Shown one piece after another: positions 1 to 64,000 of a DNA stretch of 64,000 nucleotides. The stretch is from the IMG/VR virus record IMGVR_UViG_3300042465_006787. One strand, written 5' to 3'. The notes beneath the pieces were generated by a model. The model saw only the letters and a program-made list of their open reading frames with translations, was not told the DNA's origin and made no database searches. Position 1 is the first letter of the stretch; every line of letters starts with the position of its first letter. A program made the position numbers and the translations under genes. Origin of the DNA: an uncultured virus (IMG/VR IMGVR_UViG_3300042465_006787) (Duplodnaviria > Heunggongvirae > Uroviricota > Caudoviricetes).

Positions 1-691
1 TATAAAGATTATCATATTTCTGTTTAAAATTATCATCGTTCTCCATTACTGAATTAAAATGTTTACTTGAATTTATTTTTTCCATTTTAAAATCTCTATT
101 TAGTTTTTTTGACACCCAATTTTCTAAATCTCTCAAACTGTTAATATCAAACCAGATAATATTTGGGTCGTTATTTGTAAGTTCAACTACTGGCATAAAC
201 AATATATCTAACATATTTTTAGTGTAAGATTCTTCTTTTGAAATTTCTAACCTAGATAAAAAATTATCAATAACTTTAATTCTATTTTCCGAATTATAAA
301 TGTCATTTGGTTTAATATTAACAAACAGATCATTAGTTGTTAATTTTGAAAAGATGTCAGCAATATCAAGTTTGTTAATTCTGTGTAATTCGTCTATGAT
401 GTGTTTCCATAAAGATAAAAATCTATCGTACTTATTTCGTTTTATTGAAATAATTTGGTTGTTCGTCCCAAATTTTTCTTGTAACATATGTAATGGTTCG
501 TGCGCATGTACTAATCTATCCGCCAATTCTTCATTACCCATTTTTTCCCATTCATTGATTTTAATCAACTGATTATCATGGTTTGAGTTGAAATGCTCTA
601 TTGGTATTTTGTTTTTAACACACCTAATCATAAATGATGTTGATGCGCATCTTGGTAAACTTATAAAAATAAATTTTTTATCGACTAACAT
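1..691 (-). CDS. Sulfotransferase-like protein (runs off the left edge; not in ORF track)
   Basis: ATG at 691-689; MLVDKKFIFISLPRCASTSF resembles the 5'-PAPS-binding loop (hhh-PK/R-C/T-A/G-S-T-S); later SIKRNKYDRFLSLW resembles the R-x7-S 3'-PB motif; frame open to position 2. Confidence 0.6.
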   Translation of the reverse strand, partial: MLVDKKFIFISLPRCASTSFMIRCVKNKIPIEHFNSNHDNQLIKINEWEKMGNEELADRLVHAHEPLHMLQEKFGTNNQIISIKRNKYDRFLSLWKHIIDELHRINKLDIADIFSKLTTNDLFVNIKPNDIYNSENRIKVIDNFLSRLEISKEESYTKNMLDILFMPVVELTNNDPNIIWFDINSLRDLENWVSKKLNRDFKMEKINSSKHFNSVMENDDNFKQKYDNLY

Positions 692-1360
692 TTAAACTAA
701 TGAGGGTTTAATATATAATTTTTTATATAGAAATTCGCTAAATCTTTTATGACCATTAAAACTAAAATGATAATCTTTTATATTACCCTCAGTGTGTTGA
801 CCTATTGTTTCAATTTTACCGTCTAAAAAATCTAAAACATCCCATATTAATATTTTATCTGTTTTATTATTTAATTGTGCTTGTATAAATTCAAATCGTT
901 TATCTTGTCTTTCTTTAAATAATTTATTGTCGGAAAATAAAACACCATAATTTAATACCGTTTCAATTTCTAATTTATCTTCACAAAAATATCTTTCCAT
1001 TTTTAAATCAATAGAAAGTTGATAAAGTCCTTCAGCATAAATTGTTTGAAACCCATCACCCGTTGATTTAGGTATATCAAATCTTTGGTAAAATGTTTTT
1101 TCAATTATCACCACATCATTTGGTTCTATCATGTTAAAATTATCAATAATAGAATCTAAAATATAGTCATTACTTGCACCGCTTTTTCCTAGATTTTTTA
1201 CGTCATATCCTAAAGTTTTACCTAATAAATTAGGCCATATATCACTGCCTAGTTTTTTATATTCGTTATAATATCTAAAATCACCGTCTCTAATTCTTAG
1301 GTTTTCTACACACCCGTCTCCAGAAGTAAATGAATCCCCAAATGTCCAAATAGTTGCCAT
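692..1360 (-). CDS. SGNH/GDSL hydrolase or acyltransferase-like protein
   Basis: FGDSFT block I, NLGKSGASN block II, DYHFSFNGH block V. Confidence 0.7.
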   Translation of the reverse strand: MATIWTFGDSFTSGDGCVENLRIRDGDFRYYNEYKKLGSDIWPNLLGKTLGYDVKNLGKSGASNDYILDSIIDNFNMIEPNDVVIIEKTFYQRFDIPKSTGDGFQTIYAEGLYQLSIDLKMERYFCEDKLEIETVLNYGVLFSDNKLFKERQDKRFEFIQAQLNNKTDKILIWDVLDFLDGKIETIGQHTEGNIKDYHFSFNGHKRFSEFLYKKLYIKPSLV

Positions 1361-1361
1361 A

Positions 1362-2051
1362 TTAAATTAATTGATTTCTTTTTTCAAATATTTTTTCAAA
1401 TTTTTCCCAAACAAAAGATTTCAATTCATTATTTACTATTAATTTATTTGGTCTTTTTGTAGATACGTTTTTCTTTTCTATTATTAATTTTTCACCAAAC
1501 CTATTTTCAATGAAATTGACAAAATCGTCTAATTTTTTAATATCAAATTCATATGTGCATTTTACATTACTTTTCCAATAGCGTTCAGATATTAGAGTTA
1601 TTATTATTCCATAAATTTCTTTGGGTACGTTTATAATATCTTCGGTGTTCCTTTTTAATAATTTCAAAAAACATTCTTCATTAGAGGTATGATTTAATGA
1701 GTAAAGTTTATTTACAAATTCGCTATCAAATATCTCATAAATAACATTATTATTGATGTCCTCCCATTTACATACTGGTTCATATTCACTATATAATTCT
1801 ATATAATCCCAAATAAAATTTAATGAACTTAACCATTTTTCAAACCAATCTCTAGTGATACATATTGTTTCTTTTTTACCAAACTTAGTTAAGCACTCGT
1901 TTAGTGGTATATGCATATGGGTATGTTGTTCGAAGTGTTCGCTATATTTTTTTAAATTTAAACTTGAGTTTAATAATGCAGTTTCTATTGAGTCGCTAGC
2001 ACATTTAGGGGTGATCACCCATAAAAGGTCATCGTTTATTAAATAACCCAT
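1362..2051 (-). CDS. Sulfotransferase-like protein
   Basis: VITPKCASDS PAPS-loop-like motif; ITRDWFEKWLSS 3'-PB-like motif; paralogous pattern to the 1-691 ORF. Confidence 0.55.
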   Translation of the reverse strand: MGYLINDDLLWVITPKCASDSIETALLNSSLNLKKYSEHFEQHTHMHIPLNECLTKFGKKETICITRDWFEKWLSSLNFIWDYIELYSEYEPVCKWEDINNNVIYEIFDSEFVNKLYSLNHTSNEECFLKLLKRNTEDIINVPKEIYGIIITLISERYWKSNVKCTYEFDIKKLDDFVNFIENRFGEKLIIEKKNVSTKRPNKLIVNNELKSFVWEKFEKIFEKRNQLI

Positions 2052-2053
2052 AA

Positions 2054-2371
2054 CTAAAGAAATGTTTTTTTAGTTTTATATTTAATCGTGTCACTATGTT
2101 TACTCATAAATTCCATTTCAACTTCTTTCCATTTATCAAGTGGACAAGATTTGTCTTTAGTAAGATATGTTGTTTCAGTGTAAACTTTTGCGCCTAAAGG
2201 GCAACCACATTCTTTACATTTAAAAAGCCATTTCTTGTATTTTAAAATTTCTATTTTAGAGGGGCATTCTAAACATATTGCGAATCTTTTATCTGCTAAT
2301 TCCTTTTGTTCTGGTGTGTGATTTATAACATTATACCACGCATTTAATATTTCTTTAAAATTTATTTTCAT
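2054..2371 (-). CDS. Small Cys-rich putative metal-binding protein
   Basis: CLECP...CKECGCPLGAK...SCPLDKW. Confidence 0.6.
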   Translation of the reverse strand: MKINFKEILNAWYNVINHTPEQKELADKRFAICLECPSKIEILKYKKWLFKCKECGCPLGAKVYTETTYLTKDKSCPLDKWKEVEMEFMSKHSDTIKYKTKKTFL

Positions 2372-2372
2372 A

Positions 2373-2957
2373 CTATAAAAGTGTTTTTTTATAATCTTTT
2401 TTTTGTTTTAATTTCACCCAATTAACTAGTGTATATCTAATCCCACTTTTTACTGGCACTACTCTATGTTCAATATTTGATAAAAATAATATCAAATTTC
2501 CTGTACCCTTTTCAACTGTTAGGGTCCCATTCTGATCATCTTTTATTTGTAAATCACCCTCTCCATACTCATCATTTAGTTGTATCACTAATGAACAATA
2601 CCTGTCATAATCCGTTATTTTTTTTCCATGAGCATCTCTATGCCAGCCAAAATGTCCGCCTGGATGATACTCAGTAAACTGAAATTGACTTTCTTTAAAA
2701 TCTAAATCGAACCCTTTAACAAAAATATGTTGATTTAATAATTTACTCATTTTTTCTAATAAAAATGGAAATTTTTTATAATAGGGGTAAAATACTTGAT
2801 TTGATTTTCTAATATCGGTATTAACGTCGCCACCATCGGTGTAATTGGTAAGAATTTCCGATGGTACTAATTTTAATTCTTTTAATGAAAAATCTAATAT
2901 TAAATCACATTCTTCTTTTGTTAAAAAGGTTGACTCTATTGTATATGTAAATGGCAT
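2373..2957 (-). CDS. 2OG-Fe(II) oxygenase (PKHD/prolyl-hydroxylase-like)
   Basis: YHPGGHFGWHRD (HxD), EHRVVPVKSGIRYTLVNW (H...R). Confidence 0.85.
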   Translation of the reverse strand: MPFTYTIESTFLTKEECDLILDFSLKELKLVPSEILTNYTDGGDVNTDIRKSNQVFYPYYKKFPFLLEKMSKLLNQHIFVKGFDLDFKESQFQFTEYHPGGHFGWHRDAHGKKITDYDRYCSLVIQLNDEYGEGDLQIKDDQNGTLTVEKGTGNLILFLSNIEHRVVPVKSGIRYTLVNWVKLKQKKDYKKTLL

Positions 2958-2968
2958 AATTTATTTTT

Positions 2969-3502
2969 TTATAATAATGATTTTGTTTTTTTTGCGACGT
3001 AATCAGAAGGTTTCCAATGTAAAAAAAATTGGACAACTCTTTCTTTCTCCAGACATATTAAGGGTTCCCTCCAATGTGTGATTTTATCCGCATCAAATAA
3101 TAAAATACCGTCACCAATATTTGTGTTGAAACAATATTCCTTATTTCCGATTTCCGCACATAACGGCCATTCTTTATTTATTGTGGATTCTAAACATATA
3201 GACATAGTAACACTAATGTCTTTTCTATCTAAATGTTTTTTTAACATTGAGGTGTTCATATATTCCCTAACAAATGTGTTTACATTGAATAAATCATCAA
3301 AATTATTGTTATATTCTAACACTTTTGATTTTAATTTATTTAAATAGGTATTAAACGCAAATGAAGGGGCAAACCCATATGATATATTGGTGCCAGTATA
3401 TTCATTATCCACCGAGATTTGATATTTTCTTTCGAAATCAAATTGATTCGTTAAGTATTCACACTCATCCTTAGTAAGAATATTTGGTATGAAATGTATC
3501 AT
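2969..3502 (-). CDS. 2OG-Fe(II) oxygenase-like protein
   Basis: LKKHLDR (HxD), GDGILL...THWREPL...QFFLHW. Confidence 0.7.
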   Translation of the reverse strand: MIHFIPNILTKDECEYLTNQFDFERKYQISVDNEYTGTNISYGFAPSFAFNTYLNKLKSKVLEYNNNFDDLFNVNTFVREYMNTSMLKKHLDRKDISVTMSICLESTINKEWPLCAEIGNKEYCFNTNIGDGILLFDADKITHWREPLICLEKERVVQFFLHWKPSDYVAKKTKSLL

Positions 3503-3525
3503 AAAATAACTTATTAGATTTTATA

Positions 3526-3615
3526 CTAACTGTTTGCTGTTACAATTAAACTACCTATTGTTGTAATTGTGGTGTTTAAAGTATTGATGTCTGTATTTGA
3601 TATAATTGTTGCCAT
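3526..3615 (-). CDS. 29-aa Thr/Ser/Asn/Ile-rich peptide MATIISNTDINTLNTTITTIGSLIVTANS (not in ORF track)
   Basis: ATG 3615-3613 preceded by an A-rich leader, TAG 3528-3526; fills the gap between co-oriented genes. Confidence 0.55.
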   Translation of the reverse strand: MATIISNTDINTLNTTITTIGSLIVTANS

Positions 3616-3644
3616 TTTTTATTTAAATTTATTTAAGAAGGTTA

Positions 3645-5132
3645 TTAACATACTGGAAAACAGTAATTAGATTGACAAGACATATACTTCGGACATGATG
3701 GACAGACGGACCAGCAAACGTTTGTACATGTCCAATTGGGACAAGATATAAGGTTATGTTCAATTGAAACATATGATTCGTTATTGGTTGACCCGGCTGT
3801 TTTAGTTAAAAATAACATAGCGGTATCAACTGAAATAAACCAACCAGAGAACACTCTCTTAACTTGAATATTTGATGTAACTGTTTTTCTTACAAAATTT
3901 ATATTATCATCAGTAGTATCTAATAATATAACCACATCTCCTGGAAATATCCCCCATAATGATTTAAACATAACCACACCTTCTCTGTCTATCAAATACT
4001 TTGAGCCCATAGTATCTTCCCAGGTACTAGCATCTTCAAATGTTAATTCATTTATAAAAGTTAAGGTGTTTACTTTTTGTTTTTTGGTTACGACATTAGT
4101 TGTATATATTGCATCACTTACCAACGTATCGTACGTAAGCCCAAATTCGGAGGATACGTAACTATCTATACTAGTTCCCTTTTCATTTGGTATTTCAATT
4201 GTTTTAATAACGTCCCCAATTTGTAAATCCAATGCAGTTTTTAATGTCCCATCTGCCATTTCTACCATATCAGTATTCAATAATTTAGGTTGAAAACCGG
4301 TAGGTGGGTTTGTACTATAACTCTCTTTGAAATCTGAATATACTTCAAATGTGATTGAATCATATGTCACATTATCTAGTAACATATTTTGATTCAATTT
4401 TGTATATTGGCCAATTTGAATTGATTCTAAATTTGGTGGGACTAAAATGTTTAAACTTCTTATAACCGTTAAATGCCCTTCCCATAGTTTATTGACGTTA
4501 CATAGGTACTCCATTAAAAAATACTCACTTGTAACATTATTTGCTATTATAGTGTCTAATTCAGATTGAGTTGTAACTTTAAAAAATTTTGGATAAATTA
4601 ACTTGTCATAACCTGGAAATCTAGATTTTAAAATAAAATTAGGGTGTTCGCCGTTATCATTTATAGATGTGATATTTGACACCAATGTGTTATTTTCGTC
4701 AATGTACGCAAATTGGGAGCCAAAAGAAGAATCTTTAATTAGATTCATGAACTCTATTTTATCCTTACAATATGTGTCATCCACTAGTGCTGTTGTGTCA
4801 TATGCACTCCTAATAATTAAAGTCGTTTCAGTATCTTCTATGTATGGAACTGTAATGGAAGTAGCTCCAACCCCATGAAATTCATATGTAACAGAACTTC
4901 CGCTATAATGTGTCATTAATGTCACGTGTAATGGACCAATATCACCAACATAATGTATCGTTTGGAAATTATTATCCTCAACAAATTGATATAAACTTGT
5001 TAAATCCAAACAATCTGCATCGTCTTCCACTTTTTCGGGACCATCCCAACCAACCGCAGTGTTTATTTCGATGGGTCTTAAATTACCATCCTTATCGTAC
5101 ATAAAATCTGATCCTATCAATACTGTTCTCAT
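3645..5132 (-). CDS. Circularly permuted ATP-grasp ligase-like domain + Hint domain + C-terminal 35-aa 8-Cys peptide
   Basis: N-terminal GSDFMYDKDGNLRPIEINT (D...ExN), then DK..F, FILK, YFLMEY; Hint-like VEMADGTLKTALDLQIGDVI ... SIEHN; tail LISCPNWTCTNVCWSVCPSCPKYMSCQSNYCFPVC. Confidence 0.7.
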   Translation of the reverse strand: MRTVLIGSDFMYDKDGNLRPIEINTAVGWDGPEKVEDDADCLDLTSLYQFVEDNNFQTIHYVGDIGPLHVTLMTHYSGSSVTYEFHGVGATSITVPYIEDTETTLIIRSAYDTTALVDDTYCKDKIEFMNLIKDSSFGSQFAYIDENNTLVSNITSINDNGEHPNFILKSRFPGYDKLIYPKFFKVTTQSELDTIIANNVTSEYFLMEYLCNVNKLWEGHLTVIRSLNILVPPNLESIQIGQYTKLNQNMLLDNVTYDSITFEVYSDFKESYSTNPPTGFQPKLLNTDMVEMADGTLKTALDLQIGDVIKTIEIPNEKGTSIDSYVSSEFGLTYDTLVSDAIYTTNVVTKKQKVNTLTFINELTFEDASTWEDTMGSKYLIDREGVVMFKSLWGIFPGDVVILLDTTDDNINFVRKTVTSNIQVKRVFSGWFISVDTAMLFLTKTAGSTNNESYVSIEHNLISCPNWTCTNVCWSVCPSCPKYMSCQSNYCFPVC

Positions 5133-5148
5133 ATTTTCTAATTTATAT

Positions 5149-5155
5149 ATAAATA
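5149..5155 (-). promoter_or_regulatory. TATTTAT putative phage (late-type) promoter element upstream of the ATP-grasp/Hint operon
   Basis: GTATTTATATA on the minus strand, 16 nt before the ATG; the same motif lies before many other genes. Confidence 0.55.
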
Positions 5156-5156
5156 C

Positions 5157-5372
5157 TTATTTTTTATCTTTTACCCCGAACTTTATCCATCTATACCAAA
5201 TCCTTTCGTGTAGGTAATATTGAATAGGTTTGTACACCAATTCAGCCACACCAAAGGTCGCGCCAATCTTAATTGATCCACTAACCCACCACATTATAAG
5301 GAAACCTATTATAGTGCTTATAATGCGATAGGATATTGTTTTCGCAATATGTCGTTTACGTTCTACAATCAT
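5157..5372 (-). CDS. DUF2061-like small membrane protein
   Basis: RHIAKTISYRII...YYLHERIW pattern. Confidence 0.75.
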   Translation of the reverse strand: MIVERKRHIAKTISYRIISTIIGFLIMWWVSGSIKIGATFGVAELVYKPIQYYLHERIWYRWIKFGVKDKK

Positions 5373-5752
5373 TATCCTTTTGTTTGGTCATATTTTATTG
5401 AACCATCAGCGGTCATATGTCCAGTTCTAATCGCAGTTCCACTTATTACCGCAACATCCGCCGGTGGCTCATGATAAATTACATCGTAACCAACACCTCT
5501 ACCGTAATTAACCGATTCGATATCTGGGATAATTGATAGTAAAATCTTATCAAAATTCTCGTTAAAAAAGGGCTCCTGGATTAACATTTGAAAAACCTCT
5601 TGAGCTGTTTTAGGGTTGTTCTCGTCAACTTCAACATCCCTAATAGCTACCCATATGTTCTTACCTTGGTCCATTTGTTGACGGATCAACCATTCGTGAC
5701 CTTTATGCCAATTTTGCCACCTACCGATGTACATTGCATATTTCTTACTCAT
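5372..5752 (-). CDS. HxGH nucleotidyltransferase (cytidyltransferase-like; candidate minimal ATP sulfurylase)
   Basis: GRWQNWHKGH and C-terminal ISGTAIR; close to APS kinase. Confidence 0.7.
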   Translation of the reverse strand: MSKKYAMYIGRWQNWHKGHEWLIRQQMDQGKNIWVAIRDVEVDENNPKTAQEVFQMLIQEPFFNENFDKILLSIIPDIESVNYGRGVGYDVIYHEPPADVAVISGTAIRTGHMTADGSIKYDQTKG

Positions 5753-6264
5753 ATATTGTTATTTTTTAATTTACAAAAAAACGTGAAAGTTAATCTACCA
5801 TTATTAATATCGTTACCAAAAGATTCTTTTAAAGAGTGTAACTCATTCGCTGGATAAATTACTAATCTATTATAAACGTTTTCCAAGTAACCGGTTTCTT
5901 CACCTAAATCATTATAAAAAGACGTACCTGAATTTTTTTGTGGGTTTGGTGCTAGGTATAAAACCCCAGCATAATCAAAACCATAATCACGATGTGTGTT
6001 TTTTTTACCTACATTATGTTCTTCCAATGTATAATGAAAAAAACACCTCATATCACAATTATCAAATTTTATATTAGTTTCAACTAACTTTTCTTTAATC
6101 TTTTCATGTAAATCAAGTGTCAACATGTTTCCATTTAAACACCTAAACCCTTTCCAACCTTCACTTTCAGGTAATGATTTAGTATAATCTAATAACAACG
6201 CTTCCTCTCTTATTTCATCAACATTGTCTAAAAAATTGTCAATGATAATACCATTTGTCATCAT
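5749..6264 (-). CDS. 2OG-Fe(II) oxygenase-like protein (DUF6445-like)
   Basis: IIDNFL, HRD..DYAGVLYL, GTSFY, NVYNRLVIY..LHS, GRLTFTFF. Confidence 0.7.
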   Translation of the reverse strand: MMTNGIIIDNFLDNVDEIREEALLLDYTKSLPESEGWKGFRCLNGNMLTLDLHEKIKEKLVETNIKFDNCDMRCFFHYTLEEHNVGKKNTHRDYGFDYAGVLYLAPNPQKNSGTSFYNDLGEETGYLENVYNRLVIYPANELHSLKESFGNDINNGRLTFTFFCKLKNNNI

Positions 6265-6695
6265 AATGATAATTTTTTTAATAGTTCAAAATACGAATCT
6301 GTTTCGTTTTTTATTGTTGTATCTATGTCTATAAAATTTTCTAATGGTGGTTCATATTCCTCAACATGGAATTGGTTTCTACCTCTATCTTCTGTGGTAT
6401 GTACATAAATCTCGACAACCGATGTACTAAATTTAAATTCTTCTCTTTGGTCTCTATATGGTGAAACTAAGGACACAATAACATTATGTCCCTTACTATG
6501 CATAAATTGTGCAATGTATTGTGCTCTTTGGATGTTTAATCTTCTACCTGTTATGGAATAGTCCTTGTTTTTAAAGATGTCCCTTAAGTCATCCCCATCG
6601 ATGTGAGTAACCTCATCTTTCGGAAAGTATTCCACTAAGTATTTTGCTAAGGTTGTTTTTCCTGCGCCGGGTTGGCCTGTTAACCAGTATATCAT
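6261..6695 (-). CDS. cysC: Adenylyl-sulfate (APS) kinase
   Basis: MIYWLTGQPGAGKTT P-loop, DGDDLR, DYS..GRRLNI, SLVSPY, YEPP; start moved to ATG 6695. Confidence 0.9.
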   Translation of the reverse strand: MIYWLTGQPGAGKTTLAKYLVEYFPKDEVTHIDGDDLRDIFKNKDYSITGRRLNIQRAQYIAQFMHSKGHNVIVSLVSPYRDQREEFKFSTSVVEIYVHTTEDRGRNQFHVEEYEPPLENFIDIDTTIKNETDSYFELLKKLSL

Positions 6696-6699
6696 ATTA

Positions 6700-6707
6700 C
6701 TAATATA
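6700..6707 (-). promoter_or_regulatory. TATATTAG Bacteroidota -7-like promoter element, with TTGAC upstream
   Basis: TTTTGACTTTTTTTAGTTATATTAGTAATATG on the minus strand, 4 nt before the cysC ATG. Confidence 0.5.
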
Positions 6708-6727
6708 ACTAAAAAAAGTCAAAAAAC

Positions 6728-7849
6728 CTATAGAAGATGGTTGAAATTATGATTAACAAACGGTTGGTTGTGTATCTTTTTTAATTCAGACATAAAATCT
6801 TGATATTCAGGGTGTTCTGTGTTAAAGACCTGTAATTCTTCTAACGTTTCTTTTGAAAATGTGCCCCAGTCAACCAATTGTCTGTAGTTGATTGATAGTC
6901 CCCATTTAAAATTTGAATTTTTAAATATGTCAGTTATCAATTCATAGAACGTATACATTTCTTTATAATTGTGTTTACTAACCACCATTGATAACACAAA
7001 TTCCTCAATAATGTGATTCTGGGTACTTAAAAAACGTAGATTTTCCATTAACACATCCCATTTACCATTTAACCTTGTTTTGTTCTCATATGTGTCTTTA
7101 GTTCCGGCGTCAATACTAATCTCAATGATTTTAATGTGTGGAGTTGCTTTCATTGAGTTCCACATTTTTTCATTTAATAGGTTACCATTGGTTATAATCT
7201 GTAACGCTTCTAACTTGGGATACTTACTACTGTCAAAATTTATTAAGTAATCGCGATAGATTTTAGAATAGAACGGATCACCACTACCGGTTATCATTAT
7301 TCTTTTTAAATTACTAGCAAAATTCTTCTCGATTGAGTTTAGTAGATGTAATTTATTTTTATAATCCTCAGATTCGACATTGTCATTTGGTATTAAGTTT
7401 ACCCTACAGCTCGGACATTTAAGATTGCAACTTCTATCAAACCCAAACAATATTTCTTCTGGTGGCGTGTCAAACTTTTTTAAATCGTCCTCATTATATA
7501 TGTTAAAGGTTTTTTGAAATTCTTCCTTCTTCATAAACATATATGGCGTGGTCTCACTACCATTGATTAATTGATTTAATCTTGGACATACTACATGATT
7601 GCAATGTCTGTATGAACCATCAACCATTGATTTTCTAATGTCATGTGCTGGCGTTGATGTCCAGTTCCTCATTACGTCTGCGCTAGTGTCAAAGTAAGAT
7701 GCCCAATCTTCTTCTTCGCCATTCTCATCTACTCTTAAACTTTTAAAGCACCAAGATGGGCAACAAACGAATTGTGATGCTTGCTGAACGTCGGTGGATA
7801 AGAATGGCATTAAGCAAACGTAATCTTTTAATATTTCCTTGTTTTCCAA
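6728..7849 (-). CDS. Radical SAM protein with N-terminal SPASM/twitch-like Cys domain
   Basis: CNLKCPSC, GSGDPF, ITNG, SIDAG; N-terminal CLMPF...CC...CNHVVC. Confidence 0.85.
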   Translation of the reverse strand: MENKEILKDYVCLMPFLSTDVQQASQFVCCPSWCFKSLRVDENGEEEDWASYFDTSADVMRNWTSTPAHDIRKSMVDGSYRHCNHVVCPRLNQLINGSETTPYMFMKKEEFQKTFNIYNEDDLKKFDTPPEEILFGFDRSCNLKCPSCRVNLIPNDNVESEDYKNKLHLLNSIEKNFASNLKRIMITGSGDPFYSKIYRDYLINFDSSKYPKLEALQIITNGNLLNEKMWNSMKATPHIKIIEISIDAGTKDTYENKTRLNGKWDVLMENLRFLSTQNHIIEEFVLSMVVSKHNYKEMYTFYELITDIFKNSNFKWGLSINYRQLVDWGTFSKETLEELQVFNTEHPEYQDFMSELKKIHNQPFVNHNFNHLL

Positions 7850-7860
7850 TTGTAATGTTT

Positions 7861-7977
7861 TTAGTGTTTATAAATGAATGGGTCTCTCTTCTTTAACTCA
7901 GCAATTTTCTTTTTAAGTTTACGATCTCTTTTGATTCTTTCAATCTTATCTAAGAACCATTTAATTAATTTTTTCAT
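7861..7977 (-). CDS. 38-aa basic peptide ending RDPFIYKH (not in ORF track)
   Basis: ATG overlaps the carbamoyltransferase TGA (ATGA); MKKLIKWFLDKIERIKRDRKLKRKIAELKKRDPFIYKH. Confidence 0.7.
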   Translation of the reverse strand: MKKLIKWFLDKIERIKRDRKLKKKIAELKKRDPFIYKH

Positions 7978-9653
7978 ATTGTTTTTTTATAAATTACGTT
8001 ATTACCTAATACTAAGATATCCATTTCCGTGTCTAAAAATGTATCCATAGCATCTTGTGGCGTTAATACCATTGTTTTATCTTTAACGTTAAACGATGTG
8101 TTCAATAATACTGATACACCACTAATCTTTTCAAATTCAATTAATAAGTCATATACGTTATTTTCACTTGTAACTGTTTGAATTCTAGCTGTATCGTCAA
8201 CGTGAGTTGTTGCTATTAACTTACCAACGTATTCCTTTTTAACCTTAACAACTTGATTCATATATGGCACATCCTTGTCATATAGAAAATATTTTGTTTG
8301 ATTTTCTTTTGTCACCATAGGTGCAAATGGTCTAAAAAGTTCTCGCTTCTTTATAACACGATTAATCTTCTTTTGCATACCAATTATCATTGGATTTGCT
8401 AGTATCGACCTGTTACCCAATGCTCTAGAACCAAATTCAATTTTACCTTGGAACCATCCAACAACTTTGCCATTATATAATTCGGTAGAAATTAATTTTA
8501 ATAGTTTTTCTCTACTTATTTCACTGTATCTCACTATTTCTTCATCGATAACCGACAAGTATTCCTCATTAGTGTATTCTGGGCCTAAGAACGGTGTTGT
8601 GTCAATCTTTTTTGTTAGTTTATTATTAGTGTCCAGATAATTTAAACACGCACCAATAGCCGATCCTGCATCAGATGGTGCTGGAGGTATCCATAAATTT
8701 TTAAACCAACCGTTATTTGTTAACTTTCCATTTGCTGATCCGTTGTAAGCACAGCCACCGCTAAGACATAAATTTCTAGTGTTAGTTAATATTGATATCT
8801 CTTCTAGTATTTTACTTAAAATAACCTCGTAGGTTTCTTGAACCGCGGCCGCTAAATCGTGATGTTGTACTGTTAGTTTTTCATCTGGTAATCTATTTTC
8901 AATCCCTAATTTTTTTGATAGATTATGGTTGAACATAACCTTGTCACTTCTATCCCAAACAAAACAATCCATATTGCAAGTTAAAAACCCTTGTTTGTAT
9001 GAAATTAATGAATCTATTTTTTGTCTATATTTTTTAGGGTTTCCATAAGATGCCAAACCCATTACTTTATATTCACCTTCATTGGGTTTAAACCCTAAGA
9101 AAGATGTCATAGCAGAATAAAATAACCCTAATGAGTTTGGGTATTCTGTGTGTGGTATTTGATATAACTTATTATTATAGATTGTGGCAATTTGTATTGT
9201 TTCACTTTCACCAACACCATCAACCGATAAAACAACAGCGTCATTAAATGGTGATGTATAAAATGAATAGTATGTATGTGAGTCGTGATGTTTAGAGTAG
9301 AAAACTTTATCAGATATTTTTGCTAAATTCTTCTTAACATCTTTTTTGTTCTTTAAAACATTATATACACTCTTAATAGAATATATTGGTGTCTTAAGGA
9401 AAACTTTTTTTGAATTATTAATAACTCTTTGTACTTTTAAATCTAAATCTTCATAATAACATACCGCCTCAATATCTTTTTTAGTTAAATTATACTTTTT
9501 AAAGATGTATTCAATGGTTTTATTTGGGAATGAACTATCATGTTTTATACCTGTGAATTTTTCTTCTTCACATGCAAACAACAATTCGCCATCCTTCAAC
9601 AAACAAGCTGAAGAATCGTGATAGTATGCCGATATCCCAATTATATAACTCAT
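7974..9653 (-). CDS. Carbamoyltransferase (NodU/CmcH/TobZ family)
   Basis: GISAYYHDSSA, DGVGE, EYKVMGLASYG, LSGGCAYN, EFGSRALGNRSIL, KKRELFRPFAP, LLNTSFN. Confidence 0.95.
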   Translation of the reverse strand: MSYIIGISAYYHDSSACLLKDGELLFACEEEKFTGIKHDSSFPNKTIEYIFKKYNLTKKDIEAVCYYEDLDLKVQRVINNSKKVFLKTPIYSIKSVYNVLKNKKDVKKNLAKISDKVFYSKHHDSHTYYSFYTSPFNDAVVLSVDGVGESETIQIATIYNNKLYQIPHTEYPNSLGLFYSAMTSFLGFKPNEGEYKVMGLASYGNPKKYRQKIDSLISYKQGFLTCNMDCFVWDRSDKVMFNHNLSKKLGIENRLPDEKLTVQHHDLAAAVQETYEVILSKILEEISILTNTRNLCLSGGCAYNGSANGKLTNNGWFKNLWIPPAPSDAGSAIGACLNYLDTNNKLTKKIDTTPFLGPEYTNEEYLSVIDEEIVRYSEISREKLLKLISTELYNGKVVGWFQGKIEFGSRALGNRSILANPMIIGMQKKINRVIKKRELFRPFAPMVTKENQTKYFLYDKDVPYMNQVVKVKKEYVGKLIATTHVDDTARIQTVTSENNVYDLLIEFEKISGVSVLLNTSFNVKDKTMVLTPQDAMDTFLDTEMDILVLGNNVIYKKTI

Positions 9654-11035
9654 TACTTATTTAAAAATTCAATTACGTTATTTCTATTATCGTCTTGGAG
9701 CTTTGGTGACCCAATATTAAATAGCATCCTATAGTTGTGGTATAAAACACTTTTTAATTTCATCGTAATATCAATCATCTCATCTTTAGTTAGTTTACCT
9801 AGACGAATGACTTCGTTACTAATTGCTTTCATTCTCTCATTATCATCCGTAATCGAATCATATGTTTCATCAATATATGGATGAAAAGATTTAAAACCTA
9901 ATTCATTCAAATGTTTAATAACACCGGCCGGTCCCGCAAATATAAATGGTTGAAAGTGTGCCATTGGTTTAAACGGTTTTTCTGAAACGTATCCAGATGG
10001 TGTGTCATCTTGATAATAAATAGTTTCACCAACAATATGAAAAAAACTTTGTAAGTATATTTCTTTTGTTTCAAAACCATAACCATGAACATTTGCGATA
10101 TCTGGATAATCTAAAATCGATGATTCGTTCTTCATGATTTCCATTAACTCGGTATCGTCATATTTTTCAATAAATGCTCTTGCTTCGCTGTGGCTAACCA
10201 TATTCTTATCCCACGATACCAATGAATCTTCCAATAAACCGTTATCCCTGAGTGTTTTAATTAACTCCAATCTATGCATCTTCCAGTTACGATTTAACAT
10301 CAAAAATTTCTTATCCTTTTTGGTTAAATTTAATTCGAAATCTTCAATACGTGTAACTTTGGAAACAAATGAAGTATTATTTTTCCAAAAGAAATAACGA
10401 CCTTCATGTAATAATGTATTATATATTTCATTTGACTTTTGCATCAACGCTAAATTAAAATGAAACACATTTAAATTTTGAATCCCACTAATTTTTTCAA
10501 GATTACCTTTAAAATTAATATCATTCATAAGAAAGTAAATCTTACGAAATGGGATGTTTGTTGCTTTTAAAAGTTCAAACAATTTAGTTATTGTGTTTCT
10601 ATTAACATCGATACCCCCATCAATAGTGTAATTGATCAATAAACGACCGTTCCCTGAGATTATTTCGTGTTTTGCAATATCTGACATATGTATAGTGAAT
10701 TCATCATCCACTTTACCATTTAACAGACCCAAAAATCCTCTGAAATTACCAAATGGTTCTATTGTATAATACCATACTTCGTTTATACCTTGTTGTCTAT
10801 TTTTGTGGATTTCATAAACACTTTTTTTAATTATTTTGTGGTCAAAGTGCCCAGCTAAATAAACTGGATTAGTGTCTAAACTATTAAAATATAATATCTC
10901 CCTAAAATTCCATTTAACTTGGTCATAGATGAATTTAAACCTAGCAGGATCAAGTCCATTAGGTAATTCACCTCTGGGTGTTATAATATCGTATCCAAAA
11001 GTTGGTCTATGCATTGTATAGGTCGGGGTATTCAC
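9653..11035 (-). CDS. Putative glycosyltransferase (GT10/GT-B-like C-terminus); start may be ATG 11014
   Basis: KFLMLNR..K.HR, ET...YVSEKPFKP...QPFIFAG...L..LGFKSF..YIDETYD. Confidence 0.5.
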   Translation of the reverse strand: MNTPTYTMHRPTFGYDIITPRGELPNGLDPARFKFIYDQVKWNFREILYFNSLDTNPVYLAGHFDHKIIKKSVYEIHKNRQQGINEVWYYTIEPFGNFRGFLGLLNGKVDDEFTIHMSDIAKHEIISGNGRLLINYTIDGGIDVNRNTITKLFELLKATNIPFRKIYFLMNDINFKGNLEKISGIQNLNVFHFNLALMQKSNEIYNTLLHEGRYFFWKNNTSFVSKVTRIEDFELNLTKKDKKFLMLNRNWKMHRLELIKTLRDNGLLEDSLVSWDKNMVSHSEARAFIEKYDDTELMEIMKNESSILDYPDIANVHGYGFETKEIYLQSFFHIVGETIYYQDDTPSGYVSEKPFKPMAHFQPFIFAGPAGVIKHLNELGFKSFHPYIDETYDSITDDNERMKAISNEVIRLGKLTKDEMIDITMKLKSVLYHNYRMLFNIGSPKLQDDNRNNVIEFLNK

Positions 11036-11528
11036 AAATGATTATTGGTTTTTTATTATCGTACGCCCTTTTATACGTATCAAAAACTTGATTTGCTTCA
11101 GTTAAATTTACAACCTCTACTTGTTGCATTAATAATTTAAATGCTTCGGTATAATCTGCTTTATGTTGATGTCCTGGGTCCAATGGGTTTGTGCTACCAA
11201 CACCAACTCTAATGATTACGTGTGGTGCGTGTCCTGTCATCAATTCAAACTTATCTATGTGGTTTACTAATTGATTAGTTGCCAATATTAAAAAGTCCCA
11301 TCTTGGGTAAATTGACACTACACATTTATCGGTTAAACTCATACCTAACGCAACCCCTGTTTGTGTTTCTTCTAGTACTGGAAATTCGATTAATTTTTCT
11401 TTAGATACATTTGTTAATGTACTGTATAATGATGTACCAGGGAAAGCCACAGATTGCCCCATGAAGACACTGTTTTCTTGTTCTCCAATATATGTCATGG
11501 CTCTAGTTAATTCGTCTTTGTAGGTCAT
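11007..11528 (-). CDS. TPP-dependent E1 beta-like subunit (pyrimidine-binding domain only)
   Basis: FMGQSV, EFPVLEETQTGVALGMSL, DFLILATNQLVN, DPGHQH; lacks the C-terminal transketolase domain. Confidence 0.8.
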   Translation of the reverse strand: MTYKDELTRAMTYIGEQENSVFMGQSVAFPGTSLYSTLTNVSKEKLIEFPVLEETQTGVALGMSLTDKCVVSIYPRWDFLILATNQLVNHIDKFELMTGHAPHVIIRVGVGSTNPLDPGHQHKADYTEAFKLLMQQVEVVNLTEANQVFDTYKRAYDNKKPIIICEYPDLYNA

Positions 11529-12709
11529 ATAAGATATTTTTTTAGATATGTTAATTCTTCTGGTAAAACCGTGTTATTGGTCTCATCACCTAATTTAATG
11601 AAATTTTTTAAATAATTCAAGGCATAAAAATGAGGGTCATTGAAGGTTTTCAAGTAAATTATATAATTGTTCAACTCGGTGCGCAGTGAATCATTTTGTA
11701 TCGTATCTATTTTACCCTCAAAATATGTGATAACCTCATCTTTTAAATCAAAATGTGCTGGATTCAACCAAAATGGATACTCAGCAACACCAAATTGTAA
11801 TTGCCCATCATTTGATATGAATTTTATATCATATAACATATCTCTGAAGTCAAAAAAATGAAAACAATTAAGTATTGATGATGTATATTGAAAACCATAT
11901 GAAAAATTGGCGCCGTTGTTTATTGCATTACCCAATTTATACACATTCTCTTTAAATGTTTCCCATTTAAAATTGGTTCTAACATATTCACCAATAGGTC
12001 CGTATCCATCGCAGGATATTCCAATATGTACTTTTTTGAAATCTTTAAATAAATCAAAAACAGATTTATTTTTATGTTTTATTATACTGAAATTCGTGTT
12101 AAAGTATAATTCAACCTTTTCTTTATTTTTAATCTTGTCAATAAACTTATACATATCATCCATATATAAAGGTTCACCACCAGCAAAATAGATTTTCTCT
12201 AGATTATTGATGTTTTCTTGCGGAATATCAAATGATGTAACTTGTGTTTTATAATCTATAACATCGTTACCCATAATTTCCCTAAATTTTGTTCTCTCAT
12301 CAATCCAAGTTGTTGAAAAATCTGGGGTACAAGTTCTGCACTTGAAATTACATATATTTGAAGGTCTTAAATCTAACGAAACAAAGTCGGGTTGGTAATA
12401 TCCATCTTCTTGTGTTCTTTCAATAATATCTTCTTTTTTATCTTCATAAAATTTTGACCATTTAATTCTTTGGCTTTCTCCACCATTTTTTTCTGTTTTC
12501 CAACAAACATCACAGAACTTGTGTTCAACGCCATTTAGTAAATCATTTCGTAGTTTCTGGTATTCTTCAGAATTAAAAGCGGTAACAATATCTTGATTTT
12601 TTAATGTGGTATTTTCAAAAAATGATTGCGAGTAGCAACAAGGTTTAATTTGTTTGTCTGGATATGCGTTAAAATGAATAAATGGTAGTGGGCAAAATGT
12701 TTCTGTCAT
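11525..12709 (-). CDS. Radical SAM protein with N-terminal SPASM/twitch-like domain
   Basis: CPLPF..CC..CDVCW; CNFKCRTC; YFAGGEPL; NTNFS; start moved to ATG 12709 (TAATG coupling). Confidence 0.85.
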   Translation of the reverse strand: MTETFCPLPFIHFNAYPDKQIKPCCYSQSFFENTTLKNQDIVTAFNSEEYQKLRNDLLNGVEHKFCDVCWKTEKNGGESQRIKWSKFYEDKKEDIIERTQEDGYYQPDFVSLDLRPSNICNFKCRTCTPDFSTTWIDERTKFREIMGNDVIDYKTQVTSFDIPQENINNLEKIYFAGGEPLYMDDMYKFIDKIKNKEKVELYFNTNFSIIKHKNKSVFDLFKDFKKVHIGISCDGYGPIGEYVRTNFKWETFKENVYKLGNAINNGANFSYGFQYTSSILNCFHFFDFRDMLYDIKFISNDGQLQFGVAEYPFWLNPAHFDLKDEVITYFEGKIDTIQNDSLRTELNNYIIYLKTFNDPHFYALNYLKNFIKLGDETNNTVLPEELTYLKKYLI

Positions 12710-13485
12710 TATATCATTTTTTTTATCTTGTGTTTTTTCCATTCGTCTGTTATCATTAAAGATTCTGACACCTCATAAAAAGACACATATGTGTATCTTG
12801 TACCATCTATAACTTTTAACACCTCATGTTCTAAATTATTTTTTGTGAAATCTAAAACACAAACGCTTGGGGCTTTTGGTGTTAATGAAATTTTATCATT
12901 GTTTTTAGAGTAAATAACTAAATCTCCACCATTGGTATCTTCCCATTCTTTATTTAGGTATACTAAAATAACAAATAACCTTTTATTGTTAAAACCATCT
13001 TTATGTTTAGCAATATGACAATCTTCATCATATGTTGCAATCCTTTTAGTGGTGCTGTGTATTTCTTTTTTTCTAAAATTATCTAAATTAAAAATATGTG
13101 AATAATATTTGTCAGCAATTGCATGTGACATTTTATCACATAAATAAGAAAACCTATCTATTTCATAAAAACTTTCAGCATATGTTTGCACCGAATCAAA
13201 GTATTTTTGAATTAGTTTTTTTTTCATTTTAACTGAAAATTTTTTTTCTGGACTATCACCAACATCAATTTTATCTACAAATTTAACACTAGAATTTTCG
13301 CCAGTTAAACCAAAATAACTTGTGTCTTCTTTTGTAAAACAATATTCAAATTCATAGAATTTTGTGTATTTTTTTTCGGATGTACTGATGGAATCACATA
13401 ACGTGTCTAATTCTTTAAAATGTTCTTCAGATAGTAAATCTTTAGCATCTTCGATTATGTAACCATTTTCAATTAATGTATTCAT
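12709..13485 (-). CDS. 2OG-Fe(II) oxygenase
   Basis: HIAKHKDG, ILVYLNKEW..GGDL, EHEVLKV...RY. Confidence 0.8.
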   Translation of the reverse strand: MNTLIENGYIIEDAKDLLSEEHFKELDTLCDSISTSEKKYTKFYEFEYCFTKEDTSYFGLTGENSSVKFVDKIDVGDSPEKKFSVKMKKKLIQKYFDSVQTYAESFYEIDRFSYLCDKMSHAIADKYYSHIFNLDNFRKKEIHSTTKRIATYDEDCHIAKHKDGFNNKRLFVILVYLNKEWEDTNGGDLVIYSKNNDKISLTPKAPSVCVLDFTKNNLEHEVLKVIDGTRYTYVSFYEVSESLMITDEWKKHKIKKMI

Positions 13486-13487
13486 TT

Positions 13488-14525
13488 TTACAAATTTAAT
13501 GTTGGTAGTAATTCCTCAATTACAAATTTTCTAGCCATTATTGATGATGTATGTCCGTACCATCTTCCGGATTTTAAATAATCTCTTTCATTAATTTTCT
13601 GTTGAATACATTCTTCATAGATTGTAACATCTAATTGGTGTTCGTTAAAATTAACGTATTTTTCTAGATTAACCTTATCATAATTTTTTATTGTCCATTC
13701 TAATAATCCACCATACTTGTGTGTAGGCGTTTTAAATAACCAAAAATCATCATATAGCCCTATGTTATTTATATACGGTCTAAATAACTCATTCTGTTCT
13801 AACCAACATTGATCCTTGCTTGTATCTGCAATTAGTTTCTCATCCAAAACAGCGCGTTCAAACTCGTGCTCTTTAAGTCCAGCGTAAAATCCAAAACCAG
13901 TTCTTTGCATAGATTCAGATAAAATATCACACATTGAAATGTAGTTATTTTTTATCTTATGTTTATCAAAAAATAATTTAAGATTTGACCAGTTTTCCAA
14001 CCAAGCAAGCGTTTGATTAACCATACCTCTATCACTGCCATAATAATAGATGTACTCCTTTAATAATTCTCTAATTTTAAACTTCTCACTAGCATCTTGT
14101 AAATTAAATCCACCACTCAAATAAAAAACACCATTGTCATATATGTCATCATTTTTTAAATAATGACTAGTATGTCCATAGTATTCTTTACCTCTCGGCA
14201 ATTTATCCTTTGGTACATAAAAATTGGTTCTTTGTGGTGTGCTCCATTGAATAATCACATGAATATCTTCTGGGTTAACACCCTTACTCATTAACTCGTT
14301 AACCCAATAAAATATTGTTCTAGAGATTGTAACATTATCATTTGTTTGTGACGCTAGGTTGATTACAGAATACTCCTCACCCAATGATTCTTGTAACCAA
14401 TCAGTCCATTTAAAAAGGTTAGGATTGCCTTGTTTGTGGATTTGTTTAAAATCACTAGTAACTGACATTCCGTTAAAGAAACCTATCCTAGTAAATGAGC
14501 ATCCAGATGTTAGTACGTATTTCAT
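13488..14525 (-). CDS. SGNH-like hypothetical protein
   Basis: SGCSFT, NLAS...N, IQWS..R, C-terminal GH. Confidence 0.5.
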   Translation of the reverse strand: MKYVLTSGCSFTRIGFFNGMSVTSDFKQIHKQGNPNLFKWTDWLQESLGEEYSVINLASQTNDNVTISRTIFYWVNELMSKGVNPEDIHVIIQWSTPQRTNFYVPKDKLPRGKEYYGHTSHYLKNDDIYDNGVFYLSGGFNLQDASEKFKIRELLKEYIYYYGSDRGMVNQTLAWLENWSNLKLFFDKHKIKNNYISMCDILSESMQRTGFGFYAGLKEHEFERAVLDEKLIADTSKDQCWLEQNELFRPYINNIGLYDDFWLFKTPTHKYGGLLEWTIKNYDKVNLEKYVNFNEHQLDVTIYEECIQQKINERDYLKSGRWYGHTSSIMARKFVIEELLPTLNL

Positions 14526-16429
14526 TAATTAAATTCTTCTCTATTTGTTAAATACCAATCGTACGCCTTTTTAAGTCCAACAGATAGTTCTGTTTTAGGT
14601 TCCCAACCAAGTACTTTATTAATTTTATTTGAATCAATATATCTAACAGGAATCATTGATGGTTTTCCTTGAACATATTCAATTGGTGCATCATATTCTG
14701 CAATGTTTTTCATTGTTGTTAACACATCATTTACGGTATACCCCTTATTTGAACCAACATTGAACACATCGTGTGTTTCTTGTTTCTCTAAGATTAATAA
14801 TAACGCGTCAACAAAGTCATCAATGAATAATAAATCTCTAACTTCTAACCCATCACCCCATACTGGTATTGGATTCAGTTTATCTGCAACCTTTCTGATT
14901 GTTGCTGGTGTTACATGACATTTATTGAAATCATATTTGTCATGTGGTCCAAAAAGATTTGCTGGTCTAACAATAACTGTAACCATCTTTTCTGGTAGGT
15001 ATTTGGAATATAATTCACATTGAATTTCCGCATATCTTTTCATCCAACCGACTGGGAAATAAACTGGGTAAATGTCACTGAATACAAAATCGGTTTCAAC
15101 CACTGGTTCATCACCTTTTGGTGGGTATATTGTATTTGACGATAAGAAGATATATTTTTTAACTTTATTTCTCCAGGCGGCGTCAATAAGAAAATTATTC
15201 ATCGCCACATTCGGTGTAACGTGCGCCAACGGATCAACAACAGTATCTACCGCATTAGATGTGGATGCCGCGCAATGAAACACCGCATCAACATTTTTAG
15301 TGGCTTCTAAAGCACCTTCTCTTGTTTCTAAATCAATCATTAGATATTCAACATTAGGATGTTGTATTCTTGGCATTTTTCTGTGTATTGTTACGCGAAT
15401 ATCTCTGTAGCCCTCACTAACTAATTTATTGGTTAAGTTTTGGCCCACTAATCCAGATCCACCGGTGATTAGTATCTTAGAATTTTTAGTTATCATTTGT
15501 TGTGTTTTTTTATAATGTGAATAGGTTTCACTTATCGCATTTTCAAAACCTAATTTTGGTAATAAATTATTTTCCTTTTGTTTGGTGATATCCATTTGTC
15601 TTCTCATATCACCATTAGGTTTACTTGAATCCCATTTAACAGCCAACGATTTACCGCTTACCTTGATAACGGTATCAATCATTTGTTTGATAGTAATTTC
15701 TTCACCGGCACCGAAGTTAACTGTGATGCGCTTGTCGTTTAAGTATAAATCTATAATAGCATCTGCAACATCACCAGCATATACAAAATCTCTGATTGGT
15801 GTACCATCGCCCCATGCTTCAATTTCATTATTAGCTTCAAATACCTTTTTAATTGTGGATGCAATTACTGTTCCGTTACCTTCAAAATCATCATACTCAC
15901 CAAAAATATTTGCTGGGCGAATAATAGCCCAATTATTATAATTGTATTGAACCTTATATGCTTCTAATAAAAGTTCACCCATTCTTTTGCTCCAAGATGG
16001 GAACCAATCCGCATCAGATGGTAAAGTGCTCCATACGGTATCCTCAACAAATTTTTCAGCAGGTGCATATACCCCAACAGAACTTACAAACACTAACCAA
16101 ATTTGTTTTTTAGCACATTGGTTAATAATCTCTGTGTTAATTTTAAATGATGGATATAAAAAAGATACTGGCTGATTTTTCGCCTTTAACGGTGAACCTT
16201 TAACACCAAAAGTGTTAAACACTGCATCTAAGTTATTTTCATTAAAAATTTGCTCAATGACATCTCCTTTCGTTAAATCCGCTTGGATAAACTTAAAGTT
16301 ATTTACATTTTGTAAATTGGTTACTGGGGTAATGTCTACACCAATAACGTCATAGCCCATGTTTGTGCATTTCTTAACTAAATGTGTACCTACCAAACCG
16401 TTACACCCTGTTACTAATATTTTTTTCAT
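14525..16429 (-). CDS. Tandem (two-domain) NAD-dependent epimerase/reductase, GDP-fucose-synthase-like
   Basis: Two Rossmann motifs (TGCNGLVG, TGGSGLVG), two RPAN(I/L)FG and two WGDG..RD motifs. Confidence 0.9.
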   Translation of the reverse strand: MKKILVTGCNGLVGTHLVKKCTNMGYDVIGVDITPVTNLQNVNNFKFIQADLTKGDVIEQIFNENNLDAVFNTFGVKGSPLKAKNQPVSFLYPSFKINTEIINQCAKKQIWLVFVSSVGVYAPAEKFVEDTVWSTLPSDADWFPSWSKRMGELLLEAYKVQYNYNNWAIIRPANIFGEYDDFEGNGTVIASTIKKVFEANNEIEAWGDGTPIRDFVYAGDVADAIIDLYLNDKRITVNFGAGEEITIKQMIDTVIKVSGKSLAVKWDSSKPNGDMRRQMDITKQKENNLLPKLGFENAISETYSHYKKTQQMITKNSKILITGGSGLVGQNLTNKLVSEGYRDIRVTIHRKMPRIQHPNVEYLMIDLETREGALEATKNVDAVFHCAASTSNAVDTVVDPLAHVTPNVAMNNFLIDAAWRNKVKKYIFLSSNTIYPPKGDEPVVETDFVFSDIYPVYFPVGWMKRYAEIQCELYSKYLPEKMVTVIVRPANLFGPHDKYDFNKCHVTPATIRKVADKLNPIPVWGDGLEVRDLLFIDDFVDALLLILEKQETHDVFNVGSNKGYTVNDVLTTMKNIAEYDAPIEYVQGKPSMIPVRYIDSNKINKVLGWEPKTELSVGLKKAYDWYLTNREEFN

Positions 16430-17813
16430 AATTTAAAGTTTCTATAAACCTATTTTCGAAGTTATTATTGAACGACATTTGATAAAGTAAGGTTCTATTA
16501 TGGACTAATATGTCCTTGATAGAGTTATACCATTCATGTATTTCTAACCTATCCAATTTACTTAATTTTTTGATTAAATTACATAGTAACATCAATCTTT
16601 TTTCGTCATTTTCTTCATCATCATATGTCTCATCGATAAACGGACTAAATGTTTTGAATCCAAGTTTTTTAAGGTATTTTAAGAAGTGTGCAGCGCCAAA
16701 TACAATAAACGGTTGTAGAACTATCATTGGATTACAGATTTTCTCTGAAAAATAGATATGTTTATCAAATTTGGTTTCTGTAACCACGTAAATGTAACTG
16801 TTCAGATATAAATCTTTACGATACGCTCTCACAACACTAAAACACATTCTTTGTTCATCATTAAGTGATTGTGTATCAAGCTCTAATGGTGTTTTTTTTA
16901 TAAAATCAGGTAATGCGTCTAGTAATCGATTTCTAAACTCCATATTTCTAAACCCGTGTGTGGTGTTATGGATTCTATCATGTGATTTAAGATCCTCTAA
17001 AAAACTAATATAGAATTTATCCCATAGATTTTCACTTTCAACAAACAATCCAAGATTTAATCGATGTCCTTTATGGCTATTTCTATTTAAACAAATAAAA
17101 TGTTTATCTCTAACGTCTGTTTTAATTTCAGATTCCGTTATTAAGGTCGTTTCATAGTTTAATTCGTTATGTTTTCCGCCATCCATCAGATTCCTAAGTG
17201 ATTGTCCAGAAGTTGACATAACAACATTATCCGTATAAACTTTAAACTTGTATTTTGATAAACTTTGTTGACACAAATGATTGATATTCATACATCCAGT
17301 GAAAAACATAATATTTTCTTCTAGTATTCCATTTCTAGAACAGAACTCACCAATTAGGTCAAATAACAAATCATCACCTATAGGTTCGTGTGAATAGTTA
17401 ATAACAATTTTTAACTGCCCATCCTGAGCCATTTTAAGCGCCTTAGGGCTCATATTTTTAATAAGGAGTGTGCTATATCGATTATCCTGACTAATATCCA
17501 TGAAAAGGCGGAAATCACATCCCACACCCTCTAGTAAATAGAAATAGGTGATATCCTCGTCATATTTTTCGGTTATGATGTGGATTCCACCAACGTCTTC
17601 TCTATTTCTATACTTAAACTGATTGTTAAGTTCGCTATGTGTTGATGAATATTGGTACTGTGGGTTGTGCTTACCATTTTCAATAAAATCCTCTCTTAAA
17701 AATTTTGCCCATCCGTTAGGGAAGGGCATATTTGTAATTGGATTCCAATAGTCATAAGCTATTTTAAAAGTTAATCCACTTTCCAGTTCCATAATGAGGG
17801 TATTTTGATTCAT
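16401..17813 (-). CDS. Putative glycosyltransferase (GT10/GT-B-like), paralogue of 9653-11035
   Basis: FICLNR..K.HR, VTET...FSEKICNP...QPFIVFG...LKKLGFKTFSPFIDETYD. Confidence 0.5.
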   Translation of the reverse strand: MNQNTLIMELESGLTFKIAYDYWNPITNMPFPNGWAKFLREDFIENGKHNPQYQYSSTHSELNNQFKYRNREDVGGIHIITEKYDEDITYFYLLEGVGCDFRLFMDISQDNRYSTLLIKNMSPKALKMAQDGQLKIVINYSHEPIGDDLLFDLIGEFCSRNGILEENIMFFTGCMNINHLCQQSLSKYKFKVYTDNVVMSTSGQSLRNLMDGGKHNELNYETTLITESEIKTDVRDKHFICLNRNSHKGHRLNLGLFVESENLWDKFYISFLEDLKSHDRIHNTTHGFRNMEFRNRLLDALPDFIKKTPLELDTQSLNDEQRMCFSVVRAYRKDLYLNSYIYVVTETKFDKHIYFSEKICNPMIVLQPFIVFGAAHFLKYLKKLGFKTFSPFIDETYDDEENDEKRLMLLCNLIKKLSKLDRLEIHEWYNSIKDILVHNRTLLYQMSFNNNFENRFIETLNYEKNISNRV

Positions 17814-18393
17814 ATTTGTAATATATCACATCATCTGGTAATTCGCGTTTTTCTTTCCACGTTGATAATGTAGGTGTGTTGGTTGATTTATCATTATCCT
17901 CAACAATAAAGTGCAATGGTAAATCAAAACGTCTAGCGTATTTGTGGACTTCATAAAATAATCCACTTTCAAATGTCATATCACCAATACAACACCAAAC
18001 CTTTTCATCTCCACCACTCATTTTAATTCCTTTTGCAACACCTAAAGCGATTGGTAGTATACCGCCAACGATTGCTGATGCGTAAAATCTTTCTGGTATG
18101 TTACAAATAGTAATTGACTTACCGGCCAAGATTTCTTCTTCTAACCAAACAGGACAAATACCTTTGAGTAATGCATGGTAGTGTGATCGCCAAGTTGAAA
18201 ATACCCAGTCGGTTTTTTTTACTCTTTTAAAAATTTCAATTAACGGTTCTTCGTTACCGTCAGATAAATGCACTGGTCCTCTAATCTTACCACCTTCCCA
18301 GTGTTCACTAATTAAGGTTTCAAAATTAACCAAATCTTCTTTGGTATATTGTGGGTCTTTAACAATTTTGTATTGTTCTAAATTCTTAATCAT
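17764..18393 (-). CDS. TPP-dependent dehydrogenase E1 alpha-like subunit (short)
   Basis: GPVHLSDGNE, STWRSHYHAL, SAIVGG, GD...EDN TPP-binding motif variant. Confidence 0.85.
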   Translation of the reverse strand: MIKNLEQYKIVKDPQYTKEDLVNFETLISEHWEGGKIRGPVHLSDGNEEPLIEIFKRVKKTDWVFSTWRSHYHALLKGICPVWLEEEILAGKSITICNIPERFYASAIVGGILPIALGVAKGIKMSGGDEKVWCCIGDMTFESGLFYEVHKYARRFDLPLHFIVEDNDKSTNTPTLSTWKEKRELPDDVIYYKYESKYPHYGTGKWINF

Positions 18394-18401
18394 AAAATAT
18401 A

Positions 18402-19136
18402 TTAAATTAAATTATTGTCTCTATCTAAAATCCTGCATAGAAAATTATTGTTCTCAGAAACATCCCAGACCTTGTAATTGCTTTGGTTTTCAAAATCAAA
18501 GTAAAATACAAAATTTGGTTTATATTTATAATCTTCTTTGAAGATATTATATTCTAATCTTGGATGTACTGTAATGTGCTCCTGTATTTGTTTTAATTCC
18601 TCAATATCGTCAACAACCACATCTAATAAACCCGCAAATCTATAATTAAATGAACCATAATAATCAAAAGGTCTAGCAACTAAGAATGGATTAGCAACAC
18701 CAAAATAATAAGGTGTACCAACGTAGCTGTGTTTTCTATCATATTCACTGTAATCAATCTCACCAATTAAATTGCTATTAACGTATACTTTTATAATCTT
18801 TGTATCTGCGTCATCGGTTGCTACACAAAACAAATGTTCATCAAAATCATCGTCAGTTAATAATTTGAAAACCTCTTTATAAATTGGTTCATCGTTTTTA
18901 AAAAACCAGAAACCAAACTTTAGAAGATTAGGTTGTGCAAATAAAAACCCAGCGTGCATACCTGGTCTAACAATTATTCCAGCTTCTTTATCACACTCAT
19001 CTTTATTTATTTTAACATCAACAAATAACGTGTAAGATTTTTCATTCATTACAGGGTTTGCGGTGTATTTACAAATATTGTATTTGTCTAATGGAACAAT
19101 TGAATACGGTTTCTTATGTTTAACTGTTAAATTCAT
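18402..19136 (-). CDS. LamG/concanavalin-A-like domain protein
   Basis: Beta-rich KVYVN...YYFGVA pattern similar to the inserts in the neighbouring GT7s; start moved to ATG 19136. Confidence 0.45.
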   Translation of the reverse strand: MNLTVKHKKPYSIVPLDKYNICKYTANPVMNEKSYTLFVDVKINKDECDKEAGIIVRPGMHAGFLFAQPNLLKFGFWFFKNDEPIYKEVFKLLTDDDFDEHLFCVATDDADTKIIKVYVNSNLIGEIDYSEYDRKHSYVGTPYYFGVANPFLVARPFDYYGSFNYRFAGLLDVVVDDIEELKQIQEHITVHPRLEYNIFKEDYKYKPNFVFYFDFENQSNYKVWDVSENNNFLCRILDRDNNLI

Positions 19137-19141
19137 AGTTA

Positions 19142-20557
19142 TTATTTTATGGTTCCACAAAAGTTATAGAACTCTTCTAGTTCTGGAAAGGTTTTAAGGA
19201 AATCGGTCCCACGTCTTCTATCATGTTCAGTAAAAAACGTGTGAAAATCTTTTCTATTTGCCATTTGTTTATTAGCATCTTGTGGTGATATCATCCAATC
19301 ATATGTCCTTTTTAATTTTTGAATTTCAATATCGGTGTAACCAATATAGTCATTTGTAAATTCCAATGTACCTAAGAACTCAGCATTAATTGCTTGTTCT
19401 AAAACATTATTAGAAAATTGATATGGCAACACTTGAACTGCTTGATGGAATGGGTATCTTAGGTATGATGTGTCCAAGAAAACCGCTGAATCCCAATATC
19501 TTTGATTGGAACCATATTGGTTTTTTAAATCATAGACCCCTTTAATTAACTTATTAAATGAGAACACAGATAACGCATTATATGTCACCATAAATGTTAG
19601 AGTTACTCTAGGACATTTAGTAAGTATTTTGTTTACATTATCCCAAAACCTGTTAAACACTAAACCATTTCTAATGTACTCAGCTTGTTCTCCCCAGGCA
19701 TCGCATGATGTGAAAATAACAAATTCTTTTACACGATTTTCTTCGGTAATTCTTGATATTTTTTCAATAAATTCATCTATCAATTTATCTGGCACACCTA
19801 GATTTGAATTAATAGCTAAATTCAATTCTCTATTTGGTTCTTTTTGTTCTATGATATAATCTAAAACACCCCAAGTATCTTTTGATAATAGCGGTTCTCC
19901 TCCAGTGATTCTAAACGTATATAAGTCACGATATAAATCCGGCCACCATTTCCAAAAAGCATCAACGTATGGATTACTATCCGTATGTAAGAACGGCTTG
20001 GTGTTTTCCCTTAACATGTGCTCTGGGTCATTAAACTTTGTGCTTGTTTTGTAACCACCAAATTTTTCAATTTCAGCCGTCCATTGTGACGAGAACTGTG
20101 GTGCGCAATATGAACATTTAAAGTTGCACGCATTGGAAAATGCTACCTCAACATACTTTGGGTTGATGTCATCTCTCCAGTCAGAATTTGCAATTGCATC
20201 ATAGTGTGGTAAAGACCATTTCTCACTTGACTTGAAAACACGATCAGAGAATCTATCAGAGTTATCTTCTACGCTCCAGCAATAATCACATTCTTCAGGT
20301 CTTTTACCATCCAACATTTCTCTTCTTTTCTCTTTCTTATATCGAGTATTATGTAGAGCTGATGGGTTTCTTATAATTTCCTTATCAGATATTTTATGAG
20401 TCGTAGGGTGATGGCAAGAGTGGTTATGACCATTTTGTAAATGTATCGTAACTTGTGTCCATTTTGCCAAACACATGCCCGGACCTATTTTGTCTAGTTT
20501 GTCTTTTGTTTCAACATATAAAGGATTCTCACCCTTATTGATTTTTTTCTTCGCCAT
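19142..20557 (-). CDS. Radical SAM protein with N-terminal twitch-like domain
   Basis: CLAKW..SCHH..CDYCW; CNFKCSYC; ITGGEPL; NSNL. Confidence 0.85.
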   Translation of the reverse strand: MAKKKINKGENPLYVETKDKLDKIGPGMCLAKWTQVTIHLQNGHNHSCHHPTTHKISDKEIIRNPSALHNTRYKKEKRREMLDGKRPEECDYCWSVEDNSDRFSDRVFKSSEKWSLPHYDAIANSDWRDDINPKYVEVAFSNACNFKCSYCAPQFSSQWTAEIEKFGGYKTSTKFNDPEHMLRENTKPFLHTDSNPYVDAFWKWWPDLYRDLYTFRITGGEPLLSKDTWGVLDYIIEQKEPNRELNLAINSNLGVPDKLIDEFIEKISRITEENRVKEFVIFTSCDAWGEQAEYIRNGLVFNRFWDNVNKILTKCPRVTLTFMVTYNALSVFSFNKLIKGVYDLKNQYGSNQRYWDSAVFLDTSYLRYPFHQAVQVLPYQFSNNVLEQAINAEFLGTLEFTNDYIGYTDIEIQKLKRTYDWMISPQDANKQMANRKDFHTFFTEHDRRRGTDFLKTFPELEEFYNFCGTIK

Positions 20558-20558
20558 T

Positions 20559-21989
20559 TTATAATTTTGTGTTTATCATTACACATTTGTCACTATAGTT
20601 TTCAACGCTAACCAATTCATATTTTAATGTTGACAACCCATCGTCTTTGTAATTTATTTTTTTCTGTTGCATTTCTGTAACAAATCTTTTTTCGTTTTTA
20701 GCTGTGGTTTCACCCTTAGCCCACCTTCCAGCAACAAACCCCTCATCTACGTGTGGTAAACAATAAAATTTACCCTCTCGTCTAAATGGCACTACGTTTT
20801 CAATCACATCAACATCCTCTGAACCATAAACAATATCGATTCCAATGCATTCGTGAGCATCCACATTATCAAATATAATATTATTTTCTCTATTTGAGAA
20901 ATCGTGGTGTAAAATTAATCCATCTTTCTCAGTATCAAACACTTGACCGATATCAACGTGTGGAAAAAACTTGTCATATATCTTAATTTCGGCTATTTTA
21001 CCCTTAAAGAATGTGTTCATGTCTGAATCATGCCCTAAATAAAATGGGGTTGTTGTATTGTACCTAAGAAGTTTACCAAACGCTGGGAAATAAGCGTCTT
21101 CTTTGATTCCATTCATATTCCTACCAAATTCATCATTTAGATAAAAGAATATTCGTTCCTCTTCTTTATTATATGTCAGTGTAACCCACGTCCACATGTT
21201 TTCAAATCTTTTCAGCCAATTGTAGATTGTTTGTCTCCTTTCGTTAAACAAACACATTGTAACTGCCCTAGAATTATTAAAAGATAAACCGTAATTATAC
21301 CCTCCGGTTTTTCTAAATATGGGGTATTCAATGAAGCGCTTTTGTTCATCACCAATCATCCAAATTGGAACCTTTTCTTGTTGTTGTTCCGCATTAAATA
21401 AAATAGAAATTGTGTGGTCATTATGTAATAAATTAACTAATTCCCTAGTACTTGGTATTTCTATTTTAGATGTAACGCCATTAAATTCCGCGTATTGTTT
21501 ATTGGTATATGAACGTTTTATTTTTCCTGTTGTATAATTTTCATAATAACATCTCCAAAACAAATCATCGTCTTCCATACCCCAATCCCAATAGTCGTTT
21601 GAGTACCCATTTGTTTTTTCTAAATGTTCTTTATTAAACAACACTACTCCGCCAAAGTATTGATCATAGTTTATACCATAATTGTATTTTGACAGCATAG
21701 TTGCAATATGAATCGGAGTTTCTTCTGGATATGAATAATCACTATCTTCAAACGTCAACATATCCACGTCGTGCCAAGCAATATAATCACAACCATCTTC
21801 TAATGCGTGTTTAGCTGCAATATTTTTCATTGCACCTCTGTTAAAAAGTTTATCATCTACTTGATGTGCAACATAAAATTTATAATCAATTCCTTGGGAA
21901 TCTAAATGTTTAGATAAATGTGGGATTAATCTATCAAGGTGTTCTTTTCTATCTCTATATGGTACACAAATACCTAATTTATGATTCAT
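20559..21989 (-). CDS. GT7 (beta-1,4-galactosyltransferase-like) with LamG insertion
   Basis: VPYRDR, FNRGAMKN, HDVD, YFGGV, NGYSNDYWDWGMEDDD; LamG-like FNG...FKGKIAEIKIY inserted before the GT7 C-terminus. Confidence 0.85.
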   Translation of the reverse strand: MNHKLGICVPYRDRKEHLDRLIPHLSKHLDSQGIDYKFYVAHQVDDKLFNRGAMKNIAAKHALEDGCDYIAWHDVDMLTFEDSDYSYPEETPIHIATMLSKYNYGINYDQYFGGVVLFNKEHLEKTNGYSNDYWDWGMEDDDLFWRCYYENYTTGKIKRSYTNKQYAEFNGVTSKIEIPSTRELVNLLHNDHTISILFNAEQQQEKVPIWMIGDEQKRFIEYPIFRKTGGYNYGLSFNNSRAVTMCLFNERRQTIYNWLKRFENMWTWVTLTYNKEEERIFFYLNDEFGRNMNGIKEDAYFPAFGKLLRYNTTTPFYLGHDSDMNTFFKGKIAEIKIYDKFFPHVDIGQVFDTEKDGLILHHDFSNRENNIIFDNVDAHECIGIDIVYGSEDVDVIENVVPFRREGKFYCLPHVDEGFVAGRWAKGETTAKNEKRFVTEMQQKKINYKDDGLSTLKYELVSVENYSDKCVMINTKL

Positions 21990-23377
21990 ATTCCAACGTT
22001 AATTTGTGTTATGTTATCTACGACTTCTATGCCGTGTTCTATATATTCTAAGTCAGATAATCCATCATTTTCTAATAGTTCATCATTCATTGATACTTCA
22101 TTGTGGTATCTTAATTGATTCCATCTTGTGGCATCGGTTTTCCATCTATTGTCTTGGAATCCATTTTCTTCATGTTCTAGTAAATAAAATGTGCAATCTC
22201 TTCTGTGTGGAATTTTAAGTGATTTATGTTCGTCGACTTCTAAGTCAACAATTTCACAATTAACAATTTCACCAAGATTATCATTACCTGATAAATCAAC
22301 TAATTTATACCCTTCAATAAAATTAGCATCATAATATATGTCCAAAGATTCTTGAACTTTGTTCAAAACATAACTTGGATTTTGTGATAAATCAAATATT
22401 TCCTTTTCATTTAATATCTCAGGTATTATCGCAAATGAATCAATATAACCTTTAAAAAATTTAGCATTATCCAATCTTTCCGGATCACCTACACCTAAAT
22501 AAAAAAATGGTTCTTTTTTATAATTCATTAACTTCCTTAACCCTTTAATTTTATCGACCAAAATACCGTCTTGATATACCAATATTTCGTTTGAATAAAA
22601 ATCAATCGTCACACACATATTTGTTTTATACTCCGTCTTTATTTTTGAATTAGCATATAATGCATTATTCTTATAATCAAATGTACAAAAATTGTACCTT
22701 TGAAAAGAATTATAACTAAAAGCTGTGTCGTAACCTGGAATTGTGAATGCATTGTAATCATCAACAGGTTTTGTGTGGTCAAATGTTGTTTTATTAGGGT
22801 AAAATGAAATAAAAATTGTTTGGTTTTTATTTAAATTAATGTTGTTTTTACTTTTTACGTATGAATTAATACCATTAAATTTTAATGCCTTAGTTTTAGG
22901 TGTTTGATTAATTAGTTTAACTTCGTTTAATGAAATATTCTTTTTAACACAGCGTAAAAGTAAATCAGTGTCTTCGTAGCCCCATCCCCAATATTTGTTT
23001 GAATAACCATTAACTTTTTTAAATAAATCCATTGGAAATAATGTTACGCCACCAAAATAAGAATCAAACGTTTCTTTTGGTTTTATAAAATTACTTGCTA
23101 AATGTAATGGGACATTGGAGTAAGTATAATCAACGTTTAACGGTATCATATCAACATCATGAAAAACTACATAATCACATTTTAATTTTTCTGCTCGTTT
23201 AAATCCAATGTTTAAAAGCATACCACGATTAAAAAGTTTAGCGTTATCCTGATTAACAACTATAATTTCATAAGGGATGTCTAATTTTTTAAAATACGCG
23301 GGTATTTTTTCTTTAAACACTTCTAAATGCTCATACCGATTTCGGTATGGAACTATAATACCTAATTTTTTAACCAT
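21986..23377 (-). CDS. GT7 (beta-1,4-galactosyltransferase-like) with LamG insertion
   Basis: IVPYRNR, FNRGMLLNIGF, FHDVD, YFGGV, NGYSNKYWGWGYED; insert LKFNGINSYV...FKGYIDSF. Confidence 0.85.
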   Translation of the reverse strand: MVKKLGIIVPYRNRYEHLEVFKEKIPAYFKKLDIPYEIIVVNQDNAKLFNRGMLLNIGFKRAEKLKCDYVVFHDVDMIPLNVDYTYSNVPLHLASNFIKPKETFDSYFGGVTLFPMDLFKKVNGYSNKYWGWGYEDTDLLLRCVKKNISLNEVKLINQTPKTKALKFNGINSYVKSKNNINLNKNQTIFISFYPNKTTFDHTKPVDDYNAFTIPGYDTAFSYNSFQRYNFCTFDYKNNALYANSKIKTEYKTNMCVTIDFYSNEILVYQDGILVDKIKGLRKLMNYKKEPFFYLGVGDPERLDNAKFFKGYIDSFAIIPEILNEKEIFDLSQNPSYVLNKVQESLDIYYDANFIEGYKLVDLSGNDNLGEIVNCEIVDLEVDEHKSLKIPHRRDCTFYLLEHEENGFQDNRWKTDATRWNQLRYHNEVSMNDELLENDGLSDLEYIEHGIEVVDNITQINVGI

Positions 23378-23585
23378 TTATTGTTGGGTCTTCTGGTTTT
23401 ACCACGCCATGGAATTCAGATAAATAATATTGTATTCTATCACTCCATTCTTCCTTATCTATTTCTTCAAACCAAATGGCTAATGCGTCTAATGACGCTG
23501 CAATTTTTTCTAAGGATTTAACTTTTCTTTGTTCTAAAAGTTGTGCCTCAAGTTTTTCGTCTTTAAGTGTTACTTCTTTGCTCAT
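23370..23585 (-). CDS. Hypothetical protein
   Basis: Co-oriented ORF overlapping its neighbours. Confidence 0.6.
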   Translation of the reverse strand: MSKEVTLKDEKLEAQLLEQRKVKSLEKIAASLDALAIWFEEIDKEEWSDRIQYYLSEFHGVVKPEDPTING

Positions 23586-24433
23586 ATTGTTTTTATTTTT
23601 TTTATTAGTTTATTCCAGTTTCTATATGTTTTATATTCTGGTGTTTTAACCCCCAATTCAAACATAAATTCTGATTTATTTAAATCTATCTTAAATTTAC
23701 TCTTTCTTAGTTTATCATACATCACTTGATATTCGTCAGAGTAAGCATATGCTTGCTTAACATTTGCAACATCCTTAATTCTATCAATAGATGTTTTATC
23801 CCATTTAAAATGATGGACTTGTACTTCACCAGAATCATATATTAGTGGATGATTCCATCCTTGCCACTTCCATGTTGTGAAACCATCTAACTTGGCGTAG
23901 TGTTGCCCGCTTGTTAATTCAACATACCCTTTCATAACACAAATCTTATTAGGATTAGCATTACTCATTGGATATCTAAAAAACCCTGCGTTTGGATATT
24001 GTTCCCATATGAATTCATCATCTTTCAATTCAACAAACTCACCATCAGGACCAATTCTATCTATAAAACCACCTCTGACTAAATCCCAACCATATTTGTT
24101 ACAATTTGTTATTAACATCTTTAAATCATCGTTTGGATATAAATGAAACTCATCTATATCGGCAATAACCCACCAATCATTTGGATGTTTGTTTTTTGTT
24201 TTATTGTATAGATAGGTGACCTTTTCCCAATCAAAAACACGATCCTTGACAACTTTAACGATATTAACCTTTTCGTAGCCATCAATAATTTCTTTAACTT
24301 CATTACCAATTAATCTATTGTTTTCTGTTTCATATACAACAATATTAATTTCATCAACATGTTTTTGATAATGTTTAATGAAATGCGGTAGCAGTTTGAC
24401 TCCATGCCCAATAACTGTAACTAATCGAATCAT
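23582..24433 (-). CDS. Glycosyltransferase family 2-like
   Basis: LPHFIKHY, WWVIADIDEF (DxD), HHFKW. Confidence 0.7.
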   Translation of the reverse strand: MIRLVTVIGHGVKLLPHFIKHYQKHVDEINIVVYETENNRLIGNEVKEIIDGYEKVNIVKVVKDRVFDWEKVTYLYNKTKNKHPNDWWVIADIDEFHLYPNDDLKMLITNCNKYGWDLVRGGFIDRIGPDGEFVELKDDEFIWEQYPNAGFFRYPMSNANPNKICVMKGYVELTSGQHYAKLDGFTTWKWQGWNHPLIYDSGEVQVHHFKWDKTSIDRIKDVANVKQAYAYSDEYQVMYDKLRKSKFKIDLNKSEFMFELGVKTPEYKTYRNWNKLIKKIKTI

Positions 24434-25158
24434 AATTTTCTGTTAATAATTGTAATCCCAGTTGATGCCGGTTTTGTAGGTAATATACGAAAATTATGTA
24501 GATTAATCAAGTTCCAGGCGGAATTATTTTGTAATTCTTTAACTAATTTAGCTGGACCATCAAAGGGGAAATGGTCTTTTTTTGCGTCTTCTGAAATTAT
24601 TAACGATTCTTCGTATTTTTCATCAGTGTCGTGAATAACTATCACACCTTTTTCAGATAATATTGTGGAATAAAGGTCGAAATCTTTTTTTACACCTTCA
24701 TATGAATGGTCACCATCAATAAACAAAAAATCTATTTTGATATCCTGAAGAATAAAAAAATTATAAAAGGCGTTTTCAGATGTGTCCTTAATAAATCGTG
24801 GGTGAAAGTGTTTTCTATAAAAAGATTCTTCATTTTCTAGGTCATTGGGTCCGCCAATACCGTTACACGCATCAACAACGTAAGTAACCCCAATATCACC
24901 CCAACTTAAATTATCATCACCCTCAAAAATACCTTCTTTATGTAAGTCATGTCTGGCTTGTGTGATTATTCTAGGTATAAACCCACCACCAGAACCAATA
25001 CAGACGCAATTCTTAGCCCTCATATGCTGTATTAATGAGTAAACGACAATACCGTCACCTAAATGTAAATCAGTGGCACCATGAGTCCAACGATAAGGTA
25101 CCGCGGTATCATCATTGTTAGTGATATATTGTTTAATATAGTCGGAATTAGATATCAT
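24430..25158 (-). CDS. Class I SAM-dependent methyltransferase (Methyltransf_24-like)
   Basis: CIGSGGG, FIDGDHSYEGVKKDF, GVIVIHDT. Confidence 0.85.
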   Translation of the reverse strand: MISNSDYIKQYITNNDDTAVPYRWTHGATDLHLGDGIVVYSLIQHMRAKNCVCIGSGGGFIPRIITQARHDLHKEGIFEGDDNLSWGDIGVTYVVDACNGIGGPNDLENEESFYRKHFHPRFIKDTSENAFYNFFILQDIKIDFLFIDGDHSYEGVKKDFDLYSTILSEKGVIVIHDTDEKYEESLIISEDAKKDHFPFDGPAKLVKELQNNSAWNLINLHNFRILPTKPASTGITIINRKL

Positions 25159-25888
25159 CTTTCATAAAGTCGGGCAAATATTCTGGATTTGTAAATCTTC
25201 TAGAAACACTAACCATTTTATCTTTTACAATTTCAAATAACTTAGGGTCTAATTGAATGTCACTACTAGATAATTGTGCGGCGATTGATATTGAAACACC
25301 TTCGCCGGCACCGTTAACTTCTTTGTTTAATTCCAAGTCAGAGAACTCTTTTGCTATTTGCAGTTTCTCGTAAACTTTATAAAATCTTTTTTGTTGAAAT
25401 CCTATCTTGTTGATTATCAATATGTATTCCCATATTGTATTAAAACTTTTAAAGTTTGGACTAATCTTTTCAGCATATAATTTATATGATGTCCATTCCC
25501 TATCTGTCATTCCAATATCGTTAACCGTTTTCTTCTTTCCAGGGTGTCTTTCTAATGTTTCAGCATAGGTAATCCCCGGTAAAAAATTATACGTTTTTAA
25601 TTCCTCTAAAAATGAATAATCTTTAACATATATGTCGGCATCAAGTAAGATGCAGATGTCTTTTTCTTTTAGTATTGTCTTGGGTAACAACATCTTATCA
25701 TAATAAGATTTAAATTCTCTATGATAGGTCAATATTGTTAAATTTTCTCTCTCGGTGAAATAATCGGGGGTATCTGTTAAAATATAACAAGAATACCCGC
25801 TATCAAGAATCTTATCCATCTTCTCAATAGTTCCCTTATAATAATAATTTTCGCCAAAGCAGAATATTCCAAAGCCAATATTGTCCAT
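25148..25888 (-). CDS. Putative GT-A fold glycosyltransferase
   Basis: YILTD, ILLDAD (DxD), GEG. Confidence 0.5.
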   Translation of the reverse strand: MDNIGFGIFCFGENYYYKGTIEKMDKILDSGYSCYILTDTPDYFTERENLTILTYHREFKSYYDKMLLPKTILKEKDICILLDADIYVKDYSFLEELKTYNFLPGITYAETLERHPGKKKTVNDIGMTDREWTSYKLYAEKISPNFKSFNTIWEYILIINKIGFQQKRFYKVYEKLQIAKEFSDLELNKEVNGAGEGVSISIAAQLSSSDIQLDPKLFEIVKDKMVSVSRRFTNPEYLPDFMKDDI

Positions 25889-25923
25889 TCGACAATATAA
25901 TGAAAATTATTTAAAAATAAAAA

Positions 25924-27453
25924 TTAACTTAAACCAAATCTGGTTTTGTATGAGTAATAGTGTTGTTTAATTTCAGCCGCTGATAGTTCCCTATTATAAA
26001 TTTTAACAACAGGTATTTCTGAATTTGAATAACCATCCCAAGTAAAACCGCCAATTGTTAGATTTGCTGGGGTCCAAGAACCAACGGCACTTGTTGCACT
26101 TACCGCCGCGCCAGATTGCGCAACCGTATTAATATAAAACGAAACCGAACTATCAGACCTACCAACTAAAACAACATGATAATATTGTCCAATCGTGAAT
26201 GCTGAATTTGGTATTGTTATACTACCATAAGCTGATGTTCCTGTTGGGAAAAAATTCCAATATGAATTACCACTATACGCTCTATAGTAATATTGTGCAT
26301 ATGAACCACTACCGACACCCATTTGAATAATATCACCATTAGGTGCACCGTTGTATTTGACAATAAACTCAATGGATGTTACATTATTTTTTAGCACCGC
26401 ATTGTTTGTTACTATTATACTATCATTTGTACCATCAAAGTAAGGTCTACCAGAAATGTTAAATGACGCGTTAGAAACATCAATTGAACATGTCCCTGTC
26501 ATATCTAATAATGCTGTTGTATTAGATCTAGATGTTAATGTAAATGGTGTTGCGTGGTCTTTAACCTCCACTTGTAAATCAGCGATATCAAATGTTGATA
26601 AAGCCGAAGGCCACATATAAAAATAAAAACTACAGGTAAGTGATGCTGTCCAAGTAGTTTGGTGTTTTTGCCATTTTTCTCCTGTTGTGAAACCCGCACT
26701 TGGTGCTGAGTATCCATAAAAATATGTACTCCAGCTATGACTTTGTCCAACAGATGTTGGTGACGCTGCTTTATGCCAAAATGATAATGTTATTATTTGT
26801 CCAGCGGTTACCGGAGTATACACACCATATGCCATACCGTCAGTCACACCATCTGGTCTATAAGCATGTAATCTCATACAATTTGTTCCGGGTATTCTGC
26901 CACCACCGGTAACTACTTCTTTAATTAAACCTGAATTTGGTAAATGTGGCGCACCCCACCACCCAGTCGGAAATCCAGAAGCGCTTACAGATATTCTAGT
27001 ATCATTAGCATATGCATCATGTACTTTAAAAAATCCAGTCGTTGGGTTTATATAACCTTGTGAACCATCTTGAGAACCATTATATTCATGTAATGAAAAT
27101 TGTGTATCACTTATTTTTTTAGCAACATAATTTTGTCCAGCATTTACACCGCCTCCAGTTGCGTTAGGTTGAATAACATCAAATGATAATATTTGATGGG
27201 CACTTGATGTTGTTATAATATTACTTGATACGCTTGATATTGATGGGATTGTCCAATGTACCGCACAACCATTGTTACCACAATATTTGTTTGTATTATA
27301 TGAACCCCAACCATTACTTGTTGAAAATCTACCATTATGTTCTGGACTTGGCAATAAGTTTGTTGTTGGTTCACCAGGATAAAATCTATTATCGTCTCCA
27401 GTATCATATCCGAAAACTAAACCGTTGGTAATATTTCTTGGACCTATATTCAT
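25924..27453 (-). CDS. LamG-domain virion/fibre protein
   Basis: FDGTND, YYHVV, VKIYNRELSAAEI; G/S/T/N/Y-rich. Confidence 0.75.
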   Translation of the reverse strand: MNIGPRNITNGLVFGYDTGDDNRFYPGEPTTNLLPSPEHNGRFSTSNGWGSYNTNKYCGNNGCAVHWTIPSISSVSSNIITTSSAHQILSFDVIQPNATGGGVNAGQNYVAKKISDTQFSLHEYNGSQDGSQGYINPTTGFFKVHDAYANDTRISVSASGFPTGWWGAPHLPNSGLIKEVVTGGGRIPGTNCMRLHAYRPDGVTDGMAYGVYTPVTAGQIITLSFWHKAASPTSVGQSHSWSTYFYGYSAPSAGFTTGEKWQKHQTTWTASLTCSFYFYMWPSALSTFDIADLQVEVKDHATPFTLTSRSNTTALLDMTGTCSIDVSNASFNISGRPYFDGTNDSIIVTNNAVLKNNVTSIEFIVKYNGAPNGDIIQMGVGSGSYAQYYYRAYSGNSYWNFFPTGTSAYGSITIPNSAFTIGQYYHVVLVGRSDSSVSFYINTVAQSGAAVSATSAVGSWTPANLTIGGFTWDGYSNSEIPVVKIYNRELSAAEIKQHYYSYKTRFGLS

Positions 27454-28682
27454 TATGTTAAACCATATCTACCTTTATATCCATTATAATTATTTTTTAT
27501 CTCTGTTGCCGTTAATGCTTTATTATACAATTTAACAACAGGTATTTCGCCACTCATAAAATAACTTCTATTAACTTCATTACCAATCCTAAATGTGTTT
27601 TGTCTTTCAAATCCACCAGTAAATTGTACTGTTTGGATTAACGTACCATTAATATACAATCTAACATATTCATTATCATATGTACCAACCATATGAATGT
27701 ATTGATTCACGTATTGTGTTGCAGGGCTACCAATACCGGTTCTAGCCCAACCAAAATTTGGATTGTCGTAGATTGCAAATGCTAAACCATAAGTTGAGTT
27801 TTCATATAAGAACAAAAACCCTTTATCATTTGAACCATTACCACCATGTGCTACAACTACTTTATTTGCATTCATTGCCGTGAATTTAACAACCGCCTCC
27901 ACAGTTATGTTACCATTCGGGACCGTTGTTGCATAACTATCTAAATTTATCCAATCATTTGTCCCATCAAAAAATGGTAGCCCATTTGAGTTATAACTAA
28001 TGTCAGCGGTACTAATTGCAGTAGCACCTTTTAAATCCAATAACGACGAAGTACTTGCACGTGTTGTTCCAACTGTTGGAAATTGTGATGGTTTTAAAAT
28101 ACTACTACCAGCAGTTAATGAAACATCCGCAACCTCAACTTTATTATGTACACCATATTCATAATGAAAAAGATATAAACCAAATGAGGTTGCACTTGCG
28201 TGAGATGTGAATTGACCCCAAGCGTGCCACCATCCATCACCTAAAGCTGTCCTAGTACTTGTACTATGTAAACCATATTCTGTTAAGTAACCACTAGGAC
28301 CATATTCATAATGATACATATAATTCGTACCAACATTATCGTTTTTTGTACGGTATATTATTTGATAAGTGTATGGTGTGCTTGATGAAACACTAACGCC
28401 ACCACCAAAATTAAAAAGTGATAAACAACAGTTGCCCGATCCACCATTATAATCATTATATGTTTCAACAGCATACACTGTTCTTGTTCCAACATTAGGG
28501 ATTACCGCCGTGTATATTGAATTTTGTTTTTTAAACAGTGAACTATTTTGATTACCATAACCAAATGATATTGATGCTGCAACATTTCTCAATGGAGGTC
28601 CTGGCGCAAACCTACTACTAGGATGTGCGTCATATCCAAAAACTAATCCATCGCTTGTTATGTTTGGTATGTTTACACTCAT
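27453..28682 (-). CDS. LamG-domain virion/fibre protein
   Basis: FDGTND, HMVGTYD..RLYING, KLYNKALTATEI. Confidence 0.8.
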   Translation of the reverse strand: MSVNIPNITSDGLVFGYDAHPSSRFAPGPPLRNVAASISFGYGNQNSSLFKKQNSIYTAVIPNVGTRTVYAVETYNDYNGGSGNCCLSLFNFGGGVSVSSSTPYTYQIIYRTKNDNVGTNYMYHYEYGPSGYLTEYGLHSTSTRTALGDGWWHAWGQFTSHASATSFGLYLFHYEYGVHNKVEVADVSLTAGSSILKPSQFPTVGTTRASTSSLLDLKGATAISTADISYNSNGLPFFDGTNDWINLDSYATTVPNGNITVEAVVKFTAMNANKVVVAHGGNGSNDKGFLFLYENSTYGLAFAIYDNPNFGWARTGIGSPATQYVNQYIHMVGTYDNEYVRLYINGTLIQTVQFTGGFERQNTFRIGNEVNRSYFMSGEIPVVKLYNKALTATEIKNNYNGYKGRYGLT

Positions 28683-29008
28683 TTATTTTCTATTGGCGTT
28701 GTCCATTCAGTTGTGCTTAATAATTCTAAAATTGCTTCATGAGTATACTCAGGATATTCTTCTGAGTATATGTCTGGTCTACCATAAATTCCAGCTTCAG
28801 TTGTAATTGTCATTTCATCGCCAGTTTCTGCGTTTATTTGAGTTTCAGTTGTGGTTGTTTCAACAACCATCACATCGTATTTAACAAACGTCTTAGACCC
28901 ATCGACAGATAACCTTAAACTATCGATACTTGACTCTTTTACTTGGTCAAAATTTATTGAACCAGTTGTGCTTGTTGGTATTACTAACCATCTTCTATTT
29001 TCTAACAT
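28679..29008 (-). CDS. Hypothetical protein (fibre-associated)
   Basis: LRLSVDGSKTFVKY...YTHEAILELL..EW; lies between LamG genes. Confidence 0.6.
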   Translation of the reverse strand: MLENRRWLVIPTSTTGSINFDQVKESSIDSLRLSVDGSKTFVKYDVMVVETTTTETQINAETGDEMTITTEAGIYGRPDIYSEEYPEYTHEAILELLSTTEWTTPIENK

Positions 29009-29018
29009 ATTTTTAATT

Positions 29019-29693
29019 TTAAGTTAATCCGTATCTTGATTTTTGTGCATTATAATTATTTAAAACTTCATCCGCTGTAAAATCTCGGTCATATACTTTT
29101 ATTGAATAAACAGTCCCATTTAATCTCTCACCACCAACACCACCTGCACTAGTTGTGTCAGCACCGATTCTATAATTTGGTCCGGCAGTTAAACTTCCAG
29201 TTAGTGTTCCGGTACTAACAGCTACGCCATTTTTATACAAAACTGTGTATCCAAAACTTGTTCTGGTTACTGTCATGCAATATGTTCCAGCACCAAGTGG
29301 GTATCCGGGAAAATAAACCGCACCCCCAATATAAAATCCATATTCACCAGATATCCAAACATAACTTGATGATGAATATCCTGAACCATATGTTCCAAAT
29401 ATTTCACCACCCCCATTAGTTGCATTTATAGTATAAAAGCATTCAAATGTAAATGGGTTTGTGCCTAATAAAATGTCATTTCTATCTAACTCAACATAGT
29501 CATTTGATCCATCAAAAGTTAAACCACCACCTTTGGCAGTTGTGTAACCAACACCATTATATAGTGTACCAACACTATTACCTCTAATAGCTGTCCAAGA
29601 TGTCCCCGTACCAGGATATGACCTTGTGGTTCCAGCGTCTAAAGCAAATGTTAAACCTTCAGTAAATATTTTTGGTCCTCTATATAAACCCAT
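29019..29693 (-). CDS. LamG-domain virion protein
   Basis: GLTFALDAG..RSYPG.GT.W, FDGSNDYV, KVYDRDFTADEV. Confidence 0.8.
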   Translation of the reverse strand: MGLYRGPKIFTEGLTFALDAGTTRSYPGTGTSWTAIRGNSVGTLYNGVGYTTAKGGGLTFDGSNDYVELDRNDILLGTNPFTFECFYTINATNGGGEIFGTYGSGYSSSSYVWISGEYGFYIGGAVYFPGYPLGAGTYCMTVTRTSFGYTVLYKNGVAVSTGTLTGSLTAGPNYRIGADTTSAGGVGGERLNGTVYSIKVYDRDFTADEVLNNYNAQKSRYGLT

Positions 29694-29720
29694 AACTATA
29701 AATAGAATAAAATTGGTTAT

Positions 29721-30302
29721 TTAACCGATTAACATACCGCAGAATAAGTGATAATCAGTATATATTCTTCCAGAACCACCACTACCCCAATAAATTAAAT
29801 TACTGCAATAATCACCAACGTTTAGATACATTATACACGAGTTAACAACACCATCAACGTGATTTGCAACGGTGCCATGACCATATATTGTGTGACTACT
29901 TTGGCTAGCGTTCCAACTAGAAGAACCATTTCTGGAAAAATTATAATGTATGTAGTTCGATGTACTATTACTGTCATTATGGTAATAATCTGATGTGTAA
30001 AAAAGATAATATCCAGCAACTGGTGCGGTATATCTACCAGTACTATTACTAAAGCCGTATGAACCAGCGCCTTGTTGGTTATTTGTCCATGACATTGTTG
30101 AACCCATTTCCCTCCAACCATTTACACCACCAAAATCTGACGCATATCTCCAAGCACCTGCTGCACCTCTAGAATTAAACCAAGGTTGCCCAGATGATTT
30201 TAAATCCGTACCAATTGTTAAATTACCTGATACGTTTAATATCCCACCTGTTGGTGTGAATGTTGTTGCATTGTATGTTGTCCCGCCTACGTTTATTCCC
30301 AT
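29721..30302 (-). CDS. C1q/TNF-like domain virion protein
   Basis: STGRYTAPVAGYYLF, YLNVGDY, FCGMLIG. Confidence 0.75.
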   Translation of the reverse strand: MGINVGGTTYNATTFTPTGGILNVSGNLTIGTDLKSSGQPWFNSRGAAGAWRYASDFGGVNGWREMGSTMSWTNNQQGAGSYGFSNSTGRYTAPVAGYYLFYTSDYYHNDSNSTSNYIHYNFSRNGSSSWNASQSSHTIYGHGTVANHVDGVVNSCIMYLNVGDYCSNLIYWGSGGSGRIYTDYHLFCGMLIG

Positions 30303-30305
30303 AAT

Positions 30306-30878
30306 TTACATAATTAAATGCCCACAAAATAATGTATAATAACCATACATTTTACCACCACTACCAGCCCAATAGGGGCGTAAACTCACATAATCTCCTT
30401 GACTTAAACTAATGACACCTGATACATTAATACCATCTGCATAGTTAGCGACTTCTCCGTGTGCATAAATATTATATGGTGTGTTCCCAACATTCCAACT
30501 TGGTGATCCGTTTACACCAAAAAGCCAATGTATGTAATTTGCTGTAGCATTAGTATCATTATAATAATGTGTTGAAGCGTGAAAATAATATTTTCCAGTT
30601 ATTGGCGCGGTGTATCTACCAGTACTAGTGCTGAATCCATATGAACCCGCACCCTGTTGATTTACCACCCAACCCATTCCAGAACCTAATTCACCCCATC
30701 CAGCACCTGAAAAACTACTGTTATAAATAAAACCACCCGTTCCTCTTGCATTAAACGCTGGTTGACCGCTAATACTAACATTTCCAGTAATAGCAAGGTT
30801 TCCACTAACGCCAAGTGAATTACCTGATGCTGTGTAAGTTGATGATGTTAAAGTGCTACTACCAATATATGTTGCCAT
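30306..30878 (-). CDS. C1q/TNF-like domain virion protein
   Basis: STGRYTAPITGKYYF, LSQGDYV, FCGHLI. Confidence 0.75.
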   Translation of the reverse strand: MATYIGSSTLTSSTYTASGNSLGVSGNLAITGNVSISGQPAFNARGTGGFIYNSSFSGAGWGELGSGMGWVVNQQGAGSYGFSTSTGRYTAPITGKYYFHASTHYYNDTNATANYIHWLFGVNGSPSWNVGNTPYNIYAHGEVANYADGINVSGVISLSQGDYVSLRPYWAGSGGKMYGYYTLFCGHLIM

Positions 30879-31168
30879 TATACGAAAGGATCTGGTATTA
30901 TATTTGTTATTCCATAAATGTCTGGTGTTGGGTCAGATGCTCTTTCAGCCGCACTTCTAATATTAGCAGCTAAAACAATTTCTTCTTTAGTTCCAGTTAT
31001 AGATTCACCCGCAGCAATCTTTCTTTCAACCTCTAATTGGAAGATTTCTTGAATTGCGTTTTCACATCTTGCTTTAACAGCATTTTCCATCCAATCTTGT
31101 TGTGATAATGCGACGTATCCTAATGCCTTGTCTTCCGCATCTGATAGTGTAATTGTGTATGTTACCAT
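30878..31168 (-). CDS. Hypothetical protein associated with the C1q-like genes
   Basis: Co-oriented ORF with an upstream TATTTAT motif. Confidence 0.6.
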   Translation of the reverse strand: MVTYTITLSDAEDKALGYVALSQQDWMENAVKARCENAIQEIFQLEVERKIAAGESITGTKEEIVLAANIRSAAERASDPTPDIYGITNIIPDPFV

Positions 31169-31196
31169 GTTTTACTTTTTATAAATATAAATATTA

Positions 31197-31829
31197 TTAA
31201 CCAACTAGTGCACCAAAAAACGTAGTATATTGTGGATATACTCTTGTAGTATTTGCGTTTATGTACATATGAACTTCAACGTAATCACCAACAGCCAATT
31301 GCATTACTCCACAAGCTGTCGCCCCATCGGCATAACCACTACTAGCTCCCGAATTTCCACCAGCCGCTCCGTACATATAAATTGTGTATGGGCAATAGCT
31401 ATTATTCCAATCTCTTGACCCGTTTTTAGCAAATTGCAAGTGAATATAACCCGAACCAGTGTTATAAGGTGATGCTAAATCATTTAACACATATGCACTT
31501 GTGTTAAAGACATACCAACCAGCAACTGAAGCAGTAAATCGACCCGTTGAAGTACTAAAATCACTACCTCGTTGTGCATCGGTTACCCAACCAATTTTTG
31601 AACCTGTAAATACTTGCCAAGCGCCAGCACCATCCCATCCACTATTGTTAGGATATTGCCAACCACTACTATAAGCACCACCAGAACTACCATTAGCACT
31701 AAATGCTTTTGTTGTTCCTTTTGTCACATAACCTGTTCCTGATAATTCAGTGCTTGATAATGTAAACAATCCACTTGTAGGAGTAATTGTTGAACTACTT
31801 AGGGTTGTACCACCAATGTTAAAAGCCAT
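31197..31829 (-). CDS. C1q/TNF-like domain virion protein
   Basis: STGRFTASVAGWYVF, LAVGDYVEV, FFGALVG. Confidence 0.75.
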   Translation of the reverse strand: MAFNIGGTTLSSSTITPTSGLFTLSSTELSGTGYVTKGTTKAFSANGSSGGAYSSGWQYPNNSGWDGAGAWQVFTGSKIGWVTDAQRGSDFSTSTGRFTASVAGWYVFNTSAYVLNDLASPYNTGSGYIHLQFAKNGSRDWNNSYCPYTIYMYGAAGGNSGASSGYADGATACGVMQLAVGDYVEVHMYINANTTRVYPQYTTFFGALVG

Positions 31830-31832
31830 ATA

Positions 31833-34800
31833 TTATTCTATTTCGGTTAAATTGATTTTGAACTTCTTACCATTCTTATTATTGACAATATACAGATTTT
31901 CTTCACCTTCTTGAATTGTCCAGTTACCTGTTGTTCCGTCAATATCATTTCCACCCTCTTTGCCTTCGTTACTTAAATGTAAGTCATTCGTATAAACGTT
32001 CGCCCATCTAAGTGCTGATGTACCTAAGTTATAGGTATTGTTAACTGATGGGAATATATGATATCCAAAACTAGTACCATTCGTTGTGTTAACATTTATA
32101 AATGGTATACCTGATATATCTGAAATAGAGAATATGTCACCTGTTAAATCATCTGTTACCGAGAATAACTGTCCACTAGAACCTTGAATGTCAACAATTG
32201 TTCCACCAGAACCATATACTTGTAATGGTAGTGTTGGTGTTGTGACGTCAGATTCACCATAACCGATTCTAACATTATTTGCCACTGTTAATCTACCGTC
32301 AGTAGTTAATGCCATAGCACCTTGTGCTGTTGAATGTCCTTCGTCACCCCACCAGAATCCTCTACCGCTGTCGTTATTAAATTGGAAGGTCATTCCCCAG
32401 TCATTTAAACCACCATAAGTGATTGCCGATTGCATACCAATAGCATAAGGACTTGCACCCGTTGAATAAACGTTATATTTGTTTCTACTTGATGACGCAT
32501 TTGTATTATACGTACCAGTAGCGGTAACGTTACTCGTTGATAATGTTGAACCATCAAATGTTAAATTTGATTCACCTTGAATTAGTCCGGCGGTTCCTGT
32601 TGCTGTTAAAACATAATCGTTTACATTACTATTAATTGTTGCAGCGCCTGATGAACCAGAACTTCCCGATGAACCTGATGAACCTGATGAACCTGATGAA
32701 CCTGATGAACCACTAGATCCAGACGTGCCAGAAGACCCACTAGAACCTGACGAACCAGAACTTCCTGAAGACCCACTAGAACCAGAACTTCCTGAACTTC
32801 CACTAGACCCCGATGTTCCACTAGATCCGCTTGAACCTGATGTTCCCGATGAACCAGAACTTCCTGAAGACCCACTAGATCCTGAAGTGCCAGAAGATCC
32901 GCTAGAGCCAGAAGTACCTGATGAACCAGAAGAACCAGAACTGCCTGATGTGCCGCTAGAACCACTAGAACCTGACGTCCCACTAGACCCGCTTGATCCC
33001 GAAGTGCCACTTGACCCAGAAGAACCTGACGTTCCACTTGACCCCGAACTACCAGAAGAACCTGACGTTCCACTTGACCCCGAACTACCAGAAGAACCTG
33101 ACGTTCCACTAGTACCTGATGACCCTGAACTACCCGATGTACCACTAGAGCCAGAAGAACCAGAGGTTCCGCTTGTTCCTGATGTTCCCGATGAGCCATT
33201 AGAACCTGAAGTTCCGCTTGACCCACTAGAACCTGATGTACCACTTGAACCCGATGTCCCACTAGACCCACTAGAACCTGAAGTTCCGCTTGACCCAGAG
33301 GAACCTGATGTTCCAGATGAACCCGCAGTTCCCGATGAACCGGATGTTCCAGACGTACCACTTGAACCTGATGTACCCGAAGTACCTGAAGTAGCAGCAG
33401 TATATGAAGTTCCGTTAATAAATAAATTTGAAGTTACTCTTAACGTACCTGTTATTTCTGTATTTGAATTTATTGATACTAAAGTACCCGTATCAGTTAT
33501 ATTTGAATCGTCAAGATGGTCACCACCTGCCGATTTTGCTATTTTACCACTTGTTAACGATAATTCAGACCCTAAAGACCCTGAACTACGTGGTCCAGAT
33601 AAAAACATACCCCCACCATAACCAGCATCACTTGAATTTTGATATATCCATCTGTTATTAACAGAATCCCAAAGAATTGATCCGGTGGCATTATTAATTG
33701 AACCAGAATCAAATACCTCTAAACCACCAAATCTGGCGCCTGGATTTGAAGTGTTAACCGTGATAATATTATCTGCAATTCTAAGTTGTGATGATGTTAC
33801 ATATAATATTGAAGAAGAACCTAATACTGTAAAGTCGTTTGTAACAATTAATGAACCTGATATAGTTTCATTGCCGACAACCGTTAGTAATGAGCCATCA
33901 AATCTTAGATTACTTTCAACTGTAGCATTTGGTGAGGAACCATTAAGTGTTAAGATACCGTTATCTTGTGTTCCAGTCATTGTTACAGTACCGCTAGATC
34001 CACTAGAGCCAGATGTACCACTGGTACCACTTGAACCCGAAGAACCTGATGTTCCACTAGATCCACTTGATCCCGATGTTCCACTAGATCCACTTGATCC
34101 CGATGTACCAGAAGTTCCACTTGTTCCAGAACTACCTGAAGAACCTGATGTTCCACTAGAACCTGAACTACCACTAGTACCACTAGAACCTGACGTTCCT
34201 GAGCTACCAGAAGACCCTGATGTACCACTAGAACCAGAAGACCCTGACGTACCTGAAGTGCCACTTGTTCCAGATGAACCTGAACTACCTGATGTGCCAC
34301 TAGAACCTGAAGACCCGGATGTGCCACTCGTCCCAGACGTACCACTTGACCCTGAACTACCACTTGTTCCAGAACTACCTGAAGAACCTGATGTTCCACT
34401 AGTACCAGCCGTTCCGCTAGACCCCGAACTTCCTGATGTTCCAGACGAACCTGAAGAACCTGAAGTTCCACTTGACCCCGAACTACCTGACGAACCTGAC
34501 GTGCCACTAGTACCAGATGTACCACTCGTTCCTGACGAACCAGAACTTCCTGAAGACCCACTCGTTCCCGATGTTCCACTTGAACCAGAAGACCCAGACG
34601 TACCTGAGCTTCCACTCGTCCCTGAAGAACCTGAACTTCCTGATGTTCCGCTTGAGCCACTAGAACCCGAAGTACCAGCAGTTCCTGAACTTCCAGATGT
34701 ACCTGACGTACCACTAGATCCGGCAGTTCCTGATGAACCACTAGTTCCAGACGTTCCAGAAGTACCTGATGTTCCGCTTGTTGCTGAAGTATAAGATGTT

Positions 34801-35027
34801 CCGTTAATGTTTAACGAACCACTAATAGATAATGAACCTGTAAATTCATGAAAATCGTCTGAAGTGTTACCAAATTTGGTTGAGCCACTTTCATAAAGTA
34901 CTGATGAACTAACAAGAGAGATGTTTACCAAATCCGCTGTTAATGTACCATGTACGATTAAATTATTTTCAATTTCCGCAGAGCCGGACACAATGAGTCC
35001 GTTCTTAATTTTAAATTCGTTTGCCAT
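31833..35027 (-). CDS. Fibre protein with two (Gly-Ser/Thr-Ser)n collagen-like tracts
   Basis: Gly at every third residue in two long tracts; C-terminal LRWANVYTNDLHLSNEG...WTIQEGEENL typical of phage fibre ends. Confidence 0.8.
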   Translation of the reverse strand: MANEFKIKNGLIVSGSAEIENNLIVHGTLTADLVNISLVSSSVLYESGSTKFGNTSDDFHEFTGSLSISGSLNINGTSYTSATSGTSGTSGTSGTSGSSGTAGSSGTSGTSGSSGTAGTSGSSGSSGTSGSSGSSGTSGSSGTSGSSGSSGTSGTSGSSGSSGSSGTSGTSGTSGTSGSSGSSGSSGTSGSSGSSGTSGSSGSSGTAGTSGTSGSSGSSGTSGSSGSSGTSGTSGTSGSSGSSGTSGSSGSSGTSGTSGTSGSSGSSGTSGSSGSSGTSGSSGTSGSSGSSGTSGSSGSSGTSGTSGTSGSSGSSGTSGSSGSSGTSGSSGSSGTSGTSGSSGSSGTVTMTGTQDNGILTLNGSSPNATVESNLRFDGSLLTVVGNETISGSLIVTNDFTVLGSSSILYVTSSQLRIADNIITVNTSNPGARFGGLEVFDSGSINNATGSILWDSVNNRWIYQNSSDAGYGGGMFLSGPRSSGSLGSELSLTSGKIAKSAGGDHLDDSNITDTGTLVSINSNTEITGTLRVTSNLFINGTSYTAATSGTSGTSGSSGTSGTSGSSGTAGSSGTSGSSGSSGTSGSSGSSGTSGSSGTSGSSGSSGTSGSNGSSGTSGTSGTSGSSGSSGTSGSSGSSGTSGTSGSSGSSGSSGTSGSSGSSGSSGTSGSSGSSGTSGSSGSSGTSGSSGSSGTSGSSGSSGSSGTSGSSGSSGTSGSSGSSGSSGSSGTSGSSGSSGTSGSSGSSGSSGSSGSSGSSGSSGSSGSSGTSGSSGSSGSSGSSGSSGSSGSSGSSGAATINSNVNDYVLTATGTAGLIQGESNLTFDGSTLSTSNVTATGTYNTNASSSRNKYNVYSTGASPYAIGMQSAITYGGLNDWGMTFQFNNDSGRGFWWGDEGHSTAQGAMALTTDGRLTVANNVRIGYGESDVTTPTLPLQVYGSGGTIVDIQGSSGQLFSVTDDLTGDIFSISDISGIPFINVNTTNGTSFGYHIFPSVNNTYNLGTSALRWANVYTNDLHLSNEGKEGGNDIDGTTGNWTIQEGEENLYIVNNKNGKKFKINLTEIE
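32646..33386 (-). repeat. 9-nt-period coding repeat, about 82 Gly-(Ser/Thr)-Ser triplets
   Basis: Read directly from the translation; synonymous codons are highly varied. Confidence 0.9.
33990..34775 (-). repeat. 9-nt-period coding repeat, about 87 Gly-(Ser/Thr)-Ser triplets
   Basis: Read directly from the translation. Confidence 0.9.
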
Positions 35028-35032
35028 AATCT

Positions 35033-35054
35033 ATTAGTTTCACTTTCCACTAAT
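35033..35054 (-). promoter_or_regulatory. Leader hairpin ATTAGT-GGAAAGTGAA-ACTAAT before the GSS fibre gene
   Basis: 6-bp inverted repeat between the TATTTAT motif (35064-35070) and the ATG (35027). Confidence 0.4.
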
Positions 35055-35110
35055 GTGTTACTAATAAATACTAATTTTAAACGAATTAAATGGGTATTAA
35101 ATAATTAATT

Positions 35111-36580
35111 TTAAGAGCACCCGCCAATCGCTCTATAAAATATTTCAACAACCCAAGTTCCAGTTGTGAAATTGGCTGTAACAGCCCCAGTATTGTTAAT
35201 TGTAAATGTAAATTCGCTAGTATCTCCAATATCCATTGTTGACGTTTCACTATATTTTACAGTGCTTCCATTCCATACACCCATAACATTACCTGCTCGC
35301 ATATTACCACTTTTTTTGATAACATAATCTATATTCACGCCATCAAATGTGCTTAAATTTAAAACAGTCGTTGTTGACGCTAAAGACACACAAGTTGTTC
35401 CTATTTTTGCGTTGTTAATGGTTAAGGTTCCATTAATTGTTTGATTAGCTGTAAATGTGTTTGAACCAGTAATTGCATAACCAAATTCAGTTATTTGTAA
35501 TGAACCACTAACGATTCCAGATTTCCAAGAAGGTACTGTCCCATTATTTGATAATACATAACCAGCATAACTCGCACTAATTTCCGGCAAACCACCACCA
35601 ACTGTTGCTGTAACCGTACCAGATTGTGCACTTGAGAATGTGATAATCATTTGGTTATTACTGTATGCCAATATATTGGTAGGAATAACCACATAACCTA
35701 AACTGTCATAAACAGTAACTTCTGGGTATTGTTCTCCTAAATTGTGGTTAAATGTCCAAGTTGTTGCAGGTGATGATTGTGTTAGTTTAGCTGTCCTACC
35801 TTCGGCACCACCTCCAGCATTTAACGCAAATGAAGCAGTTAAGGCATATGATGAACTTAACACGGTCATTGATCCTGTTTCACTTGTTAAAACTACACTT
35901 GATGTGAATAAATTTAAAGAATCAACGGAACCTGTTATAATATCTAATGTTGTGATGATAGATGATGATAAACTAGTAATTGAACCAGTTATAATATCAA
36001 TTCTATCATTTAGTGATGACGATAACGATGTCGCGCTAATGTTTAATTCTTTAATATAACCATTACCATTGGTATCACTAGTTGATGTTGTAATTTCAAT
36101 CCCACCTGCCGGAATAATTTCAAAAGCATCAGAACCTGTTGCTCTTAATATTGATGAACCAGACACAAATATGTCTTTGAAGTGTGAACCGATTGAAACG
36201 AATGCTGTGCCTGGATCTGTTTCTTCAACATTTAATCCAGTACTATCATCAAATTGTAACTTTGTAAATGTTTTATTTACTGTTGTTCCACTAATATCTG
36301 AACCAGATATATGAAATGGTACTGTTGTTAATCCGCTAGCATTACCAATAAATGAACCTGAAAAGTTTGACGCTGTTACAGCCCCAGTAAGATGTATTGA
36401 ACCTGTATTAACCGTGTTTGTTAAAATTAATTCCTCAACCGATGGCCCGAGAGAACCAGATTTAGCCATATAAACCTTACCGTCAGTAGTGTTTAATGCT
36501 AATTCTCCCAATTGTAAATTCGAGTTAGTGGGTTTTTGACCGGATACACTACTCCTACGCAGTTTTACTATTTGTGCCAT
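35111..36580 (-). CDS. Tail fibre-like protein with Mtd_N-like N-terminus
   Basis: KLRRS...P...LQLGELALNTTDGKVY; TWTFNHNLG..P.VTVYD module. Confidence 0.7.
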   Translation of the reverse strand: MAQIVKLRRSSVSGQKPTNSNLQLGELALNTTDGKVYMAKSGSLGPSVEELILTNTVNTGSIHLTGAVTASNFSGSFIGNASGLTTVPFHISGSDISGTTVNKTFTKLQFDDSTGLNVEETDPGTAFVSIGSHFKDIFVSGSSILRATGSDAFEIIPAGGIEITTSTSDTNGNGYIKELNISATSLSSSLNDRIDIITGSITSLSSSIITTLDIITGSVDSLNLFTSSVVLTSETGSMTVLSSSYALTASFALNAGGGAEGRTAKLTQSSPATTWTFNHNLGEQYPEVTVYDSLGYVVIPTNILAYSNNQMIITFSSAQSGTVTATVGGGLPEISASYAGYVLSNNGTVPSWKSGIVSGSLQITEFGYAITGSNTFTANQTINGTLTINNAKIGTTCVSLASTTTVLNLSTFDGVNIDYVIKKSGNMRAGNVMGVWNGSTVKYSETSTMDIGDTSEFTFTINNTGAVTANFTTGTWVVEIFYRAIGGCS

Positions 36581-36604
36581 ATATATGGTTCTCTCCTATG
36601 TTTT

Positions 36605-36642
36605 GTGGTATGTACCACGGTTAATTAGACCTATGTAGGTCT
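36605..36642 (-). promoter_or_regulatory. Two tandem leader hairpins with identical TACATA apex
   Basis: AGACC-TACATA-GGTCT (36642-36627) and GTGG-TACATA-CCAC (36618-36605), downstream of TATTTAT 36647-36653. Confidence 0.55.
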
Positions 36643-36744
36643 TCTTATAAATACATAAAAATTAGGATTAAATAAACGAAATCCAAGAAAAATTATCTTA
36701 CTTAGTTCATATTAAAAATGATTGAAGCTGAATAAACTATATAA

Positions 36745-36778
36745 ACAAAAAAAGGGAGAGTATTAAACTCTCCCTTTT
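36745..36778 (-). terminator. Intrinsic terminator after the 916-aa fibre gene
   Basis: AAAAGGGAGAGT / ACTCTCCCTTTT stem followed by a T-run on the minus strand. Confidence 0.8.
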
Positions 36779-36797
36779 GTATTATTGAAATTCTATG

Positions 36798-39548
36798 TTA
36801 ATACGAACCACCGTCAATTAAGTCGGAGAATACTAGTGCACCATTAGATACTTTGTAACCTAATAAACCATCAGTTACTTCTGTAACAACAGTTGTTGAA
36901 ACGTAACCAAGTACATTCGAACTGTTTTTGAAAACAATCGCAGATGTTTTAGTTCCATTATCGGTTCCACCTGAGTAAGATAATGTAACATTACCAGCTA
37001 TTAAAGTATTTCCGTTTGTTGATGTTACTTGGAATTTATTCGTATTATAACTTAATGTTGTTCCATCATCTGTTAATAAACTATCACCAATTGTGTTGGC
37101 ACCAGTCGCTTTAGGGATTGTACCACTAGTTAAACTTGTTTCAGAACCATAAGTTCCAGCAGTTGTACCAATCAATTTACTTGATTGACCACTAGCGGAA
37201 ACAAACATCCAATAATCATTTAATGAATCCCATACCAAAGATGCTGAAACACCAGAAGAACCCGAATCCATAACTTCAAATCCCGCATATCTTTCAAAAG
37301 GTGAATATGCGTTTAATCTAATTATATTATCATCTAATTCAATTGTTTGTGATTGAATGTGTACTTCTGTGGATGACCCTAATACTTCTAAGTTACCTGA
37401 AACATATAGGTTTGCTTGTAATTGTGTGTTACCTGTTACTGTTAGTACACCATTTATTGTGGTGTTACCATTAATTGTTTGTCCACCATTAACAGTTAAC
37501 GAACCTGATGTTCTAATATCACCATCATTTGTATCAACTTCAAATTGGCCATTTCCAATTTTGAAAAGAGTGCCATTATATGTAAATCCTGAACTGTCAA
37601 TTAATGAACCGCCCGCACCTACTGTAACAATTCTATCCTGTGTTAAATCTTCAACTGTTGCAGATGATAAAGTTGCTTCACCATCAACATTAATTGTGGA
37701 TTTAAATTGAGCTGAACCAGTTACATCCAAACTTGAGTTCATACCTACAGCACCTTTAAGTTGTGATGTTGAATCAACCTGTAATGTTGATTTTAAAATT
37801 GCTGAACCTGTTACATCCAAAGTTGAGTTAAGTCCTGTTGCCCCTTGAACTTCTAATGTTGATTTTAAAATTGCTGAACCTGTAACATCCAAAGTTGAGT
37901 TAAGTCCTGCCGCTCCTTTAACTTCTAATGTTGAATTTAAAGTTGTTGAACCTGTAACATTTAATGATGAACTAATAAACACACCGTTTACACCAACAAT
38001 TGTTGCTGTTTGTGCGCCATCATTAATTAATAAATAATTGGTATCATCACCAAAGAAACTTAAACCATTATTAGATTTAATGTGTACATCACTCGCCGCG
38101 GTATTATAAATTTCAAAATATCTTCCGTCGATTTGATCGGGTTGTAAATAAAGTGAACCAGTACCTAAAATTTTGTCAGTGAACACTGAACCTGTTACTT
38201 GTAATGAAGAACTAACAATTACACCATTTACACCAACAAGTGTTGCTGTTTGTGCATAATCATCTATTTTTAAATAATTTGTATCATCACCGAAGAAATT
38301 TAAATCTGCATTACCCACAAGATGAATATCTGTATAACCTGAAGGTCCTGCACTATTATAAATTTCAAATAATCTAGAGTCATTTAAATCGGGTTTCAAA
38401 TATAATGAACCTGTACCTTGAATGTTTGTAACCTCAAGAGCTCCAGATAAATTTAAATTACCATTATCGAAAGTTAAACCACTATAATCAGTTAATAAAC
38501 CATCAGCACCCACAACAACCATTCTCTTTTCAGTCAATTGATCATTATATAATGAACCACTAATAACGGTTACGTCACCACCATTACCTAAATAAGTGCT
38601 ACCACTTACAACTAAGTCAGTTAAGATTCCTAAGTTATTAAAATTAACTTGTTGTGCTTCTAAAGTATTGACATATGCAGTTCCACTTACGTGTAAATTT
38701 CTCCAGTTTTTATTCGTTGAACCTAAATCAAACGAATTATCCACAATTGGTATAATTGAAGAACTAACTTCACCACCAAATTGGATAATATCTGTTGTTT
38801 GATCACCAATTGTAATGTTACCACCTAAAACGATGTTACCCGTTAAATCTATTGATCCTGTTTGGATGGTATTACCGCTAATTAAAAGATCACCATTTAA
38901 ATTAGTTGTACCTGTAACTGTTAAAGTTCCACCAGTTATATTTGTAACAAATGCGTTACTACCAGTAAGTGATGTTATATTACCATTTGTACTTGTAAGT
39001 GTAGTTCCAGTAATATTTGAAATATTAGCGTTACTACCTGTAAGTGATGTAATATTAGAATTAAAACTAGTAAATGTGTTTCCTGTTAGGTTTGTGTAAT
39101 TGGCGTTACTACCAGTAAGTGATGTAATATTAGCGTTAGTACTAGTAAACGTGTTTCCCGTTAGGTTTGTGTAATTGGCGTTACTACCAGTTAAATTGTT
39201 AATTGTTACACCAGAAATTAAATTTCCTTCGATGTTACCTGTTAAATCTAATCTACTATTACCGTCTTTACTTAATACGTACAATGATTCATTTCCTGAC
39301 GCATAAAATGGTGTTCCATCAAGTACCGAACCATGTGAACCAACAGTTAATGTTGGGGCGGCTGAACCCTGATAAATTTTTGAAGTTGGGCGGTAAGCAC
39401 CTGCTGCGCCTTCTGTTTCACCTACAAATAGGAAAGGTCCGTTTAAGTCACCGATTGATCCGGTGGCCATAACCAGTTCACCTATTCTAGCTGTAACATC
39501 TTTCAGTTGTGTGACGCTACCCCTTCTGTGTTTAATTATTTGTGCCAT
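36798..39548 (-). CDS. Long tail fibre-like virion protein with internal repeats
   Basis: MAQIIKHRRG...GEL N-terminus; 25-aa and 24-aa tandem repeats; duplicated ~60-aa GTGSLYL.PD...FFGDDTNYL module; C-terminal IDGGSY. Confidence 0.75.
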   Translation of the reverse strand: MAQIIKHRRGSVTQLKDVTARIGELVMATGSIGDLNGPFLFVGETEGAAGAYRPTSKIYQGSAAPTLTVGSHGSVLDGTPFYASGNESLYVLSKDGNSRLDLTGNIEGNLISGVTINNLTGSNANYTNLTGNTFTSTNANITSLTGSNANYTNLTGNTFTSFNSNITSLTGSNANISNITGTTLTSTNGNITSLTGSNAFVTNITGGTLTVTGTTNLNGDLLISGNTIQTGSIDLTGNIVLGGNITIGDQTTDIIQFGGEVSSSIIPIVDNSFDLGSTNKNWRNLHVSGTAYVNTLEAQQVNFNNLGILTDLVVSGSTYLGNGGDVTVISGSLYNDQLTEKRMVVVGADGLLTDYSGLTFDNGNLNLSGALEVTNIQGTGSLYLKPDLNDSRLFEIYNSAGPSGYTDIHLVGNADLNFFGDDTNYLKIDDYAQTATLVGVNGVIVSSSLQVTGSVFTDKILGTGSLYLQPDQIDGRYFEIYNTAASDVHIKSNNGLSFFGDDTNYLLINDGAQTATIVGVNGVFISSSLNVTGSTTLNSTLEVKGAAGLNSTLDVTGSAILKSTLEVQGATGLNSTLDVTGSAILKSTLQVDSTSQLKGAVGMNSSLDVTGSAQFKSTINVDGEATLSSATVEDLTQDRIVTVGAGGSLIDSSGFTYNGTLFKIGNGQFEVDTNDGDIRTSGSLTVNGGQTINGNTTINGVLTVTGNTQLQANLYVSGNLEVLGSSTEVHIQSQTIELDDNIIRLNAYSPFERYAGFEVMDSGSSGVSASLVWDSLNDYWMFVSASGQSSKLIGTTAGTYGSETSLTSGTIPKATGANTIGDSLLTDDGTTLSYNTNKFQVTSTNGNTLIAGNVTLSYSGGTDNGTKTSAIVFKNSSNVLGYVSTTVVTEVTDGLLGYKVSNGALVFSDLIDGGSY
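37711..37962 (-). repeat. 72-90-nt coding tandem repeats (STLEV.GA.GLNSTLDVTGSAILK)
   Basis: gctgaacc.gt.acatccaa recurs at 37711, 37801 and 37873, with a degenerate copy at 37945. Confidence 0.8.
38930..39200 (-). repeat. 75-nt coding tandem repeats (NANYTNLTGNTFTSTNANITSLTGS)
   Basis: gttactacc.gt recurs at about 38955, 39030, 39105 and 39180. Confidence 0.8.
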
Positions 39549-39589
39549 TTTTTAATTTTAGTTGTTTTATATAAATACTTTATTTTTAA

Positions 39590-40381
39590 TTAGAAAAATC
39601 CATCACCACAATCAAAAATTGCAAACTGATTAGCGTCAGCTAACCTACCTAGTCCTTGTATTGCTAATGATGCGGAAATAACTTGTGAATTTATTTGATT
39701 TTTAACGATATTCATTGCCCCAGATACAATTAAAGATTCTCTATTAGGATCAGTGGTTTGAATTAACGTAGTTGTACCCTCAACTCTTAAATTACCCTTA
39801 ATTGTTAACGAACCAGTTAATTCTAAATCGTTTGTTGTTGCATAAAATGAGCCAGTTGGTCTCCAAATACCGCTTTCATTGATTGCTATTGCAACTGAAC
39901 TAGAAAAAGCGTCATAATCACCTTGTAATATTATCGCTTCCTCAAACCCTTCAGGGCCTGCAATCCATTGGTCATTTACAGTGTCCCATAATAATGAACC
40001 TGAGATAGTATTTGGCGCAGTTGGGTCTTTTATCAATAAACCACCAAAAGTAGCTGCTGAACCATTTAATTCAATGATGTTATCACCTATACTAACAGTG
40101 TTTGACTGTATCGCTGTAGTTGTACCTTTAACCAATAAGTCACCCTTGATTGTGACATTTGAACCAGTAAGTTCAATAGCACTTTTTAATGATGCTGTAT
40201 ATAAATTTAATTCGTCAGTTCCTGATCCAGCAATGACTTCGGCTAACGTTTGCCCTGAAATATATAAATTATCTGCGTAAACCGCATGCAATGCTCCGGA
40301 GATAGCCCCCAAATCAACAATCGACCCCGATGGGACGTTTGCTGTATCAATTTGTAACCAATTTATCTGTTGTAAAGCCAT
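39590..40381 (-). CDS. Virion/fibre-related protein
   Basis: Shares the DNIIELN...GGL...SLLWD...W module with the GSS and 916-aa fibres. Confidence 0.65.
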   Translation of the reverse strand: MALQQINWLQIDTANVPSGSIVDLGAISGALHAVYADNLYISGQTLAEVIAGSGTDELNLYTASLKSAIELTGSNVTIKGDLLVKGTTTAIQSNTVSIGDNIIELNGSAATFGGLLIKDPTAPNTISGSLLWDTVNDQWIAGPEGFEEAIILQGDYDAFSSSVAIAINESGIWRPTGSFYATTNDLELTGSLTIKGNLRVEGTTTLIQTTDPNRESLIVSGAMNIVKNQINSQVISASLAIQGLGRLADANQFAIFDCGDGFF

Positions 40382-40429
40382 TTATGTCTAGGTACTTTAA
40401 CATAAATACTTTTATTATGTTTCTTGACA

Positions 40430-40457
40430 TAAAAAAAGGGGATTTTTCATCCCCTTT
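40430..40457 (-). terminator. Intrinsic terminator after glutaredoxin
   Basis: AAAGGGGAT / ATCCCCTTT stem plus T-run. Confidence 0.8.
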
Positions 40458-40469
40458 ATTAAAATAATC

Positions 40470-40742
40470 TTAATTAATGTATTTTAGTATCTTTTCTAGT
40501 AGTTCTTCTTTGCTCTGATAATCTCTCCCAGGAACAAAAATTGGTCCGGCACCTGTTTCAGGATTTTGTAAATATGTTGTTGGTAATGAGTTTTTACCAG
40601 TTAATTTAACAATCTCATCAAAAGTTGATTTATGTTGTGAAATTTCAAGTTCGTTAAATGTGATATTATTTTCCTTTAACATTTTTTTTAATTCAACGCA
40701 GTGACTACACCCATTTAATGTAAAAATATTAACTGTATACAT
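40470..40742 (-). CDS. Glutaredoxin-like protein
   Basis: IFTLNGCSHC, TGKNSLP. Confidence 0.8.
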   Translation of the reverse strand: MYTVNIFTLNGCSHCVELKKMLKENNITFNELEISQHKSTFDEIVKLTGKNSLPTTYLQNPETGAGPIFVPGRDYQSKEELLEKILKYIN

Positions 40743-40744
40743 AA

Positions 40745-41050
40745 TTAAAGTTTTTCCAAATGTTCTATATAAAACTTATCTGGATTTGCCCCAGCAGATT
40801 GATTGATTAACGTTTCACCATCATAAATCTTAACTGTTGGGACAGACCTAATACCGCTCTCCGCCATATACGATTGATTTTGGTCAACATCTATTTTAAC
40901 AAATTGAATATGTGAAAATTCTTGTTCTAATATTTCTAATCTAGGCATTAACGACTTGCAGGGCCCACACCATTCAGCGTAAAAGTCCACTAGTAATTTT
41001 TCGCCGTTATTTAATTTTGTTTTTAATTGTTCTGCTGTTATTAATTTCAT
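40745..41050 (-). CDS. trxA: Thioredoxin
   Basis: VDFYAEWCGPCK, KIDVD, GIRSVPT. Confidence 0.9.
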   Translation of the reverse strand: MKLITAEQLKTKLNNGEKLLVDFYAEWCGPCKSLMPRLEILEQEFSHIQFVKIDVDQNQSYMAESGIRSVPTVKIYDGETLINQSAGANPDKFYIEHLEKL

Positions 41051-42115
41051 TTAAAATCCTATTTTACTTGTATTTTTATTTGTTGATTTGATAAGTTCGA
41101 TGTCTATATTATATATATCCGCAAGTGTCATTGCTTCTTCTGAAACAATATCTTTTTTTAGATGCTTTAATAAATTGTTTGTATCCTCAATTGCTAGTTT
41201 CTCAAATTTATGTTCAGCAATTAATCTACCTTTTCTTAGTAATGCTTGGTCAATACGTTCTCTTTTCATGTTAAACGTTGCAATTATTTGAATGTTCAAA
41301 CAATCACCCAAAATACCGTCTGTTATGTTTAAAACATTAGACACACCGGCCGGAGAACCATTACCCTCTCTATCTGAGATTACGCGTTCAGCATCTTCAA
41401 TTACTAAAATACTGTCACGATGTTCCATTAAGAATGGTATGATTGATGGTTCAGACAACGCTTCAGCTAATGATGGCGGAATAAATAAAATATCCTTTTC
41501 GGTTATTAACTTAGTAATGTATTTTAGATAAGATGTTTTACCAGTACCTGGTTCACCATGTAATAAAATAATACCCTTCCCTCTTGGTTTATTTAGCTTT
41601 TCAATAATAACATCGTGAACCTTTAAGAAATCTTTACCGTAGTTTAATCCCAAATCAATATCTGGTATTGGTAAATCATAATCTTGCGTTTCTAAATGTC
41701 CCATCTCACTTTTAACCAACGAAATGTTTGCTTTAATTTTTTTCTTTTCGTATTTTTTCAAATCTAAAAAAGAGAATTGCTCATCCCTTTTACCCTTTTT
41801 AATGTTGTAGAAAAACTCTATTTGGTATAAGTCAGGATCTTTTTCTGAACAGCTAGAAATCTTAATCATAATCTCTTTTTCCTTGTGTACTAAAAGATTA
41901 TCATTATAGGTGTCATGTCTACGATTTCTAACATTACGACATTCAATTTCAAAACCATTCTCCGTAAAGTGCGTAAAAACAAATGGGTTATAATATTCTT
42001 TACCCGTCTCTTTTGAGACCACAGAATCAAAATAAAGTAAAAATAATTGTTCTGATGGGATATCCGTACCATACGTTGTATCGTACATTTTTAGTTCTAC
42101 TGGAAATTTTCTCAT
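41051..42115 (-). CDS. AAA+ ATPase
   Basis: GEPGTGKT Walker A, LVIEDAE Walker B, LLRKGRL. Confidence 0.85.
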   Translation of the reverse strand: MRKFPVELKMYDTTYGTDIPSEQLFLLYFDSVVSKETGKEYYNPFVFTHFTENGFEIECRNVRNRRHDTYNDNLLVHKEKEIMIKISSCSEKDPDLYQIEFFYNIKKGKRDEQFSFLDLKKYEKKKIKANISLVKSEMGHLETQDYDLPIPDIDLGLNYGKDFLKVHDVIIEKLNKPRGKGIILLHGEPGTGKTSYLKYITKLITEKDILFIPPSLAEALSEPSIIPFLMEHRDSILVIEDAERVISDREGNGSPAGVSNVLNITDGILGDCLNIQIIATFNMKRERIDQALLRKGRLIAEHKFEKLAIEDTNNLLKHLKKDIVSEEAMTLADIYNIDIELIKSTNKNTSKIGF

Positions 42116-42151
42116 AAATTAAAGATACGGAAAAAAAGTGAAAAGTGAAAC

Positions 42152-42445
42152 CTAATTCAATGAAGTTGGTGGATAATCGTTAAAAATAAAATAGATACCT
42201 TCTTGTCTATACTTTGGTCTTTCTTCAACGGTTTCTAACACAACATTTAAACGCAAGGATTCCATTTGCTCTTTTGTCAATTCTGGTTCTCCGTTCTTTT
42301 TAAAGTTTTTTTCTGAAATGTTTGATAGTTGGGTGAAAAATTTATCTTCATTACCATTAACAATGAAATAGTTTCTAGCATCTTCATTTATTTTAAGGAA
42401 ATGTTTAATGCGTTCTACGTATATTAAAACTTCTGGGTTACTCAT
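42152..42445 (-). CDS. Hypothetical protein
   Basis: Co-oriented ORF overlapping the nusG stop. Confidence 0.6.
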   Translation of the reverse strand: MSNPEVLIYVERIKHFLKINEDARNYFIVNGNEDKFFTQLSNISEKNFKKNGEPELTKEQMESLRLNVVLETVEERPKYRQEGIYFIFNDYPPTSLN

Positions 42446-42966
42446 ATCTTTTTAATATTTTGAATGTCTATTGTTACAGGTGTTAAGCGACCAAAAATTT
42501 TAACTTGCAATTCCACTTTGTCACCTTTAATTTCTATAATGGTACCGTTGAATGAAGCAAATGGTCCGTCTGTTAATACAACATCCTCACCTGCTACAAA
42601 GGTAATTGATTTTACATACTTATGTTCATTTAACATCTCATCTTTAATAATTTTACCAATATCGTGTCTACCCATCAATCTAGGTTTCTTATCCCCTAAC
42701 ATAGACATAACAAAAGGATGGCTTGAGATTTCTTTTAATTCATTATCGTTTAATTCTCTTGGTGTTTCAAAATAAAGATATCCGCTATACAATATTTTAT
42801 CCCTTAAAACCTTCTTTTTTCTTAATACAACAAACTCCTTTTCCATTGGGCATATGAATCTATTTACGTAACCCATTCTATCTAATGCGATTAACGTATT
42901 AAAATTTTCATTCATTTGTCTTTCTTTTCCTGGTGTTACTTTTAACACATACCATTTGTTTTCCAT
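42442..42966 (-). CDS. nusG: NusG-family transcription elongation/antitermination factor
   Basis: WYVLKV..GKE, YSGYLY, KOW GEDVVLTDGPFASFNG, KIFGRLTPV. Confidence 0.9.
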   Translation of the reverse strand: MENKWYVLKVTPGKERQMNENFNTLIALDRMGYVNRFICPMEKEFVVLRKKKVLRDKILYSGYLYFETPRELNDNELKEISSHPFVMSMLGDKKPRLMGRHDIGKIIKDEMLNEHKYVKSITFVAGEDVVLTDGPFASFNGTIIEIKGDKVELQVKIFGRLTPVTIDIQNIKKI

Positions 42967-43066
42967 TCTAATAAATATTTTTAATTAGATTATTAAATAT
43001 ATTACAAAAAAAACAAAAAAAGAAATATTGGGTTGAAATATATATAATAAACCACTATATTACCTT

Positions 43067-43216
43067 ATGTCATGTACAAGTTGTAAAAAGAAAGAATTAA
43101 AAAGACAGTTTGATGAGGTTAGCGAATATACCACAAAATCAGCTATTTGGTTCCTCGTTATCTGGTCAGCATTTGCTGTTTATGGGATTTATTCTTTAAT
43201 TACCAAATTCATATGA
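43067..43216 (+). CDS. 49-aa CxxC + transmembrane peptide (not in ORF track)
   Basis: MSCTSCKKK...AIWFLVIWSAFAVYGIYSLITKFI; TGA overlaps the next ATG. Confidence 0.65.
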   Translation: MSCTSCKKKELKRQFDEVSEYTTKSAIWFLVIWSAFAVYGIYSLITKFI

Positions 43217-43860
43217 AGCAGAATTTTAAGTATTTCATAATCTTATATCTAAATGGTGTAAAGAAGAAAGTTCTACATAAGTGTGCAAAACGTAGCACTA
43301 TTATGGACTACTGGTCAGAGTATAAAACGCAAAGAAAACCAACATACTGTGCTGAAATTAGAGGTAGAAAGCGTACTAAGTTAAATTTTGAATTGTTCCT
43401 AGTTTACCCCATCAATAGATGGTCAACTACTGATAAAGCATATAAAAAAGACGAACTAGGTAGAAATATCGAGGTGTCCTTGGATGATCCTAAGTTTAGG
43501 GTTAAAGAAATAATACCTTGGTGGGAAGAAGAACGTATCTATGATTTTGAACAAAAAAAACACATCCGTTATCACGAAATGATGTTCAAACTTAATAGGA
43601 TTGAGGAGATTTGTCAGATATTCACATTGAACAATAAAATATTCGTTCAAATAGAAAATGATGTCAAAGTGTTTGGCAACAAAAATCTACATGATACTGA
43701 TAGATTATTTGAATTAGTAAAAAATGATTTACATAAGAAGAAAAGAAGGAACTTTCTTTTCATTAAAGATATCACAACCTATCAAAGAAAACTACTCTAT
43801 GATTTTTTAATCACGAAGGGTTTTAGTAGGCATGAATTGTTTAGGCATTATTCATATTAA
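43213..43860 (+). CDS. Hypothetical basic protein
   Basis: Start moved to ATG 43213 (ATGA coupling). Confidence 0.65.
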   Translation: MKQNFKYFIILYLNGVKKKVLHKCAKRSTIMDYWSEYKTQRKPTYCAEIRGRKRTKLNFELFLVYPINRWSTTDKAYKKDELGRNIEVSLDDPKFRVKEIIPWWEEERIYDFEQKKHIRYHEMMFKLNRIEEICQIFTLNNKIFVQIENDVKVFGNKNLHDTDRLFELVKNDLHKKKRRNFLFIKDITTYQRKLLYDFLITKGFSRHELFRHYSY

Positions 43861-44074
43861 ATAATATGTTAACCTCGCCTATTTGAATATTAAAAGTGTC
43901 TTTTGGCATACCGCCGCTCATTTTAGTTTTACGAGTAACTAAAGTATAAACTTTTTCAAACTCTGCTCTGTTTAATTCAAAAACAATTGTACTTGAAACA
44001 CTAACCAAGTTACACCTTTCAACTAAATCAGATATTATCGCTAATTGATTAAATAAGTCACCCTTTTTTTCCAT
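43841..44074 (-). CDS. Hypothetical protein
   Basis: ORF track; overlapping gene string. Confidence 0.55.
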   Translation of the reverse strand: MEKKGDLFNQLAIISDLVERCNLVSVSSTIVFELNRAEFEKVYTLVTRKTKMSGGMPKDTFNIQIGEVNILFNMNNA

Positions 44075-44261
44075 ATCCGAAAATCATTAATATCTTATCT
44101 AATATAGATATCTTTTTCTTTGGTTTAGGTTGAAAGAATTTTGATTTATCTATTTTTTTTATTTCTTCTATTACTTTTTGCTTATGCAAATCAATCTCCG
44201 TCTGGTCCTTCCCCATCTCCCGATTCAACCAGTCCAGCCCCTGTTTTATCCGTTTCTCCAT
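44058..44261 (-). CDS. Hypothetical protein
   Basis: ORF track; overlapping gene string. Confidence 0.55.
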   Translation of the reverse strand: MEKRIKQGLDWLNREMGKDQTEIDLHKQKVIEEIKKIDKSKFFQPKPKKKISILDKILMIFGYGKKG

Positions 44262-44673
44262 CTTCTTTTTGAATATTAATTCCTTTTAATTTATCTAATG
44301 GTTCGCTTTTAAATTGATCCTGTAATTCTCTAATCTTGTTTTGATATTCTTCTTGCAATTGCCTTTGCTTATCCTTAAATAATATTTCCTTTTCTTCTAA
44401 TTCAAGATTGTATTTAATTATTTCTATGGCACATGACCTTGCAGTATTATACCCCTCTTGTGTTGCTAATGCAATTAATGAAACTAATTGGTATTTGTCG
44501 TTCTTGTCTTGAACTTTATACCCCATTGATTTATATTGCGACACAACTTCTTGGATATGTTCTATCCTCCAGTTTGTTGGTATTCTTAGGTCTAAGCTGA
44601 CATTCTTTTCAATCTCTCGCAATGAAAAGAAATATGGTCGTAAATCTGATATTAGTTCGTACACGTTATACAA
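44191..44673 (-). CDS. Hypothetical coiled-coil protein (start may be GTG 44664)
   Basis: ORF track. Confidence 0.6.
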   Translation of the reverse strand: MYNVYELISDLRPYFFSLREIEKNVSLDLRIPTNWRIEHIQEVVSQYKSMGYKVQDKNDKYQLVSLIALATQEGYNTARSCAIEIIKYNLELEEKEILFKDKQRQLQEEYQNKIRELQDQFKSEPLDKLKGINIQKEDGETDKTGAGLVESGDGEGPDGD

Positions 44674-44845
44674 TAATAAATGTTATCACATATGAAATTG
44701 CTAAATAAATGAACACTTGATTCACTTTAGCAATCTCTATGGGTTTAGGATTTTCATCTCTTAATTTAAGAAGAAACTCAATAGCAAACCTTAATAGGTA
44801 CACTAAACTGAGTACCAATAAAAATGTTTCGATTTGTTTAATCAT
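44666..44845 (-). CDS. 59-aa two-TM membrane protein (not in ORF track)
   Basis: MIKQIETFLLVLSLVYLLRFAIEF...VFIYLAISYVITFIIV. Confidence 0.65.
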   Translation of the reverse strand: MIKQIETFLLVLSLVYLLRFAIEFLLKLRDENPKPIEIAKVNQVFIYLAISYVITFIIV

Positions 44846-45017
44846 GTTTTTTAATTTCTTCTAGAACATCTTTTCTGTATACACCTAATAGCGCTTTAAT
44901 TTCTTGTGCATGTTTTCTTGCCCTAATAGATGCACTTCTATTTCCCTTTTCAAACACTTTTTGGGTATCAACAGACATCTTTTCGACAAGCTCTTTGATT
45001 TTCTTTAAAGTTTCCAT
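44838..45017 (-). CDS. Histone H1-like Hc1-family nucleoid protein, 59 aa (not in ORF track)
   Basis: METLKKIKELVEKMSVDTQKVFEKGNRSASIRARKHAQEIKALLGVYRKDVLEEIKKHD; KGN.SA..RARK signature. Confidence 0.75.
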   Translation of the reverse strand: METLKKIKELVEKMSVDTQKVFEKGNRSASIRARKHAQEIKALLGVYRKDVLEEIKKHD

Positions 45018-45083
45018 AGTAATTATTTTGAACTAATGTACATAAAAAAACCCGGTTTAACAAGTCAATATCGAGGTTTTTTT

Positions 45084-45539
45084 TTACTTTTTGATATTTG
45101 ACTCGAATACCTTGTATATTTCAGTTAGGATATCTAACTCAGATCTGGTTTTTTTGTAATTGAATGTGAATAACTTATAAAAATAATCTTTGATTCGATT
45201 GTTCTTACCTTCAACCTCATTTATATAGAATGCTTCGTGGAAAAAAGCCCAAAAATAGTCATAGTGGGCACCACTTTCTTTAAAATGAATGTTCTCTTTC
45301 TCGAAATTAGACAGGGTTTTTCTCCAGCACCAATCGAAATGCCCCTTTTGATCCTTGTCTTCATTTAGAACATCAGGACCCAAGTAGGTTTCTTCGATAA
45401 TAGTGTGTAAAGTTGTGATTAAATCGTGAAACAATTCAACCTTTTCGCGTATAATATTATAAGCGCGATACCAAACCTCCACTTGATTTTTGTAGTTTTC
45501 CGAGGAGATAAATTCTAAATACCCTTCCTGTTTTCTCAT
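45084..45539 (-). CDS. Hypothetical protein
   Basis: Start moved to ATG 45539, 3 nt after TATATTTG. Confidence 0.6.
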   Translation of the reverse strand: MRKQEGYLEFISSENYKNQVEVWYRAYNIIREKVELFHDLITTLHTIIEETYLGPDVLNEDKDQKGHFDWCWRKTLSNFEKENIHFKESGAHYDYFWAFFHEAFYINEVEGKNNRIKDYFYKLFTFNYKKTRSELDILTEIYKVFESNIKK

Positions 45540-45587
45540 ACCCAAATATATTAAAATATGCGGATAAAAGGAAAATTTAAAAGGTTA

Positions 45588-46913
45588 TTATTGAGTTTTT
45601 TTATTGTACTGAACCATATCCTTCATTCTTTTGATTTCCTCATTAAGAACTGATTTGGTTTTTAAAGATTCATTAACCGACGATGTTTCTTTCGATGGTT
45701 GAATATCTTTTTTGTACAATGGCATCTTTTTAACGTTTTCTTTTTTTCTTTCTACCGCTTTCGCTATTTTTTTACCTAAATCACTTTTGATTACATTAGC
45801 AACGTCACCATCTTGTGCGTTTCCAGTTGTTTTGTCACCTTCTAATGCTTTCTTTAATCTATCTTTAAATTGATCTGATGGCTCACTATCATATTTTAAA
45901 TCTAACATAGATCCACCTCTCCAATCTTGAACATATTCATCTTCATCTTCTGAATTTGTTCTAGCTGCTTTTTCTTTTTCTTTACCTATTTGATTAGGGA
46001 AATCTGGATTATTATTATTCTCAAAATTTAATGACTTTTTGATTTTATCTCCAGTTTCTTTGTTTGCATCAGTATTAATTTTACCACTTTTACTTTTCAT
46101 ATCAGTAGCTATTCTTAAACCTGGAACAGATTCTTTTACTATTTTATTAATGAAGTCAACTAATTCACTTTCAGTTAATTTAACCTTTCTTTTCTTGCTT
46201 TCATTCATTGCACCACCACACTCATTGCACACACCTTCGTACATTTGAGAACCGCACTCAGAGCACATTTGAGCATCATCTTCTGATACTTCACCTTCTT
46301 CTGATTTTGGTTCAAATTTTAATTTATTGAATGAATATTTGTCTTCAGAGTCGCCCATTGATTCATTATGTTCTTCAGGTGTTTTATCTTTTGAAGTTTT
46401 AGCATTTATGTTCTTTAAAAACTTATATTTTGAAGTATCTATTGCCATATCAAATTTTTTGCTGTGTTCAGAGTCATCGCCTTCTTTCATATTTGAACCA
46501 CATTCCATACACTCATCTTCTTCCATTTGTTTGGACCAGCATTCTTCAACATCATATTCTTTACCATCTACTGTGAATGATTCTTCACCAGCATCTTTAG
46601 CTGCTTTAAGAGCTCCTGTGAACTCATTTCCTTCCATTGGTTGTTTTTCTGTTTCCATGTTTTCTAAATTTTCACCCATTTCGTCTAATTCGTCAATGGA
46701 TGGTTTTGGTTCTTTTTCGATGATGAATTCTTTACCTGATTTTTGGTAGCTATCTAATTTTTCGTCTGCTTCTTCTTGAGTTGCACACATTTCAATAGGT
46801 TCACCTTCTTTATTTTTTATTATATATACTTCGTCAGCACTTTCTAATATTGCTTTTTTAACCTCTTTAGCAAGGGTATTTTCTATTAGCTGTTTTAATT
46901 CGTTAACTTTCAT
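45588..46913 (-). CDS. Acidic putative head/internal protein with CxxC ribbons
   Basis: CMECG, CSECG..CNECG; many hydrophobic-x-E motifs; TATTTAT upstream. Confidence 0.55.
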   Translation of the reverse strand: MKVNELKQLIENTLAKEVKKAILESADEVYIIKNKEGEPIEMCATQEEADEKLDSYQKSGKEFIIEKEPKPSIDELDEMGENLENMETEKQPMEGNEFTGALKAAKDAGEESFTVDGKEYDVEECWSKQMEEDECMECGSNMKEGDDSEHSKKFDMAIDTSKYKFLKNINAKTSKDKTPEEHNESMGDSEDKYSFNKLKFEPKSEEGEVSEDDAQMCSECGSQMYEGVCNECGGAMNESKKRKVKLTESELVDFINKIVKESVPGLRIATDMKSKSGKINTDANKETGDKIKKSLNFENNNNPDFPNQIGKEKEKAARTNSEDEDEYVQDWRGGSMLDLKYDSEPSDQFKDRLKKALEGDKTTGNAQDGDVANVIKSDLGKKIAKAVERKKENVKKMPLYKKDIQPSKETSSVNESLKTKSVLNEEIKRMKDMVQYNKKTQ

Positions 46914-46914
46914 A

Positions 46915-47805
46915 CTAAATAAATATCTGTTTTATTTCATTTAATACTAATTTTTCAACTTCTTTAGGTGAAAACCCGTGTTTTTTTGCAACTTCGTTAA
47001 TTGCTTCCTTTAAACCCTCTACTTCTGAAATAAACTCTAGTGAATTAATATCCCCTTGGTTACAATAAGGAAACTTTTTACATTTTTCCTTTACCGCAAC
47101 ATAAACACCTCCAGGACCACCCCACTTAGGAAAATTTTTATCTTTAACCGCTCTACTGTTTTTAATACTACTTGGTCCACCAATCTTTAATGGTGATTTA
47201 CCGCCAGCACCGAATGGTACATCATAAGCCCCGGATGATGAAGCGTCAGTAGCTTCGTCCATATCTTGCTCAACATTGTATTTCTTGCTGTTTTTAAGCC
47301 CAGAAATTGGTTTCTTTATAACTTTACCAAGACCTTTGTTTTTAGCGCCTAGTGGGGCTGAAAATGCTCCAGATGACGAAGCGTCGGTTGATTCTTTATT
47401 CTCTTTTTTCATAATATTTTTACTTTCTTCTATTGGATCTTCAACATCTATCTTATCCGCCGCATCTATTACCCATAGTTTTGGGTTTATGTTGTTTTTA
47501 ATCAAACCGGCTAACCTTGTGTTACCACCTACTAAATCGTAATAATCCTCGTATATTTTAACAGCTATCGGTATTTCAATAACACCTTTCTTAAAGTCCC
47601 TTTCAAAGCGTATTTTCTTATCTTTATCTAAATTTTCATAATCTAAATCAACATTACCTAATTGGTCTTTAATTGATTCATAATTTAAAATCTGAAAATT
47701 TTTACTAGCAAACTCAACCCACACCTTCTTTCCCATTTTTTTTAAAAATGAGTATCTACGTGCTTCATTCCATTCGCGGTTTAAATTTGGCTTAGTATAC
47801 TGCAT
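46915..47805 (-). CDS. Protein with ParB-like N-terminal motif and duplicated E(S/A)TDASSSGA(F/Y)xxP peptide
   Basis: PIAV...YDLVGGNTRL resembles ParB/Srx GxxR; internal duplication seen directly. Confidence 0.5.
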   Translation of the reverse strand: MQYTKPNLNREWNEARRYSFLKKMGKKVWVEFASKNFQILNYESIKDQLGNVDLDYENLDKDKKIRFERDFKKGVIEIPIAVKIYEDYYDLVGGNTRLAGLIKNNINPKLWVIDAADKIDVEDPIEESKNIMKKENKESTDASSSGAFSAPLGAKNKGLGKVIKKPISGLKNSKKYNVEQDMDEATDASSSGAYDVPFGAGGKSPLKIGGPSSIKNSRAVKDKNFPKWGGPGGVYVAVKEKCKKFPYCNQGDINSLEFISEVEGLKEAINEVAKKHGFSPKEVEKLVLNEIKQIFI

Positions 47806-48044
47806 TATTTAACGCTTTTAAGTGCTGATTCCCAGAAACCTTTTCTTTGCCATAAGGTTTTGAATAACTCAACAACAACTTTAGTTGACAACTCAACTAT
47901 CTTATCATCAATTTTTTTTGAACCTAGTTCTTTCTGAATGATTTTAATTACAATTTCGTGTGCCTTAGTTGTGTCTAAGAAATCCTTGATTTCCTTTTTG
48001 GCTATTTTTTCAATTTCCTTCTTATCGTCGTTACTTAATGCCAT
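47805..48044 (-). CDS. Hypothetical protein
   Basis: ORF track. Confidence 0.6.
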   Translation of the reverse strand: MALSNDDKKEIEKIAKKEIKDFLDTTKAHEIVIKIIQKELGSKKIDDKIVELSTKVVVELFKTLWQRKGFWESALKSVK

Positions 48045-48045
48045 T

Positions 48046-48558
48046 TTAATTGTTTTTTCTATTTAAAATGAAATCATTAGCGGAATCACTAAATGTGTGA
48101 TAGAATTTTTCAAGTTTATCCATTACTTGAATAACTTCCGAATCTAACTTAGTCATGTCGCAATTAACATAGACACCACTCTCAGATCCAATAACAAAAA
48201 CAAAACTAATGTCGTTGTCTGGTATTGTACCGTCTAATCTAACCTCATCTGTGGTGATGTTAAATCCCTCTTCAAATTCTGCTAATTCAGCTACTTGCTG
48301 ACGGAAATTATCAATTAATTGTGAAATTGCTTGTTTCTCTTCGTCTGAAATAATTAAATCTTTTTCATCGGATGAGTGAATTTTCACCTCAACGTCGTTT
48401 ATTACTGTGTAATCAACCCCATTATCTGGTGTTGGTTCAGTTTGTTGGATATCTTCTTTAAGGATTGACGATGTGTTTGACTTAGATTCGTTTAACGTTC
48501 TAAGTTTGTTTAACATCTTTTTTGTATCATCGTATCCCCAGTTCTGCTTGTTTGACAT
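48046..48558 (-). CDS. Hypothetical acidic protein
   Basis: ORF track; TATTTAT at 48602-48608. Confidence 0.6.
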   Translation of the reverse strand: MSNKQNWGYDDTKKMLNKLRTLNESKSNTSSILKEDIQQTEPTPDNGVDYTVINDVEVKIHSSDEKDLIISDEEKQAISQLIDNFRQQVAELAEFEEGFNITTDEVRLDGTIPDNDISFVFVIGSESGVYVNCDMTKLDSEVIQVMDKLEKFYHTFSDSANDFILNRKNN

Positions 48559-49153
48559 GTTCTTCGAATATATTAAAATTAAATGAAGGGTTTATATCAG
48601 TATAAATATTCGAGAAATTGGATTTACTTAATATTCCGCGGAACTTTTCACAATTTTCAATATAACCAGATGATGGTACGCAGTGATAGTTAATATCGTA
48701 CTCGACACAGAGTACCATACATAACTCCGCCAAGGAATTCATTTGAGGTTCGGTGTACCTATCCCAAAAACTATAATTGCGCCAATTCTTAATGTAGGGG
48801 TCGGCTCTATATGGGCTATTAATCCAATTAAAAAGTATACCAGTTACACTATGTTTATTTAACCAACCTAGATTTTCAATGGCAATTTTAATTTGCCCAT
48901 TATCTATTTTAGGTATCTTAAATGTGTTTGATGAATATTCTGGTTCAAATATTTTATAGATATTACCTAGTTTATCAATACAAAAATGGGGAATATCTTC
49001 ATATTTCCCATCCTTTCTATGTTTTAACATCATAATGTACTCATCTAACCGTCTATGAGTATCATGTAATAATATTTGTGTTTTTTTAGATTTTCTTTTT
49101 TTGATATTCAAAAGTGTCTTATCTAAAACCTCTACGTTTCGTATTTCTAACAT
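48527..49153 (-). CDS. N-acetylmuramoyl-L-alanine amidase (Amidase_2)-like protein, possibly degenerate
   Basis: ILLHDT, PHFCIDKLGNIY, IAIEN, YTEPQMNSLAELC, TDINP. Confidence 0.65.
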   Translation of the reverse strand: MLEIRNVEVLDKTLLNIKKRKSKKTQILLHDTHRRLDEYIMMLKHRKDGKYEDIPHFCIDKLGNIYKIFEPEYSSNTFKIPKIDNGQIKIAIENLGWLNKHSVTGILFNWINSPYRADPYIKNWRNYSFWDRYTEPQMNSLAELCMVLCVEYDINYHCVPSSGYIENCEKFRGILSKSNFSNIYTDINPSFNFNIFEEHVKQAELGIR

Positions 49154-50663
49154 TTCTAGGTATTATTTTACTTCCACCTCTTGGAAAAATAGAACCAAAA
49201 GGATTAAATTGTTCCGATTCTTCAATTGGTGATTCGTTTGTGTTGTCTTCGTAAGTTACTTGTGTTGGTGATTCATCATCAACTAATGGGATTGGGTTTT
49301 CACCGGATTCCCAATATAATGAATCGGTATCTCGATTTAATTGTGTTTCAGTAGGCGTTGGGGTTGGCGTAGGTGTTTCAACAATTTCAATTGATGATGT
49401 TATTTCTAGTTCATCTTTTTTTTTTAAATCATCTTCTTCTGTATCAATAACCTCATTAACGTCATTTAATATTTCGTTAATTGCTCGAATATCTATTTTA
49501 AAAGTTTCAACCTCTTCTGGCATTACAAATAATTCAGGAACTTGTTCTTCTGTTCTTAATTCCTGATTATCGACATCTTCAATAAGTTCATTTAATAAAT
49601 TAGAAATCACTTCTTCAGGAACCAACGTTTCTGTGGTATTATCTTGGAAAATATTCTCAGTTTCAGGTTCTATAATGGAAAAATTTACATGGATTTCTTC
49701 CTCTGTTGGTTCTTCTTGGAAAATATTCTCCGTTTCTTTTTCAGTAAAAAATGGTTCTTCATCTTCTAACCCATCCATTAGTGTTACATCCCAATCAGAA
49801 ATATCTTCTTCTGGTTCTTCTTCAACCAATTCTAAATCAACTTGTGGTTCAACAGGTGTTGGTATTGGATTTTCATATAATGGTTTACTATATTCATCCG
49901 TATACTCCACTTCTTTAGGGAACATACTTGCACCAGCATAAGGTTCTTCATCATATAAGCCCAACTCTTGGTCGTTCTTCATTATTTCCTTTAATAACTC
50001 ACCTCTTCTTTTGTGTTCTTCAGCCGCCTTCAATAACGCCTCGTTTGGTGGTGGTGAATTTAATAATGCCTCTTCAAGTATCTTTAAATCATTTTCAGAT
50101 AAATGTAATCTTGTTGTTTCATCGACAAAATCTTTTAACTGTTCGATTGTTTGTGTAGGTTCAACTGGTTTAGTTTCTTCTTTAGATTGAATAACTCTAT
50201 CTTCTTCTGTGAACTTAACCAACATATGTAAGAAAGATAAAGATATTATTGGTAACATGCCCCCAGCAAAAAACGCTAAAAATCTTTTATGACCAACAAA
50301 GTCAGTTGATTCAACCCCAGTTAATTCTAATAACGGGGAAACTAAACCCACCCAATCCTGGAAAGATTTTGAATCAATATCAATGTATGAATATGCAAAA
50401 AATACATTACCAATAAATTGAACTAGGGTAACAATTGCAAATGGGAAATACACCTTCTTGCCCATGTTTGCTGAGATGGCGGCTAATGCCGATAATGCTG
50501 CAATCTCAATACCTATTGAAAGATATATTGCCCAACTAATGGGATTTGATATCCCGTACCATTGGGTAACGTGAGATATTGAAACTATTGCCACAGTTAT
50601 GATTGGTATCAAAAACGCAGCAACAATTAATGTTTTATAATGTGTACTAAGCCAATGTTTCAT
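49119..50663 (-). CDS. Membrane protein (about 4 TM) with long acidic disordered tail
   Basis: Hydrophobic N-terminal 150 aa followed by an E/P/T-rich region. Confidence 0.65.
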   Translation of the reverse strand: MKHWLSTHYKTLIVAAFLIPIITVAIVSISHVTQWYGISNPISWAIYLSIGIEIAALSALAAISANMGKKVYFPFAIVTLVQFIGNVFFAYSYIDIDSKSFQDWVGLVSPLLELTGVESTDFVGHKRFLAFFAGGMLPIISLSFLHMLVKFTEEDRVIQSKEETKPVEPTQTIEQLKDFVDETTRLHLSENDLKILEEALLNSPPPNEALLKAAEEHKRRGELLKEIMKNDQELGLYDEEPYAGASMFPKEVEYTDEYSKPLYENPIPTPVEPQVDLELVEEEPEEDISDWDVTLMDGLEDEEPFFTEKETENIFQEEPTEEEIHVNFSIIEPETENIFQDNTTETLVPEEVISNLLNELIEDVDNQELRTEEQVPELFVMPEEVETFKIDIRAINEILNDVNEVIDTEEDDLKKKDELEITSSIEIVETPTPTPTPTETQLNRDTDSLYWESGENPIPLVDDESPTQVTYEDNTNESPIEESEQFNPFGSIFPRGGSKIIPRNVRNTKRRGFR

Positions 50664-50953
50664 TTAGATTCTTGTTCTTTTTTTAGATTTTCTTTAACGA
50701 TAAAATGTAATTCCATTAACTGCGGTCCTCTATCTTTTTGTGTAATCCAATTATCGTAAAAACTATGAATTGCGATTTTGTCATTTTTATGTGCAATATT
50801 GATACTATCTATTGTCGCAATATTTTTCTTTTCATTTTTTTCTAACTTAGTCACTTTACTTGAATTACTACAAGAGCGAAAGAAGAAAAAAAGTGTTAAA
50901 ACTACTAGTATTTGTAGTTTATACGTTTTAATTAAATCAATTAACTTTTTCAT
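50660..50953 (-). CDS. Membrane-anchored / possible lipoprotein
   Basis: ILVVLTLFFFFRSC. Confidence 0.55.
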   Translation of the reverse strand: MKKLIDLIKTYKLQILVVLTLFFFFRSCSNSSKVTKLEKNEKKNIATIDSINIAHKNDKIAIHSFYDNWITQKDRGPQLMELHFIVKENLKKEQESK

Positions 50954-50970
50954 GTCTTTAATTTTTACTT

Positions 50971-51801
50971 TTATAAATAGTTTAGGAGTCCAAAACTCTC
51001 GTTTCGCAATTTCTTAATTGCTTTATCTTTTAATTGTCTAATACGTTCTTTGGTGCAACCAAATTCTTCACCTAGGTCATCTAGGTTTCTTTCGGTACCA
51101 CACAAACCAAAATAACCCTCAATAATGGTTTTCTCTCTGTCATCTAGGATTGCTAACATATACTTCATCTTTTTCTTAATCTCATCAAGATTATTCATAG
51201 ATTCCATAGGGTCAATTGAATTAGGATTAGCAATAACTTCTATTAATGTGTCACCATCTTCATTTATTTCTTTATATAAATCAACTGTTGTTGGAATACC
51301 GATTAAAACATTATCATTGTATTCAATAAGGTAACTATCCTCTTCATTTTTTATTTTCTTTTGCTTTTGAATATCTTGCAAAACGTTTGACGGTATTCTT
51401 ATTGTTCTTGAATTTTCCGTTAACGACTGCATTATAGATTGTTTCACCCACCACACAGCATATGATATAAATTTAAAACCAGAAGTAACGTCAAAGCGAT
51501 CAATGGCTTTCATTAAACCAATATTACCTTCTGAAATTAAATCCAATAAATCCATTCCTTGATTTTGATACATCTTAGCAACGGAAATAACAAATCTTAA
51601 ATTACCTAAAATCAATTCTTCAACTAAAGCGTTTTTTTGTTCTTTGGTTGTCTCTTTGTTTTTAAACGCCATGAAAATTTCAAATTCTCTTTGCGCTTCT
51701 ATTACTGGGATTCTTTTTAAATCCTTGATGTAATATTTTAGTTCTTCGGTTTTAACCATTGGGCTGGTATTTTTCATTCGTTTTTGGGTTTTGTATAGCA
51801 A
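50971..51801 (-). CDS. Sigma-70 family RNA polymerase sigma factor (short RpoD/SigA type)
   Basis: NLRFVISVAK.Y, DLISEGNIGLMKA..RFD...GFKFISYAVWW, R.IRIP, TKERIRQLKDKAIKKLR. Confidence 0.92.
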   Translation of the reverse strand: MLYKTQKRMKNTSPMVKTEELKYYIKDLKRIPVIEAQREFEIFMAFKNKETTKEQKNALVEELILGNLRFVISVAKMYQNQGMDLLDLISEGNIGLMKAIDRFDVTSGFKFISYAVWWVKQSIMQSLTENSRTIRIPSNVLQDIQKQKKIKNEEDSYLIEYNDNVLIGIPTTVDLYKEINEDGDTLIEVIANPNSIDPMESMNNLDEIKKKMKYMLAILDDREKTIIEGYFGLCGTERNLDDLGEEFGCTKERIRQLKDKAIKKLRNESFGLLNYL

Positions 51802-51818
51802 TAGTACGATTTTTCCAC

Positions 51819-52256
51819 TTATTTTCCAAAATCATCCAGAAATTTTTTTTCTTCTAGTGTCAAGCTATCAATCCCCCCATTTTCAATCTTTTCTAAGATG
51901 TCATCTAGGTCGTGTTTTTGATTACGATTAGCCGTTATTTTAAGTTTAACATTCTCGTTTTCTAGGGGTTTAAATATGAAATCTTTGATGGTTTCAGGTA
52001 AAAATACGGATACCACTGACGCCCGTTCAAATAGAAAATAGAAGTTTATTTGCTCAATATCCAATAGATCCTCTAAATCAGAATCTAATTTATCCTTATC
52101 TTTATCCGATTCGAATATTATAATACAATTACCGTCCTTTTCAATGACGTATTTAACTCCTCTTTCAGATATTTGAGAGAAATGTTCGGTACAAAAGAAC
52201 TCGACGTCCTCGTGATCCTCAAAATTTGCATAAATAAACAATATGTATGTTACCAT
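51819..52256 (-). CDS. Hypothetical protein
   Basis: C-terminal LDDILEKI...GIDSLT.EEK.FL motif. Confidence 0.6.
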   Translation of the reverse strand: MVTYILFIYANFEDHEDVEFFCTEHFSQISERGVKYVIEKDGNCIIIFESDKDKDKLDSDLEDLLDIEQINFYFLFERASVVSVFLPETIKDFIFKPLENENVKLKITANRNQKHDLDDILEKIENGGIDSLTLEEKKFLDDFGK

Positions 52257-52299
52257 CTTACATAATATAACTATTTATTATAAATTAGTATATAATTTT

Positions 52300-52779
52300 A
52301 TGCCAAAAACAATAAAATTAAAAAGAAAACAGGTTCAAAACTTAGCTGAAAACCTATCTAAAGGACTTATCAATGAAAGTATAGGTAAGGATTTACTTGA
52401 TTTCAGAACCGATGTTGAGGTTGAAATTGAACATCCGCGCCAATATGATGGGCAAAGAATTTATAATGTTAACCCAATTGGTAAAATGAATATTGTCTAT
52501 GACCTATATATGACTTTAAGGGGTTGGGGGATTGATTCTATTGAAATAACCAATGTGCGCGGTCCTAGGGATATTGAAGTGGAAATTGAAGTTGAACCAT
52601 TAACCGATGATGGCGAAGATACATTTGAACACATTCTTCAATTAGATTGGAGTGAATATATAGTTGATAGTGAAGGTAGTAGGGATGTTCATTTAGGTAT
52701 TGAAAGAGTCACCCTATTATTGGACGAACATCTATTTGTGGTGGGAGTTACCTTACACCCTTGGAATTTTATTGAGTAA
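52300..52779 (+). CDS. Hypothetical acidic protein (possible head-packaged)
   Basis: Start moved to ATG 52300; TATTTAT at 52272-52278; N-terminal basic segment ending LINES. Confidence 0.6.
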   Translation: MPKTIKLKRKQVQNLAENLSKGLINESIGKDLLDFRTDVEVEIEHPRQYDGQRIYNVNPIGKMNIVYDLYMTLRGWGIDSIEITNVRGPRDIEVEIEVEPLTDDGEDTFEHILQLDWSEYIVDSEGSRDVHLGIERVTLLLDEHLFVVGVTLHPWNFIE

Positions 52780-52783
52780 TTAA

Positions 52784-53425
52784 TTACCTTCTTGTTTTTA
52801 TCTTAAAATAAACACCGCCGTCAACATATGGGGTAAATTTTCCGGTCGTCCCGTCTAAGATTCTGTTTGCCACACCAATACCTAGATGATATATCTTATC
52901 TTCTTTTGTTTTATACATTATACCAGTGCCAAGATGTGAAACTACATCAGGTTTACTTAAACTACCATTAAATCCAAAGTACATTTGACCTTTCTTAGGT
53001 TCTTTTGTGTAAACTGTGTCTTTAATAATCATTTGTTTAATGTCGCTAATAAACTTTCTGTTAACAATACTATTTTTAGATATTGTATCCATAATCGTAA
53101 TAGTCCCAACATTGTTAGGTAATGTTAGCACATCTTTATGTTGGATTTTCGCAAAATAAATCTTTAAAATTTCTGTTGTGTCAACTGGTGTTAATACCTG
53201 TACCTCTACTCTTTTTTCAACCTCTACCTCAACTGGAACCTCAATTTCAATTTCTACCTCAATTAAACTATCCACTGATATTGTATCGTGTACGGCATAA
53301 CCTATTGAATCAACCCTTGTGATTGTTCTATTTGGTAAATGCCCGCCTGGATTGTAAAAAGCCAAGAATAATAAAATTATTAAAATAACAATAATAAAAT
53401 TCTTGGCTGTTAAATGTTTTTTCAT
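52784..53425 (-). CDS. Membrane-anchored exported protein
   Basis: N-terminal TM; several D-[ST]-hydrophobic motifs; beta-strand-rich C-terminus. Confidence 0.6.
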   Translation of the reverse strand: MKKHLTAKNFIIVILIILLFLAFYNPGGHLPNRTITRVDSIGYAVHDTISVDSLIEVEIEIEVPVEVEVEKRVEVQVLTPVDTTEILKIYFAKIQHKDVLTLPNNVGTITIMDTISKNSIVNRKFISDIKQMIIKDTVYTKEPKKGQMYFGFNGSLSKPDVVSHLGTGIMYKTKEDKIYHLGIGVANRILDGTTGKFTPYVDGGVYFKIKTRR

Positions 53426-53426
53426 A

Positions 53427-53852
53427 TTACTTAATCAATAATATACTAGTAGCAATTATCCCGACATAAGTTCCAACTTTATATAAAAATGTTTTGGTTC
53501 TTTGCCCTTTAAGTTCTTTTAATAAACTTTCAGATTTTTGTCTTTCTAAACCAAACTGTTCATCTTTCTTAGAAATAATAACTTCTAAGTTTGTTATTTT
53601 TTGGTCTTTTAAAGTGTCTTTTTGTTTAAACAAACCAATTTGTTCGTCTTTTAGTGTTATTACTTTATTTAACTCAATAATTTCTAACTTAGCACCGTCG
53701 TAACGAAGCAAATCTTGAAATACTAATCTAGCAACTTTTGTTGTTATAGTAACTTTAGTAGTATCTAATACAATAACTTTAGTTGTATCTGTTTGCGAAT
53801 AACTGCTCAAGCTCAACATTACCAATAGTAGTAATAGAATTAACTTTTTCAT
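53427..53852 (-). CDS. Signal-peptide coiled-coil protein with C-terminal TM (spanin-like)
   Basis: MKKLILLLLLVMLSLSSYSQ signal; heptad-rich; hydrophobic C-terminus. Confidence 0.5.
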   Translation of the reverse strand: MKKLILLLLLVMLSLSSYSQTDTTKVIVLDTTKVTITTKVARLVFQDLLRYDGAKLEIIELNKVITLKDEQIGLFKQKDTLKDQKITNLEVIISKKDEQFGLERQKSESLLKELKGQRTKTFLYKVGTYVGIIATSILLIK

Positions 53853-54114
53853 CTGTGTTGTTTTTAATAATAGTTATGTTTTTTGTCACGTTGTCGATAT
53901 CTTTATCAACATTAACAATGTGATTATCAACTTTTTCGATTTGATTGTCTATTTCTTTGTTTGCAATATAAACCGAATCAATTTCCTTTTGTAAGGATTC
54001 AATTTTAGCGTTATAACCCGCAACGTCAGTTTTTATACCTTGATTTTGAAATATGGTATAGCCAGCCAAACAAGCAATCAAAACTAATAGGATGTTTGTT
54101 TTATCAATCTTCAT
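53779..54114 (-). CDS. TM-anchored coiled-coil protein (i-spanin-like)
   Basis: Start moved to ATG 54114; N-terminal TM, coiled coil, 74-nt overlap with the next gene. Confidence 0.5.
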   Translation of the reverse strand: MKIDKTNILLVLIACLAGYTIFQNQGIKTDVAGYNAKIESLQKEIDSVYIANKEIDNQIEKVDNHIVNVDKDIDNVTKNITIIKNNTDEKVNSITTIGNVELEQLFANRYN

Positions 54115-54136
54115 ATTATCTGTTTTATTATAAATA

Positions 54137-54160
54137 CAAAGAGGTCGCAAAAGCGACCTC
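54137..54160 (-). terminator. Intrinsic terminator
   Basis: GAGGTCGC-TTTT-GCGACCTC followed by TTTG. Confidence 0.7.
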
Positions 54161-54185
54161 AGAGTTAGACCTTGTGATTAGTTTA

Positions 54186-55025
54186 TTAGTATTTTGTGCC
54201 ACATTGTGGGCAGAACTTATATGTGTCTTTTTTCCTTCTACTGCCACATTCAGTGCAATATGTAGCCAAATCATCCATTGTTACCAATTGAGTTGATTTG
54301 GGTTTTATTTTCCACCAATTTGTGTTAGACGCCCAACTATTGAAAGATGTACTATCGTATGTAAAGGATTGATTAGAATTGGAACCCTTTTCAACTCTAC
54401 CTGTTTCAACCTGTCTTTTAGATTTTTTAACCTTATCGGGGTTGTTTAAGAATGTATTTGAGGTACTAAACGTTCCACTTGTTAAAGATGAATTGGAAGT
54501 ATAAACCGCATTTGTTCCCGTTGTTGTAATACTAGTAGGATTAAATGTATTCATACCTAAAGTATTATGTGTAGTGTAGGTAAATGGTGTCCCCGTGTTG
54601 TTTATCCAACCTGGGTTAGATATCGTTAACGTGCCTGAATTACCGCTATAATATGTCGGTGGAGGCGTTTCGTTATAGAACTTAATAACCACATCACCAT
54701 TATCAGCAATTGCTTCTTGTACTTCTAAATTATCACCATTTACAACATATGTTTCAAATAAAAACTTCTTTGCCTCATCAAGATATCTTTCGAGGAAAAC
54801 GCGTTCACCTGGACGAATTATAATACCATTACCAACGGCATTACCATTCATCTCAATTTTTGCTAAAACTTTATTGTGTGTTGGATTAAAAAGTTCGATT
54901 TCGAACTCATCACCGTTATTAAGATATACGGTGTCAATGTGCTGTTTTAATCTTTGTTTACCTTTAGTAATGAAAGATTGTGGTACAGCAAGACCAGTTG
55001 TGTTAACTGAAATTCTTCTGTTCAT
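54186..55025 (-). CDS. Hypothetical protein with C-terminal zinc ribbon
   Basis: Start moved to ATG 55025; CTECG...CPQCG; low-complexity T/N/S linker. Confidence 0.7.
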   Translation of the reverse strand: MNRRISVNTTGLAVPQSFITKGKQRLKQHIDTVYLNNGDEFEIELFNPTHNKVLAKIEMNGNAVGNGIIIRPGERVFLERYLDEAKKFLFETYVVNGDNLEVQEAIADNGDVVIKFYNETPPPTYYSGNSGTLTISNPGWINNTGTPFTYTTHNTLGMNTFNPTSITTTGTNAVYTSNSSLTSGTFSTSNTFLNNPDKVKKSKRQVETGRVEKGSNSNQSFTYDSTSFNSWASNTNWWKIKPKSTQLVTMDDLATYCTECGSRRKKDTYKFCPQCGTKY

Positions 55026-55142
55026 TTCCTTATATTTTTTTGTATTTGAACCCGAATTCGTTGGTATCAATTCCAACTCAAATGCCTCTGGGACACTTCG
55101 ACTTCAACCACAAGGTCTAGAAATAAATATAAGGGAATAAAT

Positions 55143-55173
55143 AAAAAAAGGGAAGTTAAAAACTTCCCTTTTT
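55143..55173. terminator. Intrinsic (potentially bidirectional) terminator after clpP
   Basis: AAAAAGGGAAGTT-AAA-AACTTCCCTTTTT. Confidence 0.8.
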
Positions 55174-55203
55174 GTTGAAACCAAAATGTTGAATAAATTA
55201 ACC

Positions 55204-55875
55204 CTATTTTCTTTTGACAACTTCGTCAATAATACCGTATGCTAAAGCATCTTCAGAACTCAACCAGAGATCCCTAGACGCATCTTGTTTAACTTGTTCA
55301 CCTGTTTTACCACAATAACCACCCAATAGGTCAAATAATGTGTTATTTAATTTATCCCACTCAACCATATCAATCTTAGCATCTTGAATGTTACCTCTAA
55401 AACCTCCAGATGATTGGTGTAACATTGTTCTTGAGAATCTCAATGAACCGCGTTTTCCCTTCGTTCCTGCCCCTAAAAGGATTGAACCCATAGATGCAGC
55501 CATTCCAGTATTAATCGTCCTAATATCGGACTTAATGTAATCCATAACATCAACCATTGATAAACCAGATTTAACGCTTCCGCCTGGGGTATCGATATGC
55601 ATAGTTATGTCATTAGTATCTAAACTGTCCAAGAACATTAACTGTGCTTGAGTTATAACCGACATATTATCATTAACCTCACCGGCCACCCAAATAATTC
55701 TTTCCATCATTAAACGTGAAAACACATCCATTTGTGTAACGTTCAGTTGTCTTTCCTCTAAGACGTATGGAGTTAAACTACCCTCAATATTTTTTTGATG
55801 ATAATGCATGTTTAAGGAACTAATTCCGCGGTCTTTTGCGTACAAACCGAAATCTTTGTAATCTTTGGGTGTCAT
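55204..55875 (-). CDS. clpP: ATP-dependent Clp protease proteolytic subunit
   Basis: DVFSRLMMERII, TPGGSV, GMAASMG (catalytic Ser), MLHQ (His), RDLW (Asp), YGIID. Confidence 0.95.
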   Translation of the reverse strand: MTPKDYKDFGLYAKDRGISSLNMHYHQKNIEGSLTPYVLEERQLNVTQMDVFSRLMMERIIWVAGEVNDNMSVITQAQLMFLDSLDTNDITMHIDTPGGSVKSGLSMVDVMDYIKSDIRTINTGMAASMGSILLGAGTKGKRGSLRFSRTMLHQSSGGFRGNIQDAKIDMVEWDKLNNTLFDLLGGYCGKTGEQVKQDASRDLWLSSEDALAYGIIDEVVKRK

Positions 55876-55899
55876 GGTAGATTTAATTTAGTATGGAAC

Positions 55900-55907
55900 A
55901 AATATAC
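55900..55907 (-). promoter_or_regulatory. TATATTTG Bacteroidota -7 promoter consensus upstream of clpP (coordinates +/-1)
   Basis: Exact TAnnTTTG match about 24 nt before the clpP ATG. Confidence 0.55.
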
Positions 55908-55955
55908 TTAAAAATCCCCGTAATAAAAAACAATGTTTTTCTAATATTTATTGTT

Positions 55956-56771
55956 ATGATTAAAATGTCCAAAATTATACGTGAAATTGAGGTTGGTGGG
56001 TTACCTAGTGAAAAACTTTTAGATTGGTTTTTAAAAAGAGTTAACCACACTTTTGTCTTTTTTGATACCGAAACCACCGGTTTAGATCGTAACCCAGCAG
56101 GTAGACCTGCTAACCAATTAACACAAATCGCAGCAATTGCGACTCAAATAAATGGTGAGACATTAAGATTTTTTGAATTAGGTAGATTTAATATTGGTAT
56201 TAAATTAAATGACGAAACTCTTCAACAGATGACTACCGAGCCAGACGCTCCAGAAGATGAAGAAAGTGACGAATATAAAAGATGGTTATTTAACACTAAA
56301 AAGGGCATTCTAAAATTTAATCACTATGATTTAGCAAATAGCGAATCATATGAAGAAGAAAGAAACGCATTAGAAAAGTTTGATGAGTTTTTAAAAGAAC
56401 ATGAAAACGTTACTTTAATTGCACACAACGCACCATTTGATTTAAAATGGATTCAATTCCACGAGATTTTTAAAGATAGCACCGATGAGATGATAGATAG
56501 TATCAATTTCTTTAAAAACTTCTTCTTCCCAATATTAAACACAATATCAAAAGATAACCCTGATTATCAAGCTAAACTAGATAAGTTCCCAGGCAAAGAA
56601 GGTGGTGCTAAATCAAATGCGTTAAAATCTTTAGCCACTGGGTTTGATGATGAGATAAATCAATTAAAGAAAAAACTCCAAGGTGCTCACAATGCTGTAG
56701 TAGATTGTGAAATCACGATGGAGATTTTTGAAAGAGGTTTATTAACCGTTTATCGTTACTTAAACGATTAG
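55956..56771 (+). CDS. DEDDh 3'-5' exonuclease (DnaQ-like)
   Basis: FFDTETTG, AHNAPFDL, HNAVVDC; start moved to ATG 55956 (55965 is an alternative). Confidence 0.85.
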   Translation: MIKMSKIIREIEVGGLPSEKLLDWFLKRVNHTFVFFDTETTGLDRNPAGRPANQLTQIAAIATQINGETLRFFELGRFNIGIKLNDETLQQMTTEPDAPEDEESDEYKRWLFNTKKGILKFNHYDLANSESYEEERNALEKFDEFLKEHENVTLIAHNAPFDLKWIQFHEIFKDSTDEMIDSINFFKNFFFPILNTISKDNPDYQAKLDKFPGKEGGAKSNALKSLATGFDDEINQLKKKLQGAHNAVVDCEITMEIFERGLLTVYRYLND

Positions 56772-59110
56772 TAATTAATTTTAGGTGTTATGTAGTCGAT
56801 TGATGATATATTATCATCTTTCTTCACCATAATAATATTATCCGACCAGTTTCTAATTAATGGGTTGTGTGAGATAACAAATATATGTTCGAAATAATTC
56901 TTAATCTTTTTAAAGAACTCACCAACCATTTCTAAATTTTCATCAGCTATCTTACCAAATACCTCATCCATTACCACTATGTTTGGTTTAGGTAACGAGG
57001 ATACTTTAGTTAATACACTTCTTAACGCTAGTGACGATATTGTTCTTTCATAACCAGATCCGGAGTTAAGTGGTTTAACTACTCTGGTTTCATTATCAAT
57101 CATGATAAATTCAACTTCGTTCTTATCGTTAATGTTCAACTCTAGTGTGAAGTATGAACTATCTAATAGTAATCGAGACAACTCTTGATTTAGAAGTGGT
57201 ATCATATTTTTTAATATGACTTTTGAAATACCATTCTTACCAAATACCATTAAGTATGTTTTAAACACTTGTAAGTATTCTTCCTCGCCCTTAATTTTTT
57301 CAATCAACTTAATATTGTTTTCAATCTTTTCTTTAAGATTGGTAATATTATTTTTATGTCTTTCAATATTATTTAAGGTTTGTTGGATATCAGCATTTGC
57401 TGTTTCAATCTTAGTTCTTAAAGTGATGATTTCTGCCTCAATCTTTTGGTTGTTTTCCAATTTAGATTTGTTACTATCATAACGGTCTAACTTTGATTGT
57501 TTAGAATCAATTTCAACTTGTTTTTGTTCAACCTCTAATTCGAATCTACTTTTACGAAGTTTGTTTCTTTCGTATTCGTCATATTCTTTTTTAATCGCAG
57601 CATATAACTTTTCAGCGTCGTTTGCTTCGGTGTATTGAGATTTTAGTTCTGTTTGTTTATCCTTTAAACCCTCAATTTCCTTTTTAATTTTTTCAATCTC
57701 ACTAGTGTGGTCAACCTCATCTAACGCTCTATGACATGTTGGACATACACTACCTTTCTCTAATTGATTAACTAAATTTTCATTACGTGTAATAGTTTCA
57801 CTCACGAGCTTACCATCAACAACAATTGAATTAACTTTGTCTTTTAGTTTATCGTGTTCTTCATCCAAATAATACTGCGATGGTTCTACAACACTTACAT
57901 CATTGCCTTGAGTTTTGCTAGATGTTTGAAGACGCTTAAGATCCTCAATCTCTCTTTGCAACAAGGTTGGGTTAGTTCTTATAAGGTCATCATCAATGTC
58001 GTTATTTTTTTGACCCAATATTAAATCTCGTCTATCTTCTAGATTTTTTAATGTATCTTTAAACCCATCTAAAGAAACCCCTAAATCAGTAATTTGTGTG
58101 TTAGAATTCCCAATTGAATCTTCAAACGTTTTAATCTGATCATCTAAATCTGTTTTGTTATTTGTATTTGAAACCAACTTCTTACTCCATTCGCTATACA
58201 TTTCTTTAGCAATATCCTCTTTTTGTTTTAAGGATTCTAACCCAAGAAATTTAGTGATGATTTGTCCTCTAGCAGTTGGTTTACTTTCAATAAGTTCTTC
58301 TAAGTTATAACCAGTTGTTAAAATTGTAGATAAGAAATCTTCTTCAGTTCCAATAGCGGATGTAATTAATATCTCTGTCTCTCTTCTTTGTTCACCAGAT
58401 AAATTAATCAATTCGCCTTCTGGTGATTTCTTAAAGAACTCCAAATCATTTTTAACCGTGTATTCACCTGACTTACTTTTTTTGCGAGTAATAGTTCTAC
58501 TGATAAGATAATCATCACCATCAATTGTAACCTCACCTTTTACCTTAACTTCATCTGAATCGGAAAACTTGTTGAATATCTCTCCGTTAGTTTTTGTTTT
58601 GGTTGTTGAATTAAAGAACAAAAACATCAATAAATCAACAGTTGCGGTTGACTTACCACCAAAATTTTTAGGTGTTGATTCAATTACTGTGATGCCGTCT
58701 AAATCCGTAAAATCAATTACGTTCCCTTCACCATAGGATAGGAAGTTTGAGAATTCAACCTTTTTAATAAACCATTTATTATATCTAACCTTGTTCTGAT
58801 TTAATTTATCAATTTCACCATTAACACGGTCATCTAAACGATTTATAAAATCCCATTTAATTGTTGACTGGTTCTCAGTTAAGAACTCCTTTACCAAGTT
58901 TTTTTGATATTGAGGGTCCAATATATTATCAGACGCCTCTAACGATTTCAACTTCGCATTGGATGAGTTGTTGATTGTCTTTGTAACAATCTTAACATTC
59001 GTGCTATTGTATTTGTTTTGGAAATACGATTTAACACGTTTGATTCTTTCTTGGGTAAGATTCTCTGGAGTATCTTCCCACTCAACTTTAATAAAAGGGT
59101 TATTATACAT
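56768..59110 (-). CDS. SbcC/Rad50/T4 gp46-like ATPase with N-terminal extension
   Basis: FSNFLSYG, NFGGKST, CPTC zinc hook, SGYE signature, VVMDEVF, VISH. Confidence 0.9.
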   Translation of the reverse strand: MYNNPFIKVEWEDTPENLTQERIKRVKSYFQNKYNSTNVKIVTKTINNSSNAKLKSLEASDNILDPQYQKNLVKEFLTENQSTIKWDFINRLDDRVNGEIDKLNQNKVRYNKWFIKKVEFSNFLSYGEGNVIDFTDLDGITVIESTPKNFGGKSTATVDLLMFLFFNSTTKTKTNGEIFNKFSDSDEVKVKGEVTIDGDDYLISRTITRKKSKSGEYTVKNDLEFFKKSPEGELINLSGEQRRETEILITSAIGTEEDFLSTILTTGYNLEELIESKPTARGQIITKFLGLESLKQKEDIAKEMYSEWSKKLVSNTNNKTDLDDQIKTFEDSIGNSNTQITDLGVSLDGFKDTLKNLEDRRDLILGQKNNDIDDDLIRTNPTLLQREIEDLKRLQTSSKTQGNDVSVVEPSQYYLDEEHDKLKDKVNSIVVDGKLVSETITRNENLVNQLEKGSVCPTCHRALDEVDHTSEIEKIKKEIEGLKDKQTELKSQYTEANDAEKLYAAIKKEYDEYERNKLRKSRFELEVEQKQVEIDSKQSKLDRYDSNKSKLENNQKIEAEIITLRTKIETANADIQQTLNNIERHKNNITNLKEKIENNIKLIEKIKGEEEYLQVFKTYLMVFGKNGISKVILKNMIPLLNQELSRLLLDSSYFTLELNINDKNEVEFIMIDNETRVVKPLNSGSGYERTISSLALRSVLTKVSSLPKPNIVVMDEVFGKIADENLEMVGEFFKKIKNYFEHIFVISHNPLIRNWSDNIIMVKKDDNISSIDYITPKINY

Positions 59111-60056
59111 TTTGTGTTTCCTTTGGAATATAGGTTAAAGAAATGATATTTTGTCCTGTGTAATTAATTGTCATCACATTTTCATATAATGATGCCGGGT
59201 TTTGCGTAATATCTTCTGGTAATTCATTACCACTGTAACCACCATATTTGTGGCTATTAAGTTTAATATTCTTATCCATGTTTATTTTAGTAAAATCCAT
59301 ACCTAAGTTTTGGAATGGTAAAGATAAGTGATTTAATTTCTCTTTTACCAAAGATAAACGAGTTTCTTCGTCAATATTTTTACTGTTTAAACGTTTATTA
59401 AAGAATTCATAACCACCAAACATTTTTTTTGCTTCGTTTAATAAGCGTTCTGTGTCTTTTGAGAAACTGAATTTTTTAAATAACACCTTTAAAAACTTAT
59501 CCTGGAATAAATCGTTTTTAAATAATTTATCTGCCCAGTTCTTAAAGTTTGTGGGGTATTTGTTTACCGTATTATATACCGCATCTGAAATATACAGAAG
59601 TTGTAATAACTCTTTTGATTCAAATAACTCAGGAAGATTTAATTCTTCTGAATATAACTCAATTAGATAATGTGCGGTACCAAACGGGTACTTACCAGTA
59701 TATTCTTTTACGGTTACACCAAACTGATAGTTAGGGTTTAAACAATTAACCAATCTGTCTTTAATTTCCTCGTAAACTTTAGGGCTTGTAATGTTATTAT
59801 GATTACCAACAGATAATACATCTGGTAAGAACATTTCAACGTCAACAAAAACATAATCACTTAACTTGTCGTTTTCATCGATACCATAAATGTTGTTATA
59901 TAAATCCGATACACCAACAACATCTAATCCTGTTAATCTACTAATAATAAACGCGGAATATAATCCGTCAGGGTCTAACTGTGCTATAATACCTTTTTTG
60001 GTTTTAGCAGTTTCCAACCATTTAATTTTTTTTACTTCAAATTCACTTGATGTCAT
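59103..60056 (-). CDS. DHH phosphoesterase-like protein
   Basis: DPDGLYSA, FVDV, GNH, KYPFGT, ISDA. Confidence 0.5.
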   Translation of the reverse strand: MTSSEFEVKKIKWLETAKTKKGIIAQLDPDGLYSAFIISRLTGLDVVGVSDLYNNIYGIDENDKLSDYVFVDVEMFLPDVLSVGNHNNITSPKVYEEIKDRLVNCLNPNYQFGVTVKEYTGKYPFGTAHYLIELYSEELNLPELFESKELLQLLYISDAVYNTVNKYPTNFKNWADKLFKNDLFQDKFLKVLFKKFSFSKDTERLLNEAKKMFGGYEFFNKRLNSKNIDEETRLSLVKEKLNHLSLPFQNLGMDFTKINMDKNIKLNSHKYGGYSGNELPEDITQNPASLYENVMTINYTGQNIISLTYIPKETQNV

Positions 60057-60076
60057 TTTTTGTTATTTTATTTATA

Positions 60077-60394
60077 TTATTTTATTCTACTTTCTTCAAA
60101 AAATTCAACTATTCCGTTTATAGCCCAGACGATGCCGGCCGTATACATACCATCAAAAAATATTGCTGGAATCCAATTAATGTCAAATATTTTAGTTGAC
60201 AGCCCGCCCAAAACTAATGATAAGAAAAATCCGCACCAAGTTGATGTACAAAGCATACAACCAACAAGATCTCCAAAAAATTTTGAGTGTCTCTTAATGA
60301 ACTCCCTAGGTTTATCGAATATTGATCCGTAAACAATTATTGTTGTCATACCGTAAGCCATAAAAGCCCAGAAAAATAATAATGTCATATTCAT
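60077..60394 (-). CDS. DUF1360-like membrane protein
   Basis: IFDKPRE...LVGCMLCTSTW; hydrophobic helices. Confidence 0.65.
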   Translation of the reverse strand: MNMTLLFFWAFMAYGMTTIIVYGSIFDKPREFIKRHSKFFGDLVGCMLCTSTWCGFFLSLVLGGLSTKIFDINWIPAIFFDGMYTAGIVWAINGIVEFFEESRIK

Positions 60395-60451
60395 ATGTTT
60401 TTACTAATATACTTTATTTACCACATAATAAAAAATAACCGTTGCCCGATT

Positions 60452-60973
60452 TTATTCGCCATACAAGTCATTTAAGTCGCTGTTTTTAAGGTACTTGGCT
60501 TTACCCATCTTATTCAACGCTGTGGTTATTTTATTTAAATCATTTGTGAGTTTTTGATTTTCCTCTGTTAGTTTTTGAATTGTTTTATCCTTTTCAACAT
60601 CTGGGATTATTTTATCTACAAAGACCTCTTTAATAACTTCTTTAGTTACAATTTGAGTTTCCCCTTTCGTTTTAACTGGAACTTCTTTTATAATTTCCAC
60701 AATTTTCTCAACAGGTATTTCTTTGATGACTTCTACTAATTTCACCACCTCTACAATCTTTTCAACAATTACTTCTTTGATAACTTCCTTCTCCACAATT
60801 TTCTCTTTACCCTGTACCCCATTAGGGGTTTCACCGTACTTGATGATTGAGAAACCTTGATTAAATATTCTTTTAGCAAATGATTGTTGATCCTCTATAT
60901 TGTTGAGTTTGCAGTATTGTATAAAATCATCATCCAAGATTAACGAGATGCTCTTTTTGCTCTTCGATATCAT
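60452..60973 (-). CDS. Hypothetical protein with V/I-E-K repeats
   Basis: EKIVEKEVIKEVIVEKIVEVVK low-complexity tract. Confidence 0.65.
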   Translation of the reverse strand: MISKSKKSISLILDDDFIQYCKLNNIEDQQSFAKRIFNQGFSIIKYGETPNGVQGKEKIVEKEVIKEVIVEKIVEVVKLVEVIKEIPVEKIVEIIKEVPVKTKGETQIVTKEVIKEVFVDKIIPDVEKDKTIQKLTEENQKLTNDLNKITTALNKMGKAKYLKNSDLNDLYGE

Positions 60974-61748
60974 TTATGTCTGTGATTTTAAAATGTAAAA
61001 ACGGTTGTTCAACTTGTAAGTTTTTAAACTCATATGTGTTTGTATTAACATCATAGACGCCATAACCATGATGATTAACTGTCTCACCGAAATTCTGTTG
61101 TATTAAAGAACCAATCATTACACCTTTACCACCGCTAGGTAATGTGAAGGTTTGTCTTTTGTGAATGTCGCCACATAGTAATAAATCTAAATCTCTAAAA
61201 TTTAATTGGTCATATGCATCTTCAAACTCAAAACCTAAATCAGTTGATAATCCTTGAATTGGTCCGTGAAATAATCCGATGTGTAGTTTACCTTCTTCTT
61301 TTTCAAATTCAGGTCGTTGATTATGTTGGTATAATGAATACACAACCCAATTAACATTATCATCTTTATAAACACCCATGTCTCTATAATAAACAATATT
61401 TTTATTGTTTAACAATTCTATAATAGGTGTTATGCTGTCTAAACGCTCGTGGTTATTCTCTAAGAAGTCGTGATTTCCAGGGATGATAACAACCATACCA
61501 TAACTTGATAGTTGATTTAAGAACCAACTAGTTAATAGTAATTGTTCGTTGGATATATTAATCTTTTGATGTGCTATGTCACCAGCAATTACAATGCGAA
61601 TTTCTTCCCATCGAATACCTTCTGAAGTCCATTGTGCAGCATGTTCACGTACTTCTTCAATTAACTTATCAAACTGTGTTTTATACAACTCGTGCATTTG
61701 ATATGTACGGATGTGTAAATCTGCGATATGAATTATTTTTTTTATCAT
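60930..61748 (-). CDS. SbcD/Mre11/T4 gp47-like metallophosphoesterase
   Basis: HIADLH, AGD, PGNHD, FHG, GDIH, GSLIQQNFGE. Confidence 0.9.
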   Translation of the reverse strand: MIKKIIHIADLHIRTYQMHELYKTQFDKLIEEVREHAAQWTSEGIRWEEIRIVIAGDIAHQKINISNEQLLLTSWFLNQLSSYGMVVIIPGNHDFLENNHERLDSITPIIELLNNKNIVYYRDMGVYKDDNVNWVVYSLYQHNQRPEFEKEEGKLHIGLFHGPIQGLSTDLGFEFEDAYDQLNFRDLDLLLCGDIHKRQTFTLPSGGKGVMIGSLIQQNFGETVNHHGYGVYDVNTNTYEFKNLQVEQPFLHFKITDINDIEEQKEHLVNLG

Positions 61749-62602
61749 TTTCTTGTGTATTTGCTTAAATCCATTCTTAAAATTGTTGAACTAATAACAG
61801 GCGGTACCTTATATTCAACATATGTTCCGTCGTCTTTTAATAATACAATTACACCACCTAGTAATTTTAAATCGGCATATTTTGTTCCACTTAACATTTT
61901 TAACAATAAACGAACATAAAGAGGTAGTTGTAAAAAATAATGACCTAATGCATTATCATGATAATCATTAAATGGTGGATACAATTTACCAGTATAATGA
62001 TGAACCTCGAAGTTTTTTGGTTGATTTGTTTTCCAATCAGTAATTACGATTCCGTAATTGGTGTTATCCTTATTCATCATTAACCAAACCTTATCTGGTT
62101 GTCCCGTATAGCCCAGCTCATTATCACCTAAAATAATTTCAGTATCTAATAGAACTGCTCCACGTTCAGCCATTAAATCTAAAAATGAATTACCAGCTTT
62201 AATCATGTTGTCGCCTTTAATAATTTGACTTTCATCACAATTGAAAATTGGTTCTCTAACCTCTTTATAACCACCATAACGTTGGATTGTCTCCGACTCT
62301 AAAACATAGTGAACACGACTACCCATATTTGTTGAGTAGTCCCCAGCCGCTCGCCATTCACCCAATAATTGTTGTTGTTTCGTCCTGTCACCTTTAGACA
62401 TTTCTAATGCTTTGGCCGGTGCGTCAAATGCTTTGTGAAATCTTTTAATTACTCTAGAAACAGATGGGAAGTCATCTCTGACAATACCATCAAGATCCTT
62501 CATATAATAAATGTGTTTGTCCTCAACAAAGGTGAGTTCTAATTCATTTCTTCTTTTAGTCAATAATTCATTTATCTCTAACGAGATTTCTTTTAAATCC
62601 AT
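61745..62602 (-). CDS. PD-(D/E)XK exonuclease-like protein
   Basis: PSVS, GSRVH, GQPD, DWKT, QLPLY. Confidence 0.8.
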   Translation of the reverse strand: MDLKEISLEINELLTKRRNELELTFVEDKHIYYMKDLDGIVRDDFPSVSRVIKRFHKAFDAPAKALEMSKGDRTKQQQLLGEWRAAGDYSTNMGSRVHYVLESETIQRYGGYKEVREPIFNCDESQIIKGDNMIKAGNSFLDLMAERGAVLLDTEIILGDNELGYTGQPDKVWLMMNKDNTNYGIVITDWKTNQPKNFEVHHYTGKLYPPFNDYHDNALGHYFLQLPLYVRLLLKMLSGTKYADLKLLGGVIVLLKDDGTYVEYKVPPVISSTILRMDLSKYTRK

Positions 62603-62603
62603 G

Positions 62604-63542
62604 TTACTTTAATTGAAAGGGTTTATAATTTTCTAATTTTCCTTGTAAGTCAGCGATATCTTTATCAATATCTAGTTTTACTATCCAAACTTTACCAAAT
62701 AATCTACCGCCATTTAATTTATGATATACTCTTTGTGCATCTTCCCACGCATCTCCATCTAATAATATCGTAATCCCGGTTGCGTTATCATATATCTTAT
62801 TGAAAACAAACTCACTAACAAATTTACCAAGTAATGGTATTGAGTTTGGTACGAATATACTGTCAAATGCGCCCTCAACAATGTTGATTGGTTTAGTCCA
62901 ATCAAGCAAATGTTCATTAAAAATCAAATCCTCTTTTCTGACATCTGGATTTTTATATTTTAATTTAGTGTTTGGGGCATATGATCTGGCAATGAAATAG
63001 TTTAACATTAAATCATGCCCATATGATGGGATTATGATTCTACTAGCGTATAAACCAGTGTATGCAAATCCTATTCGATATTTTTCAATCATTTCGTCAG
63101 TAATATTTCTACTACGTAAATAATTCATCGCCTGTTTATAGTAATGAGTTAATTTTAAACCCATACTAGCGTCTTTTAATGGAATGTACTCGTTTGGTAA
63201 CCTCGCAACCTTAGTTACTTTTCTTAATTCACCAATATCATCTGGTCTCAATAACTCATAACGTTTTGTATGTTTAGGTCGACCATATTTTTTGATTAAC
63301 TTATATAGCCCACCGTGAGTATCGTGTGTTTCACTACACGCCCAGCACTTATAAACCCCAAAACGATAGTTAATTTCTAAATTACCCTTACCATCCCCTT
63401 CATCTAACCCCTTTAACTCATACGAGCAGACAGGGCAGTCAAAAGATATTTGACACCTATAGTCATTGTGCATATGTGGTTCTCCCAATATGTCCTCTAA
63501 AAGGTCAACAATAGCTGAATAGTCGATTTCGGTTTCCGGCAT
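62604..63542 (-). CDS. DNA primase (zinc finger + TOPRIM)
   Basis: CPVC...CWAC, YL..R, RIIIP, KYKN, IVEGAFD, LDGDA; start moved to ATG 63542. Confidence 0.88.
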   Translation of the reverse strand: MPETEIDYSAIVDLLEDILGEPHMHNDYRCQISFDCPVCSYELKGLDEGDGKGNLEINYRFGVYKCWACSETHDTHGGLYKLIKKYGRPKHTKRYELLRPDDIGELRKVTKVARLPNEYIPLKDASMGLKLTHYYKQAMNYLRSRNITDEMIEKYRIGFAYTGLYASRIIIPSYGHDLMLNYFIARSYAPNTKLKYKNPDVRKEDLIFNEHLLDWTKPINIVEGAFDSIFVPNSIPLLGKFVSEFVFNKIYDNATGITILLDGDAWEDAQRVYHKLNGGRLFGKVWIVKLDIDKDIADLQGKLENYKPFQLK

Positions 63543-63570
63543 ATGCCTAATATATGTAAAATATGTGAGA

Positions 63571-63602
63571 AAAAAAAATCCCCTGGACACCACCCCAGGG
63601 GA
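63571..63602 (-). terminator. Intrinsic terminator
   Basis: TCCCCTGG-GGTGGTGT-CCAGGGGA followed by TTTTTTTT. Confidence 0.8.
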
Positions 63603-63648
63603 ACACCAACCAGATGTACATTTCTGTGCACCCGATTTGCTGTATTGT
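63571..63648 (-). ncRNA. Candidate ~75-nt small RNA (GAAA-capped hairpin + terminator)
   Basis: TATATTAG element at 63652-63659, hairpin 63608-63637, terminator stem 63579-63602 plus T8; no ORF. Confidence 0.4.
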
Positions 63649-63694
63649 ATACTAATATACGCTATTAATAATTAATAACAAAATACTAGTTGCC

Positions 63695-64000
63695 TTATTC
63701 TTTTAACATGTTAATATAGCCGATTACCGCTGTTGCAGCATCACTCATATCATAGTTTTCTTTTCTTAATGAACCGGTTTTACCATATAACCAAGTAACT
63801 TCTGGGCAAACAGCGTTTACGTGTTCCCAAACCACATGTTTCTTATCAATATCTTTAGGATAACCGCCAAATAGAACATTTCTACCTTTATCATTTGGAC
63901 CAACTAAATCTGGGAACGCAAATTTTCTTGCATTATATGTGGAAATAAATGTCGGAACAATACCCAAAATATCGTATACTATCTTGCAAATCATTGTGTT
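63695..64000 (-). CDS. RuvC-like resolvase, C-terminal part (start outside the window)
   Basis: ARK...DKK..VW...YDMSDA C-terminal acidic motif; next to primase. Confidence 0.55.
   Translation of the reverse strand, partial: NTMICKIVYDILGIVPTFISTYNARKFAFPDLVGPNDKGRNVLFGGYPKDIDKKHVVWEHVNAVCPEVTWLYGKTGSLRKENYDMSDAATAVIGYINMLKE

Follow-up and report, generated by a model that had tools for sequence, protein, structure and literature searches.

A conserved 5′/3′-UTR pairing with a probable switch function around a zinc-ribbon protein gene of large phages

The gene, its neighbourhood and its transcript ends

The stretch of DNA analysed (64,000 nucleotides from an uncultured member of the Caudoviricetes, hereafter the window) carries on its minus strand an ORF encoding a protein of 279 aa (54186..55025). 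The start codon is the ATG at 55025; a longer frame opening with TTG was rejected. The protein is soluble-looking and consists of a split immunoglobulin-like beta sandwich, a low-complexity insert, which is disordered in the structural model, and a C-terminal C4 zinc ribbon (residues 256–278; codons 54192..54260, minus strand). The zinc ribbon matched PF13240 (E 1.7e-4, below the curated cut-off), a domain also matched by 55 of 60 relatives, and its four Cys residues are invariant among the homologues; many basic residues of the protein are conserved as well. The family comprises 2378 clusters (90%) and 2416 representatives (50%). In the Atlas it is nearly all viral and its matches are unnamed viral clusters, the leads below 0.9 being clusters bearing SHOCT and DUF7918. 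GenBank holds 22 records, including Lak and other huge phages, and one homologous locus (L001) encodes a protein identical to that of the window. A Foldseek search against the PDB returned nothing at E 0.001, and a PHROGs search with the window protein returned no match. Comparison by VIA-align gave a best Z of 6.9, with the zinc ribbon barely covered; many immunoglobulin-like folds tied, so no family was assigned. A GTDB scan with one pattern found two MAG contigs only, and distant bacterial relatives may therefore exist.

The neighbouring genes in the window encode a sigma-70-like factor, ClpP (Pfam PF00574; clpP at 55204-55875, upstream of the studied gene), an exonuclease, SbcC/D-like proteins and an amidase. 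The window probably belongs to a bS21-type jumbo phage with a likely Bacteroidota host. The bS21 gene was present in all three near-complete relatives (310–324-kb records); in the record nearest to the window, a fragment of 27% completeness, it was not seen. Since those three encode bS21, as do the freshwater Bacteroidetes phages in the portion of the report at hand (PMC9723584), the relatives of the window were placed near that group; that portion makes no mention of the studied gene or its RNA. A Shine–Dalgarno (SD)-like motif at −16 to −4 precedes 3 of 69 window genes, as expected for a host of the Bacteroidota type. The records G002, G003 and G004 each contain a T4 Rnl1-type RNA ligase together with bS21.

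Two complementary arms flank the ORF. The minus strand reads TAGACCTTGTGGTTG at 55119-55105 (the 5′ arm), 3 nt after the TATTTAT at 55129-55123, and TAATCACAAGGTCTA at 54180-54166 (the 3′ arm), which begins 5 nt past the stop codon (54188-54186) and is followed by a terminator-like hairpin with a T-rich tail (54131..54160; hairpin 54160-54141), all as in the original prediction. The predicted helix between the arms, here termed P1, was likewise recovered: it comprises 15 bp, with 11 Watson–Crick pairs, a G-U, two Watson–Crick pairs and a G-U. Its duplex energy is −22.4 kcal/mol, and in the full-length fold 14 pairs had probabilities of 0.88–1.0 and the final pair one of 0.67. Scored as a contiguous helix, P1 reached −20.4, the best of 68 window ORFs (median −5.5), the next being an 11-bp helix of −13.0 kcal/mol flanking 43213-43860 on the plus strand. 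Of 5000 random window pairs spaced by about 1 kb, 32 reached −15, and their minimum equalled the value of the locus itself.

We infer the promoter and the 5′ end of the mRNA from a promoter-like TATATTTAT motif (55123..55131, minus strand), a putative −10 region; no good −35 box was found upstream of it and no sigma-70 site was called. Farther upstream lies the terminator-like hairpin of clpP (55145..55173, minus strand). Among homologous loci that have both arms, one of the promoter-like motifs lay directly upstream of the 5′ arm in 161 of 195, and 143 of the 195 had a hairpin plus U tract no more than 60 nt past the 3′ arm. A TATANT ended 9–11 nt ahead of the CC core of the arm in 118 of 138 loci scored. 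TATTTAT is probably a phage promoter element. It is scarcer than expected in the whole window (32 compared to 53), and it occurs within 30 nt of several window start codons.

In one clade, a tRNA-Ser was found upstream of the arm in all eight loci scanned. The tRNA-Ser(TGA) lies a few bases from the 5′ arm, abutting it, in L371 (1019-1105), L374 (1004-1089) and L377 (1011-1096), and farther upstream in the other five. Because the arm abuts the tRNA 3′ end, the 5′ end of the mRNA may be made by processing in this clade. All 24 RNA runs contained fewer than 0.2 of the sequence words. RNA-library contigs of relatives covered the leader or its 3′ part in three of four runs and left the 3′ arm uncovered; in two runs they extended into the promoter-like sequence, which may reflect DNA carry-over.

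Covariation of the end-to-end helix across homologous loci

Of 524 loci fetched, 515 contained the gene; distinct loci with complete flanks numbered 237. Duplex folding over wide windows failed to separate loci from controls, so P1 was scored as a contiguous helix between an upstream and a post-stop window, with ORF-internal windows as controls. The result showed that the covarying inverted repeats predicted around homologues do exist: a helix of −10 kcal/mol or better was present in 204 of 237 loci compared to 97 of 1312 controls, and one of −15 kcal/mol in 174 loci compared to 3 controls. The 204 include two loci judged to be chance matches (L203 and L291) and two in which the script took another register (L314 and L353), and the 33 misses include four (L035, L074, L321 and L522) with visible arms that are interrupted or just below the cut. 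Between clades the arm letters have been replaced wholesale, as in the 5′ arm/3′ arm pairs GACCUUGUG/CACAAGGUC, GAAACCUUGUU/AACAAGGUUUC, GGAACCUCAC/GUGAGGUUCC, GCCUCGUGUGG/CCACACGAGGU, GAGCCUCGCUCU/AGAGCGAGGCUC and GGGUGCCUUA/UAAGGCACCC; these compensatory changes in distant clades uphold the proposed closed-loop helix at the RNA level. Among eight GenBank huge-phage loci from outside this collection, P1 with new sequences was found in three (L527, L532 and L533) and was missing from five, three Lak phages among them.

Across 111 distinct helices, each taken with 4 nt on either side, isolated non-Watson–Crick positions were G-U in 51 cases and A-C in 11, counted over related loci with a helix search that permitted G-U. 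This excess favours RNA pairing over DNA repeats, in keeping with the earlier argument that the wobbles reflect selection on the RNA, and it bears on the idea that the arms are inverted repeats acting at the DNA level, as parts of a mobile or invertible cassette. Such an idea would suit the finding that the sequence beyond the arms differs among relatives, with clpP upstream of the gene in just 8 of 28 close loci. However, both the promoter-like motif and the terminator are external to the arms, domains of transposases or recombinases were not found, the element is single-copy per genome, and the covariation of the start-region box described below would have no meaning at the DNA level. We regard a cassette as extremely improbable. 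Terminal inverted repeats of IS elements and MITEs are strand-symmetric, accompany a transposase and occur in several copies; they were rejected on the G-U excess, the lack of a transposase domain and the single copy.

The length of P1 ranges from about 9 to 20 bp across loci, with no fixed end geometry. This variation, together with the terminator hairpin downstream of the arm, speaks against P1 being a processing or circularisation stem, at which RNase III or another nuclease would trim the transcript or a ligase would join its ends. P1 does juxtapose the mRNA ends, the icaR 5′/3′ duplex is cut by RNase III in the portion of the report at hand (PMC3868564), and all three near-complete relatives encode the Rnl1-type ligase. 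RNA contigs of relatives, whose coverage excludes the 3′ arm, showed no 3′-to-5′ joint. RtcB was found in none of four records, and both the box and the lineages that lack the 3′ arm would be left unexplained; the proposal is very unlikely.

The post-stop arm was absent from 31 of 237 loci. No distal arm was found in these loci up to 400 nt past the stop codon, with the exception of L464, whose 3′ arm (12 bp, −16.8 kcal/mol) sits within the coding sequence, 46 nt before the stop codon. On a quick tree of 98 rows, arm absence needed six changes, at least three of them forced by strong branches. End pairing is thus not universal, given these 31 loci and the clade that has tRNA-Ser instead of a promoter. 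In six loci without the post-stop arm (L203, L416, L455, L456, L471 and L475), a local 5′ hairpin hides the anti-start strand; leaders of the L174, L296 and L412 type have a local 5′ hairpin plus a 3′ arm. The coding end varies too. Homologues at L038, L106, L142, L314, L352 and L356 carry a C-terminal extension of 50–80 aa beyond the zinc ribbon, often ending AIVID, and their 3′ arm sits after the new stop codon. In L532 and L533 a helical tail, possibly SHOCT by its Atlas cluster label, replaces the zinc ribbon and P1 is retained. In L342 the frame downstream of the leader ends at 129 aa, ahead of the insert and the zinc ribbon.

The junction leader and a second partner of the 5′ arm

Between the 5′ arm and the gene lies a leader (55046..55107, minus strand) made up of P2 (55107-55097 with 55056-55046, one G-G mismatch), P3 (55096-55092 with 55086-55082) and P4 (55077-55073 with 55064-55060). 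The two leader hairpins noticed earlier (AAGTGTC/GGCATTT and GTTGG/CCAAC) proved to be real: they correspond to P3 and P4, two helices of a three-way junction. When 25 leaders were aligned blind to structure, 94.5% of cells were paired and both sides had changed in 18 of 20 pairs; none of 500 shuffles scored as high, and no slid register came near the covariation of the true one. Covariation among these aligned leaders shows that the leader folds into a conserved three-way junction. An unforced descriptor, applied to 218 leaders, gave junction lengths of 0/4/3 in 159, with strands U-N-G-A and R-A-W; this class was outside the eight commonest among 44 control matches from 120 control windows. 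In the window the corresponding strands are J3/4, UUGA (55078..55081, minus strand), and J4/2, GAA (55057..55059, minus strand), and J2/3 is 0 nt.

No Rfam family matched the window at gathering score. To E 10, 20 weak matches were found in 54100-55200, mostly to the upstream terminator, and TPP was not among them; identity with a TPP riboswitch was rejected on the lack of an Rfam match and of a TPP pocket. A hammerhead ribozyme has a CUGANGA strand, an invariant G-A-A strand and a cleavage-site base. It was rejected, as J3/4 is 4 nt, J2/3 is 0 nt, J4/2 begins with A in 62 of 159 leaders and Rfam gave no match.

The junction bears the sequence signature of a k-junction, and a kinked geometry is predicted from it. 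In the portion of the report at hand, k-junctions of TPP riboswitches and rRNA have three helices, two of them flush, and invariant adenines at 1n and 2b (PMC4005666). The leader junction is likewise three-way with its third and C helices flush, and with positions numbered here from the text of that report, J3/4 supplies L2, L3, G1b and A2b by sequence and J4/2 supplies 2n, A1n and one extra base. Among the 159 leaders of the 0/4/3 class, A occurred at 1n and 2b in all 159 and G at 1b in 158, with G (97) or A (62) at 2n, and the same bases were invariant in the structure-blind alignment. The shared features are a loop followed by G-A leading into the third helix and a G or A at 2n. Unlike the k-junctions described there, this leader, known from its sequence, has no TPP pocket and no Rfam match, its 3b-3n pair is mostly G-C rather than C-G, and an extra base follows A1n.

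A second conserved partner of the 5′ arm was recognised, namely a box of 4–8 nt over the start region. In the window, CCUUGUG of the arm (55115-55109, minus strand) is complementary to UAUAAGG (55034-55028, minus strand), forming a putative 7-bp helix, P1alt; the box lies 2 nt before the AUG, a spacing unusable for SD pairing. The arm and the box change together between clades, as in CCUC/GAGG, CUCGU/ACGAG, GCCUG/CAGGU, UCUGG/CCAGA, GUGGUGC/GCACUAU, UCUUAU/AUAAGA, UUAACU/AGUUAA and ACAUAG/CUAUGU. When arms and boxes were swapped among eight hand-picked clades, with the arm starts of three arm-less clades placed by eye, the cognate set was the best of 40320 orders. With arms set by 3′ pairing alone (196 loci, the L314 artefact included; 10 clusters, of which three hold 188 loci; 200 draws), the median p was below 1/2000 and the worst 0.02, while control windows within the ORF gave 0.83 and 0.90. 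At one arm position, four kinds of pair with the box were seen (U-A 35, G-C 3, C-G 1 and A-U 1; 40 of 45 paired), in a comparison whose CC/GG anchor is fixed by selection. On MAFFT columns, where deep clades were misaligned at P1alt, 80.5% of cells were paired with three double-change pairs, and 170 of 500 shuffles scored as high. Weak or broken boxes were seen in L118, L321 and L495.

The box helix used the same arm strand as P1 in 182 of the 194 loci having one. Its end lay between −11 and +5, and AUG bases were included in 20 of 194. The L174 box pairs with arm bases that are not copied in the 3′ arm, so the box is more than a repeat of that arm. An identity as a Shine–Dalgarno sequence was rejected: the AAGG of the box ends 1–4 nt ahead of the AUG in 95 of 160 loci, which is too near, it is replaced when the arm changes, and SD-like motifs are as rare in the window as noted above. 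Covariation shows that the 5′ arm has two mutually exclusive partners, with a weak P1alt of 4–8 bp set against a strong P1 of 9–20 bp. Since a promoter-side CCTTATATTT is complementary to the box (55118-55159 with 55003-55044), RNA reading through from clpP could close the start region too. Of 144 loci with a TAAGG box, 47 had CCTTAT in the promoter zone, compared to none of 93 others, a difference confounded by clade.

The reach of the leader bears on whether it works on its own, as a protein- or ligand-responsive switch in which P1alt would be the OFF helix and the 3′ arm would be secondary, resetting or locking it. A covariance model from the 25 leaders, applied to 39 other loci, found the junction in 32 at E < 0.002, many of them arm-less, so that it is wider spread than the 3′ arm; the leader was single-copy in four of five records, and of 62 viral matches to its pattern, 61 stood ahead of the studied gene, which was recognised by profile in 60 and truncated by the contig end in one. 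A self-contained switch would also agree with the k-junction signature and with the basic residues kept by the protein. On the other hand, conservation of the kind expected of a ligand pocket was absent outside the junction in the 25 leaders, none of four related records had an L7Ae-family gene, and most lineages keep the 3′ arm. That the leader acts alone is considered unlikely. The model missed L529, L530, L531, L532, L534 and L477 (L477 is without a leader), gave L533 an E of 0.4 and returned no match in Lak-C1; because it misses those phages, a junction in Lak is predicted from minimum-energy folds alone. A weak match to the leader model (E 0.09) was also seen at 53357-53411 in the window, a 26-nt inverted repeat near the start of the ORF at 52784-53425.

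Gating of translation, end protection and known systems

In 187 short nascent constructs P1alt formed with a median probability of 0.68–0.70, which fell to 0 once the 3′ arm was added. Upon this addition the box opened in 145 of 187 at 20 °C and in 142 of 187 at 37 °C, and it closed in two to three. In 190 linker constructs, in which the linker was allowed to pair, the median energy for opening −14 to +6 was 3.99 for nascent RNA compared to 4.62 with the 3′ arm, the arm making opening easier in 59 and harder in 78. Among 12 native mRNAs, arm-to-start pairing was already near zero in seven when the RNA was cut at the stop codon, and the 3′ arm raised accessibility by 0.05 or more in three only. 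In the window mRNA, the P1alt probability was 0.02–0.48 for transcripts as long as 140 nt and 0 for those of 180 nt or more, and the minimum-energy fold of the leader was a competing extension of P2. In several clades the arm was located in a hairpin loop. In the nearest-neighbour model P1alt is therefore an early, metastable helix, and equilibrium folding of long transcripts, as modelled, does not by itself support gating. A lasting OFF state would need kinetic trapping, tertiary stabilisation by the junction, pseudoknots or a bound protein, all of which lie outside the folding model.

Because compensating mutations keep both partners of the arm, completion of the message may switch translation on. 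In the relay that we propose, P1alt would shut the junction domain over the start region at the leader-only stage and hold translation down; the 3′ arm, transcribed about 900 nt later, would capture the 5′ arm and free the start region, and both ends of the mRNA would come to lie buried within P1. A message that lost its 3′ end would fall back into the closed state. Such a relay, combining gating with end protection and tying translation to a finished, intact message, is a reading to which we give not quite an even chance. More speculatively, the junction, with its predicted kink, or a protein bound there may stabilise P1alt enough to last; that protein might be the zinc-ribbon product of the gene itself, which would make the leader autoregulatory. 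In its boldest version, which is held tentatively and with more doubt, the locus would be a full-length licensing switch whose 3′ UTR serves in cis as an anti-anti-start strand, with translation uncoupled from transcription and restricted to uncut messages, and whose stand-alone k-junction may bind the zinc-ribbon protein. In the portions of the reports at hand, low structure around the start favours initiation in Bacteroidetes (PMC7797042), and pairing of distant sequence with start regions is effective in vivo across hundreds of bases (PMC12697547).

End protection without any gating is a rather unlikely reading, though a serious one. The 5′ arm would then always be paired, with the box as placeholder and later with the 3′ arm, against 5′-end-dependent attack or leader cleavage. 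It is consistent with the weak equilibrium effect on start-region accessibility, with an arm that begins at the predicted 5′ end, or right at the tRNA-Ser 3′ end in L371, L374 and L377, and with a precedent in the Bacillus subtilis hbs mRNA, where a helix of about 14 bp between the 5′ UTR and the region just ahead of the terminator encloses the ORF and restricts RNase Y, as far as the report at hand describes it (PMC5737220). However, a placeholder could sit anywhere, yet the box helix ends at −11 to +5 and takes in AUG bases in 20 of 194 loci; in addition, most arm-less loci, judged by eye, retain the arm–box helix. Among the functions offered in the original prediction, gating of translation and protection of the ends are the best fit; that prediction had overlooked the arm's second partner and the union of the hairpins in one junction.

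The analogy to type I toxin mRNAs that had been drawn found no support. Such an mRNA would be inert through end pairing until 3′ trimming, and the Helicobacter aapA3 and hok-type messages do share ingredients with the phage locus, since a co-transcriptional structure at the start region gives way to a 5′–3′ long-distance helix, a relay from local to long-range structure on mRNA completion, in the portion of the report at hand (PMC6733600). By that account the finished aapA3 mRNA is inert, its helix hiding the SD, and 3′ trimming activates it, whereas P1 is predicted to do the opposite: it leaves the start region free, sequesters the anti-start strand and accompanied opening of the box in the 145 constructs mentioned above. 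The ORF, moreover, encodes 279 aa with a beta sandwich and a zinc ribbon, not a peptide of 30 codons or any other small toxin. A toxin-like mRNA is thus highly improbable.

As described in the same portions of their reports, two further systems resemble the locus in part. The 3′ UTR of Staphylococcus aureus icaR pairs in cis across the ORF with the 5′ region and represses translation (PMC3868564); it targets the SD, whereas the phage 3′ arm targets a repressing strand. The hbs mRNA has complementary 5′-UTR and pre-terminator 3′-UTR arms of nearly the same length as here (about 14 compared to 15 bp), but its 5′ arm is embedded in a long leader, where it overlaps a site of RNase Y, whereas the phage arm is at the predicted 5′ end. 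The portion of the hbs report at hand describes no alternative start-region helix and no conserved junction (PMC5737220), both of which the phage locus has, and, unlike hbs as described there, the phage pairing covaries over hundreds of loci. No description of the element, or of a 3′ arm activating its own mRNA, was found in literature available without subscription. Four motif strings were absent from six supplementary files of PMC10690425; its files 1, 2 and 4 may hold the leader.

Taken together, the 5′/3′-UTR pairing of the phage locus is real and conserved, and is a new form of such pairing that probably has a switch function. The element is a structured RNA family outside Rfam, specific to one uncharacterised gene of many large phages, and its leader is a candidate k-junction beyond riboswitches and rRNA. 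Its natural variants, with the arm present, within the coding sequence or absent, form a ready mutant series. The cis 5′/3′ pairings compared here, as described in the reports at hand, repress translation (icaR and aapA3) or tune cleavage (hbs); if the relay is true, the phage message would instead be activated by its own 3′ end, in reversal of this pattern, and would provide a portable way to delay translation until the transcript is complete. The element also bears on how start sites may be regulated in hosts that initiate without Shine–Dalgarno pairing.
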